From the NCBI GenBank assembly GCA_944332815.1, contig CALVKQ010000001.1, forward strand, positions 49,697 to 113,696: DNA of 64,000 nucleotides. The letters are read 5' to 3'. Within the stretch, counting starts at the first letter, position 1. Every line of letters begins with the position of its first letter. The notes under the pieces are model-generated. The model searched no databases, was not told the DNA's origin, and saw nothing but the letters and a program-made list of their open reading frames with translations. Both the position numbers and the translations under genes were made by a program. The DNA comes from an uncultured Clostridia bacterium (GTDB lineage Bacteria > Bacillota > Clostridia > Christensenellales > CAG-917). Below are positions 1 to 64,000 of this stretch, one piece after another.

Positions 1-1
1 T

Positions 2-1432
2 TTGCAAGGCATAGTCGCGCAGGAAGAAGCCAAAATTTACATAAAGAATTCGGACAATTTTGTTTACGCGGAAAAGTTCGTCGCCGAGAAAGAGCTGACC
101 GTGACCGAATTTTCCGACCCTTGGGCGCTGGTGCTCGCCTGCAAAGAACATCTCGCGGACAACGGTTACGTGCTTTTCGAAGGCGTCGGCAGCTTCACCG
201 TCAACACCGCCGCCACCATCTCGGGCGCGGAAAAATGGCTGTCCGTCCCACGTTCGGCGCAAGAGGAGGCGGAACGCCGCGGACTGGAACTCAAAGCTGA
301 TATGACCCTGAAAAACAGGGACGGCAGCTACGTGAACACCTACGAGTCCCTGTACGAGCGGTATGAAGACGTCCTCAACAAGAACGTCCTGATACACCAA
401 TCGCCAGACCTTGCCACCCTCCGCGACTACGGCATCGCGGCGGCGGCTTTCTGTTTCTACACCGACGAAAGCAGCAAAAGCTCCGTCGGTTTCCGAGAAA
501 AGGTCTTCTCCCGGACCGCACTGAACGCGCCCGTCCTCGGATGGAGCACCGACGAGATAGGCTATGTGGCGCAGACGACCCGAAACGGGTTGTGCGTGAT
601 AGCGTCCGACCACAGCTCCAACCTCAGCTATCTTTCGGGCTGCGACAGCGGCGAGCCCATAAGGCAGAAATACGTCGCCGATAATCTTGTCGCGGACGGC
701 ACGAAACACTACGTCGCGCTCGTCATGAGTGACGGCGACAATCTGCAATGGTGTCAGAACCTGCCCTTCACCCACCATTACAAGGACAGGCAAAATTCGA
801 CCGCCGACTACAAGCTGACCTGGACGGCGCCGCCCGTCATGGCGACCCTCGCCCCCGAAGCGCTGAAATATCTTTACGGCAACGCAAACGCAAACGACTC
901 TTTCATCTGCGGAGTGTCCGGCATGGGCTACATCAACCCGACGATGTTCCCCAGAAGCCGACTTTCGTCGTTCGCCGAAATGACCGCGGAAGCGATGGGA
1001 CGCGCGGACCTGTTTACGCTCGCCGTGCTCGACAACACCACGTCCCTCTATCGCCTCGGTATGGCGATGCGGAAATACGCCGACACGGACGGCATCCCGG
1101 GCGGCTTCATGCAGATAGGCGACAGATATCAGGAGCTTGGCGGCAGGATGATATGGTGCGGCGACAAACCGTTCATAAGCGTAAGAAAGTCGCTGTGGTA
1201 CACACCCGACGACGGACAGAGCAAGGAGGCTTTCATAAAGCGACTTGCGGACGAGATAAACGCCATGCCTGCCGACCCGACTTCCGAAAACGGCTATTCC
1301 TACATAAACATACACCCCTGGTCCATGACGATAGCCGATGTGGACCTCTTCGTTTCGCTGCTGGACGAACACATCGAGATAGTTTCGGCGGAAGAGATGC
1401 TGCATCTCGTAAAAGCCAACGTCCGCCATTGA
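2..1432 (+). CDS. GxGYxYP-like putative glycoside hydrolase family protein (5' end runs off the window)
   Basis: The ORF is open to the window edge and shows a coding-like GC3 pattern. SGMGYINP resembles the GxGYxYP family signature. No signal peptide is visible, which fits N-terminal truncation. Confidence 0.5.
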   Translation: MQGIVAQEEAKIYIKNSDNFVYAEKFVAEKELTVTEFSDPWALVLACKEHLADNGYVLFEGVGSFTVNTAATISGAEKWLSVPRSAQEEAERRGLELKADMTLKNRDGSYVNTYESLYERYEDVLNKNVLIHQSPDLATLRDYGIAAAAFCFYTDESSKSSVGFREKVFSRTALNAPVLGWSTDEIGYVAQTTRNGLCVIASDHSSNLSYLSGCDSGEPIRQKYVADNLVADGTKHYVALVMSDGDNLQWCQNLPFTHHYKDRQNSTADYKLTWTAPPVMATLAPEALKYLYGNANANDSFICGVSGMGYINPTMFPRSRLSSFAEMTAEAMGRADLFTLAVLDNTTSLYRLGMAMRKYADTDGIPGGFMQIGDRYQELGGRMIWCGDKPFISVRKSLWYTPDDGQSKEAFIKRLADEINAMPADPTSENGYSYINIHPWSMTIADVDLFVSLLDEHIEIVSAEEMLHLVKANVRH

Positions 1433-1576
1433 CCCTCCCCTCCGAGGCAGCCGCGGCAAAGCCCTCCGCCGCGCCCCTGACCGCGCCCGTCCCGATGCGC
1501 GCACACACGCCGAAGGCGCTGCGGCTGCGGCGCATGAGATTCTAATAAAATTACGCTAACGGCACCTAAACATACC

Positions 1577-1604
1577 AAAACGCGCGTATAAACGCGCGTT
1601 TTTG
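1577..1604. terminator. Bidirectional intrinsic terminator between convergent genes
   Basis: aaaaCGCGCG-tataaa-CGCGCGttttt: a GC stem flanked by an A-run and a T-run. Confidence 0.6.
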
Positions 1605-1650
1605 TGATATCATCGCAAGGACGCGCTTCATGCGGCGCGCCCGACGCGAA

Positions 1651-3471
1651 TTATTGCTTGTTCTTGAACTGCTGCTTCATGCGTTCGCTCCCCGACAGTA
1701 TGACCTTGCGGATGCGCAGGTGTTTTGGGGTGACTTCCAGCATCTCGTCGTCGTTGAGGAACTCGAGGGATTCTTCCAGGCTGAACTTCCTCGGGGTGTT
1801 GAGGCGGAGCGCCTCGTCGGAGCCTGCGGCGCGCATATTGGTGACGTGCTTGCGCTTGCAGACGTTGACGCGGATGTCCTCGGCTTTGGGGGACATGCCC
1901 ACCACCATTCCCTCGTAGACCATGGTCTGCGGATCGATGAACAATGTTCCGCGCTCCTGCGCGTTGAAGAGCCCGTAGGTCGCCGCCTCGCCCGTTTCGA
2001 ACGCGACGAGGGAACCCGTGAATCTGCGCTGTATGGGTCCTTTGTAAGGCGCGTAACCCTCAAAGAGCTGGTTCATGACGCCCTCCCCTTTGGTGTCGGT
2101 GAGGAACTCGTTCTTGAACCCGAACAGCCCTCTGGACGGCACGACGAATTCCATCCTTATGCGGCTGCCTTTTGGCTCCATGGTGACGAGCTCGCCTTTA
2201 CGCACGCCCATGCGCTCCATCACGGAGCCCACGCAGTCGGAAGGCACGTCTATGAACAGCCTTTCCATAGGCTCGCACTTCTCGCCGTCGATGGTGCGGA
2301 ATATGACCTGCGGCGTGCCGACGCCGAACTCGTACCCCTCGCGGCGCATGGTTTCGATGAGGATGCTGAGGTGCATCTCCCCCCTGCCGCACACCTTGAA
2401 AGTGTCGGGGCTTTCCGTCTGATACACGCGCAGAGAAACGTCTTTCAGCAACTCGCGGAAGAGCCTGTCGCGCAGCTGCCTGGACGTGACGAACTTGCCC
2501 TCTTTGCCGGCGAACGGGCTGTCGTTGACGGAGAAATTCATCTCTATCGTAGGCTCGCCTATCTTGACGAAGGGGACGGGGTCTATCCTGCTCGGGTCGC
2601 AAAGCGTGTTGCCGATGGTGATATTCTCGATGCCGCTGAAACACACGATATCCCCCACCTTCGCCTCTTCGACGGGAACGCGCTTCAACCCCTCTATCTG
2701 GAAGAGGGTGACCACTTTGCTGCGGTAGGGAGAAAGCCCCGTGTAGTCGCACACCATGACCTCCTCGCCCACTCTGACGTCGCCGCGCTCTATCTTGCCT
2801 ATGCCTATGCGCCCGACATACTCGTTGTAGTCTATCGCGGACACGAGCAGCTGCAACTCGCCGTCGGGGTCGCCCTCCGGAGGCTCGATGTAATTCAGGA
2901 TGGTTTCGAACAACGGTTTGAGGTCGGTGCCGGGGACGTTGTAGTCGGTGGTGGCGGTGGCGTTCTTGCCCGAACAATAGAGAATGGGGCTCATGAGCTG
3001 ATCGTCGTCCGCGCCGAGGTCGAGCAGAAGCTCCAACACCTCGTCGCCCACCTCCGCGAGCCTCGCGTCCGGGCGGTCTATCTTATTTATGACGATGATG
3101 ATCTTGAGCCCGAGTTCCAGCGCCTTTTCCACCACGAACCTGGTCTGCGGCATGGGACCCTCCGCCGCGTCGACGAGCAGCAGTACGCCGCTCACCATTT
3201 TGAGCACGCGCTCCACTTCGCCGGAAAAGTCCGCGTGTCCCGGGGTGTCGATGATGTTTATCTTCACGCCGCCCCAATGCACGGAAGTGTTCTTTGCAAG
3301 TATGGTGATGCCCCTCTCGCGTTCCAGCGCGCCGGAGTCCATGACGCAGGTCTGCACCTGCTGATTGTCGCGGAAAGTCCCCGACTGACGGAGCATCCCG
3401 TCCACCAGCGTAGTCTTGCCGTGGTCGACGTGTGCAATGATGGCTACATTTCTCAAATCTTCTCTGATCAT
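1651..3471 (-). CDS. typA: Translational GTPase TypA/BipA
   Basis: 606 aa. G-domain motifs [17 protein letters not shown] and NKID are present, with an EF-G-like domain layout. Confidence 0.95.
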
Positions 3472-3582
3472 ACGTTTCCTTCGGCGCGCCGCCGCGCCTT
3501 TTTCATGCGGCGTATCCGATGAACACCGCGCAAATCAAGTTTTATTGTAGGTTTTGAGCGTGTGAACCACGCATTATGTCAT

Positions 3583-4740
3583 TCAGTCCATATCGCGCGA
3601 GAGCACGAAGTAGTACTTTTTCTCCTCATTCGCGAACTCTTCCTCAAGCCTCTTTTCTATCTCGGAAAGAGGGGTCTTGTTCTCGAAAGGCATCTCCACG
3701 TCGAAGATGATGTTGGTGTGCGACGCCCCTTTCACCAAACGGAAGTCGTGCAGGGAAAGCCCTCCCCCCATGGCTCGGAGCACTCCGACGCACCTCTCTT
3801 TCAGGGCGAGAGTTTCCTCGTCCTCGTTGTCTATGGGATCGATGTGCAGAGTGAGCCGGATGCCGAGCTCGTCATACACATCACGCTCTATGTTATCCGC
3901 GAGTTCGTGTGCGAACATGATGTCGTCGCGCGCAGGCACCTCAAGGTGCGCCACCGCAAAGTATCTCCCCTCCCCGTAAGAGTGGACGGCGAGGTCGTGC
4001 ACTCCTATGACGCCGACATAGGAGAGTATCTTCTCTTTGAGCGCGTCCACGACCTCCGTCGGAGGGCGCGTCCCGATGAGAGGGTCGGCGGCTTCCAGGA
4101 TATATCTGAAACTGGACACCACTATGAACAGCGAAACCGCAAGCCCGAAGTAAGCGTCCACGTTGACCCCTGTCGCGTCCATGACTATCGCGGCGATGAG
4201 AACTGCGGAAGTTGCGATGACGTCGTTGCGGCTGTCCGCCGCCGCGGCTTTGAGCGCCCCCGACGAGATGCTCTTCGCAAAGTCCAGATATATCGCCATC
4301 TGCACGAGTTTCATGACTATGGACGCCGCGAGCACCACGTACGTCCACACGTCCGTGCTCACCGCCTCGGGGCTTATCATCTTCTCCACGGAGGACTTGC
4401 ACAGCAGCACGCCCACAATGAGGATTATGACCGCCACCACGAGCGCGCCTATGTACTCGTAACGCGCGTGCCCGTAAGGATGTTCGCGGTCGGCAGGTCT
4501 TGCCGCAAGTTTGAACCCTGCCACCGTCACCGCGCTGCTGCCTGCGTCCGAGAGGTTGTTCACCGCGTCCGCTATCACCGCCACGCTGCCGCTCACGAAA
4601 CCCACCGCAAGTTTGAGCGCGCAAATGACGGCGTTCGAACATATGCCGAACACCCCGGCAGCCACGCCGTAGCGCGTGCGCACTTCGGGTTTCCCCGTGG
4701 ACTCAAAGTCCTTTATGAGCAGCTTCTTCAACCACTTCAT
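3583..4740 (-). CDS. Cation diffusion facilitator (CDF) family metal efflux transporter
   Basis: Six-TM N-terminal half with a SGSVAVIADAVNNLSDA-type motif, plus a cytoplasmic C-terminal domain. The ATG at 4740 overlaps the upstream stop (TGATG). Confidence 0.85.
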   Translation of the reverse strand: MKWLKKLLIKDFESTGKPEVRTRYGVAAGVFGICSNAVICALKLAVGFVSGSVAVIADAVNNLSDAGSSAVTVAGFKLAARPADREHPYGHARYEYIGALVVAVIILIVGVLLCKSSVEKMISPEAVSTDVWTYVVLAASIVMKLVQMAIYLDFAKSISSGALKAAAADSRNDVIATSAVLIAAIVMDATGVNVDAYFGLAVSLFIVVSSFRYILEAADPLIGTRPPTEVVDALKEKILSYVGVIGVHDLAVHSYGEGRYFAVAHLEVPARDDIMFAHELADNIERDVYDELGIRLTLHIDPIDNEDEETLALKERCVGVLRAMGGGLSLHDFRLVKGASHTNIIFDVEMPFENKTPLSEIEKRLEEEFANEEKKYYFVLSRDMD

Positions 4741-4919
4741 CACCAATCCTCTCTGTGCGAGATCTTGACGTCGTCGTAAAAATCGAAGTACTTGCGCTTG
4801 AACGCCTGCGTTTCGCTGCGTCTGCGTTTGAGTTCCTCCCTTGCCTGCTTCAACGCCTCGTTGGAAGGCTCTTCTTCGGGCAGATCCTCGGGAGTGAGCT
4901 TGGTCTTGTCCTCTCTCAT
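4740..4919 (-). CDS. Small charged hypothetical protein (59 aa)
   Basis: ATG preceded by GGAGA at good spacing and translationally coupled to the CDF gene. I recognise no family. Confidence 0.4.
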   Translation of the reverse strand: MREDKTKLTPEDLPEEEPSNEALKQAREELKRRRSETQAFKRKYFDFYDDVKISHREDW

Positions 4920-4945
4920 ATTATTCTCCGTCCGCGGAAGGCGCG

Positions 4946-5239
4946 TCAAAATTCGATGTGTTTGACGCCCTCTTTCTCGCTCCGCCTGTACAACACTATC
5001 TTGTTCCCCGTTGCGGCGACTTCTTCCGCGCCCAAACGCACGGACAGCTCTCGCAAAATTTCTTTCGGAGCCGCGCCTGCGGTTTTGAGCACCGTGATCT
5101 TCACAAGTTCGTGCGCGTCGAGCGCGGCGGAAAGGTCCGCCGCCATGTTATCATTCACGCCGCCTTTGCCCACCTGGAACCAGGCGTCCAACCCGTTTGC
5201 CGCGGCACGCAGCGCCGCTCTCTGTTTTCCGCTCAACAT
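4946..5239 (-). CDS. YhbY-like CRM-domain RNA-binding protein
   Basis: LSGKQRAALRAAANGL...VGKGGV...HELVKI matches the YhbY/CRS1 pattern. The internal ATG at 5239 was chosen as the start. Confidence 0.75.
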   Translation of the reverse strand: MLSGKQRAALRAAANGLDAWFQVGKGGVNDNMAADLSAALDAHELVKITVLKTAGAAPKEILRELSVRLGAEEVAATGNKIVLYRRSEKEGVKHIEF

Positions 5240-5240
5240 A

Positions 5241-5675
5241 TCAAAACTCTCCCTTTTCGGAAAATATGCCGCTCTCCTCCACGATGGACGCCGCAAGCCC
5301 GACCAGCTTCATGCAATAAGGCTTCTCGGAATTGTGCGTGTTCCCGTGCGGATGCTCGGCGATGAGGTCGCGGCACACTATGCTGCCTGCGCGCTCGCGG
5401 AACTTCTCCGCCAGTTCGCGCTCCTTTGCGTAGAACTCTTCCTTATTTTCCTTGTCCAGCATATCGGGGTGCTGCATAAGCCCGAGCAGCATCGCCATGC
5501 CGCTCACCGCGCCGCACACTTCGCGCAGCCTGCCCATACCGCCCCCGAAAGGAGCGGACATCCTTTCCAGCACCGCGCGATCCACGCCCGTAAACTCCTG
5601 AAAAGCGAGCACCACCGACTGTGCGCAGTTATATCCCTCGAAAAAAAGCGCTTCCGCCCTTTCTGCCCCGGTCAT
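5241..5675 (-). CDS. C_GCAxxG_C_C family protein
   Basis: N-terminal GYNCAQSV motif and later conserved Cys residues are typical of this family. Confidence 0.7.
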   Translation of the reverse strand: MTGAERAEALFFEGYNCAQSVVLAFQEFTGVDRAVLERMSAPFGGGMGRLREVCGAVSGMAMLLGLMQHPDMLDKENKEEFYAKERELAEKFRERAGSIVCRDLIAEHPHGNTHNSEKPYCMKLVGLAASIVEESGIFSEKGEF

Positions 5676-5949
5676 ATGCACCTCTCGACCCACGCGTCCG
5701 CGCGTGCTGCGCGCCTCCGCGCCGAATTATTCAACAATGATAGCACACCGCGCACCGAAACGCAACAAAACCGACGGACAAGAAAACGCCCTATCTCCGA
5801 TTTTGCATATAAGTGACAGTCCGCGCCCCCTCTTTCCGATTTTTTACAGCCGAAGAGAGGCATACCGGACCGGCATACTTCCCGTAAAAGCGCGCATACT
5901 GATGTCCGAACGGATGCGCAGCGCACCCGAAAAACAACGGGAGGTAAAG

Positions 5950-6096
5950 ATGAAACACATTTGCAAAACAGGCGAAAAGCCCGGCAGAGGAACTTACAGC
6001 TGCACCAATTGTCACACGGAGGTGAGCGTCGGCGACCGCGACAAACTCCCTCCCTGCCCTTCCTGCTCCAACAATGAGTTCACGGAAGTCCGATGA
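5950..6096 (+). CDS. Small zinc-ribbon protein (48 aa)
   Basis: GGGAGG SD 6 nt upstream. Two CxxC pairs are present (CTNC ... CPSC). Confidence 0.6.
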   Translation: MKHICKTGEKPGRGTYSCTNCHTEVSVGDRDKLPPCPSCSNNEFTEVR

Positions 6097-6274
6097 CGCG
6101 CCCTCGCCGAAACGCAGACCGACGAAAGTCCCTCCGGCGTCCGGCAAAAAAAGAGGACGGCCGCGCGCGCTTGACGGAGTGATCCCATAACTCTGAAACG
6201 CGAGCGCGGCGAGCGCTCCGCCGGGCGGAGAACGACGGCGCGGTACGCGGACCGCATTCTTCCGCCCGGGCAGC

Positions 6275-6306
6275 AAAAACGGACGTTGACAGCGTCCGTT
6301 TTTTTA
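6275..6306. terminator. Intrinsic terminator (bidirectional)
   Basis: aaaaACGGACG-ttgacag-CGTCCGTttttttt, between the convergent zinc-ribbon and MscS genes. Confidence 0.65.
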
Positions 6307-6388
6307 CGAGCAACGGGACGCTCGGCTTCCCGTTGCGCTTTTCTTTTTCTCATCGTTCACTCGGCGCAGCGCGATCGGATGCTTCCTC

Positions 6389-7252
6389 TCACTTCGCCTT
6401 CGTGATGACCTCTTTCTTGCTCTTTTTCGTGAGCGTTATGGCTTCGGGGCGCTCGCCCTCGTGCACGTCCACCTGCATATTCGGGGTGAGGAAACCCTCC
6501 TCTTTGAGAGCGTTGTAGACGTTCTCCGTCATGCGGTATTTCACCGTCCAGTAGTCCGCCGTGAGGGTGAAGCATTTCAGCTGCATTTTGACGCAATTCA
6601 TATCTTGACCGCTCATAACGACGCTGTAACCCTCGTCTTTTGCCAAAAGCGACTCGGCTTCCGCCACGCGTGAAACTATGTCGCGCACCACTGCCACATC
6701 GCTCCCCTTGTCCACCGCGATATCCACGACGACGCGGCGGAAACGGCACCCTTCATAGTTGATGATGGGGTTGTTCACCGCCTCGGAGTTGGGGACTATG
6801 ATGACGGTGTCGTCATCCGTTTTGAGGGTAGTGTTGAAGAGGTTTATCTGGGTGATCCTGCCCTCCTCGTCGGCGATCTGAACGTAGTCGTCCTTTTTGA
6901 AAGGCTTGTTGAAGATTATCATTATGCCGCTGGCAATGTTGCCCAGGCTGTCTTTGAGCGCGAGCCCTATCGCCACGCCGCAGGTGCCTATCACCGCGAT
7001 GATGGAAGCGGTATTGATGCCCATCGTCGCAAGCGCGGTTATGAGCACTATTATCTCCAGGACGATGTTGACCAGCGACACGATAAAACTGGACATCGCC
7101 TCGTCGCGTTTGGTGCGGCGAAGGATGCGTTTGAGCACCGCCTTGATGAGCCTGACGATGATCAGCCCGACGATGAGGATGATGATGCCGTAAAGGATGT
7201 TCAACCCGGCGTTCTTAAAGAAGTCTGCAACGCCCTGCCAAAATTCTTCCAT
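6389..7252 (-). CDS. Small-conductance mechanosensitive channel (MscS family)
   Basis: Three N-terminal TM helices. GLALKDSLGNIASG and the beta-domain pattern (ITQINLFNTTLKT) are typical of MscS. Start placed at MEEFWQ. Confidence 0.85.
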   Translation of the reverse strand: MEEFWQGVADFFKNAGLNILYGIIILIVGLIIVRLIKAVLKRILRRTKRDEAMSSFIVSLVNIVLEIIVLITALATMGINTASIIAVIGTCGVAIGLALKDSLGNIASGIMIIFNKPFKKDDYVQIADEEGRITQINLFNTTLKTDDDTVIIVPNSEAVNNPIINYEGCRFRRVVVDIAVDKGSDVAVVRDIVSRVAEAESLLAKDEGYSVVMSGQDMNCVKMQLKCFTLTADYWTVKYRMTENVYNALKEEGFLTPNMQVDVHEGERPEAITLTKKSKKEVITKAK

Positions 7253-7342
7253 AGGTTTCTCCCTGACGTTTGATGATAGGATTATACCACAAAACGCGGC
7301 AAAATCAACGCACAAACGGATATCCGCCGCGCGCAAAGCGGC

Positions 7343-7371
7343 TTGATTCGCGGACGCGCGTATGATATAAT
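7343..7371 (+). promoter_or_regulatory. Sigma-A type promoter for the radical SAM gene
   Basis: TTGATT-17 nt-TATAAT with a TGn extended -10 element. Confidence 0.5.
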
Positions 7372-7441
7372 GATTATATGCCGATAAGTATAAGCGCAAC
7401 GAAACGTACGGCGCGCGATGCCGCAGAAGGGAGGATGTGAC

Positions 7442-8533
7442 ATGCCCCCCGTTTCACTGATGATAAAACCGGCGTCGTCGCTGTGCAATATGCGGTGCAA
7501 GTACTGTTTTTATCATTCCCTCGCCGAGCAGCGCGAGTCGGCTTCCCACGGCATGATGAGTGAAGCCACCCTGCGCCGCACGCTGGAACAGGCTTTCGCG
7601 TACGCGGACGGGAAACCCGTCGCCATCTCCTTTCAGGGCGGCGAGCCCCTGCTCGCAGGCAAGGAATTCTTCGCCGCCGCGGAAAGCATGCTGCGCAAAC
7701 TTGACCGAAAGCACTCTCCCGTCAGTGTGGGCGTGCAGACCAACGGCACTCTGCTGGACGAGGAATGGTGCAGGATGTTCCGCTCCTTCGGCTGGCTGGT
7801 GGGGCTGTCGCTGGACGGCGACCGCGCCGCGAACGCGCTGCGCGTGGACGCCGACGGAGAACCCACTTTCGACAGGGTTTACGCCGCCGCAAAGCTGCTG
7901 GAAAAGAACAGGACGGAGTTCAACGTCCTCTCCGTGCTCACCCGTCGCAACGCGGAAAACATAGGGCGGATATACGCCTTTTTCAGGCGCAACAAATTCC
8001 GCCACCTGCAATTCATCCCCGTGCTGCTCCCCCTTCGCCGAGATGGAGAAACGCGGGCTCCCGAAGAGGAGGACCTCCGCCTCACCCCGGATAGCTATGC
8101 GACCTTCCTCAAAAAGGCGTTCTCCCTTTACATGAAGGACATGATAGACGGCAGATACACGTCCATAAGGCAGTTCGACAACTTCGTCGCCCTCGCCAAC
8201 TTCGGCCGTGCGGAACAGTGCGGTATGAACGGGAGCTGCTCACGGCAGTTCGTGGTGGAGGGGGACGGAGCCGTCTACCCCTGCGACTTCTTCTGCCTGG
8301 ACGAGTACTGCATGGGCAACGTCAACGACAGCACCTTTGCCGCACTGGAAGACTCCCCTGCCGCCGTACGTTTCCGCGAAGAGTCCGCCCTCCGTCCCGA
8401 AAAATGCGAGAGCTGCAAGTACCTCCGCATGTGCGGCGGAGGTTGCAGGCGCGAGCGCGCGGACGTGGACAAATGCGAGGCGTACGCCGAATTTTTCGAT
8501 TACGCCCTGCCCAACATGAAGCGCATGCGCTGA
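7442..8533 (+). CDS. Radical SAM/SPASM protein, anaerobic sulfatase-maturase-like
   Basis: N-terminal CxxxCxxC (CNMRCKYC) and a C-terminal Cys-rich SPASM region (CGMNGSC, CDFFC, CESCKYLRMCGGGC). GGGAGG SD. Confidence 0.8.
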   Translation: MPPVSLMIKPASSLCNMRCKYCFYHSLAEQRESASHGMMSEATLRRTLEQAFAYADGKPVAISFQGGEPLLAGKEFFAAAESMLRKLDRKHSPVSVGVQTNGTLLDEEWCRMFRSFGWLVGLSLDGDRAANALRVDADGEPTFDRVYAAAKLLEKNRTEFNVLSVLTRRNAENIGRIYAFFRRNKFRHLQFIPVLLPLRRDGETRAPEEEDLRLTPDSYATFLKKAFSLYMKDMIDGRYTSIRQFDNFVALANFGRAEQCGMNGSCSRQFVVEGDGAVYPCDFFCLDEYCMGNVNDSTFAALEDSPAAVRFREESALRPEKCESCKYLRMCGGGCRRERADVDKCEAYAEFFDYALPNMKRMR

Positions 8534-8607
8534 CCGCGCCGCCGCTTCTTCCCGCCTCGGACGGCGTGCCCGTCCGCAAAACCGAACAAGTACCGCAAGA
8601 GGTAAAA

Positions 8608-9567
8608 ATGAAATTGATCATCCCAAAAGGTTTCACCGTCGGCGCCGCCCAGAATGAGTTCACGGGCGTTACCGTCCTGCTCGCCCCCAAGGGCGCGACG
8701 GGCGGTGCGGACTGCCGCGGCGGCGCGCCGGGCACTCGCGAAACCGACCTGCTCCGCCCCGAAAAAATGATGGACAAGGTGAACGCCGTGGTGCTTTCCG
8801 GCGGCTCCGCCTACGGGCTGGCGTCCATGACGGGGGTCACGGAATGGCTGTCCCAAAACGGCTTCGGCTACAAGTCCATGGGCAAACTCGTCCCCATCGT
8901 TACGGGCGCGGTGCTGTATGACCTCAACCAAAAAGAATTGCACTATCCCGACGCAAAAATGGGGTTTGAAGCGTGCGAAAACGCATCTGAAACCCCGTTT
9001 ACGGGTCAATACGGCGCAGGACGCGGCGCGACCGTCGGCAAGATAAGAGGCATGAAATACGCCTCTCGCTCGGGGGTCGGAGCCTACACCGTCAAGGTCG
9101 CCGGCGTGACCGTGACCGCCGTCATCGCCGTCAATGCGCTGGGCGACGTGTTCGACCCCGAACAGGGCAAGATAGTGGCAGGAGCCAAAGCGAACGACGG
9201 CAGCTTCCTCGACACGGAGCGCCACATCGTGAACGGCGGACTGATGAAGCTCTTCCTGGGCACCAACACCACCATTGGGTGCATCCTCACCGACGCGAAG
9301 CTGGACAAAGTGGCGGCAAACAAATTGGCGTCCGCATCCCACGACGGGCTGGCGCGCGCCATACGCCCCGTGCACACCGACTTTGACGGCGACACCATGT
9401 TCTGTCTGGCGTCGGGTCACCGTCCCGTCCTCAACCTGCTGCTCTTGCAGACCGCCGCGGCGTACGCCGCAGAGCGCGCCTGCGTGAACGCGGTGCAGGG
9501 CGTGAAGGACCTGACGGTCATATACGACGAAACGGACGAAGAAACGGACACGTGGCAGTGCGACTGA
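8608..9567 (+). CDS. P1/S58 (DmpA-type) family peptidase
   Basis: GFTVGAAQN...GVTVLL...GGAPGTRETDLL...VVLSGGSAYGL matches the DmpA/S58 pattern. The longer track ORF (8218) overlaps the previous gene and is rejected. Confidence 0.75.
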   Translation: MKLIIPKGFTVGAAQNEFTGVTVLLAPKGATGGADCRGGAPGTRETDLLRPEKMMDKVNAVVLSGGSAYGLASMTGVTEWLSQNGFGYKSMGKLVPIVTGAVLYDLNQKELHYPDAKMGFEACENASETPFTGQYGAGRGATVGKIRGMKYASRSGVGAYTVKVAGVTVTAVIAVNALGDVFDPEQGKIVAGAKANDGSFLDTERHIVNGGLMKLFLGTNTTIGCILTDAKLDKVAANKLASASHDGLARAIRPVHTDFDGDTMFCLASGHRPVLNLLLLQTAAAYAAERACVNAVQGVKDLTVIYDETDEETDTWQCD

Positions 9568-9635
9568 CCGCGTCCGAACGCGGCTTCTTCGCCGCAGTGC
9601 GCGGATGTCCGCCGACAACACGTAAAGGACTTGCG

Positions 9636-10247
9636 ATGGAGATAGCGATAATACTCAATTCCGGCGTGCCCGTCACGAGGGAGATCACCGCCGACAAAGT
9701 CATCTGCACTGACGGAGGGCTGCTGCTCTCACCCGTGCGCCCCGACTATCTTGTGGGCGACCTGGACTCGCTCGCTTCCCCACCCGAGGACATCCCCCTG
9801 CTCAGGCACGACTCGCACAAGAATTTCACGGACGGGGAATCCGCCGTGCGCTTTGCCGCGGAACTCGGCGCGGATCTGGTCACACTTTACGGCGTGACGG
9901 GAGGCAGATGCGACCACTTCCTCGGCAACCTGGCGACCATGGCGCTTGCGATGGAACTCGGGATGAAAGTGCGTTCTCTCAACACGGACGCGGAGATATA
10001 CGGCGTGTCGGCTGAACTCTGCCCCGACTTCCGCATCCCTCTGACAGTCGGAGAAACCTTTTCGCTGATACCTCACGGCGGCGAGGCGACGGTCACGCGC
10101 GCTCGCGGCGTCGAATACCCTTTGGAGGAACTCACCCTGACTCCTACGGACACGCGCGGAGTGTCCAACCGCGCCGTTGCGGAAGAGGTGTCCTTCACCG
10201 TGACGAAAGGTATGGTGTTCTTCATCCGCGACATCTATTTCAGGTGA
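9636..10247 (+). CDS. thiN: Thiamine pyrophosphokinase
   Basis: GDLDS and GGRCDH motifs, about 200 aa, next to a thiamine transporter gene. Confidence 0.8.
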   Translation: MEIAIILNSGVPVTREITADKVICTDGGLLLSPVRPDYLVGDLDSLASPPEDIPLLRHDSHKNFTDGESAVRFAAELGADLVTLYGVTGGRCDHFLGNLATMALAMELGMKVRSLNTDAEIYGVSAELCPDFRIPLTVGETFSLIPHGGEATVTRARGVEYPLEELTLTPTDTRGVSNRAVAEEVSFTVTKGMVFFIRDIYFR

Positions 10248-10302
10248 TGTAAGAGCGAAAGCGCAAAGCGGATAACACAAAAAACGGATGACATCAAACA
10301 AA

Positions 10303-10333
10303 CGGAGAGAGCGGCTGAATGCCGCTCTCTCCG
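10303..10333 (-). terminator. Intrinsic terminator downstream of thiT
   Basis: Perfect 13-bp stem CGGAGAGAGCGGC/GCCGCTCTCTCCG, followed on the minus strand by T-rich sequence. Confidence 0.55.
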
Positions 10334-10437
10334 CAAAAGGAAGGCGTTTGCCTAACGAAGACTTGCCGTATGAGGGAGGGGACGGGAGGGAGAGGCGCGC
10401 ATCGCGCGGCGCTCCAGTCAGCCATGAAAAAGACAGA

Positions 10438-11598
10438 TCAGGCCTGCTTGCCGTCCTGTCCGTCGCCGAAGCCGATGTCGTCTGCGTCCTTCTCGTCCTC
10501 GATGTCATATTCCGCCACGCCCGTCGTCGGCTGGACGGCGATGTCCATCTGCCTGCGGAAGGCACGGGAGAGCAGGAGCAGGACGCCTGCCGCAAGGTCT
10601 ATGGCGAGGTCCACCACGGTGAAGGAGTTGTACGCCAAAGAGTAGTAGAAGAACTGATCCGCACCGTAGCCCCCTTCTATGGCATACGCGCCGAACGCGA
10701 ACGTGCCGGAGAGGAGGTGGCACAGATAACGCAGCACCACGGCGACGGTCGCGCCCACGACGAATGCCGCTATCTTATTCTTCTTGATGGGCGTGCGCTC
10801 GAAGAATAAGCCGCTTGCCGCGATCATACCGAATGCGAGCGGATAGTCCAGCATGAACTGCACGGGGTGGATGATATAGGTGTCTTGAAGCGCTTGCAGG
10901 AAGCCGTAAATGAGGCAGACCATCACGCCCCTGCGAGTGCCGAACATCGCGCAGTAGATCATGAGGGGCAGGAGGCTTGCGAACGTCACGCTGCCGCCCT
11001 GGGGCAGATCCACGAGTTTAACGTAAGAGAGCGCAAAGGACATGGCGATGGCGATCGCGCCGTAGACCACGGACTTGGTTTCGTTGACTTCCCTCTTCTT
11101 GCCCACAAAGTAGATGGCGATGAGCGCGACCAGCATTGCCACGAAGGAAATGATGAGCGCGGTGTCGTTCATGTAGGGGGAATAATCCGTATCGCCCGAG
11201 ATATTCTCTTTGAAGTAATCCGCCAACACCACCATGAGCGCTATGAGTCCGCCCAACAATCCCAGCCCGGTGATGACTGTCGCCACCTTGGTGAGGAACT
11301 TGTTGAACACGGACGCAAGCCCCATAAGGCAGCCGCCGCATAGCGCGATGAGCACGAGCGCGAGTATCGCCGGGAAGTAAGGCATGAAAGAGTCATCCGC
11401 CTCCATCTCGTAGAACGTCGCTGCCGCGAGCAGCGCGGCGGCGGTCAGGGCGACCCCGAGCAGGGTGCCTATCGCCACTTTGGAAAAATCTTTGAGCTTT
11501 TCTCTGCGGAACTTATACAGCAGCAGCGCAACGATGCCGAACGCCGCTATGAGAGCCACGACCGTATAAAGCAACGCAAAGGCCAGTTCTTCCGTCAT
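10438..11598 (-). CDS. thiT: ThiT-type (ECF S-component) thiamine transporter with an N-terminal multi-TM extension
   Basis: The C-terminal ~190 aa (LPQGGSVTFASLLPLMIY...TRRG...) resemble ThiT. A TPP riboswitch lies directly upstream. The first ~170 aa are additional TM helices. Confidence 0.75.
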   Translation of the reverse strand: MTEELAFALLYTVVALIAAFGIVALLLYKFRREKLKDFSKVAIGTLLGVALTAAALLAAATFYEMEADDSFMPYFPAILALVLIALCGGCLMGLASVFNKFLTKVATVITGLGLLGGLIALMVVLADYFKENISGDTDYSPYMNDTALIISFVAMLVALIAIYFVGKKREVNETKSVVYGAIAIAMSFALSYVKLVDLPQGGSVTFASLLPLMIYCAMFGTRRGVMVCLIYGFLQALQDTYIIHPVQFMLDYPLAFGMIAASGLFFERTPIKKNKIAAFVVGATVAVVLRYLCHLLSGTFAFGAYAIEGGYGADQFFYYSLAYNSFTVVDLAIDLAAGVLLLLSRAFRRQMDIAVQPTTGVAEYDIEDEKDADDIGFGDGQDGKQA

Positions 11599-11642
11599 AG
11601 TTGTATCCTCCGTAAAAGAATTTTCGTTTGCGCGTCGGGAAT

Positions 11643-11668
11643 GAAAAACCCCGAACGTATGCTCGGGG
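11643..11668 (-). terminator. Riboswitch expression-platform terminator
   Basis: On the minus strand, CCCCGA-gcatacgt-TCGGGG is followed by TTTTT, between the aptamer and the thiT start. Confidence 0.6.
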
Positions 11669-11689
11669 CGTTCAACAAAAGGAATAAGG

Positions 11690-11765
11690 TCGTTTGCTTC
11701 CTTACGCGAGGATTATCTCACAAGTTGAAGGGTATGATCTCAGCCTTTCGGCACCCCTAGCGCAT
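11690..11765 (-). promoter_or_regulatory. TPP (THI-box) riboswitch
   Basis: The minus strand reads GGGGTGCCGAAAGGCTGAGATCATACCCTTCAACTTGTGAGATAATCCTCGCGTAAGGAAG. This carries the conserved GGGGUGC, CUGAGA, ACCCUU and GCGUAAGG elements. Confidence 0.85.
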
Positions 11766-11767
11766 TT

Positions 11768-11796
11768 ATCCTATCACCGCCCTCCTATCCTGTCAA
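11768..11796 (-). promoter_or_regulatory. Candidate promoter for the riboswitch-thiT unit
   Basis: TTGACA-17 nt-TAGGAT on the minus strand, immediately upstream of the aptamer. Confidence 0.45.
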
Positions 11797-12012
11797 GCGT
11801 GTTTTTGCCGCGTTCGCAAATTAATGCGGAGCCTTCCCCTCTCTCCGCGCCCTTACTCGCTCGCGCTTCTTTTTTCCAAATGTATAAAAACGCTTGCATA
11901 TGCACGCGCGTTATACTATATATAATACAATAAGCCTTGCGCGCAGGCACGCGAAAGGCATATGATAAGGCAGAAGAATAAGAGAAGTACTATCGCTCAG
12001 GAGAATATCCGA

Positions 12013-12690
12013 ATGAAAAAACTCAAAATGCCCAAGATCTTCACCGAATTCAAGGAATTCATCACCCGCGGCAACGTCATGGGGCTTGCAGTAGGCATGA
12101 TCATCGGCGCCGCTTTCACGGCGATCGTGAACGCGCTGGTCAACAGCATCCTCAAACCCCTCATCAACGCCATCCCCATCGGCGACGGCGTGAGCGGACT
12201 CATCACCATGCTCGTTCCCCGCAACGCCGAAGGTGCAGAGATAGCGATGAGCGTGTTCCAAGCCGATCCCTCTGCTGCGGATCTCACCAAATCCGTCTAC
12301 ATCGACTGGGGCGCCTTCATCATGGCGGTCATCACCTTCCTGCTCACCGCGCTGGTGCTCTTCTTCATCCTGAAAGCCATCGCCTCCGCGCAGAAGGGCT
12401 TCGGCGGTTTGAAGAGCGACATGGACATGCTCTTCTCCGAAGAGGCCGAACAGCTCCGCAAAGAGGGCAAGAGCCGCAAGGAGATCAAAGCCATCATGCA
12501 GGCTCGCGCCGAAGAAGCCGCGGCAAAGGCCGCTGCGGAAGCGGAAGCCAACAAGCCCGAAACCACGGAAGAACTGCTCAAAGAGATCCGCGACCTCCTG
12601 CGCGCACAAGCCGCAAGCGGCGAGAAAGCGGACGACTCCGTCAAAGCGGCAGTCGCGGCTGCGGAAGCCGCCGTGGAGGAAAAGGTATAA
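12013..12690 (+). CDS. mscL: Large-conductance mechanosensitive channel MscL with a long Ala/Glu/Lys-rich C-terminal tail
   Basis: FKEFITRGNVMGLAVGMIIGAAF is the MscL N-terminal signature. AGGAGA SD. Confidence 0.85.
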   Translation: MKKLKMPKIFTEFKEFITRGNVMGLAVGMIIGAAFTAIVNALVNSILKPLINAIPIGDGVSGLITMLVPRNAEGAEIAMSVFQADPSAADLTKSVYIDWGAFIMAVITFLLTALVLFFILKAIASAQKGFGGLKSDMDMLFSEEAEQLRKEGKSRKEIKAIMQARAEEAAAKAAAEAEANKPETTEELLKEIRDLLRAQAASGEKADDSVKAAVAAAEAAVEEKV

Positions 12691-12793
12691 GAAACCTTGC
12701 TCTCCTTCATCATCCGACAATTTGTGCTCAATCGTTGGACATCGGGCATAAATATGTTAGAATGACCGTACGGAGAACAAAGATTTCGACGCT

Positions 12794-14188
12794 ATGACAG
12801 ACACTCAGACAGCCGACGGCGGTGTTATAAAACCGCGGAAGCGCAAACTGAACCGGAAACCGTCCACCATGCAGATACTTGTGCTTGGTTACCTTGCCAT
12901 TATCCTGCTGGGGACGTTTTTCCTTTGTCTGCCCATCTCCGCGAAAAACGGAGGATGGACGGCTTTTATCGACTCTCTGCTCGTCGCCACCTCCGCCACC
13001 TGCGTGACGGGGCTCATCACGGTGGACACCTTCCTGCACTGGACGACGTTCGGGCAGGTGGTCATCATCCTGCTCATACAGATAGGCGGACTCGGGTTCA
13101 TGACATTCGTCACCCTCTTCTCTCTCGCGCTCGGCAGACGCATAGGGCTGTTCGAACGCGGACTCATCGCACAGTCCGCAGGCGCATTCGGAAAGGGCGG
13201 CATACTGCGCCTCATAAAACGCATCCTCATCTTCACCTTTTCGGTGGAGCTTCTGGGCGCGTGCATACTTATGACGCGCTTCGTGCCTGAATTCGGCGGA
13301 CAGGGGGTGTGGTTTGCCTTCTTCCACTCCATCTCGGCATTCTGCAACGCAGGCTTCGACCTCATGGGCGTGAAAGGCACGGAGTTCGCCTCCCTCACCT
13401 CATACAGCGACGACTGGGTGGTCAACCTCACCATCTGCGCCCTCATCCTGGTGGGCGGCATGGGCTACGTGGTGTGGAGCGACATCTGGGACAAACGCTT
13501 CCGTTACAGGCAGTACCGCCTGCACACGCGCATAGTGCTGTGGTCGGCGGTCATACTCGTCTTCCTCCCTGCCCTGCTCATCTTCGCTTTCGAACAAGGC
13601 GGCAGCGTGCTGGAAGGCAAAGGTCCTGCGGAAAGTTTCCTCATCTGCCTCTTCCAGGCGGTCACCCCGAGGACGGCAGGGTTCAACACCGTGCCGATAG
13701 CCGAGCTCTCCGACAGCAGCATACTGCTCATCCAGATCCTGATGTTCATAGGCGGAAACAGCGGTTCCACCGCAGGCGGCGTGAAGGTCACCACCATGGT
13801 GGTCATCCTCTTCGGGCTGTACTCCTCCGTGCGCGGACACAAGGATATAGTGATAGGCAAACGCTCGCTGGACCTTTCGCTTGCCAAACAGGCGATGTCG
13901 CTGTTCACCATCTACCTCATCTTCGTGCTGACGGCGACCCTCATCATCTGCGCGGTGGAACCTCAGAACATCACCCTGCGCGACGTTTCCTTCGAGTGCG
14001 TGTCCGCGATCGCGACCGTCGGTCTGACCACGGGTATCACTCCCCTGCTGCACACCGCGTCCAAGTTCATCATCACTCTGCTGATGTTCTCGGGCAGGCT
14101 GGGCGTGCTCACCCTCGCGTCCGCGATGATGACCTCGAAAGTCCAGCCCCTCACCAAACGCCCGACGGAAAAAATACTGATAGGCTAG
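12794..14188 (+). CDS. TrkH/KtrB family potassium uptake membrane protein
   Basis: Polytopic protein with repeated GF/GG pore-loop motifs (TATCVTGL, FCNAGFD, RTAGFN, ATVGLTTG). Confidence 0.9.
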   Translation: MTDTQTADGGVIKPRKRKLNRKPSTMQILVLGYLAIILLGTFFLCLPISAKNGGWTAFIDSLLVATSATCVTGLITVDTFLHWTTFGQVVIILLIQIGGLGFMTFVTLFSLALGRRIGLFERGLIAQSAGAFGKGGILRLIKRILIFTFSVELLGACILMTRFVPEFGGQGVWFAFFHSISAFCNAGFDLMGVKGTEFASLTSYSDDWVVNLTICALILVGGMGYVVWSDIWDKRFRYRQYRLHTRIVLWSAVILVFLPALLIFAFEQGGSVLEGKGPAESFLICLFQAVTPRTAGFNTVPIAELSDSSILLIQILMFIGGNSGSTAGGVKVTTMVVILFGLYSSVRGHKDIVIGKRSLDLSLAKQAMSLFTIYLIFVLTATLIICAVEPQNITLRDVSFECVSAIATVGLTTGITPLLHTASKFIITLLMFSGRLGVLTLASAMMTSKVQPLTKRPTEKILIG

Positions 14189-14212
14189 CCGCTCCACGGC
14201 AAAGGAGATAAT

Positions 14213-14854
14213 ATGAAATCCATACTCGTCATAGGAATGGGACGCTTCGGCACCTACCTCGCCATGAAACTCACCGAGCTCGGCAATCAGGTCATGATAG
14301 CCGACAAGGACGAGGATAAGATCAACCGCCTCTCCCACCACTTCACCGACGCGATCATAGGCGATTGCAGCCGCGAAGAGGTGCTGGAAGAGATAGGCGT
14401 CAACAACTTTGACATCTGCTTCGTCACCATGGGCGAGAGCTTCCAATCCTCTTTGGAGGTCACTTCCCTTCTCAAAGACATGGGCGCGAAGTACGTCGTG
14501 ACCAAATCGTGCAGCGAGATACAAAGCAAATTCCTGCTGCGTAACGGCGCGGACGAGGTGGTGTATCCCGAGCGCGACCTGGCGTTCAAGACCGCCATCC
14601 GCTTCAACGCGGACAACATCTTCGACTTCATCCAGCTGGGCGCGGACTACGGCGTGTTCGAGATCAAAGTGCCCCACGAATGGGTGGGCAAGAACGTCGT
14701 CGGCGCGAACGTGCGCAAAGAGTACGGGCTCAACGTCCTCGCGGTCAAAAAGAACAACTCCGTGGCGCTTGCCGCCAGCGACTATGTGTTTGAAGACGGC
14801 GACCATGTGATAGTCGCGGGCGCGTTCAAAAACATCGACCGCCTCAAACACTGA
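14213..14854 (+). CDS. TrkA/KtrA family potassium uptake regulatory subunit
   Basis: N-terminal Rossmann motif VIGMGRFG and a C-terminal TrkA_C-like part, directly after trkH. Confidence 0.9.
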   Translation: MKSILVIGMGRFGTYLAMKLTELGNQVMIADKDEDKINRLSHHFTDAIIGDCSREEVLEEIGVNNFDICFVTMGESFQSSLEVTSLLKDMGAKYVVTKSCSEIQSKFLLRNGADEVVYPERDLAFKTAIRFNADNIFDFIQLGADYGVFEIKVPHEWVGKNVVGANVRKEYGLNVLAVKKNNSVALAASDYVFEDGDHVIVAGAFKNIDRLKH

Positions 14855-14877
14855 ACTTTCTTCTCAAAAAACATTCA

Positions 14878-14915
14878 GAAACCACCGGTCGGCCCGGTGG
14901 TTTCGCTTTTTTTTT
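14878..14915 (+). terminator. Intrinsic terminator after the trk operon
   Basis: GAAACCACCGG-tcggc-CCGGTGGTTTC followed by a T9 run. Confidence 0.75.
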
Positions 14916-15127
14916 ACGCACGGCATCACGCTCTCCGCCTACCCTTGCATAACATCCATCGGTGCCCGTCCCGCAATGCGACATTTATATGCGGCGTCAT
15001 CCCGCTCTCGTCGCATTTCAGCACAAAACAGCATTTGATGATGTTTATTTAAGTGTTAAACTGTCCGATATGCAGAAATCCGCGCTCAGGCGGGTTTACT
15101 GTTCCTGTCGGATAGAGTTGCGCAAAA

Positions 15128-16111
15128 TTATGCGTTTGACACAAAACTATAAGTCTTATGCAATGGCGAATTCTGTCGCACCGTGAATCCGTCGGGCAAT
15201 ATTATGCTGCGGCGGTCGGAATGCGGCATATAACCGTTAAAGTGGAAACTCGCCTTTTTCAAATTGAATTGCTTGTCAATCACATACACTTCGTAGACAT
15301 CTATCATATGAGGCTGATGTGGGTCCGCAACGGAATAGCGCCGCATCGAACCGTAAGGCATACTTGTATTGCATTTTCTCGCCACGATGACTTCGCCGTC
15401 AAGACCGACAAGGCTCGGAATAATCTCCAACGCAGCCCTCGCGTACAAAAACGCATCCTTTGACGGCAAAAATCCCATCGGCTCTTCTGCACAAAAGCCT
15501 CTGCCCGTGTAGTCGGCGGAAGAACACGGCTCGTCATCGAGTTTTGATATCATATATCGGATAAAATCGCAATACGGCATATTTAGATTCAGAGCTTCGG
15601 TGTTGAGCGCCCTCATAAAATAATAGACGCTGCGCGTCGTTTTCCTCATATAAGCATAAACCGTACCGAGCAAAATATTTAACTCGCCGTAATTGTGCAA
15701 CCAGCCCACCCATTCTTCATTCGCCGCAAACGGATAAGCGGGCTTTTTCTTGTTGAGGTCGCTAATCCCGTGACAACAATACAATTCCGCCTTCGCCAGG
15801 TCCTTCTCAAAGCCGAACGAACCGAAAATATAAGCGAAAATCGCCCGCTTATATTCCAAGTATGACATCTCCTCTTCGTCTTTGCAGGGTATCGGAAGCC
15901 TTTCCGCCGTCAGCGTAAACCACGGATTGCGTTCCATCATTATCGCAAAGATATCCTCATCCATCTCCATCCCGCACGGACTTACATACTTTTTCACAGC
16001 CGCTCCTCCCGAACTTTTTTCTTTGTCCATCTCATATTTCTTTCGCAAAAAATTTGTGAACTGCTCAACCTCTTCCGTCAAATCGTAATCTTCCTGCCGT
16101 GATTCTTTCAT
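15128..16111 (-). CDS. Hypothetical protein (327 aa)
   Basis: GGGAGGAG SD before the ATG at 16111. Clean ORF inside the low-GC island. I recognise no family. Confidence 0.6.
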   Translation of the reverse strand: MKESRQEDYDLTEEVEQFTNFLRKKYEMDKEKSSGGAAVKKYVSPCGMEMDEDIFAIMMERNPWFTLTAERLPIPCKDEEEMSYLEYKRAIFAYIFGSFGFEKDLAKAELYCCHGISDLNKKKPAYPFAANEEWVGWLHNYGELNILLGTVYAYMRKTTRSVYYFMRALNTEALNLNMPYCDFIRYMISKLDDEPCSSADYTGRGFCAEEPMGFLPSKDAFLYARAALEIIPSLVGLDGEVIVARKCNTSMPYGSMRRYSVADPHQPHMIDVYEVYVIDKQFNLKKASFHFNGYMPHSDRRSIILPDGFTVRQNSPLHKTYSFVSNA

Positions 16112-16273
16112 TTTTTCTCCTCCCGTTTTTTCGTGCACCTTAAAACGTCGCATTTTCCATGCAACAAAAAATCATCCGACCGCCGTCACATCCCCTAACG
16201 CTGCATGATTTAAGATATCTCAAGGATTTCGAGGTCGTATTTTATCTAAAATCCGTCATGCTCAGAATAAAAT

Positions 16274-17038
16274 TCACATCACCTTTATCGTCACGGAACT
16301 CTCATTCACCTCTATGGCAAGTTTTTTGGCACAGCGTGTGCACGTGGTCGTAAATTCCGTCCCCGCCGAGATCTTCCCTATCTTGCTCCCACAACCGGGA
16401 CAATTTATGTAATAAAATGTCTGCCACTTCGGACCCGGCTTCGGAGCAGGCGCCGGAGCAGGCGTCGGAGCGGGCGTCGGAGCAGGCTTCGGAACGGGCT
16501 TCGGTAGGTCGGGTGTCGAAACGATCTTCAGATAGCCCTGCTCAAAGCATTGCGGCGATTGAAAGACTTTGACGCCTTCTTCACCTTCGAACCGTACACA
16601 TGCGCGCCCGTCGATGATGCTCTTCAAAATGCCGATCCCGTATTTTTCATGCCTGACTATACTCCCGACGGGCGGCTCCTTCGGCTTCGGAGGCTCCGGG
16701 ATGACGGGCGATCCGACTATCCTGTCACACCATGCACATATTTTATCTTCGTAAGTGTCCGCGTCCCGCCGCTCCCACTGACTGCACATATAGTATCGTC
16801 CGGCAAGATACCAAGTGACCCAATATCGTGCATAACCCGACGCATCGTAAACATCTTCCAAGTCGTCGACAAGCAGTGGGTATGCGATGTCGAACTTCCT
16901 TTTGCTGTAATCTTTATCATGCAACAGCTTGATAATGTCCGGCGTCAAATAGCCTTTGTTATACAACCACGAAAAAAGTCTTTTCACCCAATCCTGGGTT
17001 TTCTCTCCGCTTCGCTTTGTCGGATAGATCCTGTCCAT
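16274..17038 (-). CDS. Hypothetical protein: N-terminal domain, Pro-rich linkers, Tudor/DUF3553-like segment and C-terminal zinc ribbon
   Basis: AAGGAG SD. PEPPKPKEPP and PKPVPKPAPTPAPTPAPAPAPKP linkers. VRHEKYGIGIL...VRFEG resembles a small beta-barrel module. C-terminal CPGC...CTRC. Confidence 0.6.
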   Translation of the reverse strand: MDRIYPTKRSGEKTQDWVKRLFSWLYNKGYLTPDIIKLLHDKDYSKRKFDIAYPLLVDDLEDVYDASGYARYWVTWYLAGRYYMCSQWERRDADTYEDKICAWCDRIVGSPVIPEPPKPKEPPVGSIVRHEKYGIGILKSIIDGRACVRFEGEEGVKVFQSPQCFEQGYLKIVSTPDLPKPVPKPAPTPAPTPAPAPAPKPGPKWQTFYYINCPGCGSKIGKISAGTEFTTTCTRCAKKLAIEVNESSVTIKVM

Positions 17039-17279
17039 ATTATTACTCCTTGTTTTACATTTGTTTTATAAGCTTCGATTCATTCATTTATCTTTCGCGC
17101 AGGATCCGGCGATGGAGCTGCGTCTTTGTTTGATGTGCTGTTTTATTAGATCTGTCACGCGGGATATCCGCTTTGACGGCGATCGCGCTGTTTGCCGCTG
17201 CCTTTGGTGACTTTCACAAGGTTTGACCTGTCGTTCCGATGAGGGCTGCATAAATTGTTCGGCGCCCTCGAAGATCCCG

Positions 17280-17921
17280 TCACTTTTCGTCCGTTTCGAG
17301 AGAGGATTTCCAGTCCGAGCCTATGTCGGAGATGCCTATACGTGCCGAATACACCACATCGTTCAATACCCTACTGTACATTTTTCTGACGCCGCTGTGA
17401 CTGGGGGTAAAATTCGCTGCATGAGAGGCGCATATCCCGAGTTTTCCGGCTTCGGAAACGGCGTCCATATTTGCGCCGAGGAAAATAAACTGCCATGAGT
17501 ATTTCTCCTGCTGATGTGCAATCATCTCCCGCACTTTCTGCAAGCTGTAACTCATGCTTGAATTCTCCTCCCCGTCCGTCGTAATCACGAAAATGACGTG
17601 TTCGGGGCGTTCCTCTTCCGGGGTATTGCTCAGACGTACTCCCAAATTGTCTATCGTCCGTCCGACCGCGTCGAGAAGTGCCGTACCTCCGCGGGCAGAA
17701 TAGTCATCTTTCGTCAGCGGCTTAACCTCATCAAGGGCGACGTGCTCGTGCAGCACCTGATAACTTGTATCGAACAGAACTGTCGTGATATATGCCTCAC
17801 CCTCGATTTTTCTTTGTTTTTCGATAAATTCGTTGAACCCTCCTATTGTGTCCTCTTCAAGCGGTTTCATAGAGCCGCTGCGGTCCAGTACAAAGACCAT
17901 CTCCGTCAGATTTTTTTTCAT
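17280..17921 (-). CDS. von Willebrand factor type A (vWA) domain protein
   Basis: MIDAS motif DRSGSM near the N-terminus, later T and D(G) positions (GGTALLDA, ITTDGEEN), about 210 aa. Confidence 0.8.
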   Translation of the reverse strand: MKKNLTEMVFVLDRSGSMKPLEEDTIGGFNEFIEKQRKIEGEAYITTVLFDTSYQVLHEHVALDEVKPLTKDDYSARGGTALLDAVGRTIDNLGVRLSNTPEEERPEHVIFVITTDGEENSSMSYSLQKVREMIAHQQEKYSWQFIFLGANMDAVSEAGKLGICASHAANFTPSHSGVRKMYSRVLNDVVYSARIGISDIGSDWKSSLETDEK

Positions 17922-17968
17922 AAGACATTTCCTTGCATTTTATTTTACGTCTTTTTATCGACGCAATT

Positions 17969-18340
17969 TTAATTTTCTTCAAAGCGGTATATTCTGGTGA
18001 GAATCGGCAGCAGGCGCTCTGCCAAATCAACCCGCTTTTCGGATGACAATTCGCAGACCGTGTCTCCGCGGATTGCCCCGAGAATAAAGGCTATCTCCTC
18101 CGTCCCGAACTTTTTCCCTCCGAGATAACATCCCTTTTTTGTCTTTACTATCGGATATCCCATCTCGATGAGCGCTTCGATATTGCGTCCGACAGTCTTC
18201 CTGTCGCACGGCATCACGTCGTTAAGCCATTCGGCTATCTCCGTCTGCGTCATCGGGTGATTCCGGTCCGTATTCGATTCCAGAATCTTCAAAACGTACA
18301 GAATCAGATATTTTTTGCGGCTCAAAATCTTGTCCTCCAT
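17969..18340 (-). CDS. Winged-HTH transcriptional regulator (WYL-regulator-type N-terminal domain, no WYL domain)
   Basis: YLILYVLKILESNTDRNHPMTQTEIAEWL...DRKTVGRNIEAL matches the HTH_11-type N-terminus of WYL regulators. Only 123 aa from the internal ATG at 18340. Confidence 0.65.
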   Translation of the reverse strand: MEDKILSRKKYLILYVLKILESNTDRNHPMTQTEIAEWLNDVMPCDRKTVGRNIEALIEMGYPIVKTKKGCYLGGKKFGTEEIAFILGAIRGDTVCELSSEKRVDLAERLLPILTRIYRFEEN

Positions 18341-18414
18341 TTTAATTATAACAATGTGCTTGTACCAAAAATCGCCCACAATGTTTTTTTGCGAAAAATT
18401 AATTTCCGGACAGC

Positions 18415-18498
18415 CATATGCCGTTTGATTTATATTAATTTTCGCCGGATGAATTTTCGGCATTCTTTTCATATGCCGTTTGATATGTATTAATTTCG
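18415..18498. repeat. Two ~30-bp direct repeats in the divergent regulator intergenic region
   Basis: CATATGCCGTTTGATTTATATTAATTTTCG (18415-18444) and CATATGCCGTTTGATATGTATTAATTTCG (18470-18498), starts 55 bp apart. Confidence 0.7.
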
Positions 18499-18590
18499 AG
18501 CATACACGTTTATATGGCTGCGAGCAACCATATAAAAAGTATAATACTGTTACTGTTGCACATAACCATTCCAAAGGGGAGTGCGCAGCC

Positions 18591-18834
18591 GTGAACACCA
18601 TAAATAAAGCGCTCAAATTGCGCATCGAAGAACTGCTGAAAGAAAAAAAATATGACGAGATACCGACCGGCGATGAACAGCGGCATAACGCATTCTACCC
18701 TGAAAAACATTCTTCACGAAACAGTTTCGGACAGTCTGTTGTCAACAGTGATACTCATAGCCTCTGGTTTCAATATGACAGTGAGTGAATTTCTCGACAG
18801 TCCGTTGTTTTGCGAAGACAAGCCGGACATATAA
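18591..18834 (+). pseudogene. XRE-family HTH regulator interrupted by a frameshift in an A8 tract
   Basis: GTG start with an AAGGGGAG SD. Helix 1 (LRIEELLKEKK) is in one frame. The rest of the HTH (MTRYRPAMNSGITHSTLKNI...FNMTVSEFLD) is in the +1 frame, switching at A8 (18642-18649). Confidence 0.55.
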
Positions 18835-18846
18835 CGCAGAATACCG

Positions 18847-18883
18847 AAAACCGCACCGAAAGGTGCGGTCTTTTCGTTGTTTT
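18847..18883 (+). terminator. Intrinsic terminator
   Basis: ACCGCACC-gaaa-GGTGCGGT followed by cTTTTcgTTgTTTT. Confidence 0.7.
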
Positions 18884-18939
18884 AAGATGTAAGGACGAAT
18901 GCAATGCGGCAAAGAGCGTTCTCGCGCCGTGCCGCGTCT

Positions 18940-20577
18940 TTACAAAAACTTTTCCTCTTCCGTGTCGTAAAGCCCCGTGTCCAGCAGCCGCAGACGGGGT
19001 ATGACGGGGAGCGCAACGAATGAGAGAGTGGTGAACGCGTCCACGCCGGGATCCACCCCCATGGCGTGCGCGATGCGCTCCAACTCCTCCGTCCTTTTTG
19101 CCACTTCCTCCGCGCTGCCCGTCGCCATGAGCCCGAACGCAGGCATGGGGAGTTCCCCCACCGTCCTGCCGCCCGACGCGATGACGTAACCGCCGCCTAT
19201 CTCTTGCAGTCTTTTTAGGGCGAACGCCATATCCGCGGCATTGTCGCCTGCGCATACGGCGTTGTGCGAATCGTGAGATATAGAAGTGGCGATCGCGCCG
19301 CCCCTCATACCGTAGCCCACCAGCTTACACACGGCGAAATTCCCGTTCCGCCCATGCCTTTCCGCCGTCACGAGCAGGTCGCACGGCTCGCCTTTCCCGA
19401 CCTTTGTTTTCTCGGTGATTATCTGCCCTTGCACCAAAGAGAGCGCGACCCCGTCCAAGCGTCCGGGCACGGCTATATCCTCTGCGGATATCGTGTTGAG
19501 ATGCACAGAATTTTCAAAAACGGCATGTTTATCTTCATGTTCCGATGGTTTAACCGTGAGTTTTCCGTTTTTCGCCACGACGACGCCGTCCTTCAAAACG
19601 CAGACTACTTCCCCCGTATCCTCCTTGGCAACAACTATATCGGCGCGCAGTCCCTCCCCTATGTTCCCCCTGTCCGGCAAGCCGTAAAAGCGGCAGGGAG
19701 AATAGGAGGACATCCTTGCGACATCTCCCCATCCGAAGCCCTTTCGGAGGGCGAGGGAGACTATGTGCGAGATGTGTCCTTCGCGCGCTATGGTGGCAAG
19801 ATGCTTGTCGTCCGTACAGAAAGCGAAACGCCCCGTGTCCAGTCCCCTTTCCTTCACGCCGTCCAACAACTCGGAAGCGTTGCGCGCCGCGCTCCCTTCG
19901 CGGATATAGATGTTCATGCCCCTGTCGTAGCGCGCGAACATCTCTTCCTTGGTCGCGCACTCATGGTCGTTGCAAACGCCTGCGGCGACATAGGCGTCCA
20001 ACATACTTTCGGGCATACCGGCGGTGTGCCCGTCCACCGTCCTGCCGCAAAAGAGTGCGAGTTTTGCCGCCATGCGAGGCTCTCCGTGCGCCGCGTCGGC
20101 AAATCTCATCACCTCGCCCAGTCCCACCACCATGGGATCGTCCGCGAACTCTTTCATGTCATCCGCAGAGAACTCGCCCGCGCCGTTGGTGTCCAGCTCC
20201 GTGGCAGGCACGCTTGACGGCAGGCATATAAATATGTCCGCGCGCGAACGGCGGCACTCCTCCATGAAGACGCGCAGCCCGGGCGCGCCTGCGACATTGA
20301 CGACTTCGTGAGGGTCGGCGATGACGGTCGTGGTGCCGAAAGGCAGCACCGCGTCCCCGAACGCCGCAGGCAGCACCATGCCCGACTCTATGTGCACGTG
20401 AGCGTCCGCGAACCCTGCCGCGATCACCTTCCCCGTGCAGTCCAAGACCTCGTCCGCGCTTTCGTAGCCGCATCCGCCCACTCGCGCGATGCGCCCGTCC
20501 TCTACAAGCACGTCCGCAGAAAAAAGCACGGCACGTCTGCCGTCGGCGACCCTGCCGCCTTTTAAGAGCACTCTCAT
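18940..20577 (-). CDS. ade: Adenine deaminase
   Basis: 545 aa amidohydrolase-fold protein with GFADAHVHIESG and the two-domain length typical of Ade. Confidence 0.8.
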   Translation of the reverse strand: MRVLLKGGRVADGRRAVLFSADVLVEDGRIARVGGCGYESADEVLDCTGKVIAAGFADAHVHIESGMVLPAAFGDAVLPFGTTTVIADPHEVVNVAGAPGLRVFMEECRRSRADIFICLPSSVPATELDTNGAGEFSADDMKEFADDPMVVGLGEVMRFADAAHGEPRMAAKLALFCGRTVDGHTAGMPESMLDAYVAAGVCNDHECATKEEMFARYDRGMNIYIREGSAARNASELLDGVKERGLDTGRFAFCTDDKHLATIAREGHISHIVSLALRKGFGWGDVARMSSYSPCRFYGLPDRGNIGEGLRADIVVAKEDTGEVVCVLKDGVVVAKNGKLTVKPSEHEDKHAVFENSVHLNTISAEDIAVPGRLDGVALSLVQGQIITEKTKVGKGEPCDLLVTAERHGRNGNFAVCKLVGYGMRGGAIATSISHDSHNAVCAGDNAADMAFALKRLQEIGGGYVIASGGRTVGELPMPAFGLMATGSAEEVAKRTEELERIAHAMGVDPGVDAFTTLSFVALPVIPRLRLLDTGLYDTEEEKFL

Positions 20578-20681
20578 ATCTCACCGCCTTTGCGCCAAAG
20601 CGCACGCAAGTCCGGCGCTCGCCGAACTTGCAAATCAAACAGTTTATACAATTATTTCCGCAGAATGAACTCGGTTTACGG

Positions 20682-21251
20682 TCATTTCAGGTTTTCTTCG
20701 ATGAGCGCGTCCAGATACTTGGGCAAGTCCTTTTCCGCAAGCACTCCCGGGTTGTCCAGCAGCCATATGAGCAGGCTGACGAGCGCCCCGGCGTAGCATA
20801 TCGCCGTCATCTGCGACGGCACCGAAGTGTGATGCGTCCCCTTGAACTTCCCCAGCTGATAACGGATGGACTGCGCCAAAGAATCCGTGAGCGTATGCAC
20901 CACTTTCTCGTTGCGGTTGAACTCCACTATCCTCGCCACATGATTGTGTTTGTCCGAAAGATACTCCACCGCCATGAACAGCAGCTTGTGCATGAGCTCC
21001 TTGGGAGAGGCGGCAGGCACGTCCTGCGTGAAACTTTCGTAAACAGAATCTTTCAGTTCTTCCAGCGCGAAGGACAGCAAATGATACTTGTCCTCGAAGT
21101 GCGCGTAAAAAGTGGCGCGGTTGACCATCGCCCGTTTGCACAGGTCGATGACGCTTATGCGTTCGATGGAGCTTTCCTCCATCATTTCGAGCAGCGTGGC
21201 GCTGAGCAACTTGCGAGTGCGCACTATCCTGAGGTCTTCCTTATACTCCAT
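20682..21251 (-). CDS. TetR/AcrR family transcriptional regulator
   Basis: N-terminal HTH with ISVIDLCKRAMVNRATFYAHFEDKYHLL. Start placed at MEYKED. Confidence 0.85.
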   Translation of the reverse strand: MEYKEDLRIVRTRKLLSATLLEMMEESSIERISVIDLCKRAMVNRATFYAHFEDKYHLLSFALEELKDSVYESFTQDVPAASPKELMHKLLFMAVEYLSDKHNHVARIVEFNRNEKVVHTLTDSLAQSIRYQLGKFKGTHHTSVPSQMTAICYAGALVSLLIWLLDNPGVLAEKDLPKYLDALIEENLK

Positions 21252-21509
21252 AAACCCGACTTCCCTTAAATAAGTTTGTATCATTATCCCACAATACCCC
21301 CACGATGTCAAGATAAAATACAAAAGTCTGTTATCCTACATCGGGTGCGCTTTTGCCACGTCCGCCCCGTAACTGTCGCCCGAACGCGCCCTTGTCCGCA
21401 GACAAAAACCGACAAAATATCCCACGAAACGACATCCTCTCACGCGCTTGTTTTTCCCTCTTATTTTTCGTTTGCGCACAATTAACGGACGAAAAATGCC
21501 CTATAAGCC

Positions 21510-21538
21510 TTGATAAATGCGAAAATGTTTGTTATATT
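21510..21538 (+). promoter_or_regulatory. Candidate promoter for the M28 peptidase gene
   Basis: TTGATA-17 nt-TATATT, followed by a 10-bp inverted repeat (21552-21561 / 21577-21586) that could be the TetR operator. Confidence 0.4.
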
Positions 21539-21600
21539 AGATATTAGCTTATTTATGCGTGACGCGCGCACAGCCGCACGCATAAACTGTACGGAGTGTT

Positions 21601-22839
21601 ATGAGAGTTTCCGAAGAGATACGCAACAAAGCCGTGGATTACAGCTTGGATTCCATCAAGTATATCTGCGAAGAGATAGGTCCGCGCGAGTCCGGTATGC
21701 CTGCCGAGCGCAAAGCCCAGGAATGGCTGAAAGACCAGCTGCTCAAAAACGGTTGGGCGGACGAGGCGGCGATAGAGCCCTTCACCGTGTCGCGTCACGG
21801 GCTGGTCGGCTTCACGAAGATAGTTTCCGTGATGCTGGTCATCGCGGCGGCGATGCAGTTCGTCGCTCTTGCAGGCGGCGCAGCCGCGAATGCGGCGGCA
21901 AACGCCGTGACCATCTTCCTGTGCGGCGTGGGGCTGCTCATCACCGTGCTGGAATTTCTGATGTACAAGCCTTTCATCGACCCCCTCCTCCCCAAAACGG
22001 AGTCGGGCAACGTGTACGCCACCTACAAAAGCAGCGGCGAAACCAAACGTCGCATAGTCTTTTCCGGGCATTGTGACTCCGCCTACGAGTGGACGCTGAT
22101 GAAGATAAAACCTGCGTTCATGATCGCGGTGATAGTTCTCTGTGTGGTGGGCGTGCTTGCGGCGGTCGCGCTCTGCATCGTGAACCTGGTGCGCGGCGAG
22201 CCTGCCGTATGGAGCCTGGTCGTGACCTCGGCGTTCATCCCCGTGTACGTGCTGCTCTACTTCTTCTGCACTTTCAAGGTGGTGGTCCCGGGCGCGAACG
22301 ACAACCTGACGGGAGTGCTGGCGTCCGTCGCCGTGCTCAAATGCCTGAAAGAGAGCGGCATCCGCTTCGAGCACACCGAAGTCGCCGTGTTGCTCACCGG
22401 GTCGGAAGAAGCAGGTCTGCGCGGAGCGTTTGCATGGGCGCGCAAACACAAAAAGGAGATAATGTCCGACGGCACCGAAACCGTGTTCATCGGGCTGGAA
22501 ACCCTGCGCGACTGGGATCATCTCAACATCTATAACCGCGACCTCACCGGCACCGTCGCGCATGACGCCGGCGCGGTCAAACTGCTGGACAAAGCGTCCG
22601 CCGCCTGCGGCAGACCTCTCAAACACTTCTCGGTGTTCTTCGGCGCGTCCGACGCCGCCGCAGTCACCAAAGAAGGGCTCCGCGCCACCTGCCTTGCCGG
22701 GATGGATCCCACCCCTGCGGACTACTATCACAACGTCAAGGACACCGCGGATAACATGGACAGAAAAACATTTGCGCTCGGTCTGGATATAGCCATCGAA
22801 GCTGCCGAGATCTTCGACAGAGAGGGGGCGCCGGAATGA
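21601..22839 (+). CDS. M28 family metallopeptidase with inserted transmembrane segments
   Basis: GHCDSAYEW, GANDNLTGV and GSEEAGLRG match the metal-ligand motifs of M28. Hydrophobic helices lie between residues ~70-240. Confidence 0.7.
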   Translation: MRVSEEIRNKAVDYSLDSIKYICEEIGPRESGMPAERKAQEWLKDQLLKNGWADEAAIEPFTVSRHGLVGFTKIVSVMLVIAAAMQFVALAGGAAANAAANAVTIFLCGVGLLITVLEFLMYKPFIDPLLPKTESGNVYATYKSSGETKRRIVFSGHCDSAYEWTLMKIKPAFMIAVIVLCVVGVLAAVALCIVNLVRGEPAVWSLVVTSAFIPVYVLLYFFCTFKVVVPGANDNLTGVLASVAVLKCLKESGIRFEHTEVAVLLTGSEEAGLRGAFAWARKHKKEIMSDGTETVFIGLETLRDWDHLNIYNRDLTGTVAHDAGAVKLLDKASAACGRPLKHFSVFFGASDAAAVTKEGLRATCLAGMDPTPADYYHNVKDTADNMDRKTFALGLDIAIEAAEIFDREGAPE

Positions 22840-23615
22840 GCATCGCGAGGGAAATCATGAAAAAGATCGCTTATCTCCTCATCATAGCGGCACTCGTGGT
22901 CGCGTTCGCATTCGCTCTCGTCGCCTGCAACGACAACGGCTCGACGGATAACAGCGGAAACGACAACACCATGTCCGACGCCGACTACGCCGCAGTGAAA
23001 GCCGCGGTGGAAGCCAGTTCGCAGAAGACCTCTTACGGTGCGACCGTCACCGAAGTCGCGGACGGCGTGACGACCGTGACGAAAGCGAACTTCTATAACA
23101 CCGGCAGGGATCGCCTCATCCAAACGGAGTACGTTTCCGAAAACGCGGACGGCAGTGTTGCAGAAAAGGGGTTCACCGTCTATATCCCCGGAGAAAGCAA
23201 CATATTCGCGGAAGCGGTCTATGAGGGAGAGAGCACTCTGCCCTCTTACAGCAACTTTGACAACGCCTCCGGCATGATCCTCCAAGAGGCTCTGACCGAC
23301 TCCGGGCTGCTGTCCAGGGACAAGGTGAACGACCTGTTCAACAAGAACAATTCCTTCGCCCTCACCGACGGCACGAAGTCGAGCGCGGACGGATACACCG
23401 TCTACGTCTTCAAATTCGACAACGACGAAGAAAGCGGCAAAGCCACCATCACCGTGGACGGCAACGGGGTCCTCTCCGCGATGGAACTCGCATACGACGA
23501 CGGCAGCGTCCTGAAAGCCGAGTACGTCTATGACCTCGGCGCGGTGCCTGCGGACGTGCCGACCACCTCCCCGGCGTGGTACACGGCGCACCCCAAAGCC
23601 GAGCAGACCGCCTGA
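22836..23615 (+). CDS. Lipoprotein, function unknown
   Basis: Signal peptide plus lipobox (FALVAC). The start overlaps the previous stop (ATGA). Confidence 0.7.
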   Translation: MSIAREIMKKIAYLLIIAALVVAFAFALVACNDNGSTDNSGNDNTMSDADYAAVKAAVEASSQKTSYGATVTEVADGVTTVTKANFYNTGRDRLIQTEYVSENADGSVAEKGFTVYIPGESNIFAEAVYEGESTLPSYSNFDNASGMILQEALTDSGLLSRDKVNDLFNKNNSFALTDGTKSSADGYTVYVFKFDNDEESGKATITVDGNGVLSAMELAYDDGSVLKAEYVYDLGAVPADVPTTSPAWYTAHPKAEQTA

Positions 23616-23700
23616 AACCCGGCGTCCGCCTGAAAGCCGTAAGGCGCAACCCCGTGAATTACCCCACGGAGCGCGCCCGGCAAAAACCGCATAAAAAACG

Positions 23701-23728
23701 AAAGGTCCGTCCGAATGACGGGCCTTTT
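23701..23728 (+). terminator. Intrinsic terminator (first of a tandem pair)
   Basis: GGTCCGTC-cgaat-GACGGGCC followed by TTTT. Confidence 0.6.
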
Positions 23729-23744
23729 GAAAACCTGACATTTG

Positions 23745-23772
23745 AAAACGCCCGTCCGAAACGGGCGTTTTG
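23745..23772 (+). terminator. Intrinsic terminator (second of the pair)
   Basis: ACGCCCGT-ccgaa-ACGGGCGT followed by TTTT. Confidence 0.65.
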
Positions 23773-24086
23773 TGCGATGGTGTCATTTGCGCCTGTCGGT
23801 AATTCTCCCGTCGCGCACGGGGTGCGTCCGACCTCGGCGCAAATGACTTTCGGCGGAATCTTCCGTTGCCGCTCCTCTTGCGGCGGTCCTTCCGTCAACA
23901 CCGATATTCTACACCCTCCCCCTCGCGATTTCAACCCCCTTTTTCAAGTCATATCCGAAGTTTTGTGGGAATATCCCACACTATCCGCATACCGAGCAGA
24001 AATAAGGTGCGAGAACGCCGCCCCCTCCCACAAAACCGACATATCCGGGCGATATGCCGCTTATCCGCCCTGCCCGACGCATGATG

Positions 24087-24115
24087 TTGACAAACGGCGA
24101 ATAAATGATTATAAT
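24087..24115 (+). promoter_or_regulatory. Consensus sigma-A promoter
   Basis: TTGACA-17 nt-TATAAT, 29 nt upstream of the ATG at 24144. Confidence 0.6.
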
Positions 24116-24143
24116 ATAGAAAACGTATCAGGGAGGATAAATT

Positions 24144-24626
24144 ATGTTTTGCAGCAACTGCGGAAGAGAGATAAGCGACGGCGCGGCGATCTGCCCCTAC
24201 TGCGCGGCAAAGCCCGACGCCAAATCTGCCGACGCTCCGAACCCCTTCACCGAAACCCGAGAGCAGTCGAACGGCGGCCGTTCTCAGCAACAGTATCAGC
24301 AACAATACCAACAGCAGTATCAGCCGCAATATCAGCCCTCGCCGACCAACGGGTTTGCGATCGCCGGATTGGTGTGCGCGTTCTTTTTCCCTCTGCTCGG
24401 CTTGATATTCAGCTGCATAGGCTTGTCCCGTTCCAAGACCATGAACGGCGAAGGCAAAGGTTTGAGCATCGCCGGCTTGGTTATTTCCCTGCTGTGGCTC
24501 GTCGCGGTCGTCATCATCATCGTTGTCTATGCCGTGGTTTTGGGCGCCTTGGTGGATACGCTCAACGACCCCAATACCTATTACGACACGGTCAACATGG
24601 CAATGGCGTACATCGGCGTGCTGTGA
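24144..24626 (+). CDS. Zinc-ribbon / Gln-rich linker / DUF4190-like membrane protein
   Basis: N-terminal CSNC...CPYC, then (QQY)n low complexity, then two TM helices (GFAIAGLVCAFFFPLLG...). Confidence 0.7.
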   Translation: MFCSNCGREISDGAAICPYCAAKPDAKSADAPNPFTETREQSNGGRSQQQYQQQYQQQYQPQYQPSPTNGFAIAGLVCAFFFPLLGLIFSCIGLSRSKTMNGEGKGLSIAGLVISLLWLVAVVIIIVVYAVVLGALVDTLNDPNTYYDTVNMAMAYIGVL

Positions 24627-24674
24627 CAAAGCGCGTGACGCCTTTTTCGGGCGGCATGGAACACGAAAAAATCA

Positions 24675-24705
24675 AGACCCCGTCGCAAACGCGACGGGGT
24701 CTTTG
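24675..24705. terminator. Bidirectional intrinsic terminator
   Basis: AGACCCCGTCGC-aaac-GCGACGGGGTCT with an A-run before and a T-run after, between convergent genes. Confidence 0.7.
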
Positions 24706-24725
24706 TCATCATTCGGGGAGCCGTA

Positions 24726-25031
24726 TCACTCCCTGAAAAGGTACTCGGCGAGGTCCACGGTGAAGTCCTTCCGCACTTTCACGCCCTCGTCTTCCAGCAA
24801 TTTTGCCTGCACCTCCCTGCCCCCGAAGGCGAAAGAGGGGGCGAGCGCGCCGAAACGGTTGACTATCCTGTGGCACGGGATGACCCCGGGGCGAGGATTG
24901 CAATGCAAAGCGTAACCGACCGCGCGCGACGCGTGGGGCGAGCCGCACATGGCGGCTATCTGTCCGTAGGTTGCCACCTTTCCCTTGGGCACCCTCATGA
25001 CCTGTTCGTACACTTTGTCGTAAAAGCTCAT
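24726..25031 (-). CDS. MGMT-family (methylated-DNA-protein-cysteine methyltransferase DNA-binding domain) protein
   Basis: VPKGKVATYGQIA...PCHRIV active-site motif, 101 aa. Confidence 0.8.
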   Translation of the reverse strand: MSFYDKVYEQVMRVPKGKVATYGQIAAMCGSPHASRAVGYALHCNPRPGVIPCHRIVNRFGALAPSFAFGGREVQAKLLEDEGVKVRKDFTVDLAEYLFRE

Positions 25032-25152
25032 ACCGCGACGTTCTCCTTGTTGGCGTTTTGCGCCGCCTGATCGAGATAAGCGTTATCGCTTTGATACTAT
25101 TCTTTCCGAAGTTTTTGCGCAGCCGAAGTTGTGGGTATGCAGGACGCTGCTG

Positions 25153-25947
25153 TCAGATGCCGAGCAGTTTCTCCGCCGTGCCGTGCAATATCTTTTCTTT
25201 GTCCTCTTCCGTGAACGCGCAGGAGCGTATCATCTCGGCGGCTTCCGCCGTATCGCTCCACGGCGAGTCGGAGGCAAACAGTATCCTGTCCGCGCCGTGA
25301 CGGGTCACGATGTACTCGAAGAGGTCCTTCGGACAATATTTTGTCGCCATAGACGTGTCCATATACACGTTTTTCCCCACGAGATACTCCGAGGTTTCCA
25401 CCCACTGCTCCTGACCGCCCAGATGCGCGATGACCATCTTTCCGCCGTCAAAGCGGTCGGCAAGGGCTGCGAACCTGCGCGGATTGCTCCTGTACGGCGG
25501 CGTGCCTATGGGGTCGTAGCCGGCGTGCCAGAGGATGATGAGCCCCTTGGAAAAAGCATATTCGTAAAAGGGGAACACGCTTTCGTCGTCCACGGTGAAT
25601 TTCTGATATTCGGGGTGCAGCTTTATCCCCTTGAAACCGCGCGCGACCACGTCGTCCACATCCGCTTTCCAACCCTCCCACATGGGATAAGCCGCGCCGA
25701 ACGTGATGAGCCTGTCGTCGTTCACCGTGGACGCCCAGGCGTTTATCTTCGCGACCTGCGAGGGCTTGGTGGCGATGGAGAGCACCACGCTCTTGTCTAT
25801 GCCGTGCGCGTTCATATAGGAAAGCAGCCCGTTCCTTGTCATATCCGTGCAATGCCGATATGCCCCGTGCGAGTTTTTGATGAGTGCGGCGCGCGCTTTG
25901 GGCGCCAGTTCATCATTGAAAATGTGAGTGTGAAAATCTATTATCAT
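25153..25947 (-). CDS. Amidohydrolase-family (TIM-barrel metal-dependent) hydrolase
   Basis: MIIDFHTHIF N-terminal HxH motif, later H and D ligands, 264 aa. Confidence 0.75.
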   Translation of the reverse strand: MIIDFHTHIFNDELAPKARAALIKNSHGAYRHCTDMTRNGLLSYMNAHGIDKSVVLSIATKPSQVAKINAWASTVNDDRLITFGAAYPMWEGWKADVDDVVARGFKGIKLHPEYQKFTVDDESVFPFYEYAFSKGLIILWHAGYDPIGTPPYRSNPRRFAALADRFDGGKMVIAHLGGQEQWVETSEYLVGKNVYMDTSMATKYCPKDLFEYIVTRHGADRILFASDSPWSDTAEAAEMIRSCAFTEEDKEKILHGTAEKLLGI

Positions 25948-26016
25948 ACCCGAAAATTTTACTCTTTCCCTCTCAAAATGTAAAGCGATGCCGTGCCGAA
26001 ATAATAAGGATATGCC

Positions 26017-26790
26017 TCAAAGCAGGTCTTTCACCGCTTTGTAATTGTAATTCTTTTTCAGCACGCGGTAAAAGGTGGGGATGGAAGAAAATCCGCACGC
26101 GAGAGCAGCTTCCGATGCTGTGCATCCCGTGTTTTTCATCATGTCCAGCGTATGCATCAGCCTGACCGCGGACACATAGTCCGTGATGGACGTCCCCAGC
26201 GCCGCATTGAACATCCTGGAAAAGTAATAGCGGCTGTATCCGAAATGCTCCGCCATGCTCTCCAACGTGATGTCGTCCGCGTAATGCTCGCTTATGTACG
26301 CCAAAAGTTCGTCCACGAAGGTCTGCCTGCCGCGCACGCCCTCCGTATATCCCAGCTTATCCGCTATGCGCCCCAGCAGCATATCGCAGTGCGCCTGCAT
26401 GACGAGAGGATTGTCCTCCCCCTTTGCGAGCGCCTCCACGTGAGGCAGCAGAGAGCGGCAAAACTCCTCGTCCGTGACGACGCACCCGTTCATGAGCTTG
26501 TCGCCGAAGCGGTCGTAGTAGTCGCGCAGCATATGGTTGGGGAACACCAGCACCGTCTGACGGCTGCCCTCGCTCTCCTCGTAACCGTGCATCTCGTAGC
26601 TGTTGGCAAAGAAAATATTGTCCGCGCCGAGGTCCCTTTCCTTGCCGGAAGCGAAGAACTTCTTCCTCCCCTCCGTGACGTACATGACCTCCACTTTTCT
26701 GTGGAAATGCACGTGACACACGTTGTCGCAGTCCGCCGAAACGAAAAGCCGTTCGTCCCTTTCCCTGTTTATCTCATATTGAGCAAGCAT
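26017..26790 (-). CDS. AraC family transcriptional regulator
   Basis: N-terminal cupin-like part and a C-terminal double HTH (YSRYYFSRMFN ... GFSSIPTFYRVLKK). GGGGAGGG SD before the ATG at 26790. Confidence 0.8.
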   Translation of the reverse strand: MLAQYEINRERDERLFVSADCDNVCHVHFHRKVEVMYVTEGRKKFFASGKERDLGADNIFFANSYEMHGYEESEGSRQTVLVFPNHMLRDYYDRFGDKLMNGCVVTDEEFCRSLLPHVEALAKGEDNPLVMQAHCDMLLGRIADKLGYTEGVRGRQTFVDELLAYISEHYADDITLESMAEHFGYSRYYFSRMFNAALGTSITDYVSAVRLMHTLDMMKNTGCTASEAALACGFSSIPTFYRVLKKNYNYKAVKDLL

Positions 26791-26828
26791 AGCGACCCTC
26801 CCCGTCCGATTTCCGCATTTTACGGATA

Positions 26829-26857
26829 ATGACAGCAATAATTGAGAATATTATAAT
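26829..26857 (+). promoter_or_regulatory. Candidate promoter divergent from araC-like gene
   Basis: ATGACA-17 nt-TATAAT. Confidence 0.45.
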
Positions 26858-26946
26858 CAAAATTTTAATGCACGTCCAGTGAATACGCACTACAATGTCC
26901 GCGAAAAATAAATAAAGCCATACCGAACATAAAGGAGGTGCCGACA

Positions 26947-27039
26947 ATGAAAACCAAAACAGCGACCACGATGCAGACCAAGCGTACCGGCATCGCAAAA
27001 CGCATCGGCGAAGCCCTCTTCTGGGCGACCCGCCACTGA
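26947..27039 (+). CDS. Candidate 30-aa small protein (MKTKTATTMQTKRTGIAKRIGEALFWATRH)
   Basis: AAAGGAGGTG SD 6 nt before the ATG. It is absent from the ORF track, presumably because of its size. A promoter lies upstream and a terminator downstream. Confidence 0.35.
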   Translation: MKTKTATTMQTKRTGIAKRIGEALFWATRH

Positions 27040-27169
27040 CCCTTTCGTCCGAACGGCTCACGGCGTCAAACGACAACGCCGTGGCATGCGCTCCCCGACC
27101 GCTGATCGAAGATCTTAGCCCGGGGATCCCGAATGTGGGTCATCTCAAAAACTAAATATTGTTGTATTC

Positions 27170-27205
27170 GACAAAATCAAAAGCCGTCCGGGGTTCGGGC
27201 GGCTT
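27170..27205 (-). terminator. Intrinsic terminator after pfkA (usable from both strands)
   Basis: On the minus strand, GCCGCCCG-aaccc-CGGACGGC is followed by TTTTGATTTT. Confidence 0.6.
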
Positions 27206-27228
27206 TGGTTTCGGTTGGTCGGGGGATG

Positions 27229-28218
27229 TTACTTACTGATGCTGGTCGCGAGCATGAACAGGTTGTCGTCGAATTGCTTTTTGACTTTGAGGGCTTCGAT
27301 GACGTTCATGTCGATGGTGTCGCTGCCGCGCACGCCGACCACTCTGCCGCTCTGTCCGCATTCGATGAGTTCGACCGCGCGCGCCGCAAGACGGCTGGCG
27401 AGGACTCTGTCGAACATGGAGGGGGTGCCGCCGCGCTGGAGATAACTGAGGGCGACATGGTTGACCGTCCTGCCCGTGGAGGCTTTGACCTTCTCACGCA
27501 GCTCGTCGCGCAGGTCGTTCCTGCCCTCGGCGAGCACGATGATGGTGGAAGTTTTGCCCTTGTCGAAGCCCTTTTTGACGCTTGCCGCGATGGCGTCCAC
27601 ATCGGTGGGGGCTTCGGGGAGTATGACGTACTCGGCGCCGCCGGCGAGCGCGGTTTTGAGCGCGATGTCGCCGCAGTGCCTGCCCATGACTTCGAGGATC
27701 ATTATCCTGTCGTGAGAGGTGATGGTGTCGCGGAGTTTGAGCATCGCGTCCAGCACGGTGTTGCACGCGGTGTCGAAACCGATGGTGTAATCGGTGTAAC
27801 CCATGTCGTTATCGATGGTGCCGGGGATGCCGATGACGTTGATGTCGGTGAGCTGATGCAGGTCGGAAACGCCGTGGAAGGAGCCGTCGCCGCCGATGAC
27901 GATGAGGTTCTCTATACCGCGCTTCAAGAGGTTCTGCGCCGCAGCCTGCACGACCTCGGGCTTTCTGAACTCGTCCGTTCTGCCCGTACGGAGGATGGTG
28001 CCGCCGGTGTGGACGCAGTTGGAAACGCTGCCGTAAGGCATCTCGATGATATCGTCTTCGATGAGCCCGACATAGCCGTGACGCACGCCGTAGACTTCAT
28101 AGCCTTTGTTGAGCGCATAGCGGACCGCAGTCCTTATGCACGCATTCATGCCGGAAGAGTCGCCGCCGCTGGTCAGGATCGCGAGTTTTTTGGTTTGTTT
28201 GGATGCATTCTTTGCCAT
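27229..28218 (-). CDS. pfkA: ATP-dependent 6-phosphofructokinase
   Basis: LTSGGDSSGMNA, GGDGS and IPGTIDND motifs. GGAGGT SD before the ATG at 28218. Confidence 0.92.
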   Translation of the reverse strand: MAKNASKQTKKLAILTSGGDSSGMNACIRTAVRYALNKGYEVYGVRHGYVGLIEDDIIEMPYGSVSNCVHTGGTILRTGRTDEFRKPEVVQAAAQNLLKRGIENLIVIGGDGSFHGVSDLHQLTDINVIGIPGTIDNDMGYTDYTIGFDTACNTVLDAMLKLRDTITSHDRIMILEVMGRHCGDIALKTALAGGAEYVILPEAPTDVDAIAASVKKGFDKGKTSTIIVLAEGRNDLRDELREKVKASTGRTVNHVALSYLQRGGTPSMFDRVLASRLAARAVELIECGQSGRVVGVRGSDTIDMNVIEALKVKKQFDDNLFMLATSISK

Positions 28219-28286
28219 AATGACCTCCGGATACGTCCGTTTATCTGTCGAATTAGTGTACGCGCGCAGGCGCATACCTTGGTCTA

Positions 28287-28315
28287 TTATATCCGCAGAA
28301 AGTAAAATTGTAAAG
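28287..28315 (-). promoter_or_regulatory. Candidate pfkA promoter
   Basis: TTTACA-17 nt-TATAAT on the minus strand. Confidence 0.5.
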
Positions 28316-28441
28316 CAAAATCGCATCATGCCGGACCTGAATAATACGACGGATACTCATATTATTCCGGCACGGCATAAACATCGGTGGTGCGAATGAC
28401 TCGGCTCGGGCGGAAACCCACGGCGCCAAACACATTCCGTA

Positions 28442-31400
28442 TCATTTAGGAAGAGTATAACGCACATTCTCTTCCCCGACGAGGTTTGCGATGCGTTTGA
28501 GCAATTCGTCGCTCGGCTCCACCTTCTGACGGAACTCGCGCAGGCACATTTTACCCTCGGCGTTGCGCATCTGGGCGCGGACGGGCACGCTGCCCGGGAA
28601 CATGGCGAGCAGTCCCGTGACGACCTTCGTGACGGCAGGGTCGCTCACCAGCACGTACACCACGCCCGAACGAGTGGCAGCCGCCGCCTTTTTTGCGGCA
28701 TTCTCCCACACTTCCAGCCTTTCCAGCGAAAGTTTGGGTTCGCTCTCGTCGCGCAGGTCCAGCCTGCCGTAAGCCTTGACGGGAGAGTCGGATTCCAAAA
28801 GATGCCCGTAAGTTTCATAGGCGCGCGGATACATGGAAAAGGCTATGCTGCCCTCCCTGTCCTCCAATCTGCCCACGGCGAAACGCTGCTGTTTGCCCGT
28901 CATCTTGCGCTCGTGGGACTCGACGATACATCCCATGCAGACATTCCTGCCCGTGAGTTCGCGGTTCAACACGGACACTTCCTCGCCCTCCTCGTCGTAC
29001 TCTTTGAGATAGAGCATGGAAGTTTCAAAGTTGAACTCCTTGCGCGTGTCCGAATAGTCGTCCAGCGGATGGCCGCTGACATACATCCCCAACACCTCTT
29101 TTTCGCCTGCGAGCAGCTGCGTCTTTTCGTATTCGGCAAGCTCGGTGTACTTCACCGACACGTCCTCGATGAGGGTGTCGAAGAGGGAGAGCTGCCCTTC
29201 CAGCTGGTTCTTCTTGTCCGAAGCGACGGCTTCCATGATGCGCTCGTAGGACGCCATAAGGGTGGAACGGGTCTTGCCGAAACAGTCGAAAGCGCCTCCC
29301 TTTATCAGGCTCTCCATCATGCGCTTGTTGACCTGCCCTATGCACCTCTCCGCAAAATCGCGCAGGTCGGAAAACGCCCCGCCGCGCGCACGCTCGCTCA
29401 ACACGAACTCCATCGCCTGCTCGCCCACGTTTTTGATGCCCATCAGTCCGTAACGCACGTTGTCGTTCTCTATGGAGAAGAACTTTTTGGAGCGGTTGAT
29501 ATCGGGAGGGAGTATCTTGACTCCCGTGCGGCGCAGATAGTTGATGTAATGTTTCACCTCGTCCGCATTGGTTATGCGGTTGTTGATGACCGCGGTGATA
29601 AAGTGGATGGGATAATAGCATTTGAGCCACGCCGTGCGGTAAGACACCACGGAGTACGCCGCCGCATGCGACTTGTTGAACGCATAACTCGCGAATTTTA
29701 GGATCTGCTCGAACAGCTCCTCCGCTATCTCCTTGCTCACGCCGTTTGCGACGGCGCCGGGGATATGCTTTTTGGTGCTGTCGTCGGCAAGCACGCCGCC
29801 GTTGATGAATATCTCCTTCTGCTGTATCAGCACTTCGCGCTTCTTTTTCGCCATACTGCGGCGCATTATATCCGCTCCGCCGAAGGAGTAGCCGGCTATC
29901 TTCTGCGCTATCTGCATGACCTGTTCCTGATAAACGATGCACCCGTAGGTGTTTTCCAGCACCGATTTGAGCAGCGGATGCGCGTAATGCACGGAAGACG
30001 GATCGCGTTTGCCCTGGATGAAAAGGTCCAGGAACTGCATGGGACCGGGGCGGTACATGGAAATGCCCGCCATGACGTCTTCGAGATTGCTCGGTTGCAG
30101 TTGCATCATGAACTTTTTCATGCCGCCGCCTTCCAGCTGGAACACCGCCTCGCAGTCGCCGCCGGCGATGAGCGCGTACACGTTGGGGTCTTCGTAGCCC
30201 AGCTTGTCGAAGTCCACGTCCACGCCCTTGTCCTCTTTGATGTACTTTATCGCTTCGCTGATGTCGGTGAGGGTCTTGAGCCCCAGGAAATCCATTTTGA
30301 GGAGCCCCTGCGCCTCCACCATATTCTTGTCGAACTGCGTGGTGATATCGTTCCCGTTCCTGGACAGCGGCACGTGCTCCACGATGGGATCGCCGCAAAT
30401 GACGACGCCTGCCGCGTGCATGGAGGTCTGACGGGGCATCCCTTCCAGCTCTATCGCGGTGTCCACCACCTTTTTCGCGGTGGGATTGGTGCGGTAAAGA
30501 GTCGCGAACTCGTCCGAATAAAGGCTGCTGCCCGGCGTCAGGCACTGTTTGAGCAGGACTTTGCCCACGGGGATATCCTTCACCCACTTGTTGGAGTCCG
30601 CAAACGGCACGTCGTAGACGCGCGCGACGTCCTTGACCGCCGCCTTGGCGCTCATGGTGGAATACGCGATTATCTGCGCGACGTTGGGCGCGCCGTACTT
30701 CTCCACGACGTACTCTATTATCTCGGGGCGCCGCACGAAACAGAAGTCGATGTCAAAGTCGGGCATGGACACCCTCTCCTCGGAAAGGAACCTTTCGAAG
30801 AGCAGGCTGTAACGCAGAGGATCCACGTCAGTTATGCCTATGGCATAAGCCACCAGACTGCCAACGCCGCTGCCTCTGCCCGGTCCCACCGGGATGCCGC
30901 GCTCCTTCGCCGCGTTCACGAAGTCCCACACGATGAGGAAGTAGTCGTTGAAACCGCATCTGTCTATGACGCCCAGCTCGTAATTGAGCCTCTCCTCTAT
31001 TTCCGGCGTTATGACGTCGAAGCGGCGGTGTATCCTCTCCCACGCCAGATCGTGCAGATACTGTTTGGAGTCCCTGCCGTTCATGTCCGCGGTTTCGTAG
31101 TGAGGGATGAAGGTTTTATCATACTTCACGACGAAGTAGTTGCCGTCCACCTTGTCGGCTATCTCCTTGGTGCTCTGTATCGCCTCGGGGATCCAGGAAA
31201 ATAACTCCTCCATCTCCTCGCCGCTTTTGAGATAGAAGTTATCGTTCGCGAAGCGCACGCCGGCAGGGTCCGTCTTTTTGCATTGCAGATTGATGCACAT
31301 CATGGTGTCCTGCGTGTCGGCGTCCTCGCGTTTGAGATAATGTGCGTCGTTGGTCGCCACCACTTTGACTCCTATCTCCCTTGCGAGCGCGACGAGCGGC

Positions 31401-32008
31401 CGCAGTATCCTCTGCTGCTCTTCCAGCCCGTGGTCTTGGAGTTCGATGTAAAAATCTCCCTCCTCGAACATCCCTTTCAGACGCAGGGCGTACTCCTTCG
31501 CCCCGTCGTGATCGCCGCGGAGCAGCAGCTGGGGGATGCGTCCGGCAAGACACGCCGAACAGCAGATGAGCCCCTCGGAATACTTCGCGAGGGTGTCCAG
31601 GTCTATCCTGGGCTTGACGTAAAACCCGTCCACGAAGGATATGGTGGACAGCTTCATCAGGTTTTTGTAGCCCGTCAGGTCTTTTGCAAGCAAAATGAGG
31701 TGATCGCGGCGGTGCATGGTTTCGGGCGTCTTGACTCTGAGGTCGTCCGCCACGTAAAATTCGCTGCCGATGATTGGTTTGAGCTGCGCCTCCCTCATCG
31801 CGCTGACAAAGGTGTGCACGCCGTAAAGATTGCCGTGATCGGTGATGGCGCACGCGGTCATGCCCATTTCTTTGAGCGCCTGCGTGAGCGGAGATATGTG
31901 CAGTATCTTGTCCTGCTCCGAGTCGGACAGCACGTTCTGGTTGAGCCTTATCGCTCCGTCCAGCAGGCTGTACTCGCTGTGCACGTGAAGATGTACGAAA
32001 TCACTCAT
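28442..32008 (-). CDS. dnaE: DNA polymerase III alpha subunit (DnaE type)
   Basis: N-terminal PHP motif FVHLHVHSEYSLLDG and ~1190 aa of collinear DnaE features. An alternative start at 32032 overlaps the whiA stop. Confidence 0.95.
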   Translation of the reverse strand: MSDFVHLHVHSEYSLLDGAIRLNQNVLSDSEQDKILHISPLTQALKEMGMTACAITDHGNLYGVHTFVSAMREAQLKPIIGSEFYVADDLRVKTPETMHRRDHLILLAKDLTGYKNLMKLSTISFVDGFYVKPRIDLDTLAKYSEGLICCSACLAGRIPQLLLRGDHDGAKEYALRLKGMFEEGDFYIELQDHGLEEQQRILRPLVALAREIGVKVVATNDAHYLKREDADTQDTMMCINLQCKKTDPAGVRFANDNFYLKSGEEMEELFSWIPEAIQSTKEIADKVDGNYFVVKYDKTFIPHYETADMNGRDSKQYLHDLAWERIHRRFDVITPEIEERLNYELGVIDRCGFNDYFLIVWDFVNAAKERGIPVGPGRGSGVGSLVAYAIGITDVDPLRYSLLFERFLSEERVSMPDFDIDFCFVRRPEIIEYVVEKYGAPNVAQIIAYSTMSAKAAVKDVARVYDVPFADSNKWVKDIPVGKVLLKQCLTPGSSLYSDEFATLYRTNPTAKKVVDTAIELEGMPRQTSMHAAGVVICGDPIVEHVPLSRNGNDITTQFDKNMVEAQGLLKMDFLGLKTLTDISEAIKYIKEDKGVDVDFDKLGYEDPNVYALIAGGDCEAVFQLEGGGMKKFMMQLQPSNLEDVMAGISMYRPGPMQFLDLFIQGKRDPSSVHYAHPLLKSVLENTYGCIVYQEQVMQIAQKIAGYSFGGADIMRRSMAKKKREVLIQQKEIFINGGVLADDSTKKHIPGAVANGVSKEIAEELFEQILKFASYAFNKSHAAAYSVVSYRTAWLKCYYPIHFITAVINNRITNADEVKHYINYLRRTGVKILPPDINRSKKFFSIENDNVRYGLMGIKNVGEQAMEFVLSERARGGAFSDLRDFAERCIGQVNKRMMESLIKGGAFDCFGKTRSTLMASYERIMEAVASDKKNQLEGQLSLFDTLIEDVSVKYTELAEYEKTQLLAGEKEVLGMYVSGHPLDDYSDTRKEFNFETSMLYLKEYDEEGEEVSVLNRELTGRNVCMGCIVESHERKMTGKQQRFAVGRLEDREGSIAFSMYPRAYETYGHLLESDSPVKAYGRLDLRDESEPKLSLERLEVWENAAKKAAAATRSGVVYVLVSDPAVTKVVTGLLAMFPGSVPVRAQMRNAEGKMCLREFRQKVEPSDELLKRIANLVGEENVRYTLPK

Positions 32009-32028
32009 AACTTCCTCTTCGGGTGTGT

Positions 32029-32976
32029 TCATTCCTCGCCGAAACCGTTTTCGGCGGCTAGCTGCGCGAGCTTGCGCAGACGGTGGTTAAGACAGCTCTT
32101 GCTCACGCCCAATATATCGGCGAGTTCGCTCATGCTGGCGAGAGGATACTCCATGCGCGCGTTCGCCGTGTCGCGCAGTGTGGCGGAAAGGGAATCCAAC
32201 CCCACGCTTTCCTCTATCGCGCCTATCGCCATGAGCTGCCTGGACGCGGCGGCATAGGACTTGTCCAGATTCGCCGCCTCGCAGATGGTGACCCTGTTTA
32301 TGCTGTTTGCGGTTTCGCGCTCGTCTATGATGCTTTTGAGTTTGAGCACGCTCTCCGAAAGCCCCAAAAGCGCCAGCGCGGAAAGTATGCTCTCCTTGTC
32401 CTTGATGTACACCAGCCTGAGCGCGCCGCGTTCGCTCACCTTTGCCTGGACGCCGAGATCGGCAAGAAGCTGCATTATCTCCTCCGCGAACTCATCCCCG
32501 TCCACGGCAAACTCGAAATGGTAGCCCTCCCTCTTCTCCTCGTCGCCGCCGGGAGAGGGAACGTAAACGCTGCCGCACACCATAAAGAGCCCTTTTAAGT
32601 AGCTCTCCGCAGCGCTGCGGCTGTTTTTGACGAAGGAGGGAACTCCCCCCTCCGCAAGACGGAGATCCTCCACCGCCTGGGCGGTGAACCCCGTGGGCAC
32701 GGACACCGAAAAGGACGTGCCACCCTTTTTCATCCCCGATCTGATGTGCTCCGCCGACATCTCGAACTCGGACGGGTACAACATTTTGAGCAGCCCTATC
32801 ACGGCGATGCACTGCTCATACGACGCGAGGTTGAACACGAGGTTGCGCCGTCTGCCCACTATGTGCAAGAAGCCCCCCTGCTTCGCCGCGGCGGACAGGA
32901 AAGCCCTGACCCCCTGCTCGTCGGAAGGGAGCGTCGTGAGCAATTCTTTTTCGGCGTTATCTTTGAAGGATGCCAT
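32029..32976 (-). CDS. whiA: DNA-binding protein WhiA
   Basis: 315 aa with a degenerate LAGLIDADG-like middle and a C-terminal HTH (SKSCLNHRLRKL). Confidence 0.88.
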   Translation of the reverse strand: MASFKDNAEKELLTTLPSDEQGVRAFLSAAAKQGGFLHIVGRRRNLVFNLASYEQCIAVIGLLKMLYPSEFEMSAEHIRSGMKKGGTSFSVSVPTGFTAQAVEDLRLAEGGVPSFVKNSRSAAESYLKGLFMVCGSVYVPSPGGDEEKREGYHFEFAVDGDEFAEEIMQLLADLGVQAKVSERGALRLVYIKDKESILSALALLGLSESVLKLKSIIDERETANSINRVTICEAANLDKSYAAASRQLMAIGAIEESVGLDSLSATLRDTANARMEYPLASMSELADILGVSKSCLNHRLRKLAQLAAENGFGEE

Positions 32977-32986
32977 GTTTACTCCG

Positions 32987-33757
32987 TCATTTTGTGCTTA
33001 TAAACCCTTTTTTTGTGCGGAATACGGCAGTTCTTCCGATGCCGCACACTCTGTCTTCCGGGATGTTGTGCCGCCGCATGAACTCCTCCACTCTTCCGAA
33101 CGCTCCCACCTTCCCGGTGGAGTGCGCGTCCGACCCCAGGATGAAGATCGCGCCGGATGCGGACACCTCGTCTATGTGCCTTTCGAGCGCGTCGATATGT
33201 TTCTCGTTTAGCTCGATGTAAATCCCCTTTTCCGCGGCGGCGCGGCACACCGCGCCCACGTCCACCGCCGCGCGGTGTCCGAGGTGGCAAAGCACGTCCA
33301 CGGGATATCTCTCCATGACCGCGAGCCACGCGCGCGTGTTGCAGGCAACGAGTTCCTCATCCCCTCTCGCGCGCTCGCTCCCCCAGCCGTTCACCAACAA
33401 AAAGCGCGGTTCGCGGCATATATAACGCGGTTGCAAAAAGCGGTGGAACCCGACCGTAAGCACGTCGCAGGCGGCGACGATCGCGTCCGGCACGTCCAGG
33501 CTGCCGTCCTCCCCGGTGATGCTCGCCTCTATGCCGGAGTACACCTTCACTCCGCCCTCGGCGTTGACGGCAGCGATCTGCGCCTGCTGCTTTCTGAACT
33601 TCTCTTCCGTCTGTCTGAAAAACAGACTGCCGCAGCCGTGATCCGCAATGGCGATCTCTTTGAGCCCCAACTCGGCTGCGCGCACCGCTTTGTCGCGGAC
33701 GCTGCCCCTGCCGTCGCTCGCATTCGTATGCATATGATAATCGCCGATGACCTTCAT
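32987..33757 (-). CDS. PHP-domain phosphoesterase
   Basis: DYHMHTNASDG N-terminal motif with later H/D metal ligands. Start placed at MKVIGDYH. Confidence 0.75.
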   Translation of the reverse strand: MKVIGDYHMHTNASDGRGSVRDKAVRAAELGLKEIAIADHGCGSLFFRQTEEKFRKQQAQIAAVNAEGGVKVYSGIEASITGEDGSLDVPDAIVAACDVLTVGFHRFLQPRYICREPRFLLVNGWGSERARGDEELVACNTRAWLAVMERYPVDVLCHLGHRAAVDVGAVCRAAAEKGIYIELNEKHIDALERHIDEVSASGAIFILGSDAHSTGKVGAFGRVEEFMRRHNIPEDRVCGIGRTAVFRTKKGFISTK

Positions 33758-33825
33758 GCCCACCTCTTCGCAGCCCCTTTCGGGCGCGCGCAAAAACCGT
33801 GTAAACGATTATATCATATATTCTT

Positions 33826-34749
33826 TCAAAAAGGCAGGTCGTCCGCAAGAATTTTAAATTCTTTTTCCAGCGCTATCCCGAAAAGCTCCCTCACGCGCAT
33901 CCCGACAAACTCCGCAAGCCCCGTAAGATCTGCGGCGCTCCCTCCCCCCGTATTCACCACGAAATTGGCGTGCAGTCGGGATATCTCCGCCCCTCCCAAC
34001 CTCACGCCTTTCAGCCCTGCGTCCTCTATGAGCGCCCACGCAGGCAGCACCGAACGCTTGAACATACTGCCGCAGGAAGGTTTGGAGGGCTGATGCGCGC
34101 GCCTGTATGCGAGAAAACTCTCCCTGCGCGCCGCGCTCTCTTCCGCGCTCATGGGAATGAACGCGAACGTGACCGCCGTCACGAATCCTTCCGCGCCGCG
34201 GCGGTAGGCGAATCCGATGTCCTCCCCTCTTATCCGTCTGCTCTCCCCGGTGAGAGGGTCTGAAACTTCCGCCTCCTCGACGATATCCGCCGTTTCCTCT
34301 CCGAACGCGCCGGCGTTCATCCTGACCATCCCCCCTGCCGTGGCAGGCACGCCGCACATGAACTCCGCGCCGCCGCAGCCGCGATCCGCACATACGGCAA
34401 GGATGTCGGACACCCGCGCGCCGCCTTCCGCCCTTACCAGCACTCTGCCGTCCTCGCGTACGCCCACGCACCTTACCGCTCTCATCCTGCCCGTGTAGAG
34501 CACGGGACGGGACACCTCTCCGTCCGCGATGACCGTCTTGCTTCCGCCGCCCAAAACGAAGGGCGCTTCTCCGCCCGTCGCGACGCATTCCGAAAAGAAC
34601 TCCGCCGCGCGCTCGGCGTCGGTGGGCGCGAAAGCGCATTTGACCCTTCCGCCGCCCCGATAGGTGGTGAAACGCGCCGCAGGGAGGTCGTGCATGATGT
34701 CCGTCCCCGTTCGGCGCGCCGCTTTAAGACAGTTCTCCGCCGCGCTCAT
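33826..34749 (-). CDS. murB: UDP-N-acetylenolpyruvoylglucosamine reductase
   Basis: FAD-binding N-terminal half (TTYRGGG), a C-terminal MurB domain (GSMFKR, GGAEISRLHANF), 307 aa. Confidence 0.9.
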   Translation of the reverse strand: MSAAENCLKAARRTGTDIMHDLPAARFTTYRGGGRVKCAFAPTDAERAAEFFSECVATGGEAPFVLGGGSKTVIADGEVSRPVLYTGRMRAVRCVGVREDGRVLVRAEGGARVSDILAVCADRGCGGAEFMCGVPATAGGMVRMNAGAFGEETADIVEEAEVSDPLTGESRRIRGEDIGFAYRRGAEGFVTAVTFAFIPMSAEESAARRESFLAYRRAHQPSKPSCGSMFKRSVLPAWALIEDAGLKGVRLGGAEISRLHANFVVNTGGGSAADLTGLAEFVGMRVRELFGIALEKEFKILADDLPF

Positions 34750-34799
34750 ACGACATATCTATGCGCGTGCGCGGCGTTATGTACCCGGGTATCTCCCGT

Positions 34800-35756
34800 T
34801 TAATCAAAGTCGTTATCCTCGGGGCGGTTCTTCTCCATAAGGCGGTAGGAAAGCTCGTCCAAAGGGTTCCTCCCCAGCGATTTCAAGCGGAAGTTGCGGC
34901 TTGCCGCCTCTATGACCACCGCGAGATTGCGCCCTGCGGAAACGGGGACGACCACTCGCTGGAACTTCACCCCGAGGATGTCGTAGACGAGGTCCTCGTT
35001 GCCCAGCCTGTCGTAGCTCTTATTGTCGTCCCACTTCTCCATCTCTATGACGAGGTGTATGCGCTTTTGGTTGAGGACGCCGCCCACGCCGTACATCGCC
35101 TCCACGTCTATGAGCCCCACGCCGCGCACTTCCAGCAGATTGGAGATGCGCTTGGGCGGATAGCCGTATATCTTGTTTTTGATGCGCTTGACCTCCACAA
35201 GGTCGTCCGCCACCAACATATGACCGCGGTGCACCAGTTCCAGCGCGGTTTCCGACTTGCCTATGCCGCTCTCCCCGATGAGGAGCACGCCTATGCCGCT
35301 TATGTCCAGCAGTTCGCCGTGGATGACGTCGCTCGCGGCGAGCGCGGTGGTGAGGTAATGCACCACATCGCTCTCTATCGCGGCGGTGGACTCCACACTG
35401 ACGAAGAGCGCGGTGGCGTACCTCTCCGCCATGAGCCTCATGCTCTCCATGACCGCGTGCTTATGCGTGACGATGACGCAGGGGACGCCCTTGGAGAACA
35501 GCCTTTCGAACTGCACGTCCCTCTTCTCGGGCGCGAGGGAATCCAGATACGCCATCTCCGCGTTGCCCAAGATCTGTATCCTGTGTTCGGGGAAAAACTC
35601 GTCGAACCCTGCGAACAACAGCCCGGGACGGTTGGTCGCGGTGGAACTGAAAACTATATCCTCCGAGGGAGCGTAAACTATCTCCAATTCCAGGTCCGCC
35701 GCGAACTTTGCCGCGCTTATCGTGACTTCGCTTTTGCGCACGGGATTTTTGCCCAT
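34800..35756 (-). CDS. hprK: HPr kinase/phosphorylase
   Basis: Walker A GESGIGKSE and the HprK signature LVADD...EVRG.G. GGGAGGAG SD. Confidence 0.92.
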   Translation of the reverse strand: MGKNPVRKSEVTISAAKFAADLELEIVYAPSEDIVFSSTATNRPGLLFAGFDEFFPEHRIQILGNAEMAYLDSLAPEKRDVQFERLFSKGVPCVIVTHKHAVMESMRLMAERYATALFVSVESTAAIESDVVHYLTTALAASDVIHGELLDISGIGVLLIGESGIGKSETALELVHRGHMLVADDLVEVKRIKNKIYGYPPKRISNLLEVRGVGLIDVEAMYGVGGVLNQKRIHLVIEMEKWDDNKSYDRLGNEDLVYDILGVKFQRVVVPVSAGRNLAVVIEAASRNFRLKSLGRNPLDELSYRLMEKNRPEDNDFD

Positions 35757-35845
35757 AACTCCTCCCGGGGCGCGGCGCACCCCTTTGTCTTTCCTTCTTC
35801 CGTTATTTCATAAAACGACGGAATGCCGCGTTTAAGTATCGTTTT

Positions 35846-37684
35846 TTAAGTTTCATCCTGCGTTTTCGGCGCATTCAGCGCTTCGAGCAGTTCTTTTGCC
35901 GACTCGACGGTGAACCCGTGGAGCGCGGCTATATCCTCAGCGGAAGCATGCCTGACATTCTCCGCCGAACCGAATTTTTCAATGAGAGCGTCCGCCTTTT
36001 TCCTGCCTATGCCGGGCACCTTCATCAGGACGGTTTCGGACATGTGTCTGCCGCGCAAAGTGCGGTGATAGGTGATGGCAAAACGGTGCGCTTCGTCGCG
36101 CACGCGTTGAAGCATCTGCAACGCCACGCAGTCCTTGGGCAGCAACACGGAAGTCTTGGGCGCACTGCCCAAAAACACCTCCTCTTCCCTCTTGGCAAGG
36201 GAAAGTATCTCCAACCCTTCCTCGCCGCATTCGGCGAGCGCTTGCAGCGCATAGGCGAGCTGCCCTTTGCCGCCGTCTATCAGGATGAGGTCGGGGGGAG
36301 TGGCAAAGCTCTCGTCCTTGCCCTCTTTGAGGCGCATGAGCCTCCTCGTCAACGCCTCTTTCATACAGGCGAAGTCGTTGTTGCCTTCCACGGTCTTTAT
36401 GCGGAATTTGCGGTAATGCGACTTCTTGGGCTCTCCGCCCTCGAACACCACCATGCTCGCCACCTTGTCCGTCCCGGAGATGTGCGAGATGTCGTACGCC
36501 TCTATCCTGTTGGGCAGCATGGGCAGAGAAAGCAGTTCCGCCAGCTGTCTGACCGCGCCCTCCGTGCGCAGCAGTTTTCTCTCCTCCCTGCTGCCGTACT
36601 TTTCCAGCGCGTCGGAAGCGTTGGAATGGGACAGATCGAGCAGCTGTCTGCGCACCCCCTGCTTGGGGACTATCACTCTCACCGTATGCCCGGCGAGCGC
36701 GTTCACCGCCCTTTCCAGCGCGTCGGCGTCCCCTGCGGAATCGGTGACTATCTCGTCGCATACGGGAGGGCTCGATTTGTAAAACTGATAGATATAGGAA
36801 GATATGTCGTCGCACACGGCGTCGAACACCCTGTTTTCGCCGCCCACCAGCTTGCCTGCGCGCACCACCAGCATGTTCACCGCGCCGAGCACGCCGTTGC
36901 TTTCGTACGCAAAGATGTCCAGATCCAGGTCCTTCGGGAGGGCGCTGACCTGCTTGCGCACCAGATTGTCCAGCACTTTCAGTTTGTGTTTATAGTTCAG
37001 CGCCACTTCGAAGTTCTCCTCCTCCGCGAACGCCATCATCTTTTCCGTGAGCACGCGCTCCACCTCCCTGTCGTTGCCTTTCAGGAAGGAGATCACTCGC
37101 CTTATCTCCTGCTTATACTCCTCGCTGCTCACCTTCCCCGTGCAGGGCGCCAGGCATTTGCCGAGGTGGTGATTAAGGCACGGACGGGAGGGTTTTGTCA
37201 GGTCGCGGTTGCAGTCGCGCACCTTGAACGCCGTATGGATGAGGTCGGTGATGTCGCGGATATTGACGGACTGCATGTACGGTCCGAAGTACTGCGCGCC
37301 GTCGTTTTTGAGCTTGCGCACCAGCCGCACCGTGGGGAAATCCTCCTTCATGTCTATGCGCAGGAAGGGATAGGACTTGTCGTCCTTCAAGAGGATGTTG
37401 TACTTGGGAGCGTGCTTTTTTATGAGGTTGTTTTCGGTGACGAGCGCGTCCACCTCGCTCGGACATATGATATAGCGGAAATCGGCGACGTGAGCGAGCA
37501 TCGCCATCACCTTCGCCGTCTTGTTGCCGGACTGATAAAAATACTGTTTCAGACGGGCTTTCAGCCTCTTCGCCTTTCCGACGTAGATGATCTCCCCGTT
37601 GCTGTCCAGCATCATATAAACGCCGGGATCCTCCGGCACGTCTTTGAGTTTTGCCTTAAAGTCCACGACGCTATTATAACCCAC
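35846..37684 (-). CDS. uvrC: Excinuclease ABC subunit C
   Basis: N-terminal GIY-YIG (GVYMM...IIYVGKA), a UvrBC motif region, and a C-terminal endonuclease plus (HhH)2, 612 aa. Confidence 0.95.
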   Translation of the reverse strand: MGYNSVVDFKAKLKDVPEDPGVYMMLDSNGEIIYVGKAKRLKARLKQYFYQSGNKTAKVMAMLAHVADFRYIICPSEVDALVTENNLIKKHAPKYNILLKDDKSYPFLRIDMKEDFPTVRLVRKLKNDGAQYFGPYMQSVNIRDITDLIHTAFKVRDCNRDLTKPSRPCLNHHLGKCLAPCTGKVSSEEYKQEIRRVISFLKGNDREVERVLTEKMMAFAEEENFEVALNYKHKLKVLDNLVRKQVSALPKDLDLDIFAYESNGVLGAVNMLVVRAGKLVGGENRVFDAVCDDISSYIYQFYKSSPPVCDEIVTDSAGDADALERAVNALAGHTVRVIVPKQGVRRQLLDLSHSNASDALEKYGSREERKLLRTEGAVRQLAELLSLPMLPNRIEAYDISHISGTDKVASMVVFEGGEPKKSHYRKFRIKTVEGNNDFACMKEALTRRLMRLKEGKDESFATPPDLILIDGGKGQLAYALQALAECGEEGLEILSLAKREEEVFLGSAPKTSVLLPKDCVALQMLQRVRDEAHRFAITYHRTLRGRHMSETVLMKVPGIGRKKADALIEKFGSAENVRHASAEDIAALHGFTVESAKELLEALNAPKTQDET

Positions 37685-37731
37685 CTTTGCGGATTAGTAA
37701 ATAGCAAAACACCCCGTGCACGGGCGCGCGG

Positions 37732-37908
37732 CTATGTCGCGGAGTTCTCTCCCGTTCCATCGCGAGGGAGCAGCGTGGGTCCTGCGACGGTGAGCGCGAA
37801 CAGGATGGCGATCATCACCGCGGTTTCCGTGGAGGACACGCTCCCGTCCGACGCGAACACCGTCATCACGACGAGCAAAAACAAAAACCAGTTTTCGTTG
37901 AAAGCCAT
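37732..37908 (-). CDS. Possible small membrane protein (58 aa)
   Basis: GAGGTGGGG SD-like sequence before the ATG at 37908 and two hydrophobic stretches. No family recognised, so this may be spurious. Confidence 0.25.
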   Translation of the reverse strand: MAFNENWFLFLLVVMTVFASDGSVSSTETAVMIAILFALTVAGPTLLPRDGTGENSAT

Positions 37909-38044
37909 ACCCCACCTCGCAGCACAACAGGTTATGCGCGCGCCTGCCGAAGTGTGCGCGGCGTTCAGGAGGCATTGACGATATTCGTCCGAAAAAGACA
38001 AATGCCGCTCTTTTTCCTCGCGGCATAGGAATTATCATGCAGAC

Positions 38045-38377
38045 ATGGAATCCCTGCTGGACGAACGCACGACGGAACTCATCCGCGATTATGTTCCGCG
38101 CAACGCCACTCTGCATCTGCTCTCCGAGTTTTTCGGAGCGTGTGCGGACGCGACGCGCGCAAAGATAATCTGCGCCCTCTCCATCTCCGAGATGTGCGTG
38201 GGGGATATCGCGCGCGTGTTAGGGTTGAATCAGACCACCTGCTCCCACCAACTGCGGCTGCTCCGCGCGGCGGATATCGTGACCCAGCGCAGAGAAGGCA
38301 AGATCGTTTACTATTCCCTGAAAAACCGCAAGATCGAGGACGTCATGTACGCCGGCGTAAAATTCCTGGGGCTGTGA
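38045..38377 (+). CDS. ArsR/SmtB family metalloregulator
   Basis: Typical wHTH with ...TRAKIICAL...EMCVGDIA...L.QTTCSHQLRLLR... and YYSL, 110 aa. Confidence 0.85.
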   Translation: MESLLDERTTELIRDYVPRNATLHLLSEFFGACADATRAKIICALSISEMCVGDIARVLGLNQTTCSHQLRLLRAADIVTQRREGKIVYYSLKNRKIEDVMYAGVKFLGL

Positions 38378-38493
38378 CCCCGTACACTCCGCGCACATGT
38401 TCGGAGCGCGGTTGAGGTGTGCAAACAACACTTAAAATTTTAAGAGGCCTGTCCCCCATTAAACCTTACTCCCCCACGCACACTAGTTTAGAG

Positions 38494-38638
38494 TTTTGAA
38501 CAGTTGGGGACGGGCTTATTTTGTTCAATTTTTGAACACTTGGGGACGTGTTTGATTTGTTCAATTTTTGAACACTTGGGGACGTGTTTGATTTGTTCAA
38601 TTTTTGAACAAAATAAGCCCGTCCCCAACTGTTCAAAA
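38494..38638. repeat. Perfect 28-bp inverted repeat enclosing tandem 37-bp repeats
   Basis: 38494-38521 is the exact reverse complement of 38611-38638. Between the arms, TTGTTCAATTTTTGAACACTTGGGGACGTGTTTGA occurs twice in tandem, followed by a third TTGTTCAATTTTTGAACA. Confidence 0.9.
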
Positions 38639-38644
38639 TGAGTA

Positions 38645-39202
38645 ACGTCCCCTGACATGGGAGTATTGTACCCCCTCCTTCCCTTCGGGCTTTCCTCCCC
38701 CACTCGGAATAGAGGACAATCCTCCTAAAATTTAAGTGTTGTTTGCCCCCTTCCTTCGGGTTTCCCCCAAAATCGTTCCCCCTTAAAAGGGAACCCACCA
38801 TTTCGGGGGAAACCTTCGGCGCTCGCGCATGACTGCTTCCGAGGACGGCACCTTTACGGAGCCGCCATGTTATGCCGCTTGCAATGCACCCGCTGCGCGA
38901 AGAGAGTGGCGCATTGCCGGCGCACTATTCGTCTAGCGCTCGGCACTCACACGGTCGCCGCCTGTTGCGGCTCCGCTCCGAATAAGTGCGCGTCGTACAC
39001 GGAGTTGGACGCGCCGCGACTTGCAAACGTGGGCGATGCTCGCCCACGGTGCAAGTTTGGCTGAGCGGCGCGTTATTACGTCTTTGAACAGGGGCAAGTA
39101 AAAATCAAGCACGCTCCGAATAAGTGCACGTCGTGTACGGGGTATTTTTTCCGTCTTCGAATAAGGGGAAGGAAGGGTATAATACTCCCATGTCAGGGAC
39201 GT
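38645..39202. repeat. Mosaic structured non-coding element, copy 1 (paralog of 59297-59790)
   Basis: It shares collinear blocks with the second locus, including a 39-nt identity (38693-38731 = 59383-59421) and a 64-nt block (39010-39073). It is closed by an imperfect 29-nt inverted repeat (38645-38673 / 39175-39202). Confidence 0.7.
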
Positions 39203-39257
39203 ACACCCCATTAAATTTTGCTTCATACCCGTTCTTTGCGTGTTTTAAACAAGCTGT

Positions 39258-39872
39258 TCAGAGTTCGTCGAAAGGGTTTGTGTCTTCCGCGTCTTCGCGC
39301 GCTATTTCTTCCGCGGTCACTTCCGAGGAATGCTTGTCGCGGATGACGCGCGCGAGCAGTTTGCTCATGGTGCGGTAGACATAATTCATCAAAAGGTCGA
39401 TGAGGAGGAGCGCCACCGTGCCGAGGATCGCGATCGCCCAATAATCGAAGTACGCCGCGACGTCCGGGGCGAGCACTTCTATCGCCTGCAAGCCGTAATA
39501 CAGCGCGGCGAGAGCGGCGTTGATGAAAAGGATCTTGACGGGATATGAAACGAACCACTTCACTCCCCTCTCCCACATGACGGCAGAGATGAGAGCCATG
39601 GGTCCGAAGTATATGGCGTAACCCACAACGGTGGTAACGTCGCCCACCAAAAAGCCGAGCCCTGCGGACACGATATACGCGAACACCGCCGAAGCGTAGT
39701 AGCGTTTGGTGACGGGCGCCATCACCGCGACGCCTGCCGCGGCGAACATCGCCACCGTGACGTAGCGCACCACCACGCCCAGCCAGACAAACAAAAGCGC
39801 AAGCGCCGCGGATATCCCGGCAAGCGCAAGCGCATAAGCGGTTTTTCTCGGAGAGAAAACTCTTTTTTTCAT
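39258..39872 (-). CDS. Polytopic membrane protein, function unknown
   Basis: Five or six hydrophobic helices. The ATG overlaps the stop of the upstream J-like gene (ATGA). Confidence 0.65.
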   Translation of the reverse strand: MKKRVFSPRKTAYALALAGISAALALLFVWLGVVVRYVTVAMFAAAGVAVMAPVTKRYYASAVFAYIVSAGLGFLVGDVTTVVGYAIYFGPMALISAVMWERGVKWFVSYPVKILFINAALAALYYGLQAIEVLAPDVAAYFDYWAIAILGTVALLLIDLLMNYVYRTMSKLLARVIRDKHSSEVTAEEIAREDAEDTNPFDEL

Positions 39873-40543
39873 CAGCAGCAGCGGATGAGGTCGCCGCCGA
39901 GGCACTCGCAGCAGCAGTCCGCGCATATCGCACACTGACAAGCGGTGCAGCACCCGTCCATAGCGGAGGGTTCGGCTTGCTGTTGATAGCTGCGTTGGGT
40001 GGCGTAATAGTTCTGTTGACCGCTCGCATTCTGTCCGTCGGACCCCTGCGCGGCGCCCTTCGCGAACGCGTTTCCGCCGTCTATCTTCTTCTTCATGCTT
40101 TCGAGCGAACGCTTATACTTCTCGTTTTCGGGGTCGAGGTCGAGCGCGAGCTCCAGCTGCTTCTTGCTGTCGTTCAACCAGTTTTTCTCATAGAAGATGA
40201 TCGCCTGATAGTAGTGCCACTCGCCGCCGCGATAATACATATCGTCCAGCAAGGACTGGGCTTTTGCGAAGTCCTTTGCGGATATCGCCGCTTTCACCGC
40301 GTCGAATTGGGCGGCGTCGCTGCCGTCGCCGTCGCTTATCTTCGCCGCCTCGTGGGTGTAGCTCATCGCGTCCTGATACGCCTGATCCAGCACTTCCAGC
40401 ATACGCGCGGCGTCCGAACCTGCCTCGCCCTCGTCAAAGACGTGCTGCTGATAATAAGCGCGCTTGGTTTTGTAGGCTTCCAGTATCTCGCTCTGGGACG
40501 CGCCTTTGGATATACCGAGGATCACAAACGGGTCACTTGGCAT
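39872..40543 (-). CDS. J-domain-like / TPR-like protein with an extremely Cys-rich C-terminus
   Basis: The N-terminus DPFVILGISKGASQSEILEAYK resembles a J domain, but the HPD tripeptide is absent. The tail is CCTACQCAICADCCCECLGGDLIRCC. Confidence 0.7.
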   Translation of the reverse strand: MPSDPFVILGISKGASQSEILEAYKTKRAYYQQHVFDEGEAGSDAARMLEVLDQAYQDAMSYTHEAAKISDGDGSDAAQFDAVKAAISAKDFAKAQSLLDDMYYRGGEWHYYQAIIFYEKNWLNDSKKQLELALDLDPENEKYKRSLESMKKKIDGGNAFAKGAAQGSDGQNASGQQNYYATQRSYQQQAEPSAMDGCCTACQCAICADCCCECLGGDLIRCC

Positions 40544-41382
40544 TTATCTTCTCCTTTGAGCAGTCTTTCCATCTGCATATTAAGCCCGAGGTAAACGGTG
40601 TTGGACAACATCCCTTCGCTGACCACGATATGCATGGAATTGTATGCTCCGACAAGTTTATTATAAGTCGAGCGCAGCAAAAAGTCGAGTTCCTGCGCGT
40701 TTTTCTCCAAAAAAGAGGCTTTGTCGCCGCAGCCGCCGTAGGCTGCGAGCAAGGGGTTATACCTGCCCTTTTTCTCGTCCTTCTCCACGTCGTCCACCGC
40801 GTCGAAGAGATACACCAGCCTGCCGAGCGTGTACATGAAGCAATCCGTATGCTCGTCCGTCTTTATCATAAGCCGCGTGACGTCGCGCATGAGGGAGGCA
40901 AAGCAGTCCGCAACGAGGTCGATGTCCGCGCAGTTGCGCTTTTCCAGCACGGAAAGTTTTCGGAAACTCTCGCGCATGAGCGCGTCCGCCTCGGGCATCC
41001 TTCTCGCCGCCGCGCGTTTTCTCGCCGCCAGCGCGCCCACCGCCGCCGCACGCGACTTCTTGCCGTCGTGCACATCGTCCAAAGCGTTGTAATAGACGAG
41101 CAGCACGGCAAGATCCGCCGCCTTTGCGGTGAGTTCGTCGGGCTTTATCACCGTCTTGCGTTTGCCGTTGATGAGGCACATCCTGCGCTCGAAGCTCACC
41201 TGCGTGTCCGTCAGAGAATGCAGCAGCGCGTTGTAAAACGTGACGTCGTAGTTGGTGCAAAGCCTTGTCAGCGGACCGCCCGTGCGCGCAAGCTGCTTGC
41301 ACAAGCCGCAATAGTACGCCTGAAAGACGTTGAAGTCCTTGATGTACATATTGTTTTTGTCCGGTATGACGTAGCCAAACAT
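40522..41382 (-). CDS. DUF5685-like protein
   Basis: The N-terminus MFGYVIPDK...YYCGLCK resembles the clostridial DUF5685 family as I remember it. It is co-directional with and overlaps the next gene. Confidence 0.55.
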   Translation of the reverse strand: MFGYVIPDKNNMYIKDFNVFQAYYCGLCKQLARTGGPLTRLCTNYDVTFYNALLHSLTDTQVSFERRMCLINGKRKTVIKPDELTAKAADLAVLLVYYNALDDVHDGKKSRAAAVGALAARKRAAARRMPEADALMRESFRKLSVLEKRNCADIDLVADCFASLMRDVTRLMIKTDEHTDCFMYTLGRLVYLFDAVDDVEKDEKKGRYNPLLAAYGGCGDKASFLEKNAQELDFLLRSTYNKLVGAYNSMHIVVSEGMLSNTVYLGLNMQMERLLKGEDKCQVTRL

Positions 41383-41441
41383 ACTCCGCTCTCACGCATC
41401 ATACTGACGGAAAAAGATAAAACCTACCTTAAACCGCTCCG

Positions 41442-42470
41442 TTATTTGTCGAAGGACACCAAACCCACCTTCCGCTTGACCTTGGCAAGGGTGCGAGCGG
41501 CGAGCCTTGCCGCCTTCTGCGCGCCCTCCTTTGCCACCTCTGCGATGTACGCCTTATCCGCAAGATAACGCGCATACTCCTCTCTTATGGGCTTGAACTT
41601 GGCGGCGACCGCCTCGCCCACCGCCGTCTTGAACGTGCCGTAACCGCAGCCTGCGAACTCCTTTTCCGCCTCCGCCACGCTCTTGCCCGCGATGACAGAA
41701 TAGATGGCGAGCAGATTGCTTATGCCCGGTTTGTCGGGGGAAGCGACTATCTCGCTGCCGCTGTCCGTGACCGCACGGCGGAACTTCCGCATGATGGACG
41801 CCTCGTCCTCTATGACGGACACCCAGCCGTTGGGGTCGGGGTCGGACTTGGACATTTTCGCCGTGGGCTCTTGCAAGGAGCATATCTTCGCCCCCGTTTC
41901 GGGGATGTAGCCGTCAGGGACGACGAAGGTGTCGCCGTAACGGTTGTTGAAGCGTATTGCGATGTCCCTGGCGAGTTCGAGATGCTGCTTTTGGTCTATC
42001 CCGACGGGCACCAGATCGGAACGGAAGAGCAGGATATCCGCCGCCATGAGCACGGGATAATCCATCAGCCCCATATTGATATTGTCCGCGTGTTTGGCGC
42101 TCTTATCCTTGAACTGCGTCATCCTGGACGCCTCGCCCACGTAGGTATTGCAATTGAGTATCCACGCGAGCTCGGAGTGCGCCGGCACGTGGGACTGGAA
42201 GTAAAGCACCGACTTCGACGGGTCTATGCCGCAGGCGAGTAGCTGCGCGAAGAAGCTCATGCACCCCTGCCTGAACTCCTGCGGTTCCCTGCGTACGGTG
42301 AGCGCGTGAAGGTCCGCAATGAAGAATACAGAGTCGAACTCGTCCTGCATCTTCCCCCAGTTGGACACCGCCCCCACATAGTTCCCGAGGGTGATCGTGC
42401 CCGTGGGCTGTATGCCGGAAAGCACTACCTTTTTGCGCTCGTTCTGCACTTTATCGTTCAATTCTGCCAT
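41442..42470 (-). CDS. trpS: Tryptophan--tRNA ligase
   Basis: Class I signatures: an HIGH-like motif (SGIQPTGTITLGNY) and KMSKS, 342 aa. Confidence 0.95.
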   Translation of the reverse strand: MAELNDKVQNERKKVVLSGIQPTGTITLGNYVGAVSNWGKMQDEFDSVFFIADLHALTVRREPQEFRQGCMSFFAQLLACGIDPSKSVLYFQSHVPAHSELAWILNCNTYVGEASRMTQFKDKSAKHADNINMGLMDYPVLMAADILLFRSDLVPVGIDQKQHLELARDIAIRFNNRYGDTFVVPDGYIPETGAKICSLQEPTAKMSKSDPDPNGWVSVIEDEASIMRKFRRAVTDSGSEIVASPDKPGISNLLAIYSVIAGKSVAEAEKEFAGCGYGTFKTAVGEAVAAKFKPIREEYARYLADKAYIAEVAKEGAQKAARLAARTLAKVKRKVGLVSFDK

Positions 42471-42497
42471 ATAAACACCTTGTTTTGCCGTTTGCGT

Positions 42498-44009
42498 TCA
42501 CTCTTTGTCGGCGTCCGCACTCCCCTCTCCGTCACCCAGCACGAAGTCGTACACCGCCTGCTTCACTCCGTCGCGAGGGATGACTTTCGTGTGGCGCACG
42601 GGCAGCGAGTTGAGGGCGAGTATCCCGTCCGGGCACTCCGCCGCCGTGAACATGCTCAGTTTCATGACCGCCTTATCCGTGTCCTTTTCGCGCGCGTCCG
42701 CGACCGCGTTATACACGTCGCAGGCGAACTTGTACGGGCTTGCCGTGGACACGATGACCGTGGGCGTAGCGTCGTCCGTTTCATCCGCGTAGTCGCTGTA
42801 AACGCTGACCGCGACCGCCGTGTGAGGGTCGAGCACGTAATCGTCCAGGTCGAAGAAGTTGTGTATGGTTTCCTTGGTTTCGTCCTCGTCCGCCCAACCG
42901 GCTTCGAACACGTCGAAGTCGTGCGCGTCGAGTTCCAGCTCGAACCTGCCCTTGTTTTTGAGGTCGTCGTACAGTCTGCGCACTTTGGCGCTGTCCCTGC
43001 CCGTCGCTTCGAAGATGAGCCTTTCGAGGTTGGAGGACACCAGAATGTCCATGGAGGGCGACATCGTCTTGAAGAACTTGCGGTTGATGTCGTACTCCCC
43101 TTTCGAGAAGAAGTCGGAGAGGATGTTGTTGGCGTTGCTCGCCACTATGAGCTTATTGACGGGCAGCCCCATCTTATAGGCGTAATAACCTGCCAGGATG
43201 TTGCCGAAGTTGCCCGTGGGCACCACGAAATTGACCTTCTCGCCCTTTGTTATCTCCCCCGAGTTCAGCAAGTCGCAGTACGCGGAGATATAGTAGGCTA
43301 TCTGCGGCGCCAATCTGCCCCAGTTTATGGAGTTGGCGGAGGACATCTCTATGCCGTGCGCTTTGAGTTTCGCGATGACCTCGGGGTCGGTGAACACCCT
43401 CTTGACCGCGGTCTGCGCGTCGTCGAAGTTGCCCTTTATCCCTGCGACGTGGACGTTGCTTCCCTGCTGGGTCACCATCTGCCTCTTCTGCATCGCGCTG
43501 ACGCCGTCGGCAGGATAAAAGACTATGATCTCCGTGCCTTCCACATCGCGGAAGCCTTCCAGCGCCGCCTTGCCGGTGTCGCCGCTGGTCGCGACCAGGA
43601 TGAGGGTGCGGCTGTCGTCGCCCAGCTTGCGTTTGGACGCCACCATAAGGTGGGGGAGCAGCGTGAGCGCCATATCCTTGAACGCGAAGGTGGGACCGTG
43701 CCACAGCTCCAGCATATACAGCCCGTCGTCCACTTTGACGAGGGGGCACGGGTCGTCGCCGTCAAAACGGGAGTACGCCTTCCGCGCGTAGTCCAGCAGC
43801 TCTTCGCACGAAAAGCCGTCCAGATACTCCGCGAGCACGCTTGCCGCGCGTTCGGGATAATCCATCTCCGTGAGCGCGTTGAGTTTCCCGTCATCCAAAA
43901 CGGGGAAAGACGACGGAACGATAAGTCCGCCGTCATCCGATATACCTTTAACTATTGCTTCCGCAGCGGTGTAAGTGCGCATGCGGTCGCGTGTGCTTAC
44001 ATACTTCAT
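42498..44009 (-). CDS. thrC: Threonine synthase (long form)
   Basis: MKYVSTR N-terminus and a PLP-lysine context (PTFAFKD), 503 aa. Confidence 0.9.
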   Translation of the reverse strand: MKYVSTRDRMRTYTAAEAIVKGISDDGGLIVPSSFPVLDDGKLNALTEMDYPERAASVLAEYLDGFSCEELLDYARKAYSRFDGDDPCPLVKVDDGLYMLELWHGPTFAFKDMALTLLPHLMVASKRKLGDDSRTLILVATSGDTGKAALEGFRDVEGTEIIVFYPADGVSAMQKRQMVTQQGSNVHVAGIKGNFDDAQTAVKRVFTDPEVIAKLKAHGIEMSSANSINWGRLAPQIAYYISAYCDLLNSGEITKGEKVNFVVPTGNFGNILAGYYAYKMGLPVNKLIVASNANNILSDFFSKGEYDINRKFFKTMSPSMDILVSSNLERLIFEATGRDSAKVRRLYDDLKNKGRFELELDAHDFDVFEAGWADEDETKETIHNFFDLDDYVLDPHTAVAVSVYSDYADETDDATPTVIVSTASPYKFACDVYNAVADAREKDTDKAVMKLSMFTAAECPDGILALNSLPVRHTKVIPRDGVKQAVYDFVLGDGEGSADADKE

Positions 44010-44437
44010 TCCGATCCCTGATACTTTTTAAGAAATTCCGGGAAATCCTCCTCGTTCTCGCTGACGGTGAGGATGAACCTGGTGTCCGTGTTTTTTGCTA
44101 TCGCGTAGATATCCGTGAAGAAGTCCTCCATCTCGGCGACGGGTCTTGCGAGCATACGGTGCGCGCCGTCGATGTAGAAGCTTTCTATGTCGTGGTTGCC
44201 TGCCAGGATGCCGCGGATGAACCCGATGAGTTCTCTCTCGTCCACGGCGGACTGCCCCGCCCTTTTCAGGCACTCCGTGTTGATGACTCTGATCTGGTAG
44301 CGGAGGGAGTACATATACCTGTCCGTATCGGTGAGGAAAACTATATCTCCCTTTGCGGTTTCGACATTGTCGTTTGCCATGTTGATGATGATCTTGGTTT
44401 TGCCGGTCCCTTTCGCTCCGGTGATGAGTTTAATCAT
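44006..44437 (-). CDS. Small P-loop NTPase, function unknown
   Basis: Walker A GAKGTGKT at residues 7-14 and a candidate Walker B SFYIDG. GGAGGTG SD. The stop overlaps the thrC start. Confidence 0.6.
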   Translation of the reverse strand: MIKLITGAKGTGKTKIIINMANDNVETAKGDIVFLTDTDRYMYSLRYQIRVINTECLKRAGQSAVDERELIGFIRGILAGNHDIESFYIDGAHRMLARPVAEMEDFFTDIYAIAKNTDTRFILTVSENEEDFPEFLKKYQGSE

Positions 44438-44526
44438 ATTCACCTCCGCTTCTATTTTATAGGATAACGCGCGCAATTACAAGAGCCGATTTAATTTCCG
44501 CCGCGATTTTGACCGTTACGCGCCGT

Positions 44527-45918
44527 TTACTCGTACTTTTTGAACTCCGCGTGTCTTTCGGAATCCAGCTCCGCGAACATGGCGTCCAGCTCGCCGTCGC
44601 TGATGACCGTGGTCCTGCCCTCGGCGTACTGCGCGTCCACGAGCTCTTTCATTTTCAGGATGAGCGCGTCGCGCTTGTCGATGTGCATCTCCTGCGGCAC
44701 GCCGTAGAAGGAATTTATCCAGAACGCGATGCCTGCCACGCCGCTGAACGCGTCCACCACCACCCTCGCCGGACGGTGCAATATCTTCTCGGTGTCGAAG
44801 ATGTTGTATATCTCCTGATCTTTCAGCATCCCGTCCGCGTGTATGCCGGCTTTGGTGACGTTGAAGTTCCTGCCCACGAAAGGAGTGCGCTCCGGGATGT
44901 CGAAGCCCATCTCGTGCTCGAAGTAATCCGCTATCTCCGTGATGACGGAAAGGTCCATGCCGCCCGCGCCGCCGCGCAGAGAGGCGTACTCTATCGCCAT
45001 GGCTTCGAGCGGAGTGTTGCCCGTGCGTTCGCCTATGCCGAGCAAGGTGGTGTTCACCGCCGAACAGCCGTACAGCCACGCAGTCGCGGAGTTGACCACC
45101 GCCTTGTAAAAGTCGTTGTGCCCGTGCCATTCCAGCTGTTCGGAAGGGATCTCCGCGTAGTAACGGAAACCGTACACTATGCCCTGTACGCTCCTGGGGA
45201 GCGCGGTGCCGGGATAAGTCACGCCGTAGCCCATGGTGTCGCACGCCCTTATCTTGATGGGGATGCCGCTCTCCGCGGACAGCTTCATGAGCTCGATGGC
45301 GAAGGGCACCACGAACCCGAAGTAGTCCGCGCGCGTGATATCCTCGAAATGGCACCTGGGCACTATGCCGCGTTCCAGCGCCTTTTTGACGATGGTGAGA
45401 TACTTCTCCATCGCCTGACCGCGCGTGAGGTTCATCTTTTTGAAGATGTGATAATCCGAGCAGCTCACCAAAATGCCCGTTTCCTTGATGCCGAACTGCT
45501 TGACCAGCTCGAAGTCCTTCTCGTTGGCGCGTATCCAGGACGTGACCTGCGGAAATTCGTAGCCGAGTTCCAGGCACTTTTCCACCGCTTCGCGGTCCTT
45601 CTCGCTGTACAGGAAAAATTCGCTCTGCCTGATCAGTCCGTTGGGACCGCCCAGGCGGTGCAGCATCTTATAAAGCGCGACGATATCCTTGACCGCAAAC
45701 GGTTTGGTCGCCTGCTGTCCGTCGCGGAAGGTCGTGTCCGTGATGAAAATGTCCTTCGGACATTCCATGGGGACGTGACGCATATTGAACGCCGTCTTGG
45801 GGATCTCGCCGTAAGTGAATATCTTGCGGTGGAGATTGGGATGGGGCACGTCCTGCAAGTTGGGCTTGTAGGCGTGTTCCTCTATGACATGATGGTTCTT
45901 GTTGTAACGTATTATCAT
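44527..45918 (-). CDS. HMGL-like (isopropylmalate/homocitrate/citramalate synthase superfamily) enzyme, possibly Re-citrate-synthase type
   Basis: DTTFRDGQQ catalytic motif and a TIM-barrel-length protein (463 aa) with the N-terminal extension seen in the clostridial Re-citrate synthase group. The subfamily assignment is from memory, not verified. Confidence 0.7.
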   Translation of the reverse strand: MIIRYNKNHHVIEEHAYKPNLQDVPHPNLHRKIFTYGEIPKTAFNMRHVPMECPKDIFITDTTFRDGQQATKPFAVKDIVALYKMLHRLGGPNGLIRQSEFFLYSEKDREAVEKCLELGYEFPQVTSWIRANEKDFELVKQFGIKETGILVSCSDYHIFKKMNLTRGQAMEKYLTIVKKALERGIVPRCHFEDITRADYFGFVVPFAIELMKLSAESGIPIKIRACDTMGYGVTYPGTALPRSVQGIVYGFRYYAEIPSEQLEWHGHNDFYKAVVNSATAWLYGCSAVNTTLLGIGERTGNTPLEAMAIEYASLRGGAGGMDLSVITEIADYFEHEMGFDIPERTPFVGRNFNVTKAGIHADGMLKDQEIYNIFDTEKILHRPARVVVDAFSGVAGIAFWINSFYGVPQEMHIDKRDALILKMKELVDAQYAEGRTTVISDGELDAMFAELDSERHAEFKKYE

Positions 45919-45930
45919 GAGTTCCTCCCC

Positions 45931-47016
45931 TCACTCGATGTTTTCGAGCAATTTATTCTGCAACGCGAGTTTGAGCGCGGATATCATCTCGTCCAGTTCC
46001 CCAAGCATGAACCTGTCCAGGGTGTAGAGGGTGAGCCCTATGCGGTGATCCGTCACCCTGCCCTGCGGAAAATTGTAGGTGCGGATGCGCTCGCTCCTGT
46101 CCCCGGTGCCTATCTGTGCGCGCCTTGCCGCGCTGTACTCCCTGTCCGCCTGCGAACGATAATGTTCGTACAGCCTCGAACGCAGCACTTTCATCGCCTT
46201 TTCGCGGTTTTTGATCTGACTGCGCTCGTCCTGACATTCCACCACTATGCCCGTGGGCAGATGGGTTATGCGGATGGCGGACTCCGTCTTGTTGACGTGC
46301 TGACCGCCTGCGCCGCCGCTGCGGTAAGTGTCTATTTTGAGGTCGTTCTCGTTGACGTTCACCTCGACGTCCTTTGCCTCGGGCAGCACCGCCACGGTGA
46401 CGGTGGAAGTGTGTATCCTGCCCTGGGACTCCGTTTCGGGCACTCGCTGCACGCGGTGCACGCCGCTTTCGAATTTCAGGTTGCCCCATGCGCCTTTGCC
46501 CGCGATCATGAAGGTGAGTTCCTTCGCGCCGCCGAGTTCCGTGAAGTTCATATTGATCTCCTCCACCTTCCAGCGCATCCTGTCCGCATAGTGGCGGTAC
46601 ATCTTCATGAGCTCGGTGCCGAAAAGCGCCGCTTCGTCGCCGCCAGCGCCTGCGCGGATCTCCATGATGACGTTGTTGTCCTCGTCGGGATCTTTGGGGA
46701 GCAGCGCGATGCGTAATGCCGCCGCGTCCTCCTCCATCGCTTCGCGGAGGGAGGCTTCCTCCTCCTTCAACAGTTCGCGCATATCCGGGTCGCTCTCCGC
46801 CGCGAGCATGCTCTCGCACTCCGCCGCTTCACGCTTGTGCGCCAGATATTCCGCGTACTTTTCCGCCGCAGGCTGCAAGTCGGAATGTTCCTTGGAATAA
46901 GCCACGAAAAGGCTCTGATCCGCAAGAGTTTCGGGGCGCGCGAGAAGTTCGCCGAGTTCGGCGTATCTGGCTTCCAGCCTGTCCAGCCGTTCCAGCAGCT
47001 TATCGCTCATCTTCAT
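45931..47016 (-). CDS. prfA: Peptide chain release factor 1
   Basis: [20 protein letters not shown] (GGQ motif). A PxT-type recognition region is expected from the RF1 length and context. Confidence 0.95.
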
Positions 47017-48926
47017 GCCCCGATCTCCTCCTTCACCGCTGCGCGGAGCATCCTGTCCACGCCCTGCATATCCTTGTATATCTCGACGTCGAATGCGGAA
47101 AACAGCTCCTTAACCGCCTCCGCCTGTCCTATGCCGAACTCCGCATAAAGCACTCCGCCCACATTGAGATGAGAGGGCGCTTCCGATGCAAGTATGCGGT
47201 AAAAGTCGAGTCCGTCCTCCCCTCCGTCAAGCGCGGAAAGGGGCTCGAACTCCCTGACCCTTTTGTCCAGCCCGGCGATGTCCGCATGGGGGATATAGGG
47301 GGGATTGACGGTTATCAGGTCGAACTTCTCTCCCTTTACGGGAGCGAACATATCCCCGACCAGCACGCGCACATTCACGCCGGCGTTGAGCGCGTTCGCC
47401 CGGGCGACGTCCGCCGCCGCGGAGGAAATGTCCGTGGCTGTGACTTCCGTCCCTTCCACGCCTGCCGCTATGACAGCTATCGCTCCGCTGCCCGTGCAAA
47501 GGTCGAGCACCCTTCCGCCGCCGCGCTTTTTCAGTTCCTCCGCCGCCATGACTGCGAGTTCCTCCGTTTCGGGACGGGGGATGAGCACGGAGGGACAGAC
47601 CGAGAGCCGCACTCCGCAGAAGTCGGTGTTCCCCAGCGCGTACTGCAAGGGTGCGCCGTCCTTCATTTTGAGGGCGACCGCACGCGCCGCTTCGAACTGT
47701 TCCTTGGTGACGGACTTGGCGGCGGCAAGCGCGCTGCGCTTCATGCCGGTCACTTCCGCAAGCACCCAATCGACGTCGCTCTCGTCGCAGTCGGGGGCAA
47801 GCTCCTTTATCTTGGCACGCGCCGCTTTCACGGGCACGTTGAACTCGAATTTGCGCTCCGGGATGTCGGGATCGGCGTCCATCGCGAGCACCGTCTTGAA
47901 CGCCGTAAGGCTCACTTCCAGCATATCGTCCGTGGGCTGTTTGGTGGTGAGCTTCTGCATGAGCATCCCCGGCGCGCGCAGCACTCTGAACAGCAGACAG
48001 TCGGAGCGCGCGAGCAGTTTGAGTATCTCATAGGATATGCCTGCCACCACGGGCAGGAAAAGCAGCTTGACCGCCAGCCTGACCAGCGCGTTCACCACGC
48101 TGTCGAAGCGCGTCCAGCCTATCTCCTGCAACATCCAGTTGACCAGCGCGAACACTATTATGCTCACCGCCACCACGAAAAAGATGAAAGTCGTGCCGCA
48201 GCGGCTGTGCTCCGTGCGCATCCCTCGCGCGTTCTCCACGGTAAGATCCAGCCCGTGCTCGTAACAGCTGATGACCTTATGCTCCGCCCCGTGATACATG
48301 AACACTCGGCGGATGTCTTTCATCAAGGTTATGGAAAGCAGATAGCCTATGAATATGACGAGCATTATCGCCGCTTCGCAAAGGCTCAGAAGCGCGGGAT
48401 GGTCGTTGGTGCCCGGGATCTCGAAGATGAGCCCCGTAAGGAAGTTGGGCAAAAACACGAAAAGCCCGACCGCGAGCGCGAGCCCAAGCACCAGGGACAC
48501 CGTGGTCAGGATGTGCATTGGGTTGAGCTTGAACTTTTCCGCCACCCACTTGTCGAACTTGGTGGGCTCGGCGTAATCGCCGAACACCTCGGCGGAACGC
48601 ATGAGCCCCCCCACGCCCATAAAGAGCTGCGTGACGAGATTGACCACTCCGCGCACGAAAGGCAGCCGCAGAAGAAAGTTGCGCTCGGACGCGTCTTTAA
48701 TGCGCTTTGCCTCCACGGTGATCTCACCCGACTCCGTGCGCACGGCAGTGGCAAGCGAAGCGCGCCCTTTCATCATGACGCCCTCTATGACCGCCTGACC
48801 GCCGATGTAAGTGCGTCGGACGATCTTGCCCTGTTTCTCTTTTTTCTCTGCGCCTTTCGCGCCTTCGGATGCTGCCAAATCTTTCCCTTCCGCAAGAGCG
48901 CGGAGCGTCCGCCCCTTTGCTCCCAT
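47013..48926 (-). CDS. prmC: Fusion protein: DUF1385 (YqhQ-like membrane domain) + release-factor glutamine methyltransferase PrmC
   Basis: The N-terminal half has [15 protein letters not shown] and TM helices (DUF1385 pattern). The C-terminal half has DLCTGSGAI and NPPY motifs. It is a single uninterrupted ORF. Confidence 0.85.
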
Positions 48927-49002
48927 TCATGCGCCGCGACACGCGCTCGCGCGCGCAAACGAGAAATGCAGGCTGTCGTTAAGCCTGCATCTCCGGTTTT
49001 CG

Positions 49003-49209
49003 TCAGTCGAGATTGTATCTCTTCTTGAACTTGTCGACGCGGCCGCCGGTGTCGACCAACTTCTGCTTGCCCGTGAAATACGGATGGCACTTGGAACATA
49101 TTTCGACCTTGATGACGTCCGTCTTCTTGGTGGTGCCGGTCAGGAACGTATTTCCGCAAGCGCACTGCACTGTGGCGGTGTGGTAATCCGGATGGATGCC
49201 TTCTTTCAT
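49003..49209 (-). CDS. rpmE: 50S ribosomal protein L31
   Basis: MKEGIHPDY...CxC...[12 protein letters not shown], 68 aa. Confidence 0.95.
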
Positions 49210-49318
49210 TGTTCACTCCTGTTTTCGTATTTTTACGCCCACACGCGCCAATGTTTCCCTTCGAGGTCCCGACCCCGACAAGGGCAGGAGCTACGCGCAT
49301 ATGACATAAAGTTTCTTT

Positions 49319-49347
49319 ATTATATCCACACCGAAAGCCCCTGTCAA
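49319..49347 (-). promoter_or_regulatory. Consensus sigma-A promoter upstream of rpmE
   Basis: TTGACA-17 nt-TATAAT on the minus strand. Confidence 0.6.
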
Positions 49348-49378
49348 GCGAATTCGCGGTGCGGAAAGAATGTCTTCT

Positions 49379-50110
49379 CTATTCGGAAGCGAGCAGGGAG
49401 AATATCTTCGCCCTCTCCGCCGCTATGTCCGAAGAGTCGAGCGCTCTCTCCCCTCTCGGAAGGGCGATCTCACCCTCCGCGGCGACGCGCGCAGGCACCC
49501 CGTCCAGCACAAACCAGCGGTCGGCGGCGAGCACGCACTCGTCGGCGTCGTGGGTGACGTAGACCACCGTGCGCGGTGATGCTGTGAGCAGTCTGCCCAG
49601 TTCGTCGAGCAAGCGGAACTTCAACCCTATGTCGAGGGCGCGGAAAGGTTCGTCCATGAGCAGCACTTCGGACGGAAAAAGGAACGCCCTCGCCATCGCG
49701 ACGCGCAGGCTCTCGCCTCCCGAAAGCTCCGTGGGCAGCTTTTCCGCCTTGTCGCCGATATGCAGTTTTTGAAGCATATCGGCTATCCTTTCCCTCCTCT
49801 CCGCCTTATCGCGAAAAATCGCGCGAAGCGTCAGATCAAGGTTTTTATACACGCTTATCGAGGGTATCAACCTGTCTTTTTGAAAAATGTAGGATATGCC
49901 GCCCTCCGGTTTTTCTATCTCTCCCGAAAAGGGCACGAGCCCTGCTATCGCGTTGAGGAGGGTGCTTTTGCCCACTCCCGAACCGCCCATGACGACGCCT
50001 ATCTCCCCGGGGGTGAAGTCGATATCGAAACCGTCGAAGACCTGCCGTTCGCCGTACGCGACGGTGAGCCCTCTCACCCGGATGCCGCTCGCTCTCTCTT
50101 TGTCCTTCAT
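49379..50110 (-). CDS. ABC transporter ATP-binding protein (NitT/TauT-type)
   Basis: Walker A GGSGVGKST, signature LSGGE and Walker B LLMDEP. The ATG at 50110 overlaps the permease stop (ATGA). Confidence 0.85.
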   Translation of the reverse strand: MKDKERASGIRVRGLTVAYGERQVFDGFDIDFTPGEIGVVMGGSGVGKSTLLNAIAGLVPFSGEIEKPEGGISYIFQKDRLIPSISVYKNLDLTLRAIFRDKAERRERIADMLQKLHIGDKAEKLPTELSGGESLRVAMARAFLFPSEVLLMDEPFRALDIGLKFRLLDELGRLLTASPRTVVYVTHDADECVLAADRWFVLDGVPARVAAEGEIALPRGERALDSSDIAAERAKIFSLLASE

Positions 50111-50886
50111 TTGACGCGCGTCCATCTTCTTCTGCCCTCCCACAGCTTTTTGAGCAGGGCGACGACCCCCTCAAAAAGAAAGCTCATCACGATGGCGACC
50201 ACCGTCCACGCCATGAGCTGCGCTATCTCGAATATGACGCTCGCACGCTGCATCTCCACGCCTATGCTGCCTATCGTCTGCGCCAGCACCTCCGCCGCGA
50301 TGACGACTTTTACGCAAAGGGACGCCGCGCTCCTGCACCCGTCCGCGACGGCAGGAAGCACGCTCGGGATGTATATCCCCGTCAGCCTGTCGCGTAGGCG
50401 TATCTTGTATACCTGCGCCATTTCGAGCAATTCGGGGTCCACGTTCGCTATCGCGGAATGCATGGAATTGTACAGCAGTGGGAAGCAAATGAGGAAGCCT
50501 ATGAGCAGCGGCACTTCGGAATTGTCCAGCCACGCCACGGCGAGAAGTATCACCGCCATTGTGGGGGCGGCTTGCAGCACCGTGACTATCGGCGAGAGAA
50601 CGCGGTGCATCGCAGGGAGAAAGGCGCCTGCCGCGGCGAGCGCCGCGGCAAACGCGAAGGAGAGCAGGAAACTCCCCGTCACCCTGCCGGCGGTGAGCCC
50701 TATGGCGCGCCAGGTTTCCCCTCTGCCCAGCACATCGCCGAGCGCACGGGATATCTCGTCGATCTGCGGTATGAGGATGGGGTTGTCCTTCGCCGCGGAC
50801 ACGACAGCCCACACCGCAAGCACAACGCCGAGAGCGGCGACGGGATACAGCACGTTTCCGAGCGCACGTCCGACCCTGCGTTTCAT
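50107..50886 (-). CDS. ABC transporter permease (NitT/TauT-type)
   Basis: Six TM helices with an EAA-loop-like motif (LEMAQVYKIRLRDRL). Coupled to both neighbouring genes. Confidence 0.85.
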   Translation of the reverse strand: MKRRVGRALGNVLYPVAALGVVLAVWAVVSAAKDNPILIPQIDEISRALGDVLGRGETWRAIGLTAGRVTGSFLLSFAFAAALAAAGAFLPAMHRVLSPIVTVLQAAPTMAVILLAVAWLDNSEVPLLIGFLICFPLLYNSMHSAIANVDPELLEMAQVYKIRLRDRLTGIYIPSVLPAVADGCRSAASLCVKVVIAAEVLAQTIGSIGVEMQRASVIFEIAQLMAWTVVAIVMSFLFEGVVALLKKLWEGRRRWTRVK

Positions 50887-51878
50887 CACTTCTCTATCGC
50901 AAGTCCGTTTGCGGAAAGTATCTTTTCAAACGCGTACTGCGGCACCGCGCCCTGCCCTATGCAGCCCACGGTCTTGCCTGCGAGCGCCTCGGGCGAAACT
51001 GTGCCCTCGGTCTTCCCTATCATATAGAGTATGCCGCGCGTGTTGGAGCAAAGGAATTTGTACTCCGCGCCCTTCGTCGCCACAAGGTTGACGCCGCCGT
51101 TTGCCGGCATGATGACTATGTCGCCGTCCCCCTTCGCCATATGCGTCGCTATCTGGTTCGCCGGCACGATGTTGACTTTGACGGTGTAGCCTGCGACGGT
51201 GAGAGTGTCCTTTTTCGCAATGAGTTTCGCCACCGCGAGCGCGGGCGCGCCGTCGGGGACATAGAGCTCAAGCGTGCCGCTGCCCTCACCCTGCGCCGTC
51301 GCCTGCGTTTCGTCGTAGTAAACGGAGTCGGGGACGTTCTCGACGCCGTTCAGAACTTTGAGCATATCGTTGACGTCCGCTTTGACGCTTGCCGCAGGAT
51401 ACACCCCGACATTACACTTCGGGATGCTCGCAGCAGGGTAAGCGGAAGCGCTGCCTGCGTCTTTGAGCAGCTTGGTCATGGAAGCGGCGTTCTTAGTGAT
51501 ATACTCCACGTTTTCCTCGAACACGGCAAGGAGCGCGTCCACGAAGGTCTTGTTTTGGGCAAGACCGCTCCTTATGAAAGTGGAAGACATGGGGAAGCCG
51601 CTCGCATTGCCCGTCGCTTCCGCGTACTTCGCCTGCATGTCCATGACCACCTTGAACCCTTTTGCGGCGCCTGCCGTGGCGGCAGGTTCACCCACGATGC
51701 CGTAGTCTATCTTGCCTGCGGTAAGCGCGGCTTGCACCGCCGCTCCGTCCGCGTAATACACCACTCTGACGGCGGCTGTATTTTCCTTGTCGTTGCAAGC
51801 GGCAAGCCCCACCGCGAACGCCGCGACGAGCGCGGCGACCATCAGGACTGCCACCGTTGTTTTGAGAACTTTTTTCAT
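50886..51878 (-). CDS. ABC transporter substrate-binding lipoprotein
   Basis: Signal peptide plus lipobox (GLAAC), periplasmic-binding-protein size, first structural gene of the transporter. Confidence 0.7.
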   Translation of the reverse strand: MKKVLKTTVAVLMVAALVAAFAVGLAACNDKENTAAVRVVYYADGAAVQAALTAGKIDYGIVGEPAATAGAAKGFKVVMDMQAKYAEATGNASGFPMSSTFIRSGLAQNKTFVDALLAVFEENVEYITKNAASMTKLLKDAGSASAYPAASIPKCNVGVYPAASVKADVNDMLKVLNGVENVPDSVYYDETQATAQGEGSGTLELYVPDGAPALAVAKLIAKKDTLTVAGYTVKVNIVPANQIATHMAKGDGDIVIMPANGGVNLVATKGAEYKFLCSNTRGILYMIGKTEGTVSPEALAGKTVGCIGQGAVPQYAFEKILSANGLAIEK

Positions 51879-51942
51879 AATATGCCTCTTTAAGTTTTAT
51901 TTTTGTAGTATTAACACCTTGTTATGGTGATATTACCTAATT

Positions 51943-52194
51943 TCATTCCGCGAGTTCGAACGCCGTCAGCGCGGACTTGACCGCAATGTCGGGGAACTTC
52001 CCCAGCCTGCCCGTAAGGGCGGAAACGCGCTCCTGCGAGCCCTCCACGATGAGGGCGATGGCATTGGCTTCCCTCCTCGGCACTCCCATCCTGCCCACGA
52101 TGATATCGGCAAAATCGGAGAGCACGCTCTGCATCTCCATCACCGTTTCGCGGTCGCCTTTGAGCACTATGCCCACAACACCTATCCGTTTCAT
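51943..52194 (-). CDS. TM1266-family small ACT/NikR-C-like regulator (annotated elsewhere as putative iron-only hydrogenase system regulator)
   Basis: 83 aa. RIGVVGIVL...DIIVGRMGVP...IALIVEG...ALTGRLGK matches the family pattern as I recall it. Confidence 0.65.
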   Translation of the reverse strand: MKRIGVVGIVLKGDRETVMEMQSVLSDFADIIVGRMGVPRREANAIALIVEGSQERVSALTGRLGKFPDIAVKSALTAFELAE

Positions 52195-52376
52195 ATACCC
52201 TCCTTTTTATCCCCCGCCCGAAGAGTCGTGGCTCTTCCGGTGGGGACACCGATTAGAACCCCAGTCTAAAATCAGAGATTTTCACCCGGGGACCCCGGGA
52301 TATTGGCTCCGATTTGAAATCGAAAATCAGCTCCGGGGAGCGATCTTGTCCTCGCCACGCCTTCGGGCGAAGGGAC

Positions 52377-52405
52377 AAAAAAACCGACGCCCCGAAAGAC
52401 GTCGG
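52377..52405 (-). terminator. Intrinsic terminator inside the operon leader
   Basis: On the minus strand, CCGACG-tctttcgggg-CGTCGG is followed by T7. Confidence 0.65.
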
Positions 52406-52482
52406 CAAACCGCGCCCGCAGGCGCGCATATCTTTTTCACCGTCGTCTTGCACTCCGAAAACTCATCGTTTGGGACGATTTG

Positions 52483-52510
52483 ATTATATCATCTCACGTC
52501 GGATTGTCAA
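52483..52510 (-). promoter_or_regulatory. Consensus sigma-A promoter
   Basis: On the minus strand, TTGACA-16 nt-TATAAT with a TGn extended -10, immediately after the stop of the upstream lipoprotein gene. Confidence 0.6.
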
Positions 52511-52522
52511 CCGTTCGCGCGC

Positions 52523-54367
52523 TCAATGCGAGAACAGCACGCCTAAAATGAGCACCATCATCTTCACCGCGGCATTGTTCTCGGCAAGTTCCCTCACCTT
52601 TTCCGCATCCTCGGAGGCTGCGTCCGTGATGTATCCCATGTCGCCGAGGGCAGCCAGTTCACCCATATCTGCGTAGGCTTCATCCAGCTTCTCCGAGATG
52701 ACGTCCACCGCCACCGACGGCAAAGGCGCGCCTGCGAAGCTGCTCGCTCTCTTCATGCACTCGTCCGCGATACGCGCCAATTCCGCGCGCCACTCTTCGG
52801 TGTACTCCCCGTTGGCGTCGCCGTCCGCGCCGACGGTGATCTCGACGGGCTCCTCTCCGTTCTCGGTCAGAGCCTTGTTGAGCAGCTCCACCATATTCAG
52901 CACGCTGCCGGACATTCGCCTGAGCCTGCTCTCGCTGACCTCGTCGGGAGCGAGCACGTACTCCCTCCACGCATTCTCAAACAACACGTCGCTCCACTCT
53001 CCCAGCAACGCCACTATCATTGCCGTCACATCGGAGGAGTATTCGACCTGTTCTCCGCCGTATACCGACAGCATGAGGACGAAGAAGTAAAGCAGCATAT
53101 TTTTTTGTCTGTCGCCTTCTGCCGCTATGCGCTCGAATTCCGCTTTGAGCTGCGCGGCGCTGACCTCGTTCATAAAGGAGTACGCCGCTTCCGAAAGCAG
53201 GAGCAGCATGTTGACTTCCGAAAGAGCGTTGTCCTTTTCCGCCGCCAGCGATTTGAGTTTGCACACGAGATCATAAGTGTATTCGCCCTTTTCGTCCTTG
53301 TCGTAAAGGGGCACCGCCATGGCGGTGAGATAATCGGTCATGAGTCCTATCTCGCCGACAGCGGACTCCGCATATCCGAGCCACTCCGTCAGATCGCGCA
53401 CTATTTCGAGGGGCTGCGCGAACCCGTCGAAGCACTCGCGCACGCTCGCCAGCGCGCGCTTGACACTCGCGGCTTTTTCCTCGGTCATCTCGTCGCCGAA
53501 ACGGGCTATCCCCTCCACTACGCCGCTCAGCCACACGAACGCGTCCGCATCGCTTATGCCGGACAGCGCGCCCGAGCCGCCTGTCGATATGCTTTGCAAT
53601 ATAGAGGCAAGTCCGCTGCCGCTGCTGCCCGTGCCCACCGTCTGCTCGAAGTCGTACGCGAAACCGAAGAGGAGTTTTATCCCCTCCTCCGCCTCGTCCA
53701 GGGCGGCGACGGTCTGCGCTATCGTTTCCTCCCCTTTCAGGGACTCTTTTATCCTCTCCGCGCGCTCCACCGCCTCGCCTATATTGTTGAAGCCTGCCGA
53801 CTCCACCTTGTTCTTTATCTTGTTCAGCCTCTCCACGAGCGCGGTGTACACGTCGTCCGTGCGATCGGCGACGGCGCGCAACGCCGCGAACCCGAGTTCG
53901 CTCACATCCTCCGACGTGAACCCCACTTCCGCGATGAGTTCCATCACGGCGTCCGCGTTCACGCGCGCGTCAAGAAGCAGCCTCTTCCCGTCCTCGGATG
54001 CGACAAACTCGGCGGCGAGCCTTATTTTCGCCGTCTGCAAGGAGGAATCGTAAAGTATGCCTACGATGACGTCCGTCCAAAGCTGTGCTTCCACGTGATC
54101 CCCGGGGGCGTCGAGTTTTGCGATCTCGTCGTCGGTCATATCGGGCAGCCATTTCTCGTTAAACGCCGCAAGCACGTTGCGTTCAAACAGTCCGACCGCC
54201 TCCGTCCTCTCCTGCTCGGGGGAAACGCCCTGCCCTTTATCGTCGTTGCAGGCTGCGAGAGTGAACGCCGTCGTCAGCACGAGCGCGAGCACGAGCAGCA
54301 CGGCGAACAGCCTCCTGAGCCCCTCGCACGACCTCGGATATCTCCTTTCGTCATGGCAAAGTTTCAT
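52523..54367 (-). CDS. Large alpha-helical lipoprotein, function unknown
   Basis: Lipobox FTLAAC after a hydrophobic leader, 614 aa. The start is coupled to the FtsX-permease stop (TGATG). Confidence 0.7.
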   Translation of the reverse strand: MKLCHDERRYPRSCEGLRRLFAVLLVLALVLTTAFTLAACNDDKGQGVSPEQERTEAVGLFERNVLAAFNEKWLPDMTDDEIAKLDAPGDHVEAQLWTDVIVGILYDSSLQTAKIRLAAEFVASEDGKRLLLDARVNADAVMELIAEVGFTSEDVSELGFAALRAVADRTDDVYTALVERLNKIKNKVESAGFNNIGEAVERAERIKESLKGEETIAQTVAALDEAEEGIKLLFGFAYDFEQTVGTGSSGSGLASILQSISTGGSGALSGISDADAFVWLSGVVEGIARFGDEMTEEKAASVKRALASVRECFDGFAQPLEIVRDLTEWLGYAESAVGEIGLMTDYLTAMAVPLYDKDEKGEYTYDLVCKLKSLAAEKDNALSEVNMLLLLSEAAYSFMNEVSAAQLKAEFERIAAEGDRQKNMLLYFFVLMLSVYGGEQVEYSSDVTAMIVALLGEWSDVLFENAWREYVLAPDEVSESRLRRMSGSVLNMVELLNKALTENGEEPVEITVGADGDANGEYTEEWRAELARIADECMKRASSFAGAPLPSVAVDVISEKLDEAYADMGELAALGDMGYITDAASEDAEKVRELAENNAAVKMMVLILGVLFSH

Positions 54368-56796
54368 CACGACCTCCTCATTCCGTAACCGCGCCTGAAC
54401 CCGAACAGGACGGGGATAAGCGCGTAGACCGCCGCGACGACCAGCCCTGCCGCCACCGCCGCGACCGCGTTATACATAAAGCCGAAATACAGCCCGAACA
54501 TACGCAATGCGTGAATAAGACACATCGCCGCGAGCGCGCTCGCAGGCAGCGCGAATATGAATGCGCACGCGGCGGAAACGGTGTGTTCCAGCGTTTCCGC
54601 CCCCAACAATGCGTTTTTGGACAGCCCTGCGCCGAGCAGGGTGCTGCGAGTAACGGAGGCATACGCTCTGCCTGCGAACACATTGGCGAGCGCGACCGCA
54701 AACGCCAGCGCCGTGAGCATGAATGCGAGCGCGGCTATGAGGTCGAACACGTTTTCCAGCGATTTAGTATCCCACTCGTACGCTTCCAATGCCGGCACGG
54801 TGTAATAGTTCCTGTCCGCAAAGTGCGCCCTTATCATTTCCGCGGTGTCCGCCGCATCCGAGGACGCGATGACGACCACCGTGTCGGGGGAAAGCCCGAA
54901 CGCGTCCGCAAGCGCTTCCGCAGATACTATGACGTAAGAGCCGTTGAACAACTCGTGGCGCACTATGCCGCCCACTTCCAGCTCCCCGATCTGTCCGTCA
55001 ATGTCCAAAGTCACCGTGTCCCCGACGTCCACGCCGTAAAGCTCCCTCACCGACTCGTCCAGCACCGCCTTGCCCTCCGCGAGAGCGGCAATGACGTCCT
55101 CACGTGGGGTGAGATAGGCAAAATCGGCAAGTTCCAGCGCCCCCGACGACCCCAGCAGATTGAAAGTGGCGGCGTCCATCTCGGGCGAAGACACCGAAAC
55201 CTGCCGCCACACCATAAGTTCCGCCTTGTCCACTCCGTCCAACGCGGTGAACTCGTTCTCGTCCACGTCCGAAGCCACGTTGGTGACCAACACCATGCGC
55301 TCGAACTCCGCGGTGAGCCCGGAGAATACGGACGTGGTGAGCGACCATGCCGTGAACAACAGCATGGACACCGACATCCCGACGGCAAGTATCTGCGCGG
55401 AACCCGACGCACGGCGTTCTCTCGCCGCCGAATAGCCTGTCGCCACAACAGACGGAGCATTCGTTTTCGTCATGACTCTCCCCGTCAAACGCACAAGACG
55501 AGGCGCGGCAGCCGCCGCACAGGCGATGACCAGCACCAGGTTTACCGCCGACAGCGCGCCCTTCCCTCCCGGGACGAGGTTTTCTATGAGCAAAGTCACG
55601 AGTGTCACCGCCGCAAGCAAAGAGGTAAGGACGGCTCCCAAACGGCCTTTGTCGGGCGCGCCCACAAGGTTCTCTCTCGCGGAGGCGCGGAAAACCCTTG
55701 CCAACGGATACAGCGACGCGCCGAAAGCCACCGCTCCGCCCACTGCCGCCGCCGCGACGAGAAGACCGGCGTTTACGGAAAAACTCAACGTGGAGGAAAG
55801 CACTATGCGCAGCATGAGCGCAAATATGCCCACGGCAAGCCCCATGCCTATCGCCGCGCCGACGACGCATATCGCCGCACTCTCGACAAAGAACATCCCG
55901 AGCAACCTCTTTTTGGTCGCTCCGACGAGAGCGAGTTTAGCCGCGTACGCCCTTCTGTCGCGCGTGCCAGATGTGAACACCAGCGCCACACCGACCAAAC
56001 ATAACAACGCTACCGCCGCCCCGGCTATGGTGACAGGCGCGGCAAGATTACGCGCGCGTGTGGAGATGTGATCGAGGTCCACGCATTCGGACACGGTATG
56101 GTCGCGGTACTCCTGCATGGCGGCGATGCGTTCGCGCACTTCGCTTATGTCCGCGCCCTCGCTCACGGTCACATACACTTCGTTGTAAACGGTCGTTCCG
56201 CTTATCATGACGGAGGACATCGCGGAGGCGTTCCCCAACACGGTGTACGGGGAATCGGAAAGGAAATATCCCGTGTTCTCCGCTATGCCTTTGATGTAGA
56301 AATTCACGGTGCCGCCGACCGACGTCAGCTTGCGCACGGTGATGACTCCGCCCGTCCGCCAACCGAAATGCTCCGCCGCGGCGCGCGACACTATCACGTC
56401 GTCGCTCTTTACGGGCAGTTCCCCTTCCGCAAGCTCGACGGCACGCAACGCCTCAACGTCGCCGTCCTCGAAACCGCGCAGTCTTACGTACTCCCCGGGC
56501 TCGTCGCCGCGTTCGGCAAGCGCATAAAGGGACACGGTGGCGGCAACTTTCTCCACCCCCTCGACCTCACGCAGCGGCGCGACGGAAATTATCCTGTTGC
56601 CGCCGCTCTTTGCCGCTATCATGATGTCGCTGTCGCCCTGATCTGCGGTTTCAACAGCAAAAACGTATTCATAAACCGCGCTTTCAAACGAAAACATACA
56701 GAAAAACATCGCCACGCATACGGAGATCGCCAGCACGGACGCCAGCGTGCGCAACGGTTTGGCTTTCAGGTTTTTGAGCGCGAGCCAAAGTGTCAT
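54367..56796 (-). CDS. FtsX-family ABC permease with two FtsX domains (MacB-like)
   Basis: MTLWLALKNLKAKPLRT N-terminus typical of FtsX/MacB permeases. Two 4-TM blocks with large extracytoplasmic loops. The ATG at 56796 overlaps the ATPase stop. The 104-aa N-terminal extension in the track ORF is rejected. Confidence 0.85.
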   Translation of the reverse strand: MTLWLALKNLKAKPLRTLASVLAISVCVAMFFCMFSFESAVYEYVFAVETADQGDSDIMIAAKSGGNRIISVAPLREVEGVEKVAATVSLYALAERGDEPGEYVRLRGFEDGDVEALRAVELAEGELPVKSDDVIVSRAAAEHFGWRTGGVITVRKLTSVGGTVNFYIKGIAENTGYFLSDSPYTVLGNASAMSSVMISGTTVYNEVYVTVSEGADISEVRERIAAMQEYRDHTVSECVDLDHISTRARNLAAPVTIAGAAVALLCLVGVALVFTSGTRDRRAYAAKLALVGATKKRLLGMFFVESAAICVVGAAIGMGLAVGIFALMLRIVLSSTLSFSVNAGLLVAAAAVGGAVAFGASLYPLARVFRASARENLVGAPDKGRLGAVLTSLLAAVTLVTLLIENLVPGGKGALSAVNLVLVIACAAAAAPRLVRLTGRVMTKTNAPSVVATGYSAARERRASGSAQILAVGMSVSMLLFTAWSLTTSVFSGLTAEFERMVLVTNVASDVDENEFTALDGVDKAELMVWRQVSVSSPEMDAATFNLLGSSGALELADFAYLTPREDVIAALAEGKAVLDESVRELYGVDVGDTVTLDIDGQIGELEVGGIVRHELFNGSYVIVSAEALADAFGLSPDTVVVIASSDAADTAEMIRAHFADRNYYTVPALEAYEWDTKSLENVFDLIAALAFMLTALAFAVALANVFAGRAYASVTRSTLLGAGLSKNALLGAETLEHTVSAACAFIFALPASALAAMCLIHALRMFGLYFGFMYNAVAAVAAGLVVAAVYALIPVLFGFRRGYGMRRS

Positions 56797-57491
56797 TTTT
56801 GAATAAGTCCGTCCTCTATCTCTATCTTGCGTGAAGCGTAGTCGGCGTGCGCCGCAGAGTGAGTGACCATAACGAGCGCAACTCCCTTTTCGCGGTTGAT
56901 GCGGTCCAGCAGTTCCATGACCTGGCGTCCTCTCTCCTTGTCCAGACTGCCCGTGGGTTCGTCCAGGAATATGAGTTTGGGGGAAGTGACCAAGGCACGC
57001 GCCAGCGCGACGCGCTGTTGTTCGCCGCCGGACAGCTGACGGGGCAGGTTGTCCAGCCTCTCCTCTATGCCCAGGAAACGGCACACTTCCGCAGCGACCT
57101 CCGCGCATTCTTTTTCCTTCCTGCCGTCCAGACGCAGGGGAAGGATGATGTTTTCGCGAGCGGTAAGATGGGGCACAAGATTGTCGAATTGATAAACGAA
57201 CGAGATCTCCCTGCGGCGCATTGCCGCCATCACCTCGTCCGTAACGGAGGCAAGATCGCGCCCCAGCAGCGTCACGCTACCCTCGGTGGGACGGTCTATG
57301 CCGGCAAGGATGTAAAGCAGCGTGGACTTGCCCGACCCGGACTCGCCCAGCACCGCGACGAACTCGCCGTCCTCCACGACCATGTCTATGCCTTTCAGCA
57401 CTTCCACAGTCCTGTCCCCGACGGCGTAGGATTTTTTCACTCCTTTGGCTTCCAAAATGCGGCAGCCCTTTTCAGATCCGACTTTACCCAT
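56793..57491 (-). CDS. ABC transporter ATP-binding protein (MacB/LolD type)
   Basis: Walker A GESGSGKST, signature LSGGEQQR and Walker B IFLDEPTGSLD. Confidence 0.9.
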   Translation of the reverse strand: MGKVGSEKGCRILEAKGVKKSYAVGDRTVEVLKGIDMVVEDGEFVAVLGESGSGKSTLLYILAGIDRPTEGSVTLLGRDLASVTDEVMAAMRRREISFVYQFDNLVPHLTARENIILPLRLDGRKEKECAEVAAEVCRFLGIEERLDNLPRQLSGGEQQRVALARALVTSPKLIFLDEPTGSLDKERGRQVMELLDRINREKGVALVMVTHSAAHADYASRKIEIEDGLIQK

Positions 57492-57692
57492 TGCTTACCT
57501 CTCGTTTAATGATATCACACGCGCGCGCGTATCTCAACACAAAAAAATCACACGCGCAACATGAAAAACTCTCCCCGTCTTACCTCCTCTCGCCCGATCT
57601 TTCTTCGGACTTATTTCACCGCGCGCGCCGCAATTCTCTCCGTGAGCGTCGCGACGCTTTGCAAATCGCCGCATCCGTGTTATCATTTCGGT

Positions 57693-58319
57693 ATGGCAAA
57701 AAAGATGTTTCAAGGGACGGATATAGGACGGCTCATGGAAGAGAGCGCGCAAAGCGGAGAAAAACCGCGCCTGCTCCTGCACGTCTGCTGCGGACCGTGC
57801 GCGGCAGGGGTCCTGCCTGCCGTGACGCCCTTTTTCGATGTCACGTTGTTTTACTATGACCCCAATATATTGCCGAAAGCAGAGTTTATCAAGCGTTTAG
57901 ACACACTAAAACAGCTTTTGGCGCACTTTCCCGATGTAAAGCTCATCGTGCCCGAGCAGGACGAAGAGGAGTTCCTTTCCGCCGTAACGGGGCTGGAAAC
58001 CCTCCCCGAAGGGGGAGCGCGATGCGAAGTCTGCTTCGCCGTCAGACTGAAAAAGACGGCGGAATATCTTGCTTCCTCGGACGGAAAATACGACGGGTTC
58101 GCCACCACCCTCACCGTCAGTCCGAGAAAAAATGCCGTCCTCATAAACCGCATAGGCGAGGAGGCGGCGAAAGAATACGGTGTGACATATTTCACTTCGG
58201 ATTTTAAGAAAAACGACGGCTGGCTGACTTCGGTGCGGCTGTCACGCGAATACGGCTTGTACCGCCAGCATTACTGCGGCTGCGGCTTTCCCGTCCCGTA
58301 CGATGCCGAACAAAGCTGA
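57693..58319 (+). CDS. queH: Epoxyqueuosine reductase QueH (DUF208)
   Basis: LLHVCCGPC N-terminal Cys motif, later CxxC (CEVCF), and a C-terminal YRQHYCGC. Confidence 0.85.
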   Translation: MAKKMFQGTDIGRLMEESAQSGEKPRLLLHVCCGPCAAGVLPAVTPFFDVTLFYYDPNILPKAEFIKRLDTLKQLLAHFPDVKLIVPEQDEEEFLSAVTGLETLPEGGARCEVCFAVRLKKTAEYLASSDGKYDGFATTLTVSPRKNAVLINRIGEEAAKEYGVTYFTSDFKKNDGWLTSVRLSREYGLYRQHYCGCGFPVPYDAEQS

Positions 58320-58418
58320 CAGAGTTCGCCGCACCGGGATCCCCCGTATGCAAAAGGACCGAGGCCTTATACCCGGTCCTTTCCTGTTCTCCGACGAACG
58401 TGTGCGGTGTGCCGAAGT

Positions 58419-58868
58419 TTATTTGAAGTACTTGTTTTCAATGTCGGCGATCATGTCCAGCCTGCGCTGGTGTCTGCCGCCTTCGTACTCGGCGACGAAC
58501 CATGCCTTGACGATGTCGCTCGCCTCTTCGGGAGTCACCACTCTGCCCCCGAGCGCGATGATGTTGGCGTTGTTATGACGCTTGGTCATCTCCGCCATGA
58601 AGGTGTTGGTGACCACCGCCGCACGAATGCCTTTGACCTTGTTGGCGGAAATGGAGATGCCTATCCCCGTCCCACACATGAGCACGCCGGCGTCACACTC
58701 GCCCGACGCCACAGCTTCCGCGACTTTCTGCCCGTAGACGGGATAATCCACCGACTCGTCGGTGTAAGTGCCGAGGTCAACGACCTCCGCGCCAAGCTCT
58801 TCCAGCGTGCGGATGACCGCAGGTTTGAGGACGATGCCGCCGTGATCGCAACCGATCGCAATTTTCAT
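58419..58868 (-). CDS. rpiB: Ribose-5-phosphate isomerase B
   Basis: MKIAIGCDHGG...GVLMCGTGIGISISANK motifs, 149 aa. AAGGGGTG SD. Confidence 0.92.
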   Translation of the reverse strand: MKIAIGCDHGGIVLKPAVIRTLEELGAEVVDLGTYTDESVDYPVYGQKVAEAVASGECDAGVLMCGTGIGISISANKVKGIRAAVVTNTFMAEMTKRHNNANIIALGGRVVTPEEASDIVKAWFVAEYEGGRHQRRLDMIADIENKYFK

Positions 58869-59113
58869 AAATTCACCCCTTGAGTTTGATAAGTTAATTA
58901 TACTCCCCTCCTCTCCCGAGCGCAAGAGTCAGTTCTCGCGTTTTGTCGAAAATGCCCGGGACGTATCCGAGCGCGCTCCGAATAAGTGAACGTGAGGAAA
59001 AAAGTTTAATGGGGGCGTCCCCTGACAAGGCATACTTCCGTCTTCGAATGAGTGTGGAGTGTGTTCAAGCACACACGCTCATGCTTCACGTTATACCGAA
59101 ACAGGAACGCGTT

Positions 59114-59237
59114 GGGACACAACGGGGACGGGGTAAAGCCGGGGTACCCATCTTTGATGGGGCTTGGGGGCGCAAATGTCCAATGAGGGACAAAACGTGT
59201 CCCTAATTGGACATTTTTGCCCCGTCCCCGTTGTCCC
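59114..59237. repeat. Long imperfect hairpin homologous to the 38494-38638 inverted repeat
   Basis: GGGACACAACGGGGACGGGG (59114-59133) pairs with CCCCGTCCCCGTTGTCCC (59220-59237). An inner hairpin is AAATGTCCAAT..GGGACA/TGTCCC..AATTGGACATTT. The GGGGACGGG core is shared with region 1. Confidence 0.75.
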
Positions 59238-59296
59238 GGATAAAGCAAGAACACTCTAACTAGTGCACGTGTGGAATAAAGTTTAATAGGGGCTTG

Positions 59297-59790
59297 CGTC
59301 CCCTGACATGGAAGTATAGCTCCCCCTCCTCCCCGGGGACCCCACAAAATGCATGCATTTTGTGGGGAGCCCCATTCGGGACTCCTCCCCCACTCGGAAT
59401 AGAGGACAATCCTCCTAAAATGCGGAACTCACTTTTTCATAAAGGCGCAGGCGGTGCGCCTTTATGAAAACACCTCTTGAAAAAGTTTGTTTATCGCACT
59501 TACATAATCAAGCGGCGAACAGTGCTCACTGAACGTCGCTCGTGGGGCGAGGAGGGCGACTCGACGCGCACCGAGCCCGTGTCTACTTAATTTTTCGTCT
59601 AGCTTGCGAGGTCGCAGATCCGCGCCGCGACTTGCAAGCGTGGGCGAACATTCGCCCACGGTGCAAGTTTGGCTGAGCGGCGCGTAATTCCGTCTTCGAA
59701 CGAGTATAAGTTGAAATTAAGTACGCTCCGGATAAGTGCACGTGGAATATTAGGGTTTTTCCCCGTCTTCGAATAAGGTTTGGAAAAATA
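59297..59790. repeat. Mosaic structured non-coding element, copy 2 (paralog of 38645-39170)
   Basis: It has the same order and orientation of conserved blocks as copy 1 (59298, 59383-59421, 59594, 59621-59685, 59725-59778). The interior differs and includes a 15-bp hairpin at 59434-59470. Confidence 0.7.
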
Positions 59791-59807
59791 ATTTCAACGC
59801 CCTTGCC

Positions 59808-60233
59808 TTAAACGGCGATATTTGGATGAAGAGCGCGAAAGCCCCACATATCCGGACGCGCGGTGTACTTTTTTTGCCCCAGCTGAAAATCCTCTGATTT
59901 TCACCCGGGGACCCCGATGTACATAAGCGGCCGGAGATGTGGGGCTGACAAAGCTATTCGCCAAATAGCGGCGTTTAACTTGTTAAAGCGCGATATTTTC
60001 GCGTCAGACAAGGAAGAACCGCGTTCCACGGACGCGCGGTGTACTCCTTGTACATAAGCGGTCGGGAACGCGGTTCTGACGCAGTATCACGCAAAATAAC
60101 ACACTTATCTAAACGGCGATATTTGGATGAAATGCGCGAAAGAACCCTGCCGAGAGGCGGAACGTACATTGACGTACGTGAGCATCTACGGCAGGGACTC
60201 TGACAAAGCAGTTCGCCAAATAGCGCCGTTTAA
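59808..60233. repeat. Three tandem long hairpin elements directly after the surface-protein stop codon
   Basis: Units at 59808-59978 and 60110-60233 share basal arms TTAAACGGCGATATTTGG / CCAAATAGCGsCGTTTAA. A middle unit spans about 59985-60090. The last arm overlaps the TAA stop at 60230-60232. Confidence 0.8.
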
Positions 60234-63200
60234 CGGATGCCGATGATGGGAGGCACCCTCCTATTACTCACAGCAGCAGGCGCATCATAGTGCTGCGGCG
60301 CGATGTCCGCGGCTGCCTCTGCCGCTACGACGGGAGCGACGGGAGCGGCGGTGGGAGGCTGAGGCATGATGGAGTCGATGGGCTCGACCTCCACGGGGAT
60401 GGGATCGGGCGCGCGATGCAGTTTGACGAGCACGGCGATGAGGATGGCGATCGCTATGACGAGAACCAACACCGCCGCCGCAAGCGCGATGATCCACCAA
60501 TCAAACGCGGGCGCGGAGCTGTTGACGAACACGAGGTTGCCTATGTAGTTGGTCTTATACTCAATGGTGTTGCCGGTCACGGTGTAGGACTCGGGATCCA
60601 TCTTGACGAGCCTGCCGTCCGCGTTGACGTAGTACACGCTGAAACCGCTTGCCACGCCGTCGGGGATGCGCGCCGTTATCGTGACTTCGTTTGCGAGAGT
60701 CGTGACCGCACCGTTGCGGTTGTTGAGCTGGATGCGCAGTATGCCGCTGACGCCGAGCTCCTCGTCCTCGCCTGCGAAGGACTGCACGTTGCTCTGGACG
60801 ATCTGCCAGTAGCTTTCGCTGCTGTCGACGGTGGTATCGGACAGCTTGTAATCCACCGCAACGGGATCGCCGAAGTCGACGGTGACATAAGTCGTGCCAT
60901 CGGCGACGTAAGCGACCTTGGTTATCTGGACGGTCATCTTGCCGGAGCTGTTGCCGACCGCGACATAGTTGGGGTTGTTCGCCTTGATCTCGTAGTCGTA
61001 GACGCCGGGTCCGGTGACCGAACTCACTATCTTGCCGTTGAAGCGGTAGACGACGGTGAAGTTGCCGACGGACGACCCATCGGACGTCGTGAACTCTATC
61101 TTGTAATTGCCGCTCACGCCTGCGGTCGCATCGTGCACGTCGGAACCGGGCACAACGGTGACCGTGACGGGTTTGGCGCTGACGCGCAGCGCGGTGACGC
61201 GGTTGTCGATGTAGTAGTTCTCCACATACTCGTCGCCTATCATGATCTCGAGTATGTACGCGCCTGCGTTCTTCATAGCCGCGAGGGACTCATCGCCGAA
61301 GACGTAAACGAGTTCCGCATTGGCGAAGAAGCCTTCCACCACTTCGCCGGTGAGCGCGTCGGTCGCCAGGAGGTCGGTGGCAGGAACCAGCCTGTACTCC
61401 GTATTCTCATACGGGAAGACGGAGGACACACCGGGAGCGAGGGTCACGATGACGCTCCTCTGCGCTATCTCGAAGTTGCCGCTTGCGGTGTAAGTGCCGA
61501 CGTAATTGTATTTGTACTTCGAATCCGCCGCGATCTTTCTGGTGACGGTGATGCTCCACGAATAGTAGCCGGACTCCGTGGGCGCCGGGATGACGCTGCC
61601 GGTGATGGCATCCGACCACTCGAAGGTGTACTCATCGAGCGCCGTAAGTCCTTTCAAGACATCCTCCACAGTGAGTGCAACGGGAGAACCGTCGGCGGAG
61701 AGAGTGTACGGACGAGAGCCGTCGACGACGGGCTTGAACACGCTCGTATCCAAAGTGGGAAGCACGATGACGAGCTCGGGAGCGACTTCCGCGCCCGTGG
61801 CATCCACCAGCACCACCTCGTAGTTGGTGAGCGCGTCGGAGTCCATGGTGAGGAGATACTTGCCGCCGTTCAGATTTGCGGTGAGCTCGTAGTCGGTGCC
61901 GACCAACGCCGCGCCTGTGCCGTTCAGCTTATAGGAGTAAGCCGAGCGCAGCGCATTCATGAGCGTGGCAACGTTATCCTTGTCCGCAACGGAGTCAGAG
62001 CTGTACACATTGAAGGTGGGCACGGGCAGAGAGCCGACATAGTATTCGGTTTCAAACGCGCCGTCCGTGCCGTTGCCGGTCGCGACGACCTGCAATTTAG
62101 CGCGCGCTATGACGACGGTGCGTCCGGACTGTGCGGTGACGGTGAAGTTGGTCGCCGTGACGGAGGCTTTCGCTCCGCTGTACGAGCCTGCATCCACCTT
62201 GATGTTCCCGTTCGCGTCGAGGAAAGCGACGCCCGTCGAAGTGACGAGAGTTGCGGTGCCGACTGTGCCGTCGATGCGGACATACGCGCCGTCCGCCGCC
62301 TGCACGAAGGAGCCGTCGTCATTCCTGTTATAGAGTTTTTCCTGCGCAGGCGTGACAGCCGTCGCGTGGGCGAACGCCGCATTCCAGTCGGTGGCGAGGA
62401 TGTAGGCGTACCCTGCCTCGTCCACGATGACGGGTTTTCCGCCGACGGAATAGCTCACGCCGTAATCGAGCGTGCTGCCGTAAGTGCCGGTGATATCGCC
62501 TGCGTCAGCGGAAGTCAGCGCGACGCTCATATCCGCCCTGGTGACGGTGGCTGCACTCGAAACGGTGTAAATGCCGCCGGTGTTGAAGACGTAATTGCTG
62601 TTGCCGGTCGCGGAGTTGATGGCGAAGATGACATCCTGTCTGCCGACGCCGACGCCGCCGAGGGTGACGGTGAAGTCGGCTATGGTGAAGTCATCCGCAA
62701 GCTCGGGCGCGCCGGGCACGACGAGGACGAAGTCGCCGTCGCTGCCGTAGGTGAGCGAAGCGGACAGGTTCACGGTGTCGTCGAACTTCTTGACGAAAGC
62801 GGAACTGTCGAGGATATCCACTCTGAACGCGATCTGTATGGGATCGATCTTACCGGTCGCGGGGAAGTACGCCAATCCGGGGTACTCCTGCGCCACGGTG
62901 AACCCATCGGGAGCCGCGGTGAACGCGCTCTTTTCGGCGAGGTAGACCGTCCTGCCGTTCAGGGTGAACTCGGCGAGGAATTTTGCTCTGACGTCGTCGG
63001 GGATATCGACGGAGGCGTCGTTGCGGCTGTACGCGACGTAATCCGCGACGCCTTCCGCATCTATCTTATAGTTGACGGTGCCGTTCTGCCTGTACAGTTC
63101 GAAGCCGTAGACGGTGCCGTCCTTGGTCGCCGCCGCATCCGCGGAGTCGTAGCCTGCCGCGAGCACTCTGACGCCGTAGCTCTGCTTGACGAACTCATCC

Positions 63201-64000
63201 GCGGTGACGAACCCGGAGAGGGACGCGGTGACTCTGTTCTCGATGACGCCCGAGTACGCTGTGCCGTCATAAGTCTTGCCGGGAAGGGTGAACTCCACTT
63301 GGAGGGTCGCCGGGGTGATATTCGCCCTGAGGCTGCTGCTGCTCGCTCTGAACGTGATGGCGTAGCTGCTTGCGACGTCCTGATTATGCGCAGTCTGTTC
63401 CGCATTGCCCTCCACGGTCTTCGCGACGAGCTTCACGGAGCCGCTCTCGATGCTGACGGAGATATTATTCGCGACGTCGGCGCTGTTGAAGCGCGCGCTG
63501 TACGCAAACTCGAGGCTGTCGATATCCTTTGCGGTGCCGATCTGCACGAAATCGTTTTCGTCATACGCGCCGTTGAAGTCGAGTTTTACGTCGGTGGTGC
63601 CGTCGTAGACCTTGCTTTCGGGCTTGATGCCGGTGATGTCGATGATGATCTCCTTGGGATTGAGCACAGCCTCTTTTGCGAGGAAGAGGTTGGACACGGC
63701 GTACTCGCCTGCCGCCTCGTTTATGGGCGTGTAGGTGACGTCGAAGTCGTAGTTATCCCAATCGAAGTTGCTGCTGACGGCGATCTCGAAGTTGACGAGG
63801 ACGTCGTGATAGTAAACTCCGTTCTCGAAGTTTTCCGTCTGGACGTAGATGAAAGGCTCGTACTTTTCGCCGGTATCTCTGGCGAAGAGGTACACGGGGT
63901 TGCGGATCTCCGCGCTTTCGCCGTCTGCGACGTTATCGATGACGGGCGCGGTGACGGTGGAAGGACCGGCCTGACCGCTGTACATCACGCTGTCGCCCTC
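60230..64000 (-). CDS. Very large surface protein with MBG (YGX-type)-like repeats and a C-terminal TM anchor (5' end outside the window)
   Basis: Recurrent K.YDGT motifs (KVYDGTTDV, KTYDGTAYSG). C-terminal hydrophobic helix WWIIALAAAVLVLVIAIAILIAVLV followed by a Pro/Ala-rich tail. No signal peptide at the apparent start, so the gene continues upstream. Confidence 0.8.
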   Translation of the reverse strand, partial: EGDSVMYSGQAGPSTVTAPVIDNVADGESAEIRNPVYLFARDTGEKYEPFIYVQTENFENGVYYHDVLVNFEIAVSSNFDWDNYDFDVTYTPINEAAGEYAVSNLFLAKEAVLNPKEIIIDITGIKPESKVYDGTTDVKLDFNGAYDENDFVQIGTAKDIDSLEFAYSARFNSADVANNISVSIESGSVKLVAKTVEGNAEQTAHNQDVASSYAITFRASSSSLRANITPATLQVEFTLPGKTYDGTAYSGVIENRVTASLSGFVTADEFVKQSYGVRVLAAGYDSADAAATKDGTVYGFELYRQNGTVNYKIDAEGVADYVAYSRNDASVDIPDDVRAKFLAEFTLNGRTVYLAEKSAFTAAPDGFTVAQEYPGLAYFPATGKIDPIQIAFRVDILDSSAFVKKFDDTVNLSASLTYGSDGDFVLVVPGAPELADDFTIADFTVTLGGVGVGRQDVIFAINSATGNSNYVFNTGGIYTVSSAATVTRADMSVALTSADAGDITGTYGSTLDYGVSYSVGGKPVIVDEAGYAYILATDWNAAFAHATAVTPAQEKLYNRNDDGSFVQAADGAYVRIDGTVGTATLVTSTGVAFLDANGNIKVDAGSYSGAKASVTATNFTVTAQSGRTVVIARAKLQVVATGNGTDGAFETEYYVGSLPVPTFNVYSSDSVADKDNVATLMNALRSAYSYKLNGTGAALVGTDYELTANLNGGKYLLTMDSDALTNYEVVLVDATGAEVAPELVIVLPTLDTSVFKPVVDGSRPYTLSADGSPVALTVEDVLKGLTALDEYTFEWSDAITGSVIPAPTESGYYSWSITVTRKIAADSKYKYNYVGTYTASGNFEIAQRSVIVTLAPGVSSVFPYENTEYRLVPATDLLATDALTGEVVEGFFANAELVYVFGDESLAAMKNAGAYILEIMIGDEYVENYYIDNRVTALRVSAKPVTVTVVPGSDVHDATAGVSGNYKIEFTTSDGSSVGNFTVVYRFNGKIVSSVTGPGVYDYEIKANNPNYVAVGNSSGKMTVQITKVAYVADGTTYVTVDFGDPVAVDYKLSDTTVDSSESYWQIVQSNVQSFAGEDEELGVSGILRIQLNNRNGAVTTLANEVTITARIPDGVASGFSVYYVNADGRLVKMDPESYTVTGNTIEYKTNYIGNLVFVNSSAPAFDWWIIALAAAVLVLVIAIAILIAVLVKLHRAPDPIPVEVEPIDSIMPQPPTAAPVAPVVAAEAAADIAPQHYDAPAAVSNRRVPPIIGIR

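Follow-up and report, generated by a model that had tools for sequence, protein, structure and literature searches.

A divergent accessory cassette at the trkA-ade junction of a gut Christensenellales lineage, a candidate modular defence-type system

Between the trk operon (potassium uptake) and the adenine deaminase gene of an uncultured Clostridia bacterium lies a low-GC island (14930-18900), which raises two questions: is this a genuine accessory element, and what kind of system might its five genes encode? We analysed it within a 64-kb window, the whole stretch of DNA considered here. Pfam identifies the neighbours as TrkH (12794-14188) and TrkA (14213-14854) on one side and adenine deaminase (ade; 18940-20577, minus strand) on the other. 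The compositional shift reported in a first-pass annotation is borne out. The GC fraction is 0.471 (47.1%) in the island and 0.581 (58.1%) in the remainder of the window; the island is the GC minimum among all segments of its length (3971 bp; mean 0.573, sd 0.025), about four sd under the mean, and the segment singled out as AT-rich (15541-15600) has 35% GC. GC3 is 0.54-0.61 for the five island genes and 0.73-0.82 for trkH, trkA, ade, tetR, M28 and other flanking genes. Low-GC patches also hold the cassettes of other genomes (L011, L014 and L021).

The strong terminators described for both sides are present. The trkA terminator (14878-14904, plus strand) consists of an 11-bp stem followed by T8, and a terminator hairpin lies 3' of the XRE gene (18850-18869, plus strand). 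Flank homology to alleles with an empty site stops at 14903, in the trkA terminator, and starts again at 18952, within the 3' end of ade. The non-coding left junction (14905-15127), aligned to the spacer of the empty sites, is island-specific apart from a short piece common to both, CTCTCCGCC (about 14938-14946). ORF, tRNA and repeat searches agree with the annotation that the usual signs of integration are missing: there is no tRNA gene in the 64-kb window, no integrase, transposase or recombinase ORF within the island or adjoining it, and no flanking direct repeats (att); the comparison with empty sites also reveals no target-site duplication. The island therefore has neither the integrase nor the att repeats and tRNA target of an integrative mobile element.

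Contigs with identical TrkA are of three kinds here: the trkA-ade spacer is empty, holds the window's cassette, or holds a divergent allele. Among the ten configurations shown, four are empty and six carry differing alleles; bare junctions beside a 100% identical TrkA are found in L005, L006, L008 and L009. The junction thus occurs both with and without the island, rather than being alike in all relatives. Presence and absence at a conserved site, together with the atypical composition, identify 14930-18900 as a real accessory genomic island, a cassette that is absent from some strains and highly divergent in others. In the divergent alleles the DNA of the vWA-wHTH-XRE block is only about 70% identical, whereas the flanks are 97-99.6% identical; likewise, dS is 0.02-0.10 in the flanks and at least 1.5 or saturated in the island genes. 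The dN/dS ratios of the island genes (0.11-0.34) show that these genes are maintained by purifying selection, and gene order is constant across alleles whose synonymous sites are saturated. The alleles are also mosaic: L010 has a vWA gene 98% identical to that of the window, yet its gene 5 resembles that of L001 and its gene 4 is a different one. Some parts vary in presence, with gene 4 absent from L004, L019 and L108, and the XRE gene incomplete in L019 and undetected in L020. Given also the broken XRE gene of the window, some components are thus dispensable or in decay. The word "inserted" in the first-pass annotation suggests a recent event; however, the cassette occupies the same trkA-ade site in at least two other species-level MAGs (L019 and L020), and the site behaves as an old, recombining hotspot.

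The genes wHTH, vWA, gene 4 and gene 5 form a minus-strand operon, and the XRE gene is divergent. As first described, all five are non-housekeeping, their proteins matching no metabolic family, and they include a vWA protein and two proteins without a family. The operon begins with a small winged-helix regulator (wHTH) of 118 aa (17969-18325, minus strand); its start codon is TTG, and GGAGG precedes it by 8 nt. This HTH_11-like protein had been taken for a truncated WYL-type regulator. Its Pfam matches are to HTH_11 and HTH_36-like families only, and its match to the PADLOC WYL model is weak (E 1.2e-3) and confined to the HTH part (positions 7-84 of 229). The relatives that share its C-terminal helical part are all 112-118 aa long and none has a WYL domain; a further relative, in L024, has 87 aa. 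We therefore reject truncation: the family is natively small and lacks WYL and WCX domains. The protein resembles the BrxR/CapW regulators in placing an HTH_11-like winged helix first in a defence-like operon and in its weak match to the WYL model, but in BrxR/CapW a WYL (and WCX) domain follows the N-terminal wHTH, and the absence of either, along with the native size, places it outside that group.

The divergent control region of 265 bp (18326-18590) contains direct repeats of the form CATATGCCGTTTGAT(T/A)T(A/G)TATTAATTT (18415-18441 and 18470-18496) and a palindrome, TTTATATGGCTGC-GA-GCAACCATATAAA (18509-18536), directly upstream of a TATAAT (18540-18545). The palindrome and one copy of the repeat are kept even where the overall identity between alleles is only about 70%. 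The XRE/Cro-type HTH gene (18591-18834, plus strand) is indeed broken, as first reported: one extra A in the run 18643-18650 (A8 here and A7 in L004) shifts the frame of a gene that is intact, with 80 aa, in L004, L001 and L002. The intact sister proteins have precomputed HTH_26 hits and carry the source name 'helix-turn-helix transcriptional regulator', whereas the frameshifted fragment of the window reaches Pfam HTH only at E 0.062.

The vWA protein (213 aa; 17280-17921, minus strand) has a complete MIDAS motif (D13-x-S15-x-S17, T80, D116) that is invariant in the alignment. Four Pfam VWA families match residues 6-154 under the gathering score (17.9 against 23.8 bits), and there is a weak precomputed vWA-TerF-like hit. 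The fold and its DxSxS...T...D motif are those of a von Willebrand factor A domain, with putative metal binding. The protein matches the phage family phrog_7371 (E 5e-54), and the family is represented in 217 phage records and 160 IMG/VR stretches. In L022 the vWA (53% identity, hhalign probability 100) is found in a different gene order. Proteins of this kind are known from conflict systems, namely TerY/TerF-type vWA, the TerY-P system and vWA-MoxR ternary systems (Kaur et al. 2020, PMC7159879). Like TerY/TerF-type vWA, the window's protein is a stand-alone domain (about 210 aa) whose MIDAS is complete and whose locus is variable and of conflict type, but its closest relatives are uncharacterised phage and mobile-element proteins. 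Unlike the TerY-P and vWA-MoxR systems, it is not accompanied by a MoxR ATPase, a kinase or a phosphatase, and the PADLOC TerY-P models do not match.

Gene 5 (327 aa; 15128-16111, minus strand) starts at 16111 with GGAGG 7 nt upstream. The encoded protein is helical and TPR-like over its N-terminal half, whereas a beta-rich domain of no recognised fold makes up the C-terminal half, and it has no match in Pfam, PHROG, NCBIfam or PADLOC, so that any role given to it is a guess. Gene 5 is the wHTH's invariant partner in every context found. The pair recurs with a variable partner in unrelated genome contexts, with the wHTH directly upstream of gene 5 in L011, L014, L022, L024, L111 and L112. In L110 the wHTH lies further upstream, at about 480 bp, and gene 5 occurs without it in L021 and L026 only. 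Some gene 5 relatives have N-terminal transmembrane helices, and one adjoins a Phd/Doc-Fic pair.

Gene 4 (254 aa; 16274-17038, minus strand) is composed of three modules. The first, which we call domain X (aa 1-110, nt 16709-17038), has a wHTH-like topology and an invariant aromatic wing (R71, Y72, W73, Y82, Y83, C85 and W88), and these roughly 110 N-terminal residues have no Pfam match. A PcrA/UvrD-type Tudor domain (aa 127-172, nt 16523-16660) follows, and the protein ends in a Zn ribbon (aa 208-253, nt 16280-16417) with the pattern CPGC...CTRC. The Pro-rich linker is encoded by a 12-nt tandem repeat, PAPTPAPTPAPAPAPKP (16417-16512), whose length differs among close relatives to give proteins of 254, 258, 262 and 266 aa. 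Domain X matches about 250 representative protein clusters, in which it is usually C-terminal. It is fused to HSDR_N_2 (20), PDDEXK_3 (10) and HSDR_N (5), and also to HEPN_Swt1, SIR2_2, Mrr_cat, HNH, T5orf172/MUG113, Fic, ADP-ribosylglycohydrolase, TIR, nSTAND3 and AAA_5. The remaining domains of these proteins match the PADLOC models for mREase_II, LmuA, ThsA, Dsr1/2, SoFic, PtuB and Cas4, with three domain-X relatives of gene 4 matching mREase_II. These fusions show an association of domain X with effectors; they do not by themselves assign it a function.

The Tudor assignment comes from structure prediction. In the AF2 model, pLDDT is 84-91 across residues 127-172, and Foldseek superposes them on 5dma, 7egt and 7egs with probability 1.00, TMt 0.74-0.77 and rmsd 1.8-2.2 A, at 24-26% identity; the E-values are only 0.03-0.06 because the domain is short. 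The predicted fold is thus the five-stranded Tudor/SH3-like barrel of the PcrA/UvrD C-terminus. The structure 7egs is the complex of the UvrD C-terminal domain with the RNA polymerase (RNAP) lobe. UvrD-type Tudor domains and the GreA/B C-terminal domain bind RNA polymerase, and the latter is matched over its full length by the gene that replaces gene 4 in L001 (51.8 bits against a cutoff of 26.9). Here the Tudor module shares its protein with a wHTH-like domain and a Zn ribbon, and the GreA/B module with an Mrr nuclease; unlike in the known binders, they come without a helicase or a transcript-cleavage coiled coil, and they are putative binders of RNAP.

In sister alleles, the position of gene 4 is a variable slot. 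In L001 it holds Mrr_cat (E 1.2e-26) with the GreA_GreB C-terminal domain (E 8e-14), the Mrr part also matching the PADLOC models PDC-S02, ZorD and mREase_IV; L011 and L012 have domain X joined to a nuclease (HSDR_N_2 or PDDEXK_3), L021 and L107 have HSDR_N-like nucleases, and L110 has Tudor with SAD_SRA. Type IV restriction enzymes, which are modification-dependent, combine a DNA-reader domain with a nuclease, as in Mrr, the SRA-HNH enzyme ScoMcrA, and the DpnI-type PD-(D/E)xK enzymes with a winged helix. The joining of wHTH-like domain X to HSDR_N, PD-(D/E)xK, Mrr or HNH in gene 4 relatives follows this plan, as do the Mrr_cat of L001 and the SRA domain of L110. However, neither Pfam nor PADLOC finds a nuclease domain in any protein of the window's allele, gene 4 included, and no enzymatic effector is recognisable there, so that this allele is not itself of the type IV or Mrr-like kind; the Mrr_cat or HNH/PD-(D/E)xK feature is present in L001 and in many domain-X proteins. 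Type IV readers are also not usually fused to SIR2, TIR, HEPN or Fic as domain X is, and type IV systems have no counterpart of the cassette's obligatory partners (the wHTH, gene 5 and often the vWA).

Variable islands between core genes that are exchanged by recombination in the flanks are known as integrase-free defence hotspots. The trkA-ade site is like them in its fixed position between core genes, its empty and occupied alleles within a species, its divergent mosaic alleles beside near-identical flanks, its atypical composition, and its lack of an integrase or target-site duplication. It differs in that it holds variants of one cassette family, not many unrelated systems, and in that the cassette contains no recognised defence system. 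Searched against PADLOC-DB v2.0.0, the proteins yield no known system: only the wHTH has a hit, the weak one to the WYL model in its HTH part, while no model matches the vWA, the XRE fragments or the products of genes 4 and 5. The conflict or defence role proposed in the first-pass annotation thus stands in part, finding indirect support in effector-fused domain X, in nucleases in sister alleles and in divergence under purifying selection, but not in recognition by PADLOC. The recurrent wHTH-gene 5 linkage, the modules of RNAP-binder type and the low-GC patches around cassettes elsewhere also speak for it; the missing effector of the window's allele, the absence of any fold match for gene 5 and the dispensable or decaying components speak against it. 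We consider the island an accessory cassette that is exchanged horizontally at a fixed hotspot of recombination in a gut Christensenellales lineage, and give about even odds to what appears the best interpretation, an undescribed modular defence-type system targeting nucleic acids or transcription.

Other explanations draw on part of the same evidence. The wHTH, with or without the XRE protein, could be the antitoxin and autorepressor of a toxin-antitoxin or addiction module, with gene 5 as a locus-stabilising toxin and the variable genes as passengers. In favour is the arrangement seen in almost every context, where gene 5 is immediately preceded, and often overlapped, by a small HTH gene; this reading also accords with the transmembrane helices and the Phd/Doc-Fic neighbour seen among gene 5 relatives and with the strain-variable presence. 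However, gene 5 does not resemble known small toxins, given its 280-330 aa and TPR-like half, and no toxin family matches it, two genes separate it from the wHTH in the window's lineage, and the recurring DNA readers and nucleases fit a multi-component sensor-effector system better; we regard a toxin-antitoxin module as rather unlikely, although the two readings are compatible, since many abortive-infection systems are toxin-antitoxin-like. It is unlikely, too, that the island is the remnant of a decaying prophage, ICE or other mobile element whose leftover cargo is retained by chance and has no joint function. The phage family of the vWA, the frameshifted XRE gene, the deletion of gene 4 in L004, the foreign composition and the lack of a PADLOC system all point that way, but the island has no structural or replication gene in addition to lacking integrase, att repeat and tRNA. 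Moreover, its gene order has outlasted synonymous saturation under low dN/dS and is kept at the same site in the other species, and the wHTH-gene 5 pair (in L022 with the vWA) recurs in unrelated contexts.

A further possibility is a counter-defence or fitness cassette of mobile elements, captured by the chromosome, in which the vWA and its partners neutralise the weapons of other elements or competitors instead of acting against phage. On viral and mobile-element contigs, the vWA family adjoins macro-domain+HTH proteins in 23 of 79 loci and ADP-ribosylglycohydrolases in 14; YolD with a Y-family polymerase is another neighbour, as is MobC with relaxase genes. Such surroundings are typical of accessory or leading regions, and for the macro-domain and ADP-ribosylglycohydrolase neighbours a counter-defence role would fit equally well. 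However, none of these neighbours is present at the window's site, and gene 5, the wHTH and domain X have one hit each or none across the 79 loci. The fusions of domain X (nucleases, SIR2, TIR, HEPN) are of defence type, and the site between core genes is occupied in several species; we find such a captured cassette quite improbable. The location between trkA and ade and the two DNA-binding regulators might also indicate a strain-specific regulatory or physiological module acting on the adjoining potassium-uptake or purine-salvage genes, unrelated to conflict. This is very improbable given that the cassette is wholly absent from conspecific strains with identical TrkA, that homologous cassettes elsewhere have unrelated neighbours, that terminators on both sides insulate it, and that its partners bring nuclease and DNA-reader domains.

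The analysis establishes the accessory status, the diversity of alleles, the linkage of the genes and the domain assignments; for the defence-type system that we favour, we infer both the role and the following working. Control of the wHTH-vWA-gene 4-gene 5 operon would fall to the small wHTH together with the XRE repressor encoded divergently, acting via the conserved palindrome and repeats of the control region. Gene 4 would be the recognition or docking subunit, in which domain X, with its wHTH-like topology and aromatic wing, may bind nucleic acid, possibly modified, and the UvrD-type Tudor domain may tether the protein to RNA polymerase. Gene 5, with its TPR-like half and novel beta domain, would couple recognition to output or itself be the effector, and the MIDAS-containing vWA, of phage or mobile-element origin, would serve as a protein-protein adaptor. 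Lacking a recognisable nuclease and with its XRE gene frameshifted, the window's allele may be de-repressed or partly decayed. In sister alleles the effector would be the recognisable enzyme found in the same slot, such as the membrane-anchored Mrr nuclease-GreA/B C-terminal domain protein or the HSDR_N-type PD-(D/E)xK nucleases, with the Tudor+SRA protein as a further occupant.

The segment between trkA and the adenine deaminase gene ade (14930-18900) differs sharply in composition from the DNA around it. Its GC content is 47.1%, whereas that of the remaining window is 58.1%, and it is the lowest-GC stretch among all windows of 3971 bp (mean 57.3%, sd 2.5%), lying about four standard deviations under the mean. 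The shift is greatest at third codon positions, with GC3 values of 0.54-0.61 for the five island genes against 0.73-0.82 for trkH, trkA, ade, tetR, the M28 peptidase gene and other neighbors. Both measures agree with the low-GC island proposed in the first-pass annotation, whose example of an AT-rich stretch, 15541-15600, has 35% GC. Pfam confirms the trk and deaminase flanks that the annotation had named, with genes for TrkH (12794-14188) and TrkA (14213-14854) on one side and ade (18940-20577, minus strand) on the other, and the terminators it placed at both ends correspond to terminator-like hairpins at 14878-14904, followed by T8, and at 18850-18869. Its failure to see an integrase, a tRNA or flanking repeats is also borne out: there is no recombinase ORF among the ORFs and Pfam matches searched, no tRNA anywhere in the window, and no att-like repeat or target-site duplication around the island. 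A 14-nt exact repeat (14917 and 18205) was considered as a flanking repeat and set aside; its second copy lies within the gene for the small winged-helix protein (wHTH) and is probably due to chance. Rfam finds no RNA family at gathering score in the island or elsewhere in the 64-kb window. The negative result extends to the lower-GC stretch at 11500-11999 (48.6% GC), the leader that precedes the thiamine-transporter gene Thia_YuaJ (10438-11598, minus strand) and in which a TPP riboswitch would be expected (region 10438-11960). Milder GC dips (0.46-0.52) occur at 21000-21750, a divergent intergenic region between a tetR-like gene and the M28 peptidase gene, and at 26001-27000 and 59001-60000.

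The trkA-ade junction exists with and without the island, as the synteny check suggested by the annotation revealed. The host of the window is a Christensenellales MAG lineage. The 22 contigs that encode exactly the TrkA protein of the window can be displayed as 10 configurations, and in four of these (loci L005, L006, L008 and L009) the site is empty, with ade directly after trkA and a spacer of 156-230 bp. Locus L003, with nine similar places, is 100% identical to the window across 8.7 kb; L004 carries the same cassette minus gene 4; and L001, L002, L007 and L010 are divergent or mosaic alleles. Homology to the empty alleles stops at 14903 and restarts at 18952, and the junction alignments of occupied and empty sites place the insertion point inside the ancestral trkA-ade spacer and reveal no duplication. 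The empty-site spacer itself differs between strains by a 66-bp indel (L005 8643-8810; L006 6253-6494), and a piece of about 50 bp recurs some 5.8 kb downstream at 96% identity (L005 14587-14636), which suggests a small dispersed repeat. The same site is occupied by the cassette in other MAGs whose TrkA and Ade are 85-91% and 69-73% identical to those of the window (L019, L020 and L107-L109, including Candidatus Limadaptatus stercoravium and further Clostridia MAGs), and its gene content varies further among these. An integrase-free hotspot is the most fitting description of the locus, and homologous recombination in the flanking core genes would presumably exchange its contents.

Four of the island genes form a putative operon on the minus strand, in the order wHTH, vWA, gene 4 and gene 5. 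The wHTH gene (17969-18325, minus strand; 118 aa, with HTH_11-like matches) starts with TTG, 8 nt downstream of a GGAGG. The annotation had taken it for a truncated WYL regulator; this does not hold, as the relatives that share its C-terminal helical part have 112-118 aa and no WYL domain, one relative (L024) having 87 aa. The broken XRE-type gene was correctly recognized: it lies divergent from the operon (18591-18834) and is disrupted by a single additional A within the A-run 18643-18650, while L004, L001 and L002 encode an intact protein of 80 aa, which is the common form in public assemblies. The control region of 265 bp contains two 27-nt direct repeats, at 18415 and 18470, and a palindrome (18509-18536) directly upstream of a TATAAT. 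The palindrome and one copy of the repeat are kept in alleles whose remaining sequence is only about 70% identical, which fits a role of palindrome and repeats as candidate operator sites. The wHTH and XRE proteins would set the expression of the cassette.

The constant element of the cassette is the pair of wHTH and gene 5. Gene 5 (15128-16111, minus strand; 327 aa, its start backed by GGAGG 7 nt upstream) belongs to no family in Pfam, PHROGs, NCBIfam or PADLOC, and its own family is small, with 103 matches. Its AF2 model, a confident one (pLDDT 84.5, pTM 0.83), consists of a TPR-like helical half and a beta-rich half. Foldseek searches with this model against PDB and BFVD returned nothing at E<=0.001, only low-probability TPR or Sel1 matches to the helical half, and a PDB profile search with the gene 5 alignment A1 gave no match. 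Remote relatives of gene 5 (32-43% identity) sit in unrelated genome contexts, with the same small wHTH nearly always near: directly upstream in L011-13, L014-16, L022-23, L024-25, L111 and L112, and likewise upstream but at a distance of about 480 bp in L110; L021 and L026 depart from this pattern. As the constant partner, gene 5 would act as a scaffold or effector. In L026 (2460-4308) the gene 5 homologue lies downstream of a family-less protein of 670 aa and adjoins a toxin-antitoxin pair (Fic/Doc and Phd). In L110 (3997-6692) the wHTH and the gene 5 homologue are followed by a Tudor plus SAD/SRA protein of 227 aa; the set has recombinase genes on both sides, a tyrosine-type one upstream and serine-type ones downstream, and this version thus seems to be carried by a mobile element.

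In most of the unrelated contexts the pair is accompanied by a variable gene. The partner is an HSDR_N_2-type PD-(D/E)xK nuclease fused to domain X (the first ~110 residues of gene 4) in L011 and L012, a Zn ribbon fused to domain X in L015, a vWA protein 53% identical to that of the window (hhalign probability 100) in L022, the Tudor plus SAD/SRA protein in L110, HSDR_N-like nucleases with a different C-terminal domain in L021 and L107, and small function-unassigned proteins in L014 and L024. At the trkA-ade site the slot between vWA and gene 5 is equally changeable: it holds domain X with Tudor and Zn ribbon in the window, L002 and L020, domain X with Tudor in L010, and a 420-aa protein with a degenerate domain X in L106 and L107, and it is empty in L004, L019 and L108. 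In L001 the slot encodes a protein of 379 aa with two predicted transmembrane helices, an Mrr_cat domain (E 1.2e-26) and a GreA/GreB C-terminal domain (E 8e-14). The first ~20 residues of this protein and of gene 5 are in common (MKE[SP]R[QP]EDY[DG]LTE; L001 11107-11166, window 16052-16111), the coding DNA being 85% identical over 61 nt; the common start could mark a joint left by recombination, or be a docking peptide present in both proteins. Another idea, that the acidic peptide at the N-terminus of gene 5 (MKESRQEDYDLTEE) might be the MIDAS ligand of the vWA protein, was rejected, since the vWA-bearing alleles L002, L007 and L020 do not have it.

The AF2 model of gene 4 (16274-17038, minus strand; 254 aa, pLDDT 81.7) has three modules. 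Domain X, residues 1-110, consists of three helices, a beta hairpin and a long helix in that order, a topology that reads as winged-helix-like. Residues 127-172 superpose in a structure search on the C-terminal Tudor domain of PcrA/UvrD (best matches 5dma, 7egt and the UvrD-RNAP lobe complex 7egs, probability 1.00, TMt 0.74-0.77, rmsd ~2 A), followed by CarD/CdnL, Mfd and KOW domains, and residues 208-253 are a Zn ribbon, the only kind of match in a PDB profile search with alignment A3. A 12-nt tandem repeat (16417-16512) encodes a Pro-rich linker, and the members of the 90% cluster of gene 4 measure 254, 258, 262 and 266 aa, so the linker changes in steps of 4 aa. This linker swamped a homologue search with the full-length protein (20 close matches); the same search with domain X alone gave two matches, and exhaustive phmmer revealed the family, with 250 representative clusters at E<=1e-3. 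No Pfam model covers domain X, in which Q15, Y44, F49, R71, Y72, C85, W88 and W103 are near-invariant. It is mostly C-terminal in proteins of 240-660 aa, and in some clusters it stands alone. A Pfam scan of 102 members found it joined to HSDR_N_2 (20 members), PDDEXK_3 (10) and HSDR_N (5), and further to HEPN_Swt1, DUF6998, SIR2_2, Mrr_cat, HNH, T5orf172/MUG113, Fic, ADP-ribosylglycohydrolase, CAP12-type TIR, nSTAND3, AAA_5 and PhoH; the partner domains match PADLOC models for mREase_II, LmuA, ThsA, Dsr1/2, SoFic, PtuB, Cas4 and several PDC candidate systems. Such effectors are the classic ones of conflict systems in prokaryotes, and by this association domain X is a predicted recognition or adaptor module of such systems.

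The vWA protein (17280-17921, minus strand; 213 aa) matches phrog_7371 (E 5e-54), and its MIDAS residues D13, S15, S17, T80 and D116 are invariant in alignment A4. Relatives are frequent in phage records (217) and IMG/VR stretches (160), and on these contigs they show no linkage with gene 5, the wHTH or domain X. The phage contexts are uninformative. Among the IMG/VR loci (L027-L105), recurrent neighbors are proteins with a macro domain and an HTH (23 of 79 loci) and ADP-ribosylglycohydrolases (14 of 79); YolD or YolD-like proteins with a Y-family polymerase, and MobC with relaxase genes, also occur. This neighborhood suggests an accessory module related to ADP-ribosylation on mobile elements. 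Given the relatives in phages and mobile elements, and the two gene orders (window family and L022), the vWA gene belongs to the world of mobile elements and was added to the wHTH-gene 5 core on at least two occasions. It would act as a MIDAS-dependent adaptor.

The most likely reading is that the cassette is a modular one of the defence type, to which we give about even odds. The annotation had suspected a defence or conflict function. Searches of PADLOC, PHROGs, NCBIfam and Pfam with all island proteins yielded, apart from the vWA and the HTH, only a weak match to a Zn finger and a hint of TPR-like structure, and the cassette of the window fits none of the known systems tested: PADLOC recognizes no system in it, a WYL domain is absent, and this allele has no nuclease. 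What speaks for the suspicion is the fusion of domain X to conflict-type effectors and the hotspot behavior of the locus, which resembles that of integrase-free defence hotspots. A much less likely alternative is that the island is the remnant of a mobile element. However, the flanks have diverged little (dS 0.02-0.10), whereas dS between island alleles is at least 1.5 or saturated, more than one order of magnitude higher, with a dN/dS of 0.11-0.34; these values indicate old, maintained lineages rather than decaying DNA. A toxin-antitoxin-like addiction module is another less likely explanation, which overlaps with the defence reading, and the genes might also, with low probability, be captured counter-defence genes or a local regulator.

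In domain logic the closest systems include type IV restriction, with a reader plus a nuclease, although the allele in the window is without a nuclease, and multi-component systems with swappable effectors. Unlike known vWA systems, the cassette does not have MoxR, kinase or phosphatase partners, and searches of the literature on HSDR_N_2 in defence, NA-iREase1 and vWA/wHTH conflict systems brought up no description of it. UvrD/PcrA and GreA/GreB modules bind RNA polymerase. Their presence in the gene 4 slot, along with DNA readers (SRA, domain X) and nucleases, suggests that the variable subunit would recognize foreign nucleic acid or transcription complexes. The allele in the window contains no recognizable enzymatic effector and has lost its XRE; it may be de-repressed, reliant on gene 5 as effector, or partly inactive. 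A more far-reaching proposal, which we consider unlikely as a whole, is that wHTH-gene 5 and domain X mark out a new family of immune systems, modular in build and found in gut Clostridia, that watch transcription complexes or modified nucleic acid, with interchangeable subunits that attach to RNA polymerase (by way of a Tudor domain of the UvrD type or a C-terminal domain of the GreA/B type), read DNA (through domain X as an aromatic-winged wHTH, or SRA) and deliver nucleases or other effectors, gene 5 being a core of new fold and the phage-derived vWA an adaptor.

That the segment is an island, and that its architecture is modular and linked to effectors, is solid. The cassette is a candidate for a new one of the defence type, composed of three protein families that lack a description; its link to RNA polymerase is possible. 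The swap of a UvrD-type Tudor domain for a GreA/B C-terminal domain in one slot suggests that the system docks on RNA polymerase, an idea that is directly testable. The trkA-ade locus provides a clean natural example of an integrase-free hotspot. Domain X, joined as it is to a wide range of known effector domains, would serve well as a new marker in searches for defence genes. Should the cassette prove to work as an immune system, the known repertoire would gain a system made up of three families not described in any database (gene 5, domain X and the small wHTH), from Christensenellales and related gut Clostridia, in which, to our knowledge, defence has hardly been studied.

Follow-up and report, generated by a model that had tools for sequence, protein, structure and literature searches.

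A highly variable island between trkA and adeC in gut Clostridia, probably a new conflict system with an exchangeable slot and an orphan anchor protein

Introduction

Among the regulators of defence islands are wHTH-WYL proteins of the BrxR/CapW type. The TerY-P triad, in which one component is a vWA protein, was reportedly validated as a defence system by Gao and coworkers in 2020. Its members, the vWA protein TerY, a PP2C phosphatase and a Ser/Thr kinase, are discussed in PMC11090510. Another group, the vWA-MoxR (ternary) conflict systems, was described by Kaur et al. 2020 (via PMC12839542). Predicted conflict systems offer earlier examples of GreA/B domains and of vWA components that bind peptides in a Mg2+-dependent way (PMC9503650). 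Two further groups of proteins are relevant here: type IV restriction enzymes (Mrr, ScoMcrA, MspJI-like), which join a nuclease to a DNA reader domain, and the UvrD/PcrA helicases, which contact UvrB and the beta lobe of RNA polymerase through a C-terminal Tudor domain (PDB 5dma, 7egs, 7egt and 6yi2).

Here we describe a locus in a 64,000-nt stretch of DNA, referred to as the window, from an uncultured Clostridia bacterium. The locus is a small, horizontally exchanged, highly variable accessory island, most likely, at a probability of about 0.5, an undescribed anti-phage/anti-plasmid conflict system.

Results

The island spans about 3.9 kb and comprises five genes (XRE, wHTH, vWA, P2 and P3). 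It occupies a fixed hotspot flanked by trkA and adeC, and its surroundings are housekeeping genes (trkAH, mscL, adeC, TetR). Its G+C content is 48-52% versus about 58% for the surrounding genome. A sequence-only reading of this DNA had described three same-strand genes with Shine-Dalgarno sites, and the ORF list and the sequence bear it out: the vWA protein (17280..17921; 213 aa, complete MIDAS), P2 (16274..17038; 254 aa) and P3 (15128..16111; 327 aa) are encoded co-directionally on the minus strand and are preceded by the Shine-Dalgarno-like motifs AAGGAAA, AAGGAG and GGGAGGAG, respectively. The ATG that follows GGGAGGAG gives the 327-aa form of P3, chosen by the gene callers and found in all homologues; a longer ORF of 341 aa begins at an upstream ATG. 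The wHTH gene, the divergent XRE gene, the low G+C content and the long intergenic gaps had been missed. The gaps are 47 nt (HTH/vWA), 241 nt (vWA/P2) and 162 nt (P2/P3), and the last two, unusually long, turn out to be recombination junctions. All island genes are under purifying selection (dN/dS 0.11-0.34), which indicates that they are real genes. A bidirectional intrinsic terminator at 14878..14904 is common to the cassette and the convergent trkA, and its hairpin is kept also at sites from which the island is missing.

Linkage was surveyed in about 60 fetched loci. The order HTH-vWA-P2-P3 between adeC and trkA recurs in several related Christensenellales-type genomes, so that vWA, P2 and P3 do co-occur at this site. 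The constant core across the loci is wHTH plus P3, and vWA recurs as a third gene. The wHTH gene lies directly upstream of P3 homologues in L004-6, L021-26, L028 and L047, and in L023/L024 the vWA gene is found in a second order and at another genome position, HTH-P3-vWA. Other loci combine the core with different proteins. Three further architectures have proteins that contain the N-terminal domain of P2, here called domain X: HTH-P3-(HSDR_N_2/PD-(D/E)xK-PPPP-X) in L004-6, HTH-P3-(ZnR-X) in L022 and X-HTH-P3 in L047. In L028 the arrangement is HTH-P3-(Tudor-Pro-SRA), beside serine recombinases; a Tudor domain homologous to that of P2 is fused to an SRA domain next to the P3 homologue. The trio had been suggested as a possible conserved unit, and this was correct in part: the genes travel together, but P2 is dispensable or replaceable and vWA is missing from several P3 loci. 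Since each component is missing at some locus, the gaps are long and vWA is elsewhere usually a solo gene, the genes could be unrelated neighbours that share a permissive intergenic hotspot and form no functional unit. We regard this as very improbable. P3 has only about 100 known homologues, yet at six or more unrelated genome positions it is accompanied by the same wHTH family. It also occurs with vWA in either of two orders, four architectures link it to X-domain proteins, and a terminator search found no internal terminator between the island genes.

P3 represents an orphan family and is the anchor gene of the system. Its 103 homologues, among which conserved motifs were identified, are all from metagenomic Clostridia. 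The sequence-only reading recognised nothing in this protein, in agreement with our searches, which gave no match in Pfam, NCBIfam, PADLOC, PHROGs, PDB sequences or the plasmid collection. The AF2 model (pLDDT 84.5, pTM 0.83) has a helical, possibly Sel1/TPR-like N-terminal half and a beta-rich C-terminal half. Foldseek matched the N-terminal half to TPR, Fis1 and Sel1 proteins with probabilities of 0.35-0.77 but E-values above 0.1, and one P3 homologue matches TPR_1 at E 0.06; the C-terminal beta-rich domain has no detectable relative. The structure search with the P3 model found no PDB or BFVD match at E<=1e-3. A TM-fused relative of P3 is located on one IMG/VR contig.

The island is present, absent or rebuilt within one gut Clostridia species. 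TrkA is 100% identical to that of the window in ten contigs. The island is missing from four of them, where trkA directly adjoins adeC, and the remaining six hold at least four different haplotypes. The haplotypes include the window type, with a 254-aa P2 (X-Tudor-ZnR); a 241-aa P2 with 36% identity, together with a P3 at 50%; a 182-aa X-Tudor protein; an empty slot from which P2 is deleted; and a 379-aa TM-Mrr_cat-GreA_GreB protein (L062). The latter scores 51.8 bits against GreA_GreB (cut-off 26.9) and E 1e-26 against Mrr_cat, and its Mrr domain resembles nucleases in PADLOC systems. P2 is absent in L007, L008 and L065, and other P2 alleles match no PADLOC family or give a marginal DpdF match (E 9e-4). 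When the window cassette was compared by blastn with L065, L015 and L071, homology ended at cassette position 1127 and restarted at 2183, corresponding to window positions 17274 and 16218. The exchangeable slot thus delimited (16218..17273, minus strand), which carries P2 in the window, has the same breakpoints in several genome comparisons. In the strains with identical TrkA the flanks have dS values of 0.02-0.10, while those of HTH, vWA, P2 and P3 exceed 1.5 or are saturated; that is, synonymous sites of the island are saturated while the flanks differ by 2-10%. In L015, on the other hand, dS is 0.07 for P3 versus 0.8-1.2 for the flanks, which points to horizontal exchange of alleles.

The AF2 model of P2 (mean pLDDT 90.3) and its sequence contain all of the features described earlier, namely Pro-rich linkers at residues 111-123 and at residues 175-204, a small beta-barrel and a CPGC...CTRC ribbon. 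Domain X comes first and the CxxC...CxxC zinc ribbon last, with a UvrD/PcrA-type Tudor domain between the two Pro linkers. The Foldseek list for the model was filled by Tudor hits, and the comparison of domain X with known families was made against sequence libraries. The best matches of the Tudor-like barrel (16514..16666, minus strand; residues ~125-175) were the PcrA/UvrD C-terminal Tudor domains 5dma, 7egt_B, 6yi2 and 7egs_B, some of them in complexes with RNA polymerase or UvrB. They were obtained with probability 1.00, TM (target) 0.70-0.75 and rmsd 1.9-2.2 A; the E-values were only 0.02-0.07 because the domain has about 50 residues. The Pfam DUF3553 match is weak (E 0.17; 11.9 bits, below the 20.3 cut-off). 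In the model the barrel is five-stranded and superposes on the helicase C-terminal domain, with the same fold and 24-30% identity over about 50 residues. It differs in being carried without a helicase. Binding to RNA polymerase is a prediction, and from its fold and family the P2 Tudor domain possibly docks on this enzyme. The C-terminal zinc ribbon (16274..16423, minus strand) gives weak matches to Pfam zinc ribbons and is modelled with pLDDT >90. Its first CxxC (CPGC) is invariant in P2 homologues, and the second is kept in all full-length alleles as CT[RHL]C, or CARC in one. The second linker, rich in Pro/Ala/Thr, is encoded by a 12-nt tandem repeat of 6.5 copies (TRF; 16427..16504, minus strand), whose copy number differs between strains and is the site of difference among P2 alleles of 233-266 aa.

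Domain X (16709..17011, minus strand; residues ~10-110) is characterized by the motif RYW...YYxCSQW and a predicted order of three helices, a beta-hairpin and a long helix. No covering model was found in Pfam, NCBIfam or PADLOC, and no match in the plasmid, phage or IMG/VR collections; among 1.84 billion proteins there were 250 cluster representatives at E<=1e-3. In other proteins domain X follows defence-type effector domains on their C-terminal side. Of the 99 proteins scanned, 35 join it to HSDR_N_2 or PDDEXK, and other partners are HEPN_Swt1, SIR2, TIR, Fic, HNH, Mrr and McrB, as well as LmuA-, ThsA-, Dsr- and Avs5-like modules. Variable positions among close P2 alleles cluster at residues 69, 74, 77 and 89-92, so that variation is concentrated in the X-domain hairpin and helix start, with the Tudor and zinc-ribbon parts nearly invariant. 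These proteins resemble type IV restriction enzymes in that the domain most frequently found in front of X is an HSDR_N_2 or PD-(D/E)xK nuclease, in some cases with a match to PADLOC mREase_II, and in the presence of Mrr_cat in the L062 slot protein, PD-(D/E)xK in L004-6 and SRA in the P3 neighbour of L028. Unlike in these enzymes, the profile libraries recognise no nuclease in P2 of the window or elsewhere in its operon. The candidate reader of P2 shares its chain with a Tudor domain and a zinc ribbon, and vWA, P3 and a regulator are encoded in the same operon. By analogy with the Tudor-SRA protein of L028, domain X may be a reader of modified DNA.

The slot proteins pair a nucleic-acid-directed domain (SRA, Mrr or PD-(D/E)xK nuclease, and presumably X) with a domain of a known RNA polymerase-docking type (UvrD/PcrA-type Tudor or GreA/B C-terminal domain). 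Such a pairing could belong to an accessory module unconnected with conflict, for transcription-coupled surveillance of DNA or for regulation. P2-type proteins bound to RNA polymerase would then recognise a modification or lesion in the DNA, with vWA and P3 as helpers in repair or gene regulation. UvrD/PcrA use this type of Tudor domain in transcription-coupled repair, a GreA/B C-terminal domain occupies the same slot, a homologous Tudor domain is joined to an SRA reader and the chromosomal position is stable across species. We nonetheless consider this explanation unlikely. From repair or housekeeping one would expect neither empty sites among strains of one species nor deeply divergent alleles, allele exchange across species, an allele with a nuclease or the hypervariable patch of domain X, whose partners elsewhere are defence or toxin effectors. 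A conflict system remains the preferred reading.

The first gene of the operon, immediately upstream of vWA and in the same direction, encodes a predicted small winged-helix regulator (wHTH; 17969..18325, minus strand). The gene callers choose the 118-aa form that starts at TTG 18325, preceded by GGAGGA; the alternative start, ATG 18340, gives 123 aa. The protein matches weakly Pfam HTH_11 (E 1.1e-3), positions 7-84 of the PADLOC WYL model (E 1.2e-3) and BirA/NiaR-type wHTH domains in the PDB, and a tblastn search identified the N-terminus of a WYL protein (E 1e-4). As with wHTH-WYL regulators (BrxR/CapW/PafBC type), a small wHTH, possibly akin to a WYL-protein N-terminus, is found upstream of a variable operon with repeats in the promoter. 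The difference is that 118 aa are too short for a WYL sensor domain, and Pfam and PADLOC profiles detected no WYL ligand-sensing domain. The divergent XRE-family HTH gene (18591..18834, plus strand) codes for 80 aa when intact. In the window it is split into ORFs in two frames, since the A8 run at 18643-18650 contains a +1 frameshift. The run is A8 in the window and L064 versus A7 in the closely related allele L065; L011 has an intact 80-aa orthologue, and the intact copy matches Pfam HTH_26.

The promoter region common to wHTH and XRE contains a 27-nt direct repeat pair (18415-18441 and 18470-18496), 55 nt apart. Its 15-nt core has two copies in the window versus 0.08 expected by chance. The same pair, AAATTAATATACATCAAACGG(C/T)ATA, 64 nt apart, is found upstream of the HTH gene in L001, L007, L009 and L015. 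The HTH and vWA proteins of these loci share only about 70-77% identity with those of the window. The pair, 25-27 nt long, is thus conserved across loci, and the repeats at 18415..18496 are operator-like, putative binding sites. A 13-nt inverted repeat, TTTATATGGCTGC/GCAACCATATAAA (18509..18536), upstream of the XRE gene, is a possible second operator.

A small regulator at the head of the operon and repeats in its promoter would also suit a selfish module of the toxin-antitoxin or addiction type. In it P3 or the slot protein would be the toxin, and wHTH, like its counterpart in AbiE-type pairs, would serve both as antitoxin and as autorepressor. The genes for vWA and P2 would be later passengers, and variability would reflect selfish spread. 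Where neither vWA nor P2 intervenes, HTH and P3 are separated by only 3-18 nt (HTH/P3 coordinates 7997/8001 in L004, 5108/5123 in L021, 5990/6001 in L023 and 2110/2129 in L025), and one P3 locus adjoins a Phd-Fic pair and another recombinases. However, genes of 640 and 765 nt and gaps of 241 and 162 nt between the supposed partners are unusual for a stoichiometric pair, and P3 is similar to no toxin family. An addiction module seems improbable to us, and it overlaps with the conflict-system explanation, as many validated defence systems are themselves toxin-antitoxin-like.

The MIDAS of the vWA protein, described as intact from its DRSGS motif, is complete: the elements are DRSGS ... G-T-A ... 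TDGEEN (TDGxEN), and they are kept in all intact homologues examined, including phage and plasmid copies. On these motifs the protein is assigned to the vWA superfamily. Pfam VWA, VWA_3, VWA_CoxE and VWA_2 align below threshold (17.9 versus 23.8 bits), matches of PF10138 (vWA-TerF-like) on orthologues are faint or weak, and phrog_7371 is matched at E 5e-54. The family is very large (more than 8000 homologues of about 212 aa, mostly as solo genes), is common in phages (217 phage records) and has a dN/dS of 0.11-0.17. Homologues are found near macro-domain genes in two plasmids.

The TerY-P triad was rejected because the vWA protein matches no PADLOC family at E<=1 and no PP2C phosphatase or Ser/Thr kinase is found nearby; vWA-MoxR was rejected since there is no ATPase ORF in 14.8-19 kb of the window or in any syntenic locus. 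The usual vWA partners had been noted as missing, and they are. The island shares with TerY-P a compact MIDAS vWA of about 210 aa in a multi-gene predicted conflict locus, but the partners are wHTH, P3 and a reader/RNA polymerase-docking-type protein and the neighbours are adeC and trkA. With vWA-MoxR systems it shares a vWA component with variable partners and rapid evolution, and it differs in having neither a MoxR AAA+ ATPase nor iSTAND, with a vWA unfused to a peptidase effector.

A mobilisable element carries a vWA homologue among its cargo genes, next to a methylase, ClbS and MobC/relaxase. The island itself could derive from a mobile element, as its remnant or as its cargo, and could act in counter-defence or otherwise benefit the element, for example through a vWA that neutralises a host or competitor system. 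This would be in line with that cargo gene, the frequency of the family in phages, the low G+C content and the TM-fused P3 relative. It is, however, a decidedly unlikely origin: the island and its vicinity have no integrase, replication gene or structural gene, the island is without tRNA or att-like repeats, P3 is unmatched in the plasmid collection and domain X in the plasmid, phage and IMG/VR collections.

Discussion

We consider the island a probable new conflict system, with a mechanism that we infer. Its presence, absence or replacement within one species, the divergence pattern and the slot junctions support a defence function, as do the HTH-P3 linkage in independent contexts, the effector fusions of domain X and the variation at its hairpin and helix start. 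Further support comes from the PcrA/UvrD C-terminal domain match, the GreA_GreB plus Mrr_cat allele, the conserved upstream repeats and the precedent for vWA and GreA/B domains. Other results weaken this reading. Against PADLOC-DB 2.0, vWA, P2 and P3 match no family and the only match in the window is the weak one of wHTH; the profile libraries recognise no catalytic effector in the window allele; and the neighbourhood is housekeeping rather than a defence island. In addition, species with TrkA differences of 9-15% have the island at one and the same chromosomal position, a retention longer than is usual for mobile defence genes. A vWA family that is mostly solo and abundant in phages and mobile-element cargo would also fit a counter-defence or unrelated role. 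The sequence-only reading had already raised a conflict system, and this now has strong population-genetic support, although the vWA protein is neither a TerY-P nor a MoxR-type component. The combination of genes, which that reading would call undescribed if the trio were a conserved unit, is in none of the profile libraries searched.

Conflict systems with ADP-ribose enzymes are similar in having a negative regulator, a conserved core, swappable effector/sensor modules and a vWA adaptor, and possibly in combining a GreA/B domain with a TPR-like protein. They differ in that the window has no ARG, Nudix, PIN or other ADP-ribose enzyme, and they include neither P3 nor domain X.

In the mechanism that we propose, wHTH would bind the conserved direct repeats, possibly together with the XRE protein, and keep the operon low. 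P2 would be the sensor, riding on RNA polymerase via its Tudor domain, while the fast-evolving domain X would read a feature of the invading DNA or an invader protein. The vWA protein may be an adaptor whose MIDAS clamps an acidic peptide of a partner (P2, P3 or the target). P3, purely by inference, would be the output module, with the putative Sel1/TPR-like half as scaffold and the activity in the conserved C-terminal domain; in Mrr-nuclease slot alleles, the nuclease would add to or replace the effector. Taken as a whole, this would be a transcription-patrolling immunity: an exchangeable sensor/effector held on RNA polymerase by a UvrD-type Tudor or GreA/B C-terminal domain would read invading DNA through domain X, functionally parallel to SRA, and signal via the MIDAS vWA to P3, a new-fold executor, with the wHTH repressor holding the system in check. 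We offer the complete scheme tentatively, with the odds against it.

Should a defence function be correct, P3 would be a new anchor family with no detectable relatives, and domain X a new sensor-type domain with many defence-effector partners that is absent from Pfam, NCBIfam and PADLOC. Immune sensors or nucleases could then reach foreign DNA by riding on RNA polymerase, a delivery suggested by the two unrelated types of RNA polymerase-docking domain in the same genomic slot. Even without a defence function, domain X, with its approximately 250 cluster representatives, merits definition as a family. One gut species has, at a single-locus slot with fixed junctions, several deeply divergent alleles and an empty state, which makes the system directly testable by allele swaps.

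Results

Between trkH-trkA (12794-14854, plus strand) and adeC (18940-20577, minus strand) lies an island of approximately 3.9 kb with a G+C content of 48-52%, compared with about 58% in the remaining window. The sequence-only reading had described three genes there, for a vWA protein, a proline-linker/zinc-ribbon protein (P2) and a 327-aa protein without recognised relatives (P3), all on the same strand and preceded by SD sites. The SD sites are seen in the sequence, and vWA (17280-17921), P2 (16274-17038) and P3 (15128-16111) are all on the minus strand, together with a fourth co-directional gene coding for a 118-aa wHTH protein (17969-18325, minus strand; the start, TTG behind GGAGGA, is the choice of the gene callers). 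Every motif that had been listed is present: DRSGS, the two proline linkers, the VRHEKYGIGIL barrel and CPGC...CTRC. The operon is convergent with trkH-trkA and is closed by a bidirectional terminator at 14878-14904; no terminator-like sites were found in the intergenic gaps of the four genes. All four are under purifying selection (dN/dS 0.11-0.34 in seven pairwise comparisons). The island borders showed no att-like repeats or tRNA, and an Rfam search of window positions 14-20 kb gave no match.

HTH_11, the N-terminal region of the PADLOC WYL model and domains of the BirA/NiaR type all match the wHTH protein weakly. Divergent from its gene is an XRE-family gene (18591-18834, plus strand), and the promoter region between them contains two 27-nt direct repeats 55 nt apart. 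Their 15-nt core occurs twice in the window versus 0.08 times expected by chance. The same repeat pair is found upstream of the wHTH gene in four of the related loci fetched from other genomes (L001, L007, L009 and L015), in which the HTH and vWA proteins are just ~70-77% identical to those of the window. A 13-nt palindrome adjoins the XRE start. A +1 frameshift in an A8 run (18643-18650) interrupts the XRE gene and is shared by L064, a locus identical to the window; the island allele in L065, 98% identical, has A7 and an intact 80-aa XRE product. The frameshift could be genuine, either inactivating or phase-variable, or an assembly error common to the window and L064. Some 20 nt ahead of the wHTH start codon, at 18347-18355, is an extended -10-like element (TGTTATAAT), and a simple promoter scan returned an overlapping site at 18339-18368. 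A promoter at this element would leave a very short leader holding the SD alone.

To compare gene order, about 60 related loci, all metagenomic and with no isolate known, were gathered through P3, vWA and TrkA homologues and domain X (the N-terminal domain of P2, residues ~10-110), and annotated by tblastn and custom HMMs. The order HTH-vWA-P2-P3 recurs between adeC and trkA in several related species (TrkA 85-91% and AdeC 65-73% identical). P2 is missing from L007, L008 and L065; its position is taken by a 182-aa X-Tudor protein in L014-17, L035 and L071, and by a 239-250-aa X-Tudor-ZnR protein of ~36% identity in L001, L002, L009, L063 and L069. Away from trkA-adeC, the gene ahead of P3 is again of this wHTH family and the gene behind it varies: vWA in L023/24, an HSDR_N_2/PD-(D/E)xK-PPPP-X protein in L004-6, a ZnR-X protein in L022, a Tudor-Pro-SRA protein in L028, where serine recombinases lie alongside, and uncharacterised small proteins in L021 and L025. 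The L047 locus has an X protein ahead of HTH-P3. The constant pair is thus wHTH and P3, and the vWA and X/Tudor proteins are recurrent, non-obligatory partners. The suggestion of a conserved trio of vWA, P2 and P3 is partly supported: the order recurs in related species, and P2 can be lost or replaced.

The AlphaFold model of P2 (mean pLDDT 90.3) has three folded units with two proline linkers between them. The middle unit aligns structurally with the PcrA/UvrD C-terminal Tudor domain (Foldseek probability 1.00, TM 0.70-0.75, rmsd ~2 A), several of the matched Tudor structures being complexes with RNA polymerase or UvrB, and the last is a four-cysteine ribbon. When the whole model was used, the best 50 Foldseek matches were all Tudor. 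Domain X, with the signature RYW...YYxCSQW, is predicted to consist of three helices, a beta-hairpin and a long helix. Against PDB sequences, P2 gave low-complexity matches only and the domain X profile gave none; domain X was found neither in plasmid and phage collections by tblastn nor in the IMG/VR scan.

Proline-rich words dominated homologue searches with full P2, which returned close relatives only, and residues 1-115 were used instead. Domain X alone identified 250 proteins (E<=1e-3) among 1.84 billion cluster representatives, and domain architecture was read from 99 of them. In these 99, domain X is covered by no Pfam, NCBIfam or PADLOC model and is mostly C-terminal. An HSDR_N_2 or PD-(D/E)xK nuclease precedes it in 35; other domains found ahead of it are HEPN_Swt1, SIR2, TIR, Fic, HNH, Mrr, McrB and ADP-ribosylglycohydrolase, as well as LmuA-, ThsA-, Dsr- or Avs5-like modules. 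The majority of X-domain proteins elsewhere are solo. Such partner domains would suit a domain with a sensing or targeting role in single-protein defence genes.

The comparison of 28 distinct P2 alleles, mostly >83% identical with two at 70-73%, showed near-invariant Tudor and ribbon parts. Variation is concentrated in the X-domain hairpin, in the four residues following CSQW and in the repeat number of linker 2. The four-residue hypervariable patch corresponds to window 16762-16773 (residues 89-92), and residues 69, 74 and 77 vary as well; after the invariant CSQW, close alleles read ERRD, WLQN, WLQI, QSRF, RLPD, QKRD or ELSK. At the position of the second Trp, which is near-invariant (W in 98 of the 136 representatives in which the motif was found), the window P2 has Glu. 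The second Pro/Ala/Thr linker is encoded by 6.5 copies of a 12-nt tandem repeat (16427-16504), and copy number is the main source of the variation in allele length (233-266 aa).

The four island proteins were searched against Pfam, NCBIfam, PADLOC and PHROGs, and the only match above threshold was that of the vWA protein to phrog_7371 (E 5e-54). Pfam vWA models span its whole domain with sub-threshold scores, and PDB sequences gave no match. The family is very large (at least 8000 homologues, with copies in 217 phage records), and the MIDAS residues are kept in each intact homologue, including phage and plasmid copies. Outside the island, vWA is mostly a solo gene; one homologue was found among the cargo genes of a mobilisable element. 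Homologues with 48-50% identity are located near macro-domain (O-acetyl-ADP-ribose deacetylase) genes in a Peptoclostridium plasmid (L018, 3877-5654) and in Selenomonas pSRC2 (L019, 2354-5657), the latter neighbourhood also holding Nudix, nucleoside 2-deoxyribosyltransferase and DUF262 genes. The macro-domain neighbours hint at a tie of the family to ADP-ribose biology. In L003 the vWA gene is broken across two frames (6499-7130), likely a pseudogene, and the rest of the island is intact; the same metagenome sample, ERZ16268164, is behind both L003 and the P2-less island L065.

P3 homologues number just 103 and come without exception from metagenomic Clostridia; the organism of one source is named as a Christensenellales bacterium. 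No match was found in Pfam or in PDB sequences (profile included), tblastn against plasmids found none, and the IMG/VR scan found one contig. In the AlphaFold model (pLDDT 84.5, pTM 0.83) the N-terminal half is helical and Sel1/TPR-like; the C-terminal half is rich in beta structure and contains invariant G203, G205, G213, R258, S260 and D271, with E274, D279 and K285 near-invariant. The fold search of P3 gave nothing at E<=1e-3 in PDB and BFVD, with weak TPR/Sel1 similarity in the N-terminal half and none at all in the C-terminal domain.

A P3 subfamily with two N-terminal TM helices pairs with a distinct small protein (143-147 aa, motif APYYKFCG) in L025 (3423-3854), L027 (441-2453, where the small protein is fused into a 670-aa protein) and L072 (4845-5288 and 5710-6966). 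One such pair is on an IMG/VR viral contig, directly after a TM/Sel1 protein and with a sigma-70-type factor a few genes upstream. In L010 a P3 homologue without detectable wHTH (7923-8858, plus strand) is convergent to an HSDR_N_2 nuclease-like protein (9436-10557, minus strand), which combines a Pro-rich linker with a C-terminal domain that is unclassified and differs from domain X, whose place it takes.

A look-up of the exact window TrkA returned ten distinct neighbourhoods of the same species (AdeC 95-100% identical). Four lack the island and have a trkA-adeC spacing of 156-230 nt, and the others represent at least four haplotypes. Among same-species strains, dS is 0.02-0.10 in the flanks versus 1.6-2.1 in HTH and vWA, and P2 and P3 of L063 are saturated at synonymous sites. 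L015, from another species, has flank dS of 0.8-1.2, yet its P3 is at dS 0.07 to that of the window; P2 of L011 is at dS 0.11. This mismatch between island and backbone indicates that the island is a mosaic, horizontally exchanged among related species by recombination.

The junctions of the slot, the exchangeable P2 position, are fixed: in comparisons with L065, L015 and L071, homology ends at window 17274 and restarts at 16218. In L062, one of the haplotypes with a TrkA identical to the window's, the slot (9027-10166, minus strand) encodes a 379-aa protein with two TM helices, Mrr_cat (E 1e-26) and a GreA/GreB C-terminal domain (51.8 bits, cut-off 26.9), whose nuclease resembles those in the PADLOC PDC-S02, ZorD and mREase_IV models. 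The inserted gene opens with 45 nt that duplicate the start of P3 (~15 codons and SD, 91% identical), a scar of the cassette insertion. The common N-terminus of P3 and the L062 protein, MKE(S/P)R(Q/P)EDY(D/G)LTE, was considered as a docking peptide for the vWA MIDAS. This idea was dropped because the 45-nt DNA identity shows a translation-start region duplicated by cassette insertion. P3 orthologues in other vWA-containing loci do not have this N-terminus.

Discussion

The usual partners of vWA proteins had been reported as absent, and kinase, phosphatase and ATPase are indeed all missing here. The island is not TerY-P, since it has no kinase or phosphatase and PADLOC gave no match, nor vWA-MoxR, since it has no ATPase. 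A WYL regulator system was rejected because the WYL domain is missing, the 118-aa wHTH protein being too short to hold one, and the window allele is not a restriction enzyme because it has no nuclease. Type IV restriction follows a similar logic of reader plus nuclease, the nuclease being found in sister alleles of the island. The island also has logic in common with vWA-containing and TPR-GreA/B systems that comparative genomics has predicted (PMC9503650). A literature search found no description of its gene set.

In the proposed mechanism, wHTH would act as the repressor of the island, P2 as a sensor tethered to RNA polymerase, vWA as a MIDAS adaptor and P3 as the output. The weakest element of this proposal is P3, whose sequence and fold suggest no activity. 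The strongest is the occurrence in one slot of two unrelated domain types with known RNA-polymerase docking, UvrD-type Tudor and GreA/B CTD. Each docking-type domain is linked to one that is putatively nucleic-acid-directed, namely X, SRA or Mrr.

Presence/absence polymorphism, deeply divergent alleles at one locus, horizontal exchange, low G+C content, a constant core with a swappable module, a hypervariable surface patch, a nuclease allele and defence-type partners of domain X are recognised hallmarks of conflict systems (compare PMC9503650). We therefore consider the island a candidate for a new defence system, with a probability of about one half, to which overlapping TA-like readings add.

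Follow-up and report, generated by a model that had tools for sequence, protein, structure and literature searches.

The repeat array at positions 38494–38638 of the window (the whole 64,000-nt stretch of DNA analyzed here) is very probably one member of a family of dispersed palindromes of the REP/REPIN type, whose cognate enzyme would be a RAYT-like transposase, and an inner arm unit has been duplicated locally in this copy. This reading draws on the dispersal and architecture of the element, the covariation of its stem, its linkage to and co-divergence with the transposase gene, its variation among strains, and its absence from sister species, all of which we document; mobilization of the element by the transposase is proposed by analogy. 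What an earlier note on this DNA had presented as a candidate iteron or operator array would thereby become an explained repeat element.

The element consists of three direct units followed by one inverted unit (alpha-beta-beta-alpha'), which together form a 145-nt hairpin. Unit alpha, the outer left arm (38494–38528, + strand), is the perfect reverse complement over 35 nt of alpha' (38604–38638, − strand), the sole inverted unit, which forms the right arm and is single-copy across strains and at other loci. Within alpha, TTGAACA (38496–38502) and TGTTCAA (38522–38528) form a mini-stem around a loop that contains the core GGGGACGG (38506–38513, + strand). Unit beta-1 (TTTTGAACACTTGGGGACGTGTTTGATTTGTTCAAT; 38530–38565, + strand) belongs to the subtype that occupies the middle of the RAYT-flanking arrays in L037–L039, and beta-2 (38566–38601, + strand) matches it at 36/36 positions and is an additional copy relative to the alpha-beta-alpha' form (RAYT-adjacent arrays, L022). 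In its general form, the unit spans 33–36 nt, with a 7-bp stem (TTGRACA/TGTYCAA) and a 19-nt loop holding GGGGACGG. Tandem units abut directly, without spacers, and no cas gene is present among the flanking genes scanned, so a CRISPR array was rejected.

The 19-mer TTGAACASTTGGGGACGKG occurs three times on the + strand (38496, 38532, and 38568) and once inverted (38618–38636), with no further site in the 64 kb (0.04 expected by chance). The palindrome TGTTCAA-N3-TTGAACA has three sites (38522, 38558, and 38594), and a search of the window allowing two mismatches added one match, at 12725 (0.14 expected by chance). Folded as single-stranded DNA, the array reaches −50.9 kcal/mol (z = −12.3); as RNA, it reaches −87 kcal/mol on the + strand and −76 kcal/mol on the − strand. 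It is the only array of its kind in the window.

The repeat structure described in the earlier note is real and far above chance. As it reported, 38494–38521 is the exact reverse complement of 38611–38638, 89 nt separate these 28-nt arms, two identical tandem units lie between them, and the 19-mer occurs three times directly and once inverted. Several of its coordinates and lengths had to be revised, however: perfect pairing continues past 28 nt to 35 nt, the tandem period is 36 rather than 37 (36/36 identical positions at the former versus 16/37 at the latter), and the second and third direct 19-mers had been placed at 38533 and 38570 instead of 38532 and 38568.

The array lies within an 880-nt ORF-free stretch (38378–39257, locus A) flanked by the convergent 3' ends of an ArsR-family gene (38045–38377, + strand) and a gene encoding a 204-aa protein (− strand), and it starts 117 nt downstream of the arsR stop codon. 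Upstream is uvrC; downstream are genes for a DUF5685 protein and a class I tRNA synthetase (tRNA-synt_1b, Trp/Tyr type), as well as thrC. Locus A is made up, mosaic-like, of short modules, which reappear in both orientations in a second noncoding stretch (58871–60229, locus B). The tRNA/tmRNA scan returned none.

A degenerate 25-nt core of the unit was found in 13 stretches in six Clostridia MAGs, and three of the six contain three or four unlinked stretches each. A metagenome scan with the same core added only four loci, among them the arsR site again, the site known from L013 but with an extra partial arm, and the lone unit in AT-rich sequence; a scan of viral contigs gave 0 matches. Copies are intergenic with the exception of two lone units in AT-rich Clostridium contigs (L017, L021), and most stand without the other modules of the window's mosaic. 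In nearly every copy, a variable number (n) of direct units is followed, across a 3-nt loop, by an inverted unit, the exceptions being the same two lone units and two copies without a clean inverted arm; each complete copy closes with exactly one inverted unit. The element occupies different sites in different MAGs and is missing from the syntenic spacer of sister species. According to the earlier note, a hypervariable repeat number, absence from close relatives, and a motif occurring nowhere else would point to a neutral duplication. The first two were observed, but the motif also occurs at unlinked sites of related genomes, and it is therefore a dispersed element and not a one-off neutral duplication.

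The tandem period differs by locus, with values of 36 in the window, 32 in L019, 27 in L060, and 24–25 in L006, which argues that the units do not form a phased binding array. A second site, compared between L013 and L060, also differs by a partial arm duplication; together with the differing periods, this indicates that the amplifications are local and recurrent. The flanks of 12 copies showed no consistent direct repeat that could represent a target-site duplication, and a DDE-type MITE was rejected on this basis. No pair of empty and filled sites with clean boundaries was found for the element, nor was a target-site signature.

In a related contig (L012), hairpin arrays (2565–2673 and 3507–3614) bracket a 257-aa ORF (2738–3511) with a Y1_Tnp domain (PF01797, E 1.5e-12). 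The best NCBIfam model for this protein is the REP-associated tyrosine transposase NF047646, at 73.7 bits, just short of the curated cutoff of 80, versus 20.1 bits for the IS200 model; in the JGI annotation, several homologs are named RayT. Neither the HUH motif (N59-H60-x-H62) nor the tyrosine motif (Y120-I-H-N-N-P125) varies among 25 homologs. A search of the PDB with a single RAYT sequence found nothing, but the 25-sequence profile placed E. coli TnpA-REP (4ER8) first (E 2e-5), above ISDra2 TnpA, with both the HUH and the YIxNNP motifs aligned. The proteins are ~255–257 aa long and carry a C-terminal helix-turn-helix-like extension. Of the protein-binding DNA elements that the earlier note had suggested in preference to an RNA motif, a transposase site comes closest to these results, as in related genomes the gene for a Y1 transposase of RAYT-like type has the unit on both sides and the unit covaries with the protein, whereas the iteron or operator of its headline is unsupported.

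The genomic position of the transposase gene is conserved. On one side is a gene for a ~3300-aa YDG-domain protein and on the other an AMP-binding or PEPCK gene; of the six lineages examined, four (those at 98, 80, 67, and 47% identity) keep this arrangement, and all contigs read for one protein show one gene context. In keeping its chromosomal position, the gene behaves like a vertically inherited one and not like a hopping IS. A tblastn search of the window detected no RAYT gene within the 64 kb; the end of the window (60230–64000) is the 3' part of the giant YDG gene, so, by synteny with contigs of the same samples, the RAYT gene should be located ~7 kb beyond the right end. A further observation concerns the region between the upstream hairpin and the transposase start (L012, 2674–2737; also upstream of the gene in L037), which holds a strong ribosome-binding site and a promoter of sigma-70-like type that is conserved (TTGACT/TTGACC, 17 nt, TATCAT). 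Just inside the repeat, the transposase thus appears to carry expression signals of its own.

The repeats have diverged together with the protein. Homologs at 98, 80, 67, 56, 47, and 39% identity each have units on both flanks, with stems that include TTGAACA, TTGGACA, TTTACA, CGGACT, TTACA, and ATGTCAA around a constant loop core, GGGGACGG. The arrays flanking the 80%-identity RAYT are alpha-beta-alpha', one beta fewer than in the window. In an alignment of 20 distinct units (A3), the 7-bp stem is 97.1% paired, versus at most 47% in slid controls, a percentage inflated by the picking of the units after stem detection; six of the seven pairs change on both sides and none on one side. The swaps of stem sequence from lineage to lineage are stronger evidence than this percentage. 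All stem changes are from one Watson-Crick pair to another, with no G-U intermediates, and the paired, two-sided changes fit with DNA pairing. A3 was used in place of a crude count of the bare 8-mer core plus mini-stem, which was contaminated by cores of a second hairpin family (type B, discussed below) and by chance matches.

The same observations bear on the possibility of an ordinary, active insertion sequence of the IS200/IS605 type, with the hairpins at its ends and the solo hairpins as its miniature derivatives (palindrome-associated transposable elements) rather than as partners of a domesticated RAYT. In IS200/IS605 elements, a Y1 HUH transposase recognizes subterminal hairpins as single-stranded DNA, and no target-site duplication is made; the lack of a consistent duplication at the copies described here is similar. 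The Y1_Tnp domain, a score below the NCBIfam RAYT cutoff, the low copy number of the unit, the IS-like flanking of the gene by repeats, and the occurrence of many homologs on ~900-nt contigs are all compatible with such an origin. However, an IS would not be expected in the same position with the same neighbors across homologs of 47% to 98% identity, or in a single gene context in all contigs read for one protein. Moreover, the protein scores 74 bits against the RAYT model and 20 against the IS200 model, 4ER8 outranks the IS200/IS605 transposases, and a TnpB-type accessory gene is lacking. A syntenic, apparently single-copy transposase that is nearer to TnpA-REP than to ISDra2 TnpA and is not accompanied by tnpB differs from this family, and we consider an insertion sequence unlikely relative to a REPIN with a cognate RAYT.

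Variation at the arsR site was assessed in ten contigs encoding an identical ArsR protein (L001–L010). The spacer downstream of arsR ranges from 614 to 1290 nt among them. A comparison of repeat number among strains, as the earlier note had advised, gave 0 left-arm units in L005, 1 in L002 and L007, 2 in L001, L003, and L008–L010, ~4 in L004, and ~5 in L006, relative to 3 in the window; all of the comparative sequences were assembled from metagenomes, a process that can collapse or mis-join repeats. The inverted right arm is single in the strains compared, whatever the number of left units, and L005 is without the hairpin. In most strains, TTGGACA/TGTCCAA replaces the TTGAACA/TGTTCAA of the window, with both arms changed. 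In sister species, with ArsR proteins 86, 82, and 75% identical, synteny is intact and the spacer is just 81–170 nt long; it contains an ordinary terminator hairpin, with no unit and no mosaic module. Separately, the downstream genes are replaced in two strains (L007 and L010), the latter of which has an AAA_15/AAA_21 ATPase. The arsR-downstream spacer is suggested to be a hotspot for rearrangement or insertion.

Another potential explanation is a function at the RNA level, in which the array would serve as a stem-loop in the arsR 3' UTR that stabilizes or terminates the mRNA, as in E. coli REPs, with any mobile origin incidental. Such mRNA-stabilizing or -terminating roles have been hypothesized for REPs (PMC3733652). 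As RNA, either strand folds into a very stable structure, and sister species carry a terminator hairpin at the same position between the convergent genes. Nevertheless, the promoter/terminator scan called nothing at the hairpin and there is no T-tract after the stem on either strand, by which an intrinsic terminator was rejected. Rfam, searched at the gathering threshold over the whole window, gave no match, and at E <= 1 the region 38300–39300 gave only matches to miRNA precursors, far below gathering scores, which reflect generic long hairpins and are uninformative. Furthermore, the stem changes without G-U intermediates, and L005 is without the hairpin altogether. As the explanation of the array, a function in RNA is quite unlikely; an RNA-level role is compatible with a REPIN origin and is not an alternative to it.

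The third possibility, close to the headline of the earlier note, is a protein-binding regulatory or replication element (an iteron array, a partition site, or an operator of the adjacent ArsR) in which the units would be functional binding sites. The size of the units would suit a binding site, only 117 nt separate the array from the arsR stop, and its TGAACA/TGTTCA half-sites are reminiscent of ArsR/SmtB-type operators. Yet the array is downstream of arsR, between convergent 3' ends and not at a promoter; TGGACA replaces TGAACA and the number of units varies from 0 to ~5 where ArsR is 100% identical; and the element is missing where ArsR is 75–86% identical and synteny is kept. The unit also recurs at unrelated loci with unrelated neighbors, at periods of 36, 32, 27, and 24–25 nt. 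Cumulative GC skew, a check proposed in the earlier note, is monotonic through locus A, with no origin or terminus switch, and no rep, par, or dnaA gene, nor any other replication or partition gene, is near (the neighbors being uvrC, arsR, DUF5685, and trpS or tyrS). A binding array is accordingly highly improbable. A weak change in the sign of the GC skew near 60 kb coincides with one giant gene. Finally, an integron attC site, dif/Xer, parS, an ECF-sigma promoter, a guanidine-II riboswitch, a CRISPR repeat/anti-repeat, and a Tn7 end were set aside, as the geometry of the motif suits none of them and RAYT-linked dispersal explains the data.

We propose the following model for the REPIN. Two units inverted to each other would form the long hairpin (the REPIN form), and the cognate enzyme would be the apparently single-copy, vertically inherited Y1/HUH tyrosine transposase of RAYT type. 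By analogy with TnpA-REP and the IS200/IS605 transposases, the enzyme may recognize the stem-loop in single-stranded DNA, with GGGGACGG as a possible specificity or cleavage determinant. Through its presumed catalysis and mobilizing activity, RAYT would have placed copies of the element in intergenic regions. At the arsR site, the additional tandem units would be a secondary, local event, in which replication slippage or template switching may add or remove arm-length pieces. Each arm opens with the TTGRACA heptamer, so the array, itself prone to form hairpins, provides short direct repeats at unit spacing, a potential substrate for slippage. The variation in number among strains and the locus-specific periods would then be due to slippage and not to selection for a binding array.

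In some respects, the array resembles the pneumococcal BOX elements and the BIMEs of E. coli, which are modular intergenic repeats in which the number of an inner sub-unit varies between loci and strains (boxB in the former, alternating REPs in BIME-2). Both form long stem-loops and are grouped with further repeat modules in mosaics; BOX has no known cognate transposase. The mosaic clustering at locus A (38378–39257) and locus B is similar in layout, but what varies in number here is the hairpin arm, copied as the sub-unit.

The closest resemblance is to the REP/REPIN-RAYT systems of E. coli (TnpA-REP) and Pseudomonas fluorescens (PMC3116915, PMC3337134, PMC5581495). Shared features include a short extragenic palindromic unit, here an imperfect palindrome of 33 nt, within the 20–40 bp of REPs; inverted doublets that form a hairpin, as well as singlets and higher-order clusters; and an apparently single-copy, syntenic HUH/Y1 transposase gene with its own repeat at its flanks (L012 and homologs at 98–39% identity) and co-divergence of repeat and protein, for which vertical inheritance is indicated by the conservation of neighbors in four of six lineages. 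NF047646 remains the best model for the protein, at a score short of its 80-bit cutoff. There are also differences. The hosts are not Proteobacteria but uncultured Clostridia, with Endomicrobia hosting distant homologs; the arms of the doublet abut, with just a 3-nt loop; the apparent copy number is low, the 3–5 exact-core sites seen per MAG being far fewer than those of classical REPINs; and the protein, at ~255 aa with its C-terminal HTH-like extension, is longer than E. coli TnpA-REP (165 aa). In place of an unpaired GTAG tag beside the stem, the conserved GGGGACGG is within a 12–19-nt loop. Indeed, an unpaired GTAG or CGTC tag at the stem end, a hallmark of REPs (PMC3733652), is absent, and GGGGACGG is the sole conserved motif.

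The CGTC-tagged REP super-family (Di Nocera et al. 2013, PMC3733652) likewise consists of palindromic intergenic repeats found as head-to-head dimers. CGTC is also part of CCGTCCCC, the reverse complement of the core described here, and units are occasionally intragenic (here, L017). In the CGTC-tagged REPs, the unpaired CGTC is at one end of an 8–9-bp stem with a 4–5-nt loop, no dedicated transposase is known, and the survey reports no Firmicutes (PMC3733652). In contrast, the motif described here is in the loop, the stem is 5–7 bp, the loop is 12–19 nt, and there is a dedicated transposase gene flanked by the repeat. As a speculation, the presence of CGTC on the other strand of the core could mean that this RAYT clade points to the missing enzyme type of the "orphan" CGTC REPs.

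To our knowledge, REPIN-RAYT systems have been characterized almost only in Proteobacteria. In the literature searched, we found no prior description of this repeat. One RAYT group extends into Clostridia, and its association with abundant repeats is weak or modest (PMC5581495). A Clostridial RAYT clade can now be paired with its repeat, yielding a testable prediction of the recognition target of the enzyme. The element also accounts for the hypervariability of these intergenic regions and for the breaks they cause in metagenome assemblies, and it offers strain-typing markers for an uncultured gut lineage. Tentatively, it may represent a third, undescribed REP super-family beside the GTAG- and CGTC-tagged ones, defined by GGGGACGG in the loop of a variable stem and partnered by a distinct RAYT clade with a C-terminal HTH that is vertically inherited in Clostridia and reaches Endomicrobia. 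With at least two other hairpin families (types B and C) and an invertible segment, it would build BIME-like mosaics that make intergenic regions of gut Clostridia hypervariable.

The type-B hairpin is located in locus B (59114–59237), where, as the earlier note had observed, a long hairpin keeps the GGGGACGGG core; its arms (59119–59137 and 59216–59234, sharing a GGGGACGGGG core) are 95% complementary and are separated in the window by 78 nt that form a hairpin of their own. In other strains, 0–2 copies occur in the locus-A spacer, in either orientation. Across L001–L004, L007, L010, L013, and L022, the arms follow the pattern GGGACA(N3-4)GGGGACGGGGTAAA and TTTRCCCCGTCCCC(N3-4)TGTCCC, with an interior of 78–124 nt, and the inner hairpins differ in sequence between copies, with complementarity kept. 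With the GGGGACGG core in common, type B may be a long-spacer REPIN of the same super-family.

Locus A also contains 36-nt inverted repeats (CCCTGACATGGGAGTATTGTACCCCCTCCTTCCCTT and its complement; 38650–38685 and 39163–39198) that bracket ~480 nt, the right-hand one of which includes a TATAAT-like box (39177–39182). L001 and L004 differ in the orientation of the ~900-nt segment that the corresponding repeats enclose, with collinear flanks, and in L002 and L005 the inner module is inverted relative to the window. The bracketed segment looks like an inverton.

A third hairpin family, of ~45 nt (GGGGTCCCCGTCGCGAAATC-TCT-GATTTCGGGATGGGGTTTAGTC), is found in strains in the rpiB-queH spacer (58320–58418). 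Among contigs with identical RpiB (L045–L054), it is present in 0 (the window and L045), 1, 2, 3, 4, or ~8 tandem copies, and the empty site of the window is at 58345/58346. Relatives of this family occur in the window at 59877–59910 and 52277–52297, and one is nested in the type-B hairpin of L003 and L004.

Loci A and B have additional segments in common. A 158-nt module (39010–39166 and 59621–59778) is 82% identical between them; where it has the central hairpin ACTTGCAAACGTGGGCGA...TCGCCCACGGTGCAAGT, L009 and L005 have a different but still self-complementary sequence, GCGTTCAAGCGGCGGC...GCCGCCTGTGAACGC, and the flanks around the swapped hairpin (CGCGCCGCG ... TTGGCTGAGCGGCGCG) are conserved. 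A 39-nt stretch (TCCTCCCCCACTCGGAATAGAGGACAATCCTCCTAAAAT), which contains a CCTCC motif, is 100% identical between 38693–38731 and 59383–59421, and is preceded by a short TTCG-looped stem in locus A and by a 38-nt perfect hairpin (59335–59372) in locus B. Direct repeats ~255–300 nt apart are present at 59809–59841 and 60110–60142 (94% identity) and at 59945–59979 and 60200–60234 (91%). These paired repeats indicate a tandem duplication of ~300 nt (59809–60234) just downstream of the giant YDG-domain gene, and pieces like it recur in L011, L013, and L018.

The lone units in AT-rich sequence are an identical 31-nt unit (GGACAATTGGGGACGGGCTTGTTTTGTCC AA) found in L017 (6222–6256) and L021 (4540–4575), as well as in L062, on contigs of ~30% GC. 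In L017, the unit is within the last 20 codons, at the 3' end, of a 1218-aa ORF; in L021, a formate-tetrahydrofolate ligase gene starts 22 nt downstream of it. These lone units suggest either that the unit moves across distantly related Clostridia or that a cognate enzyme is native to those genomes.
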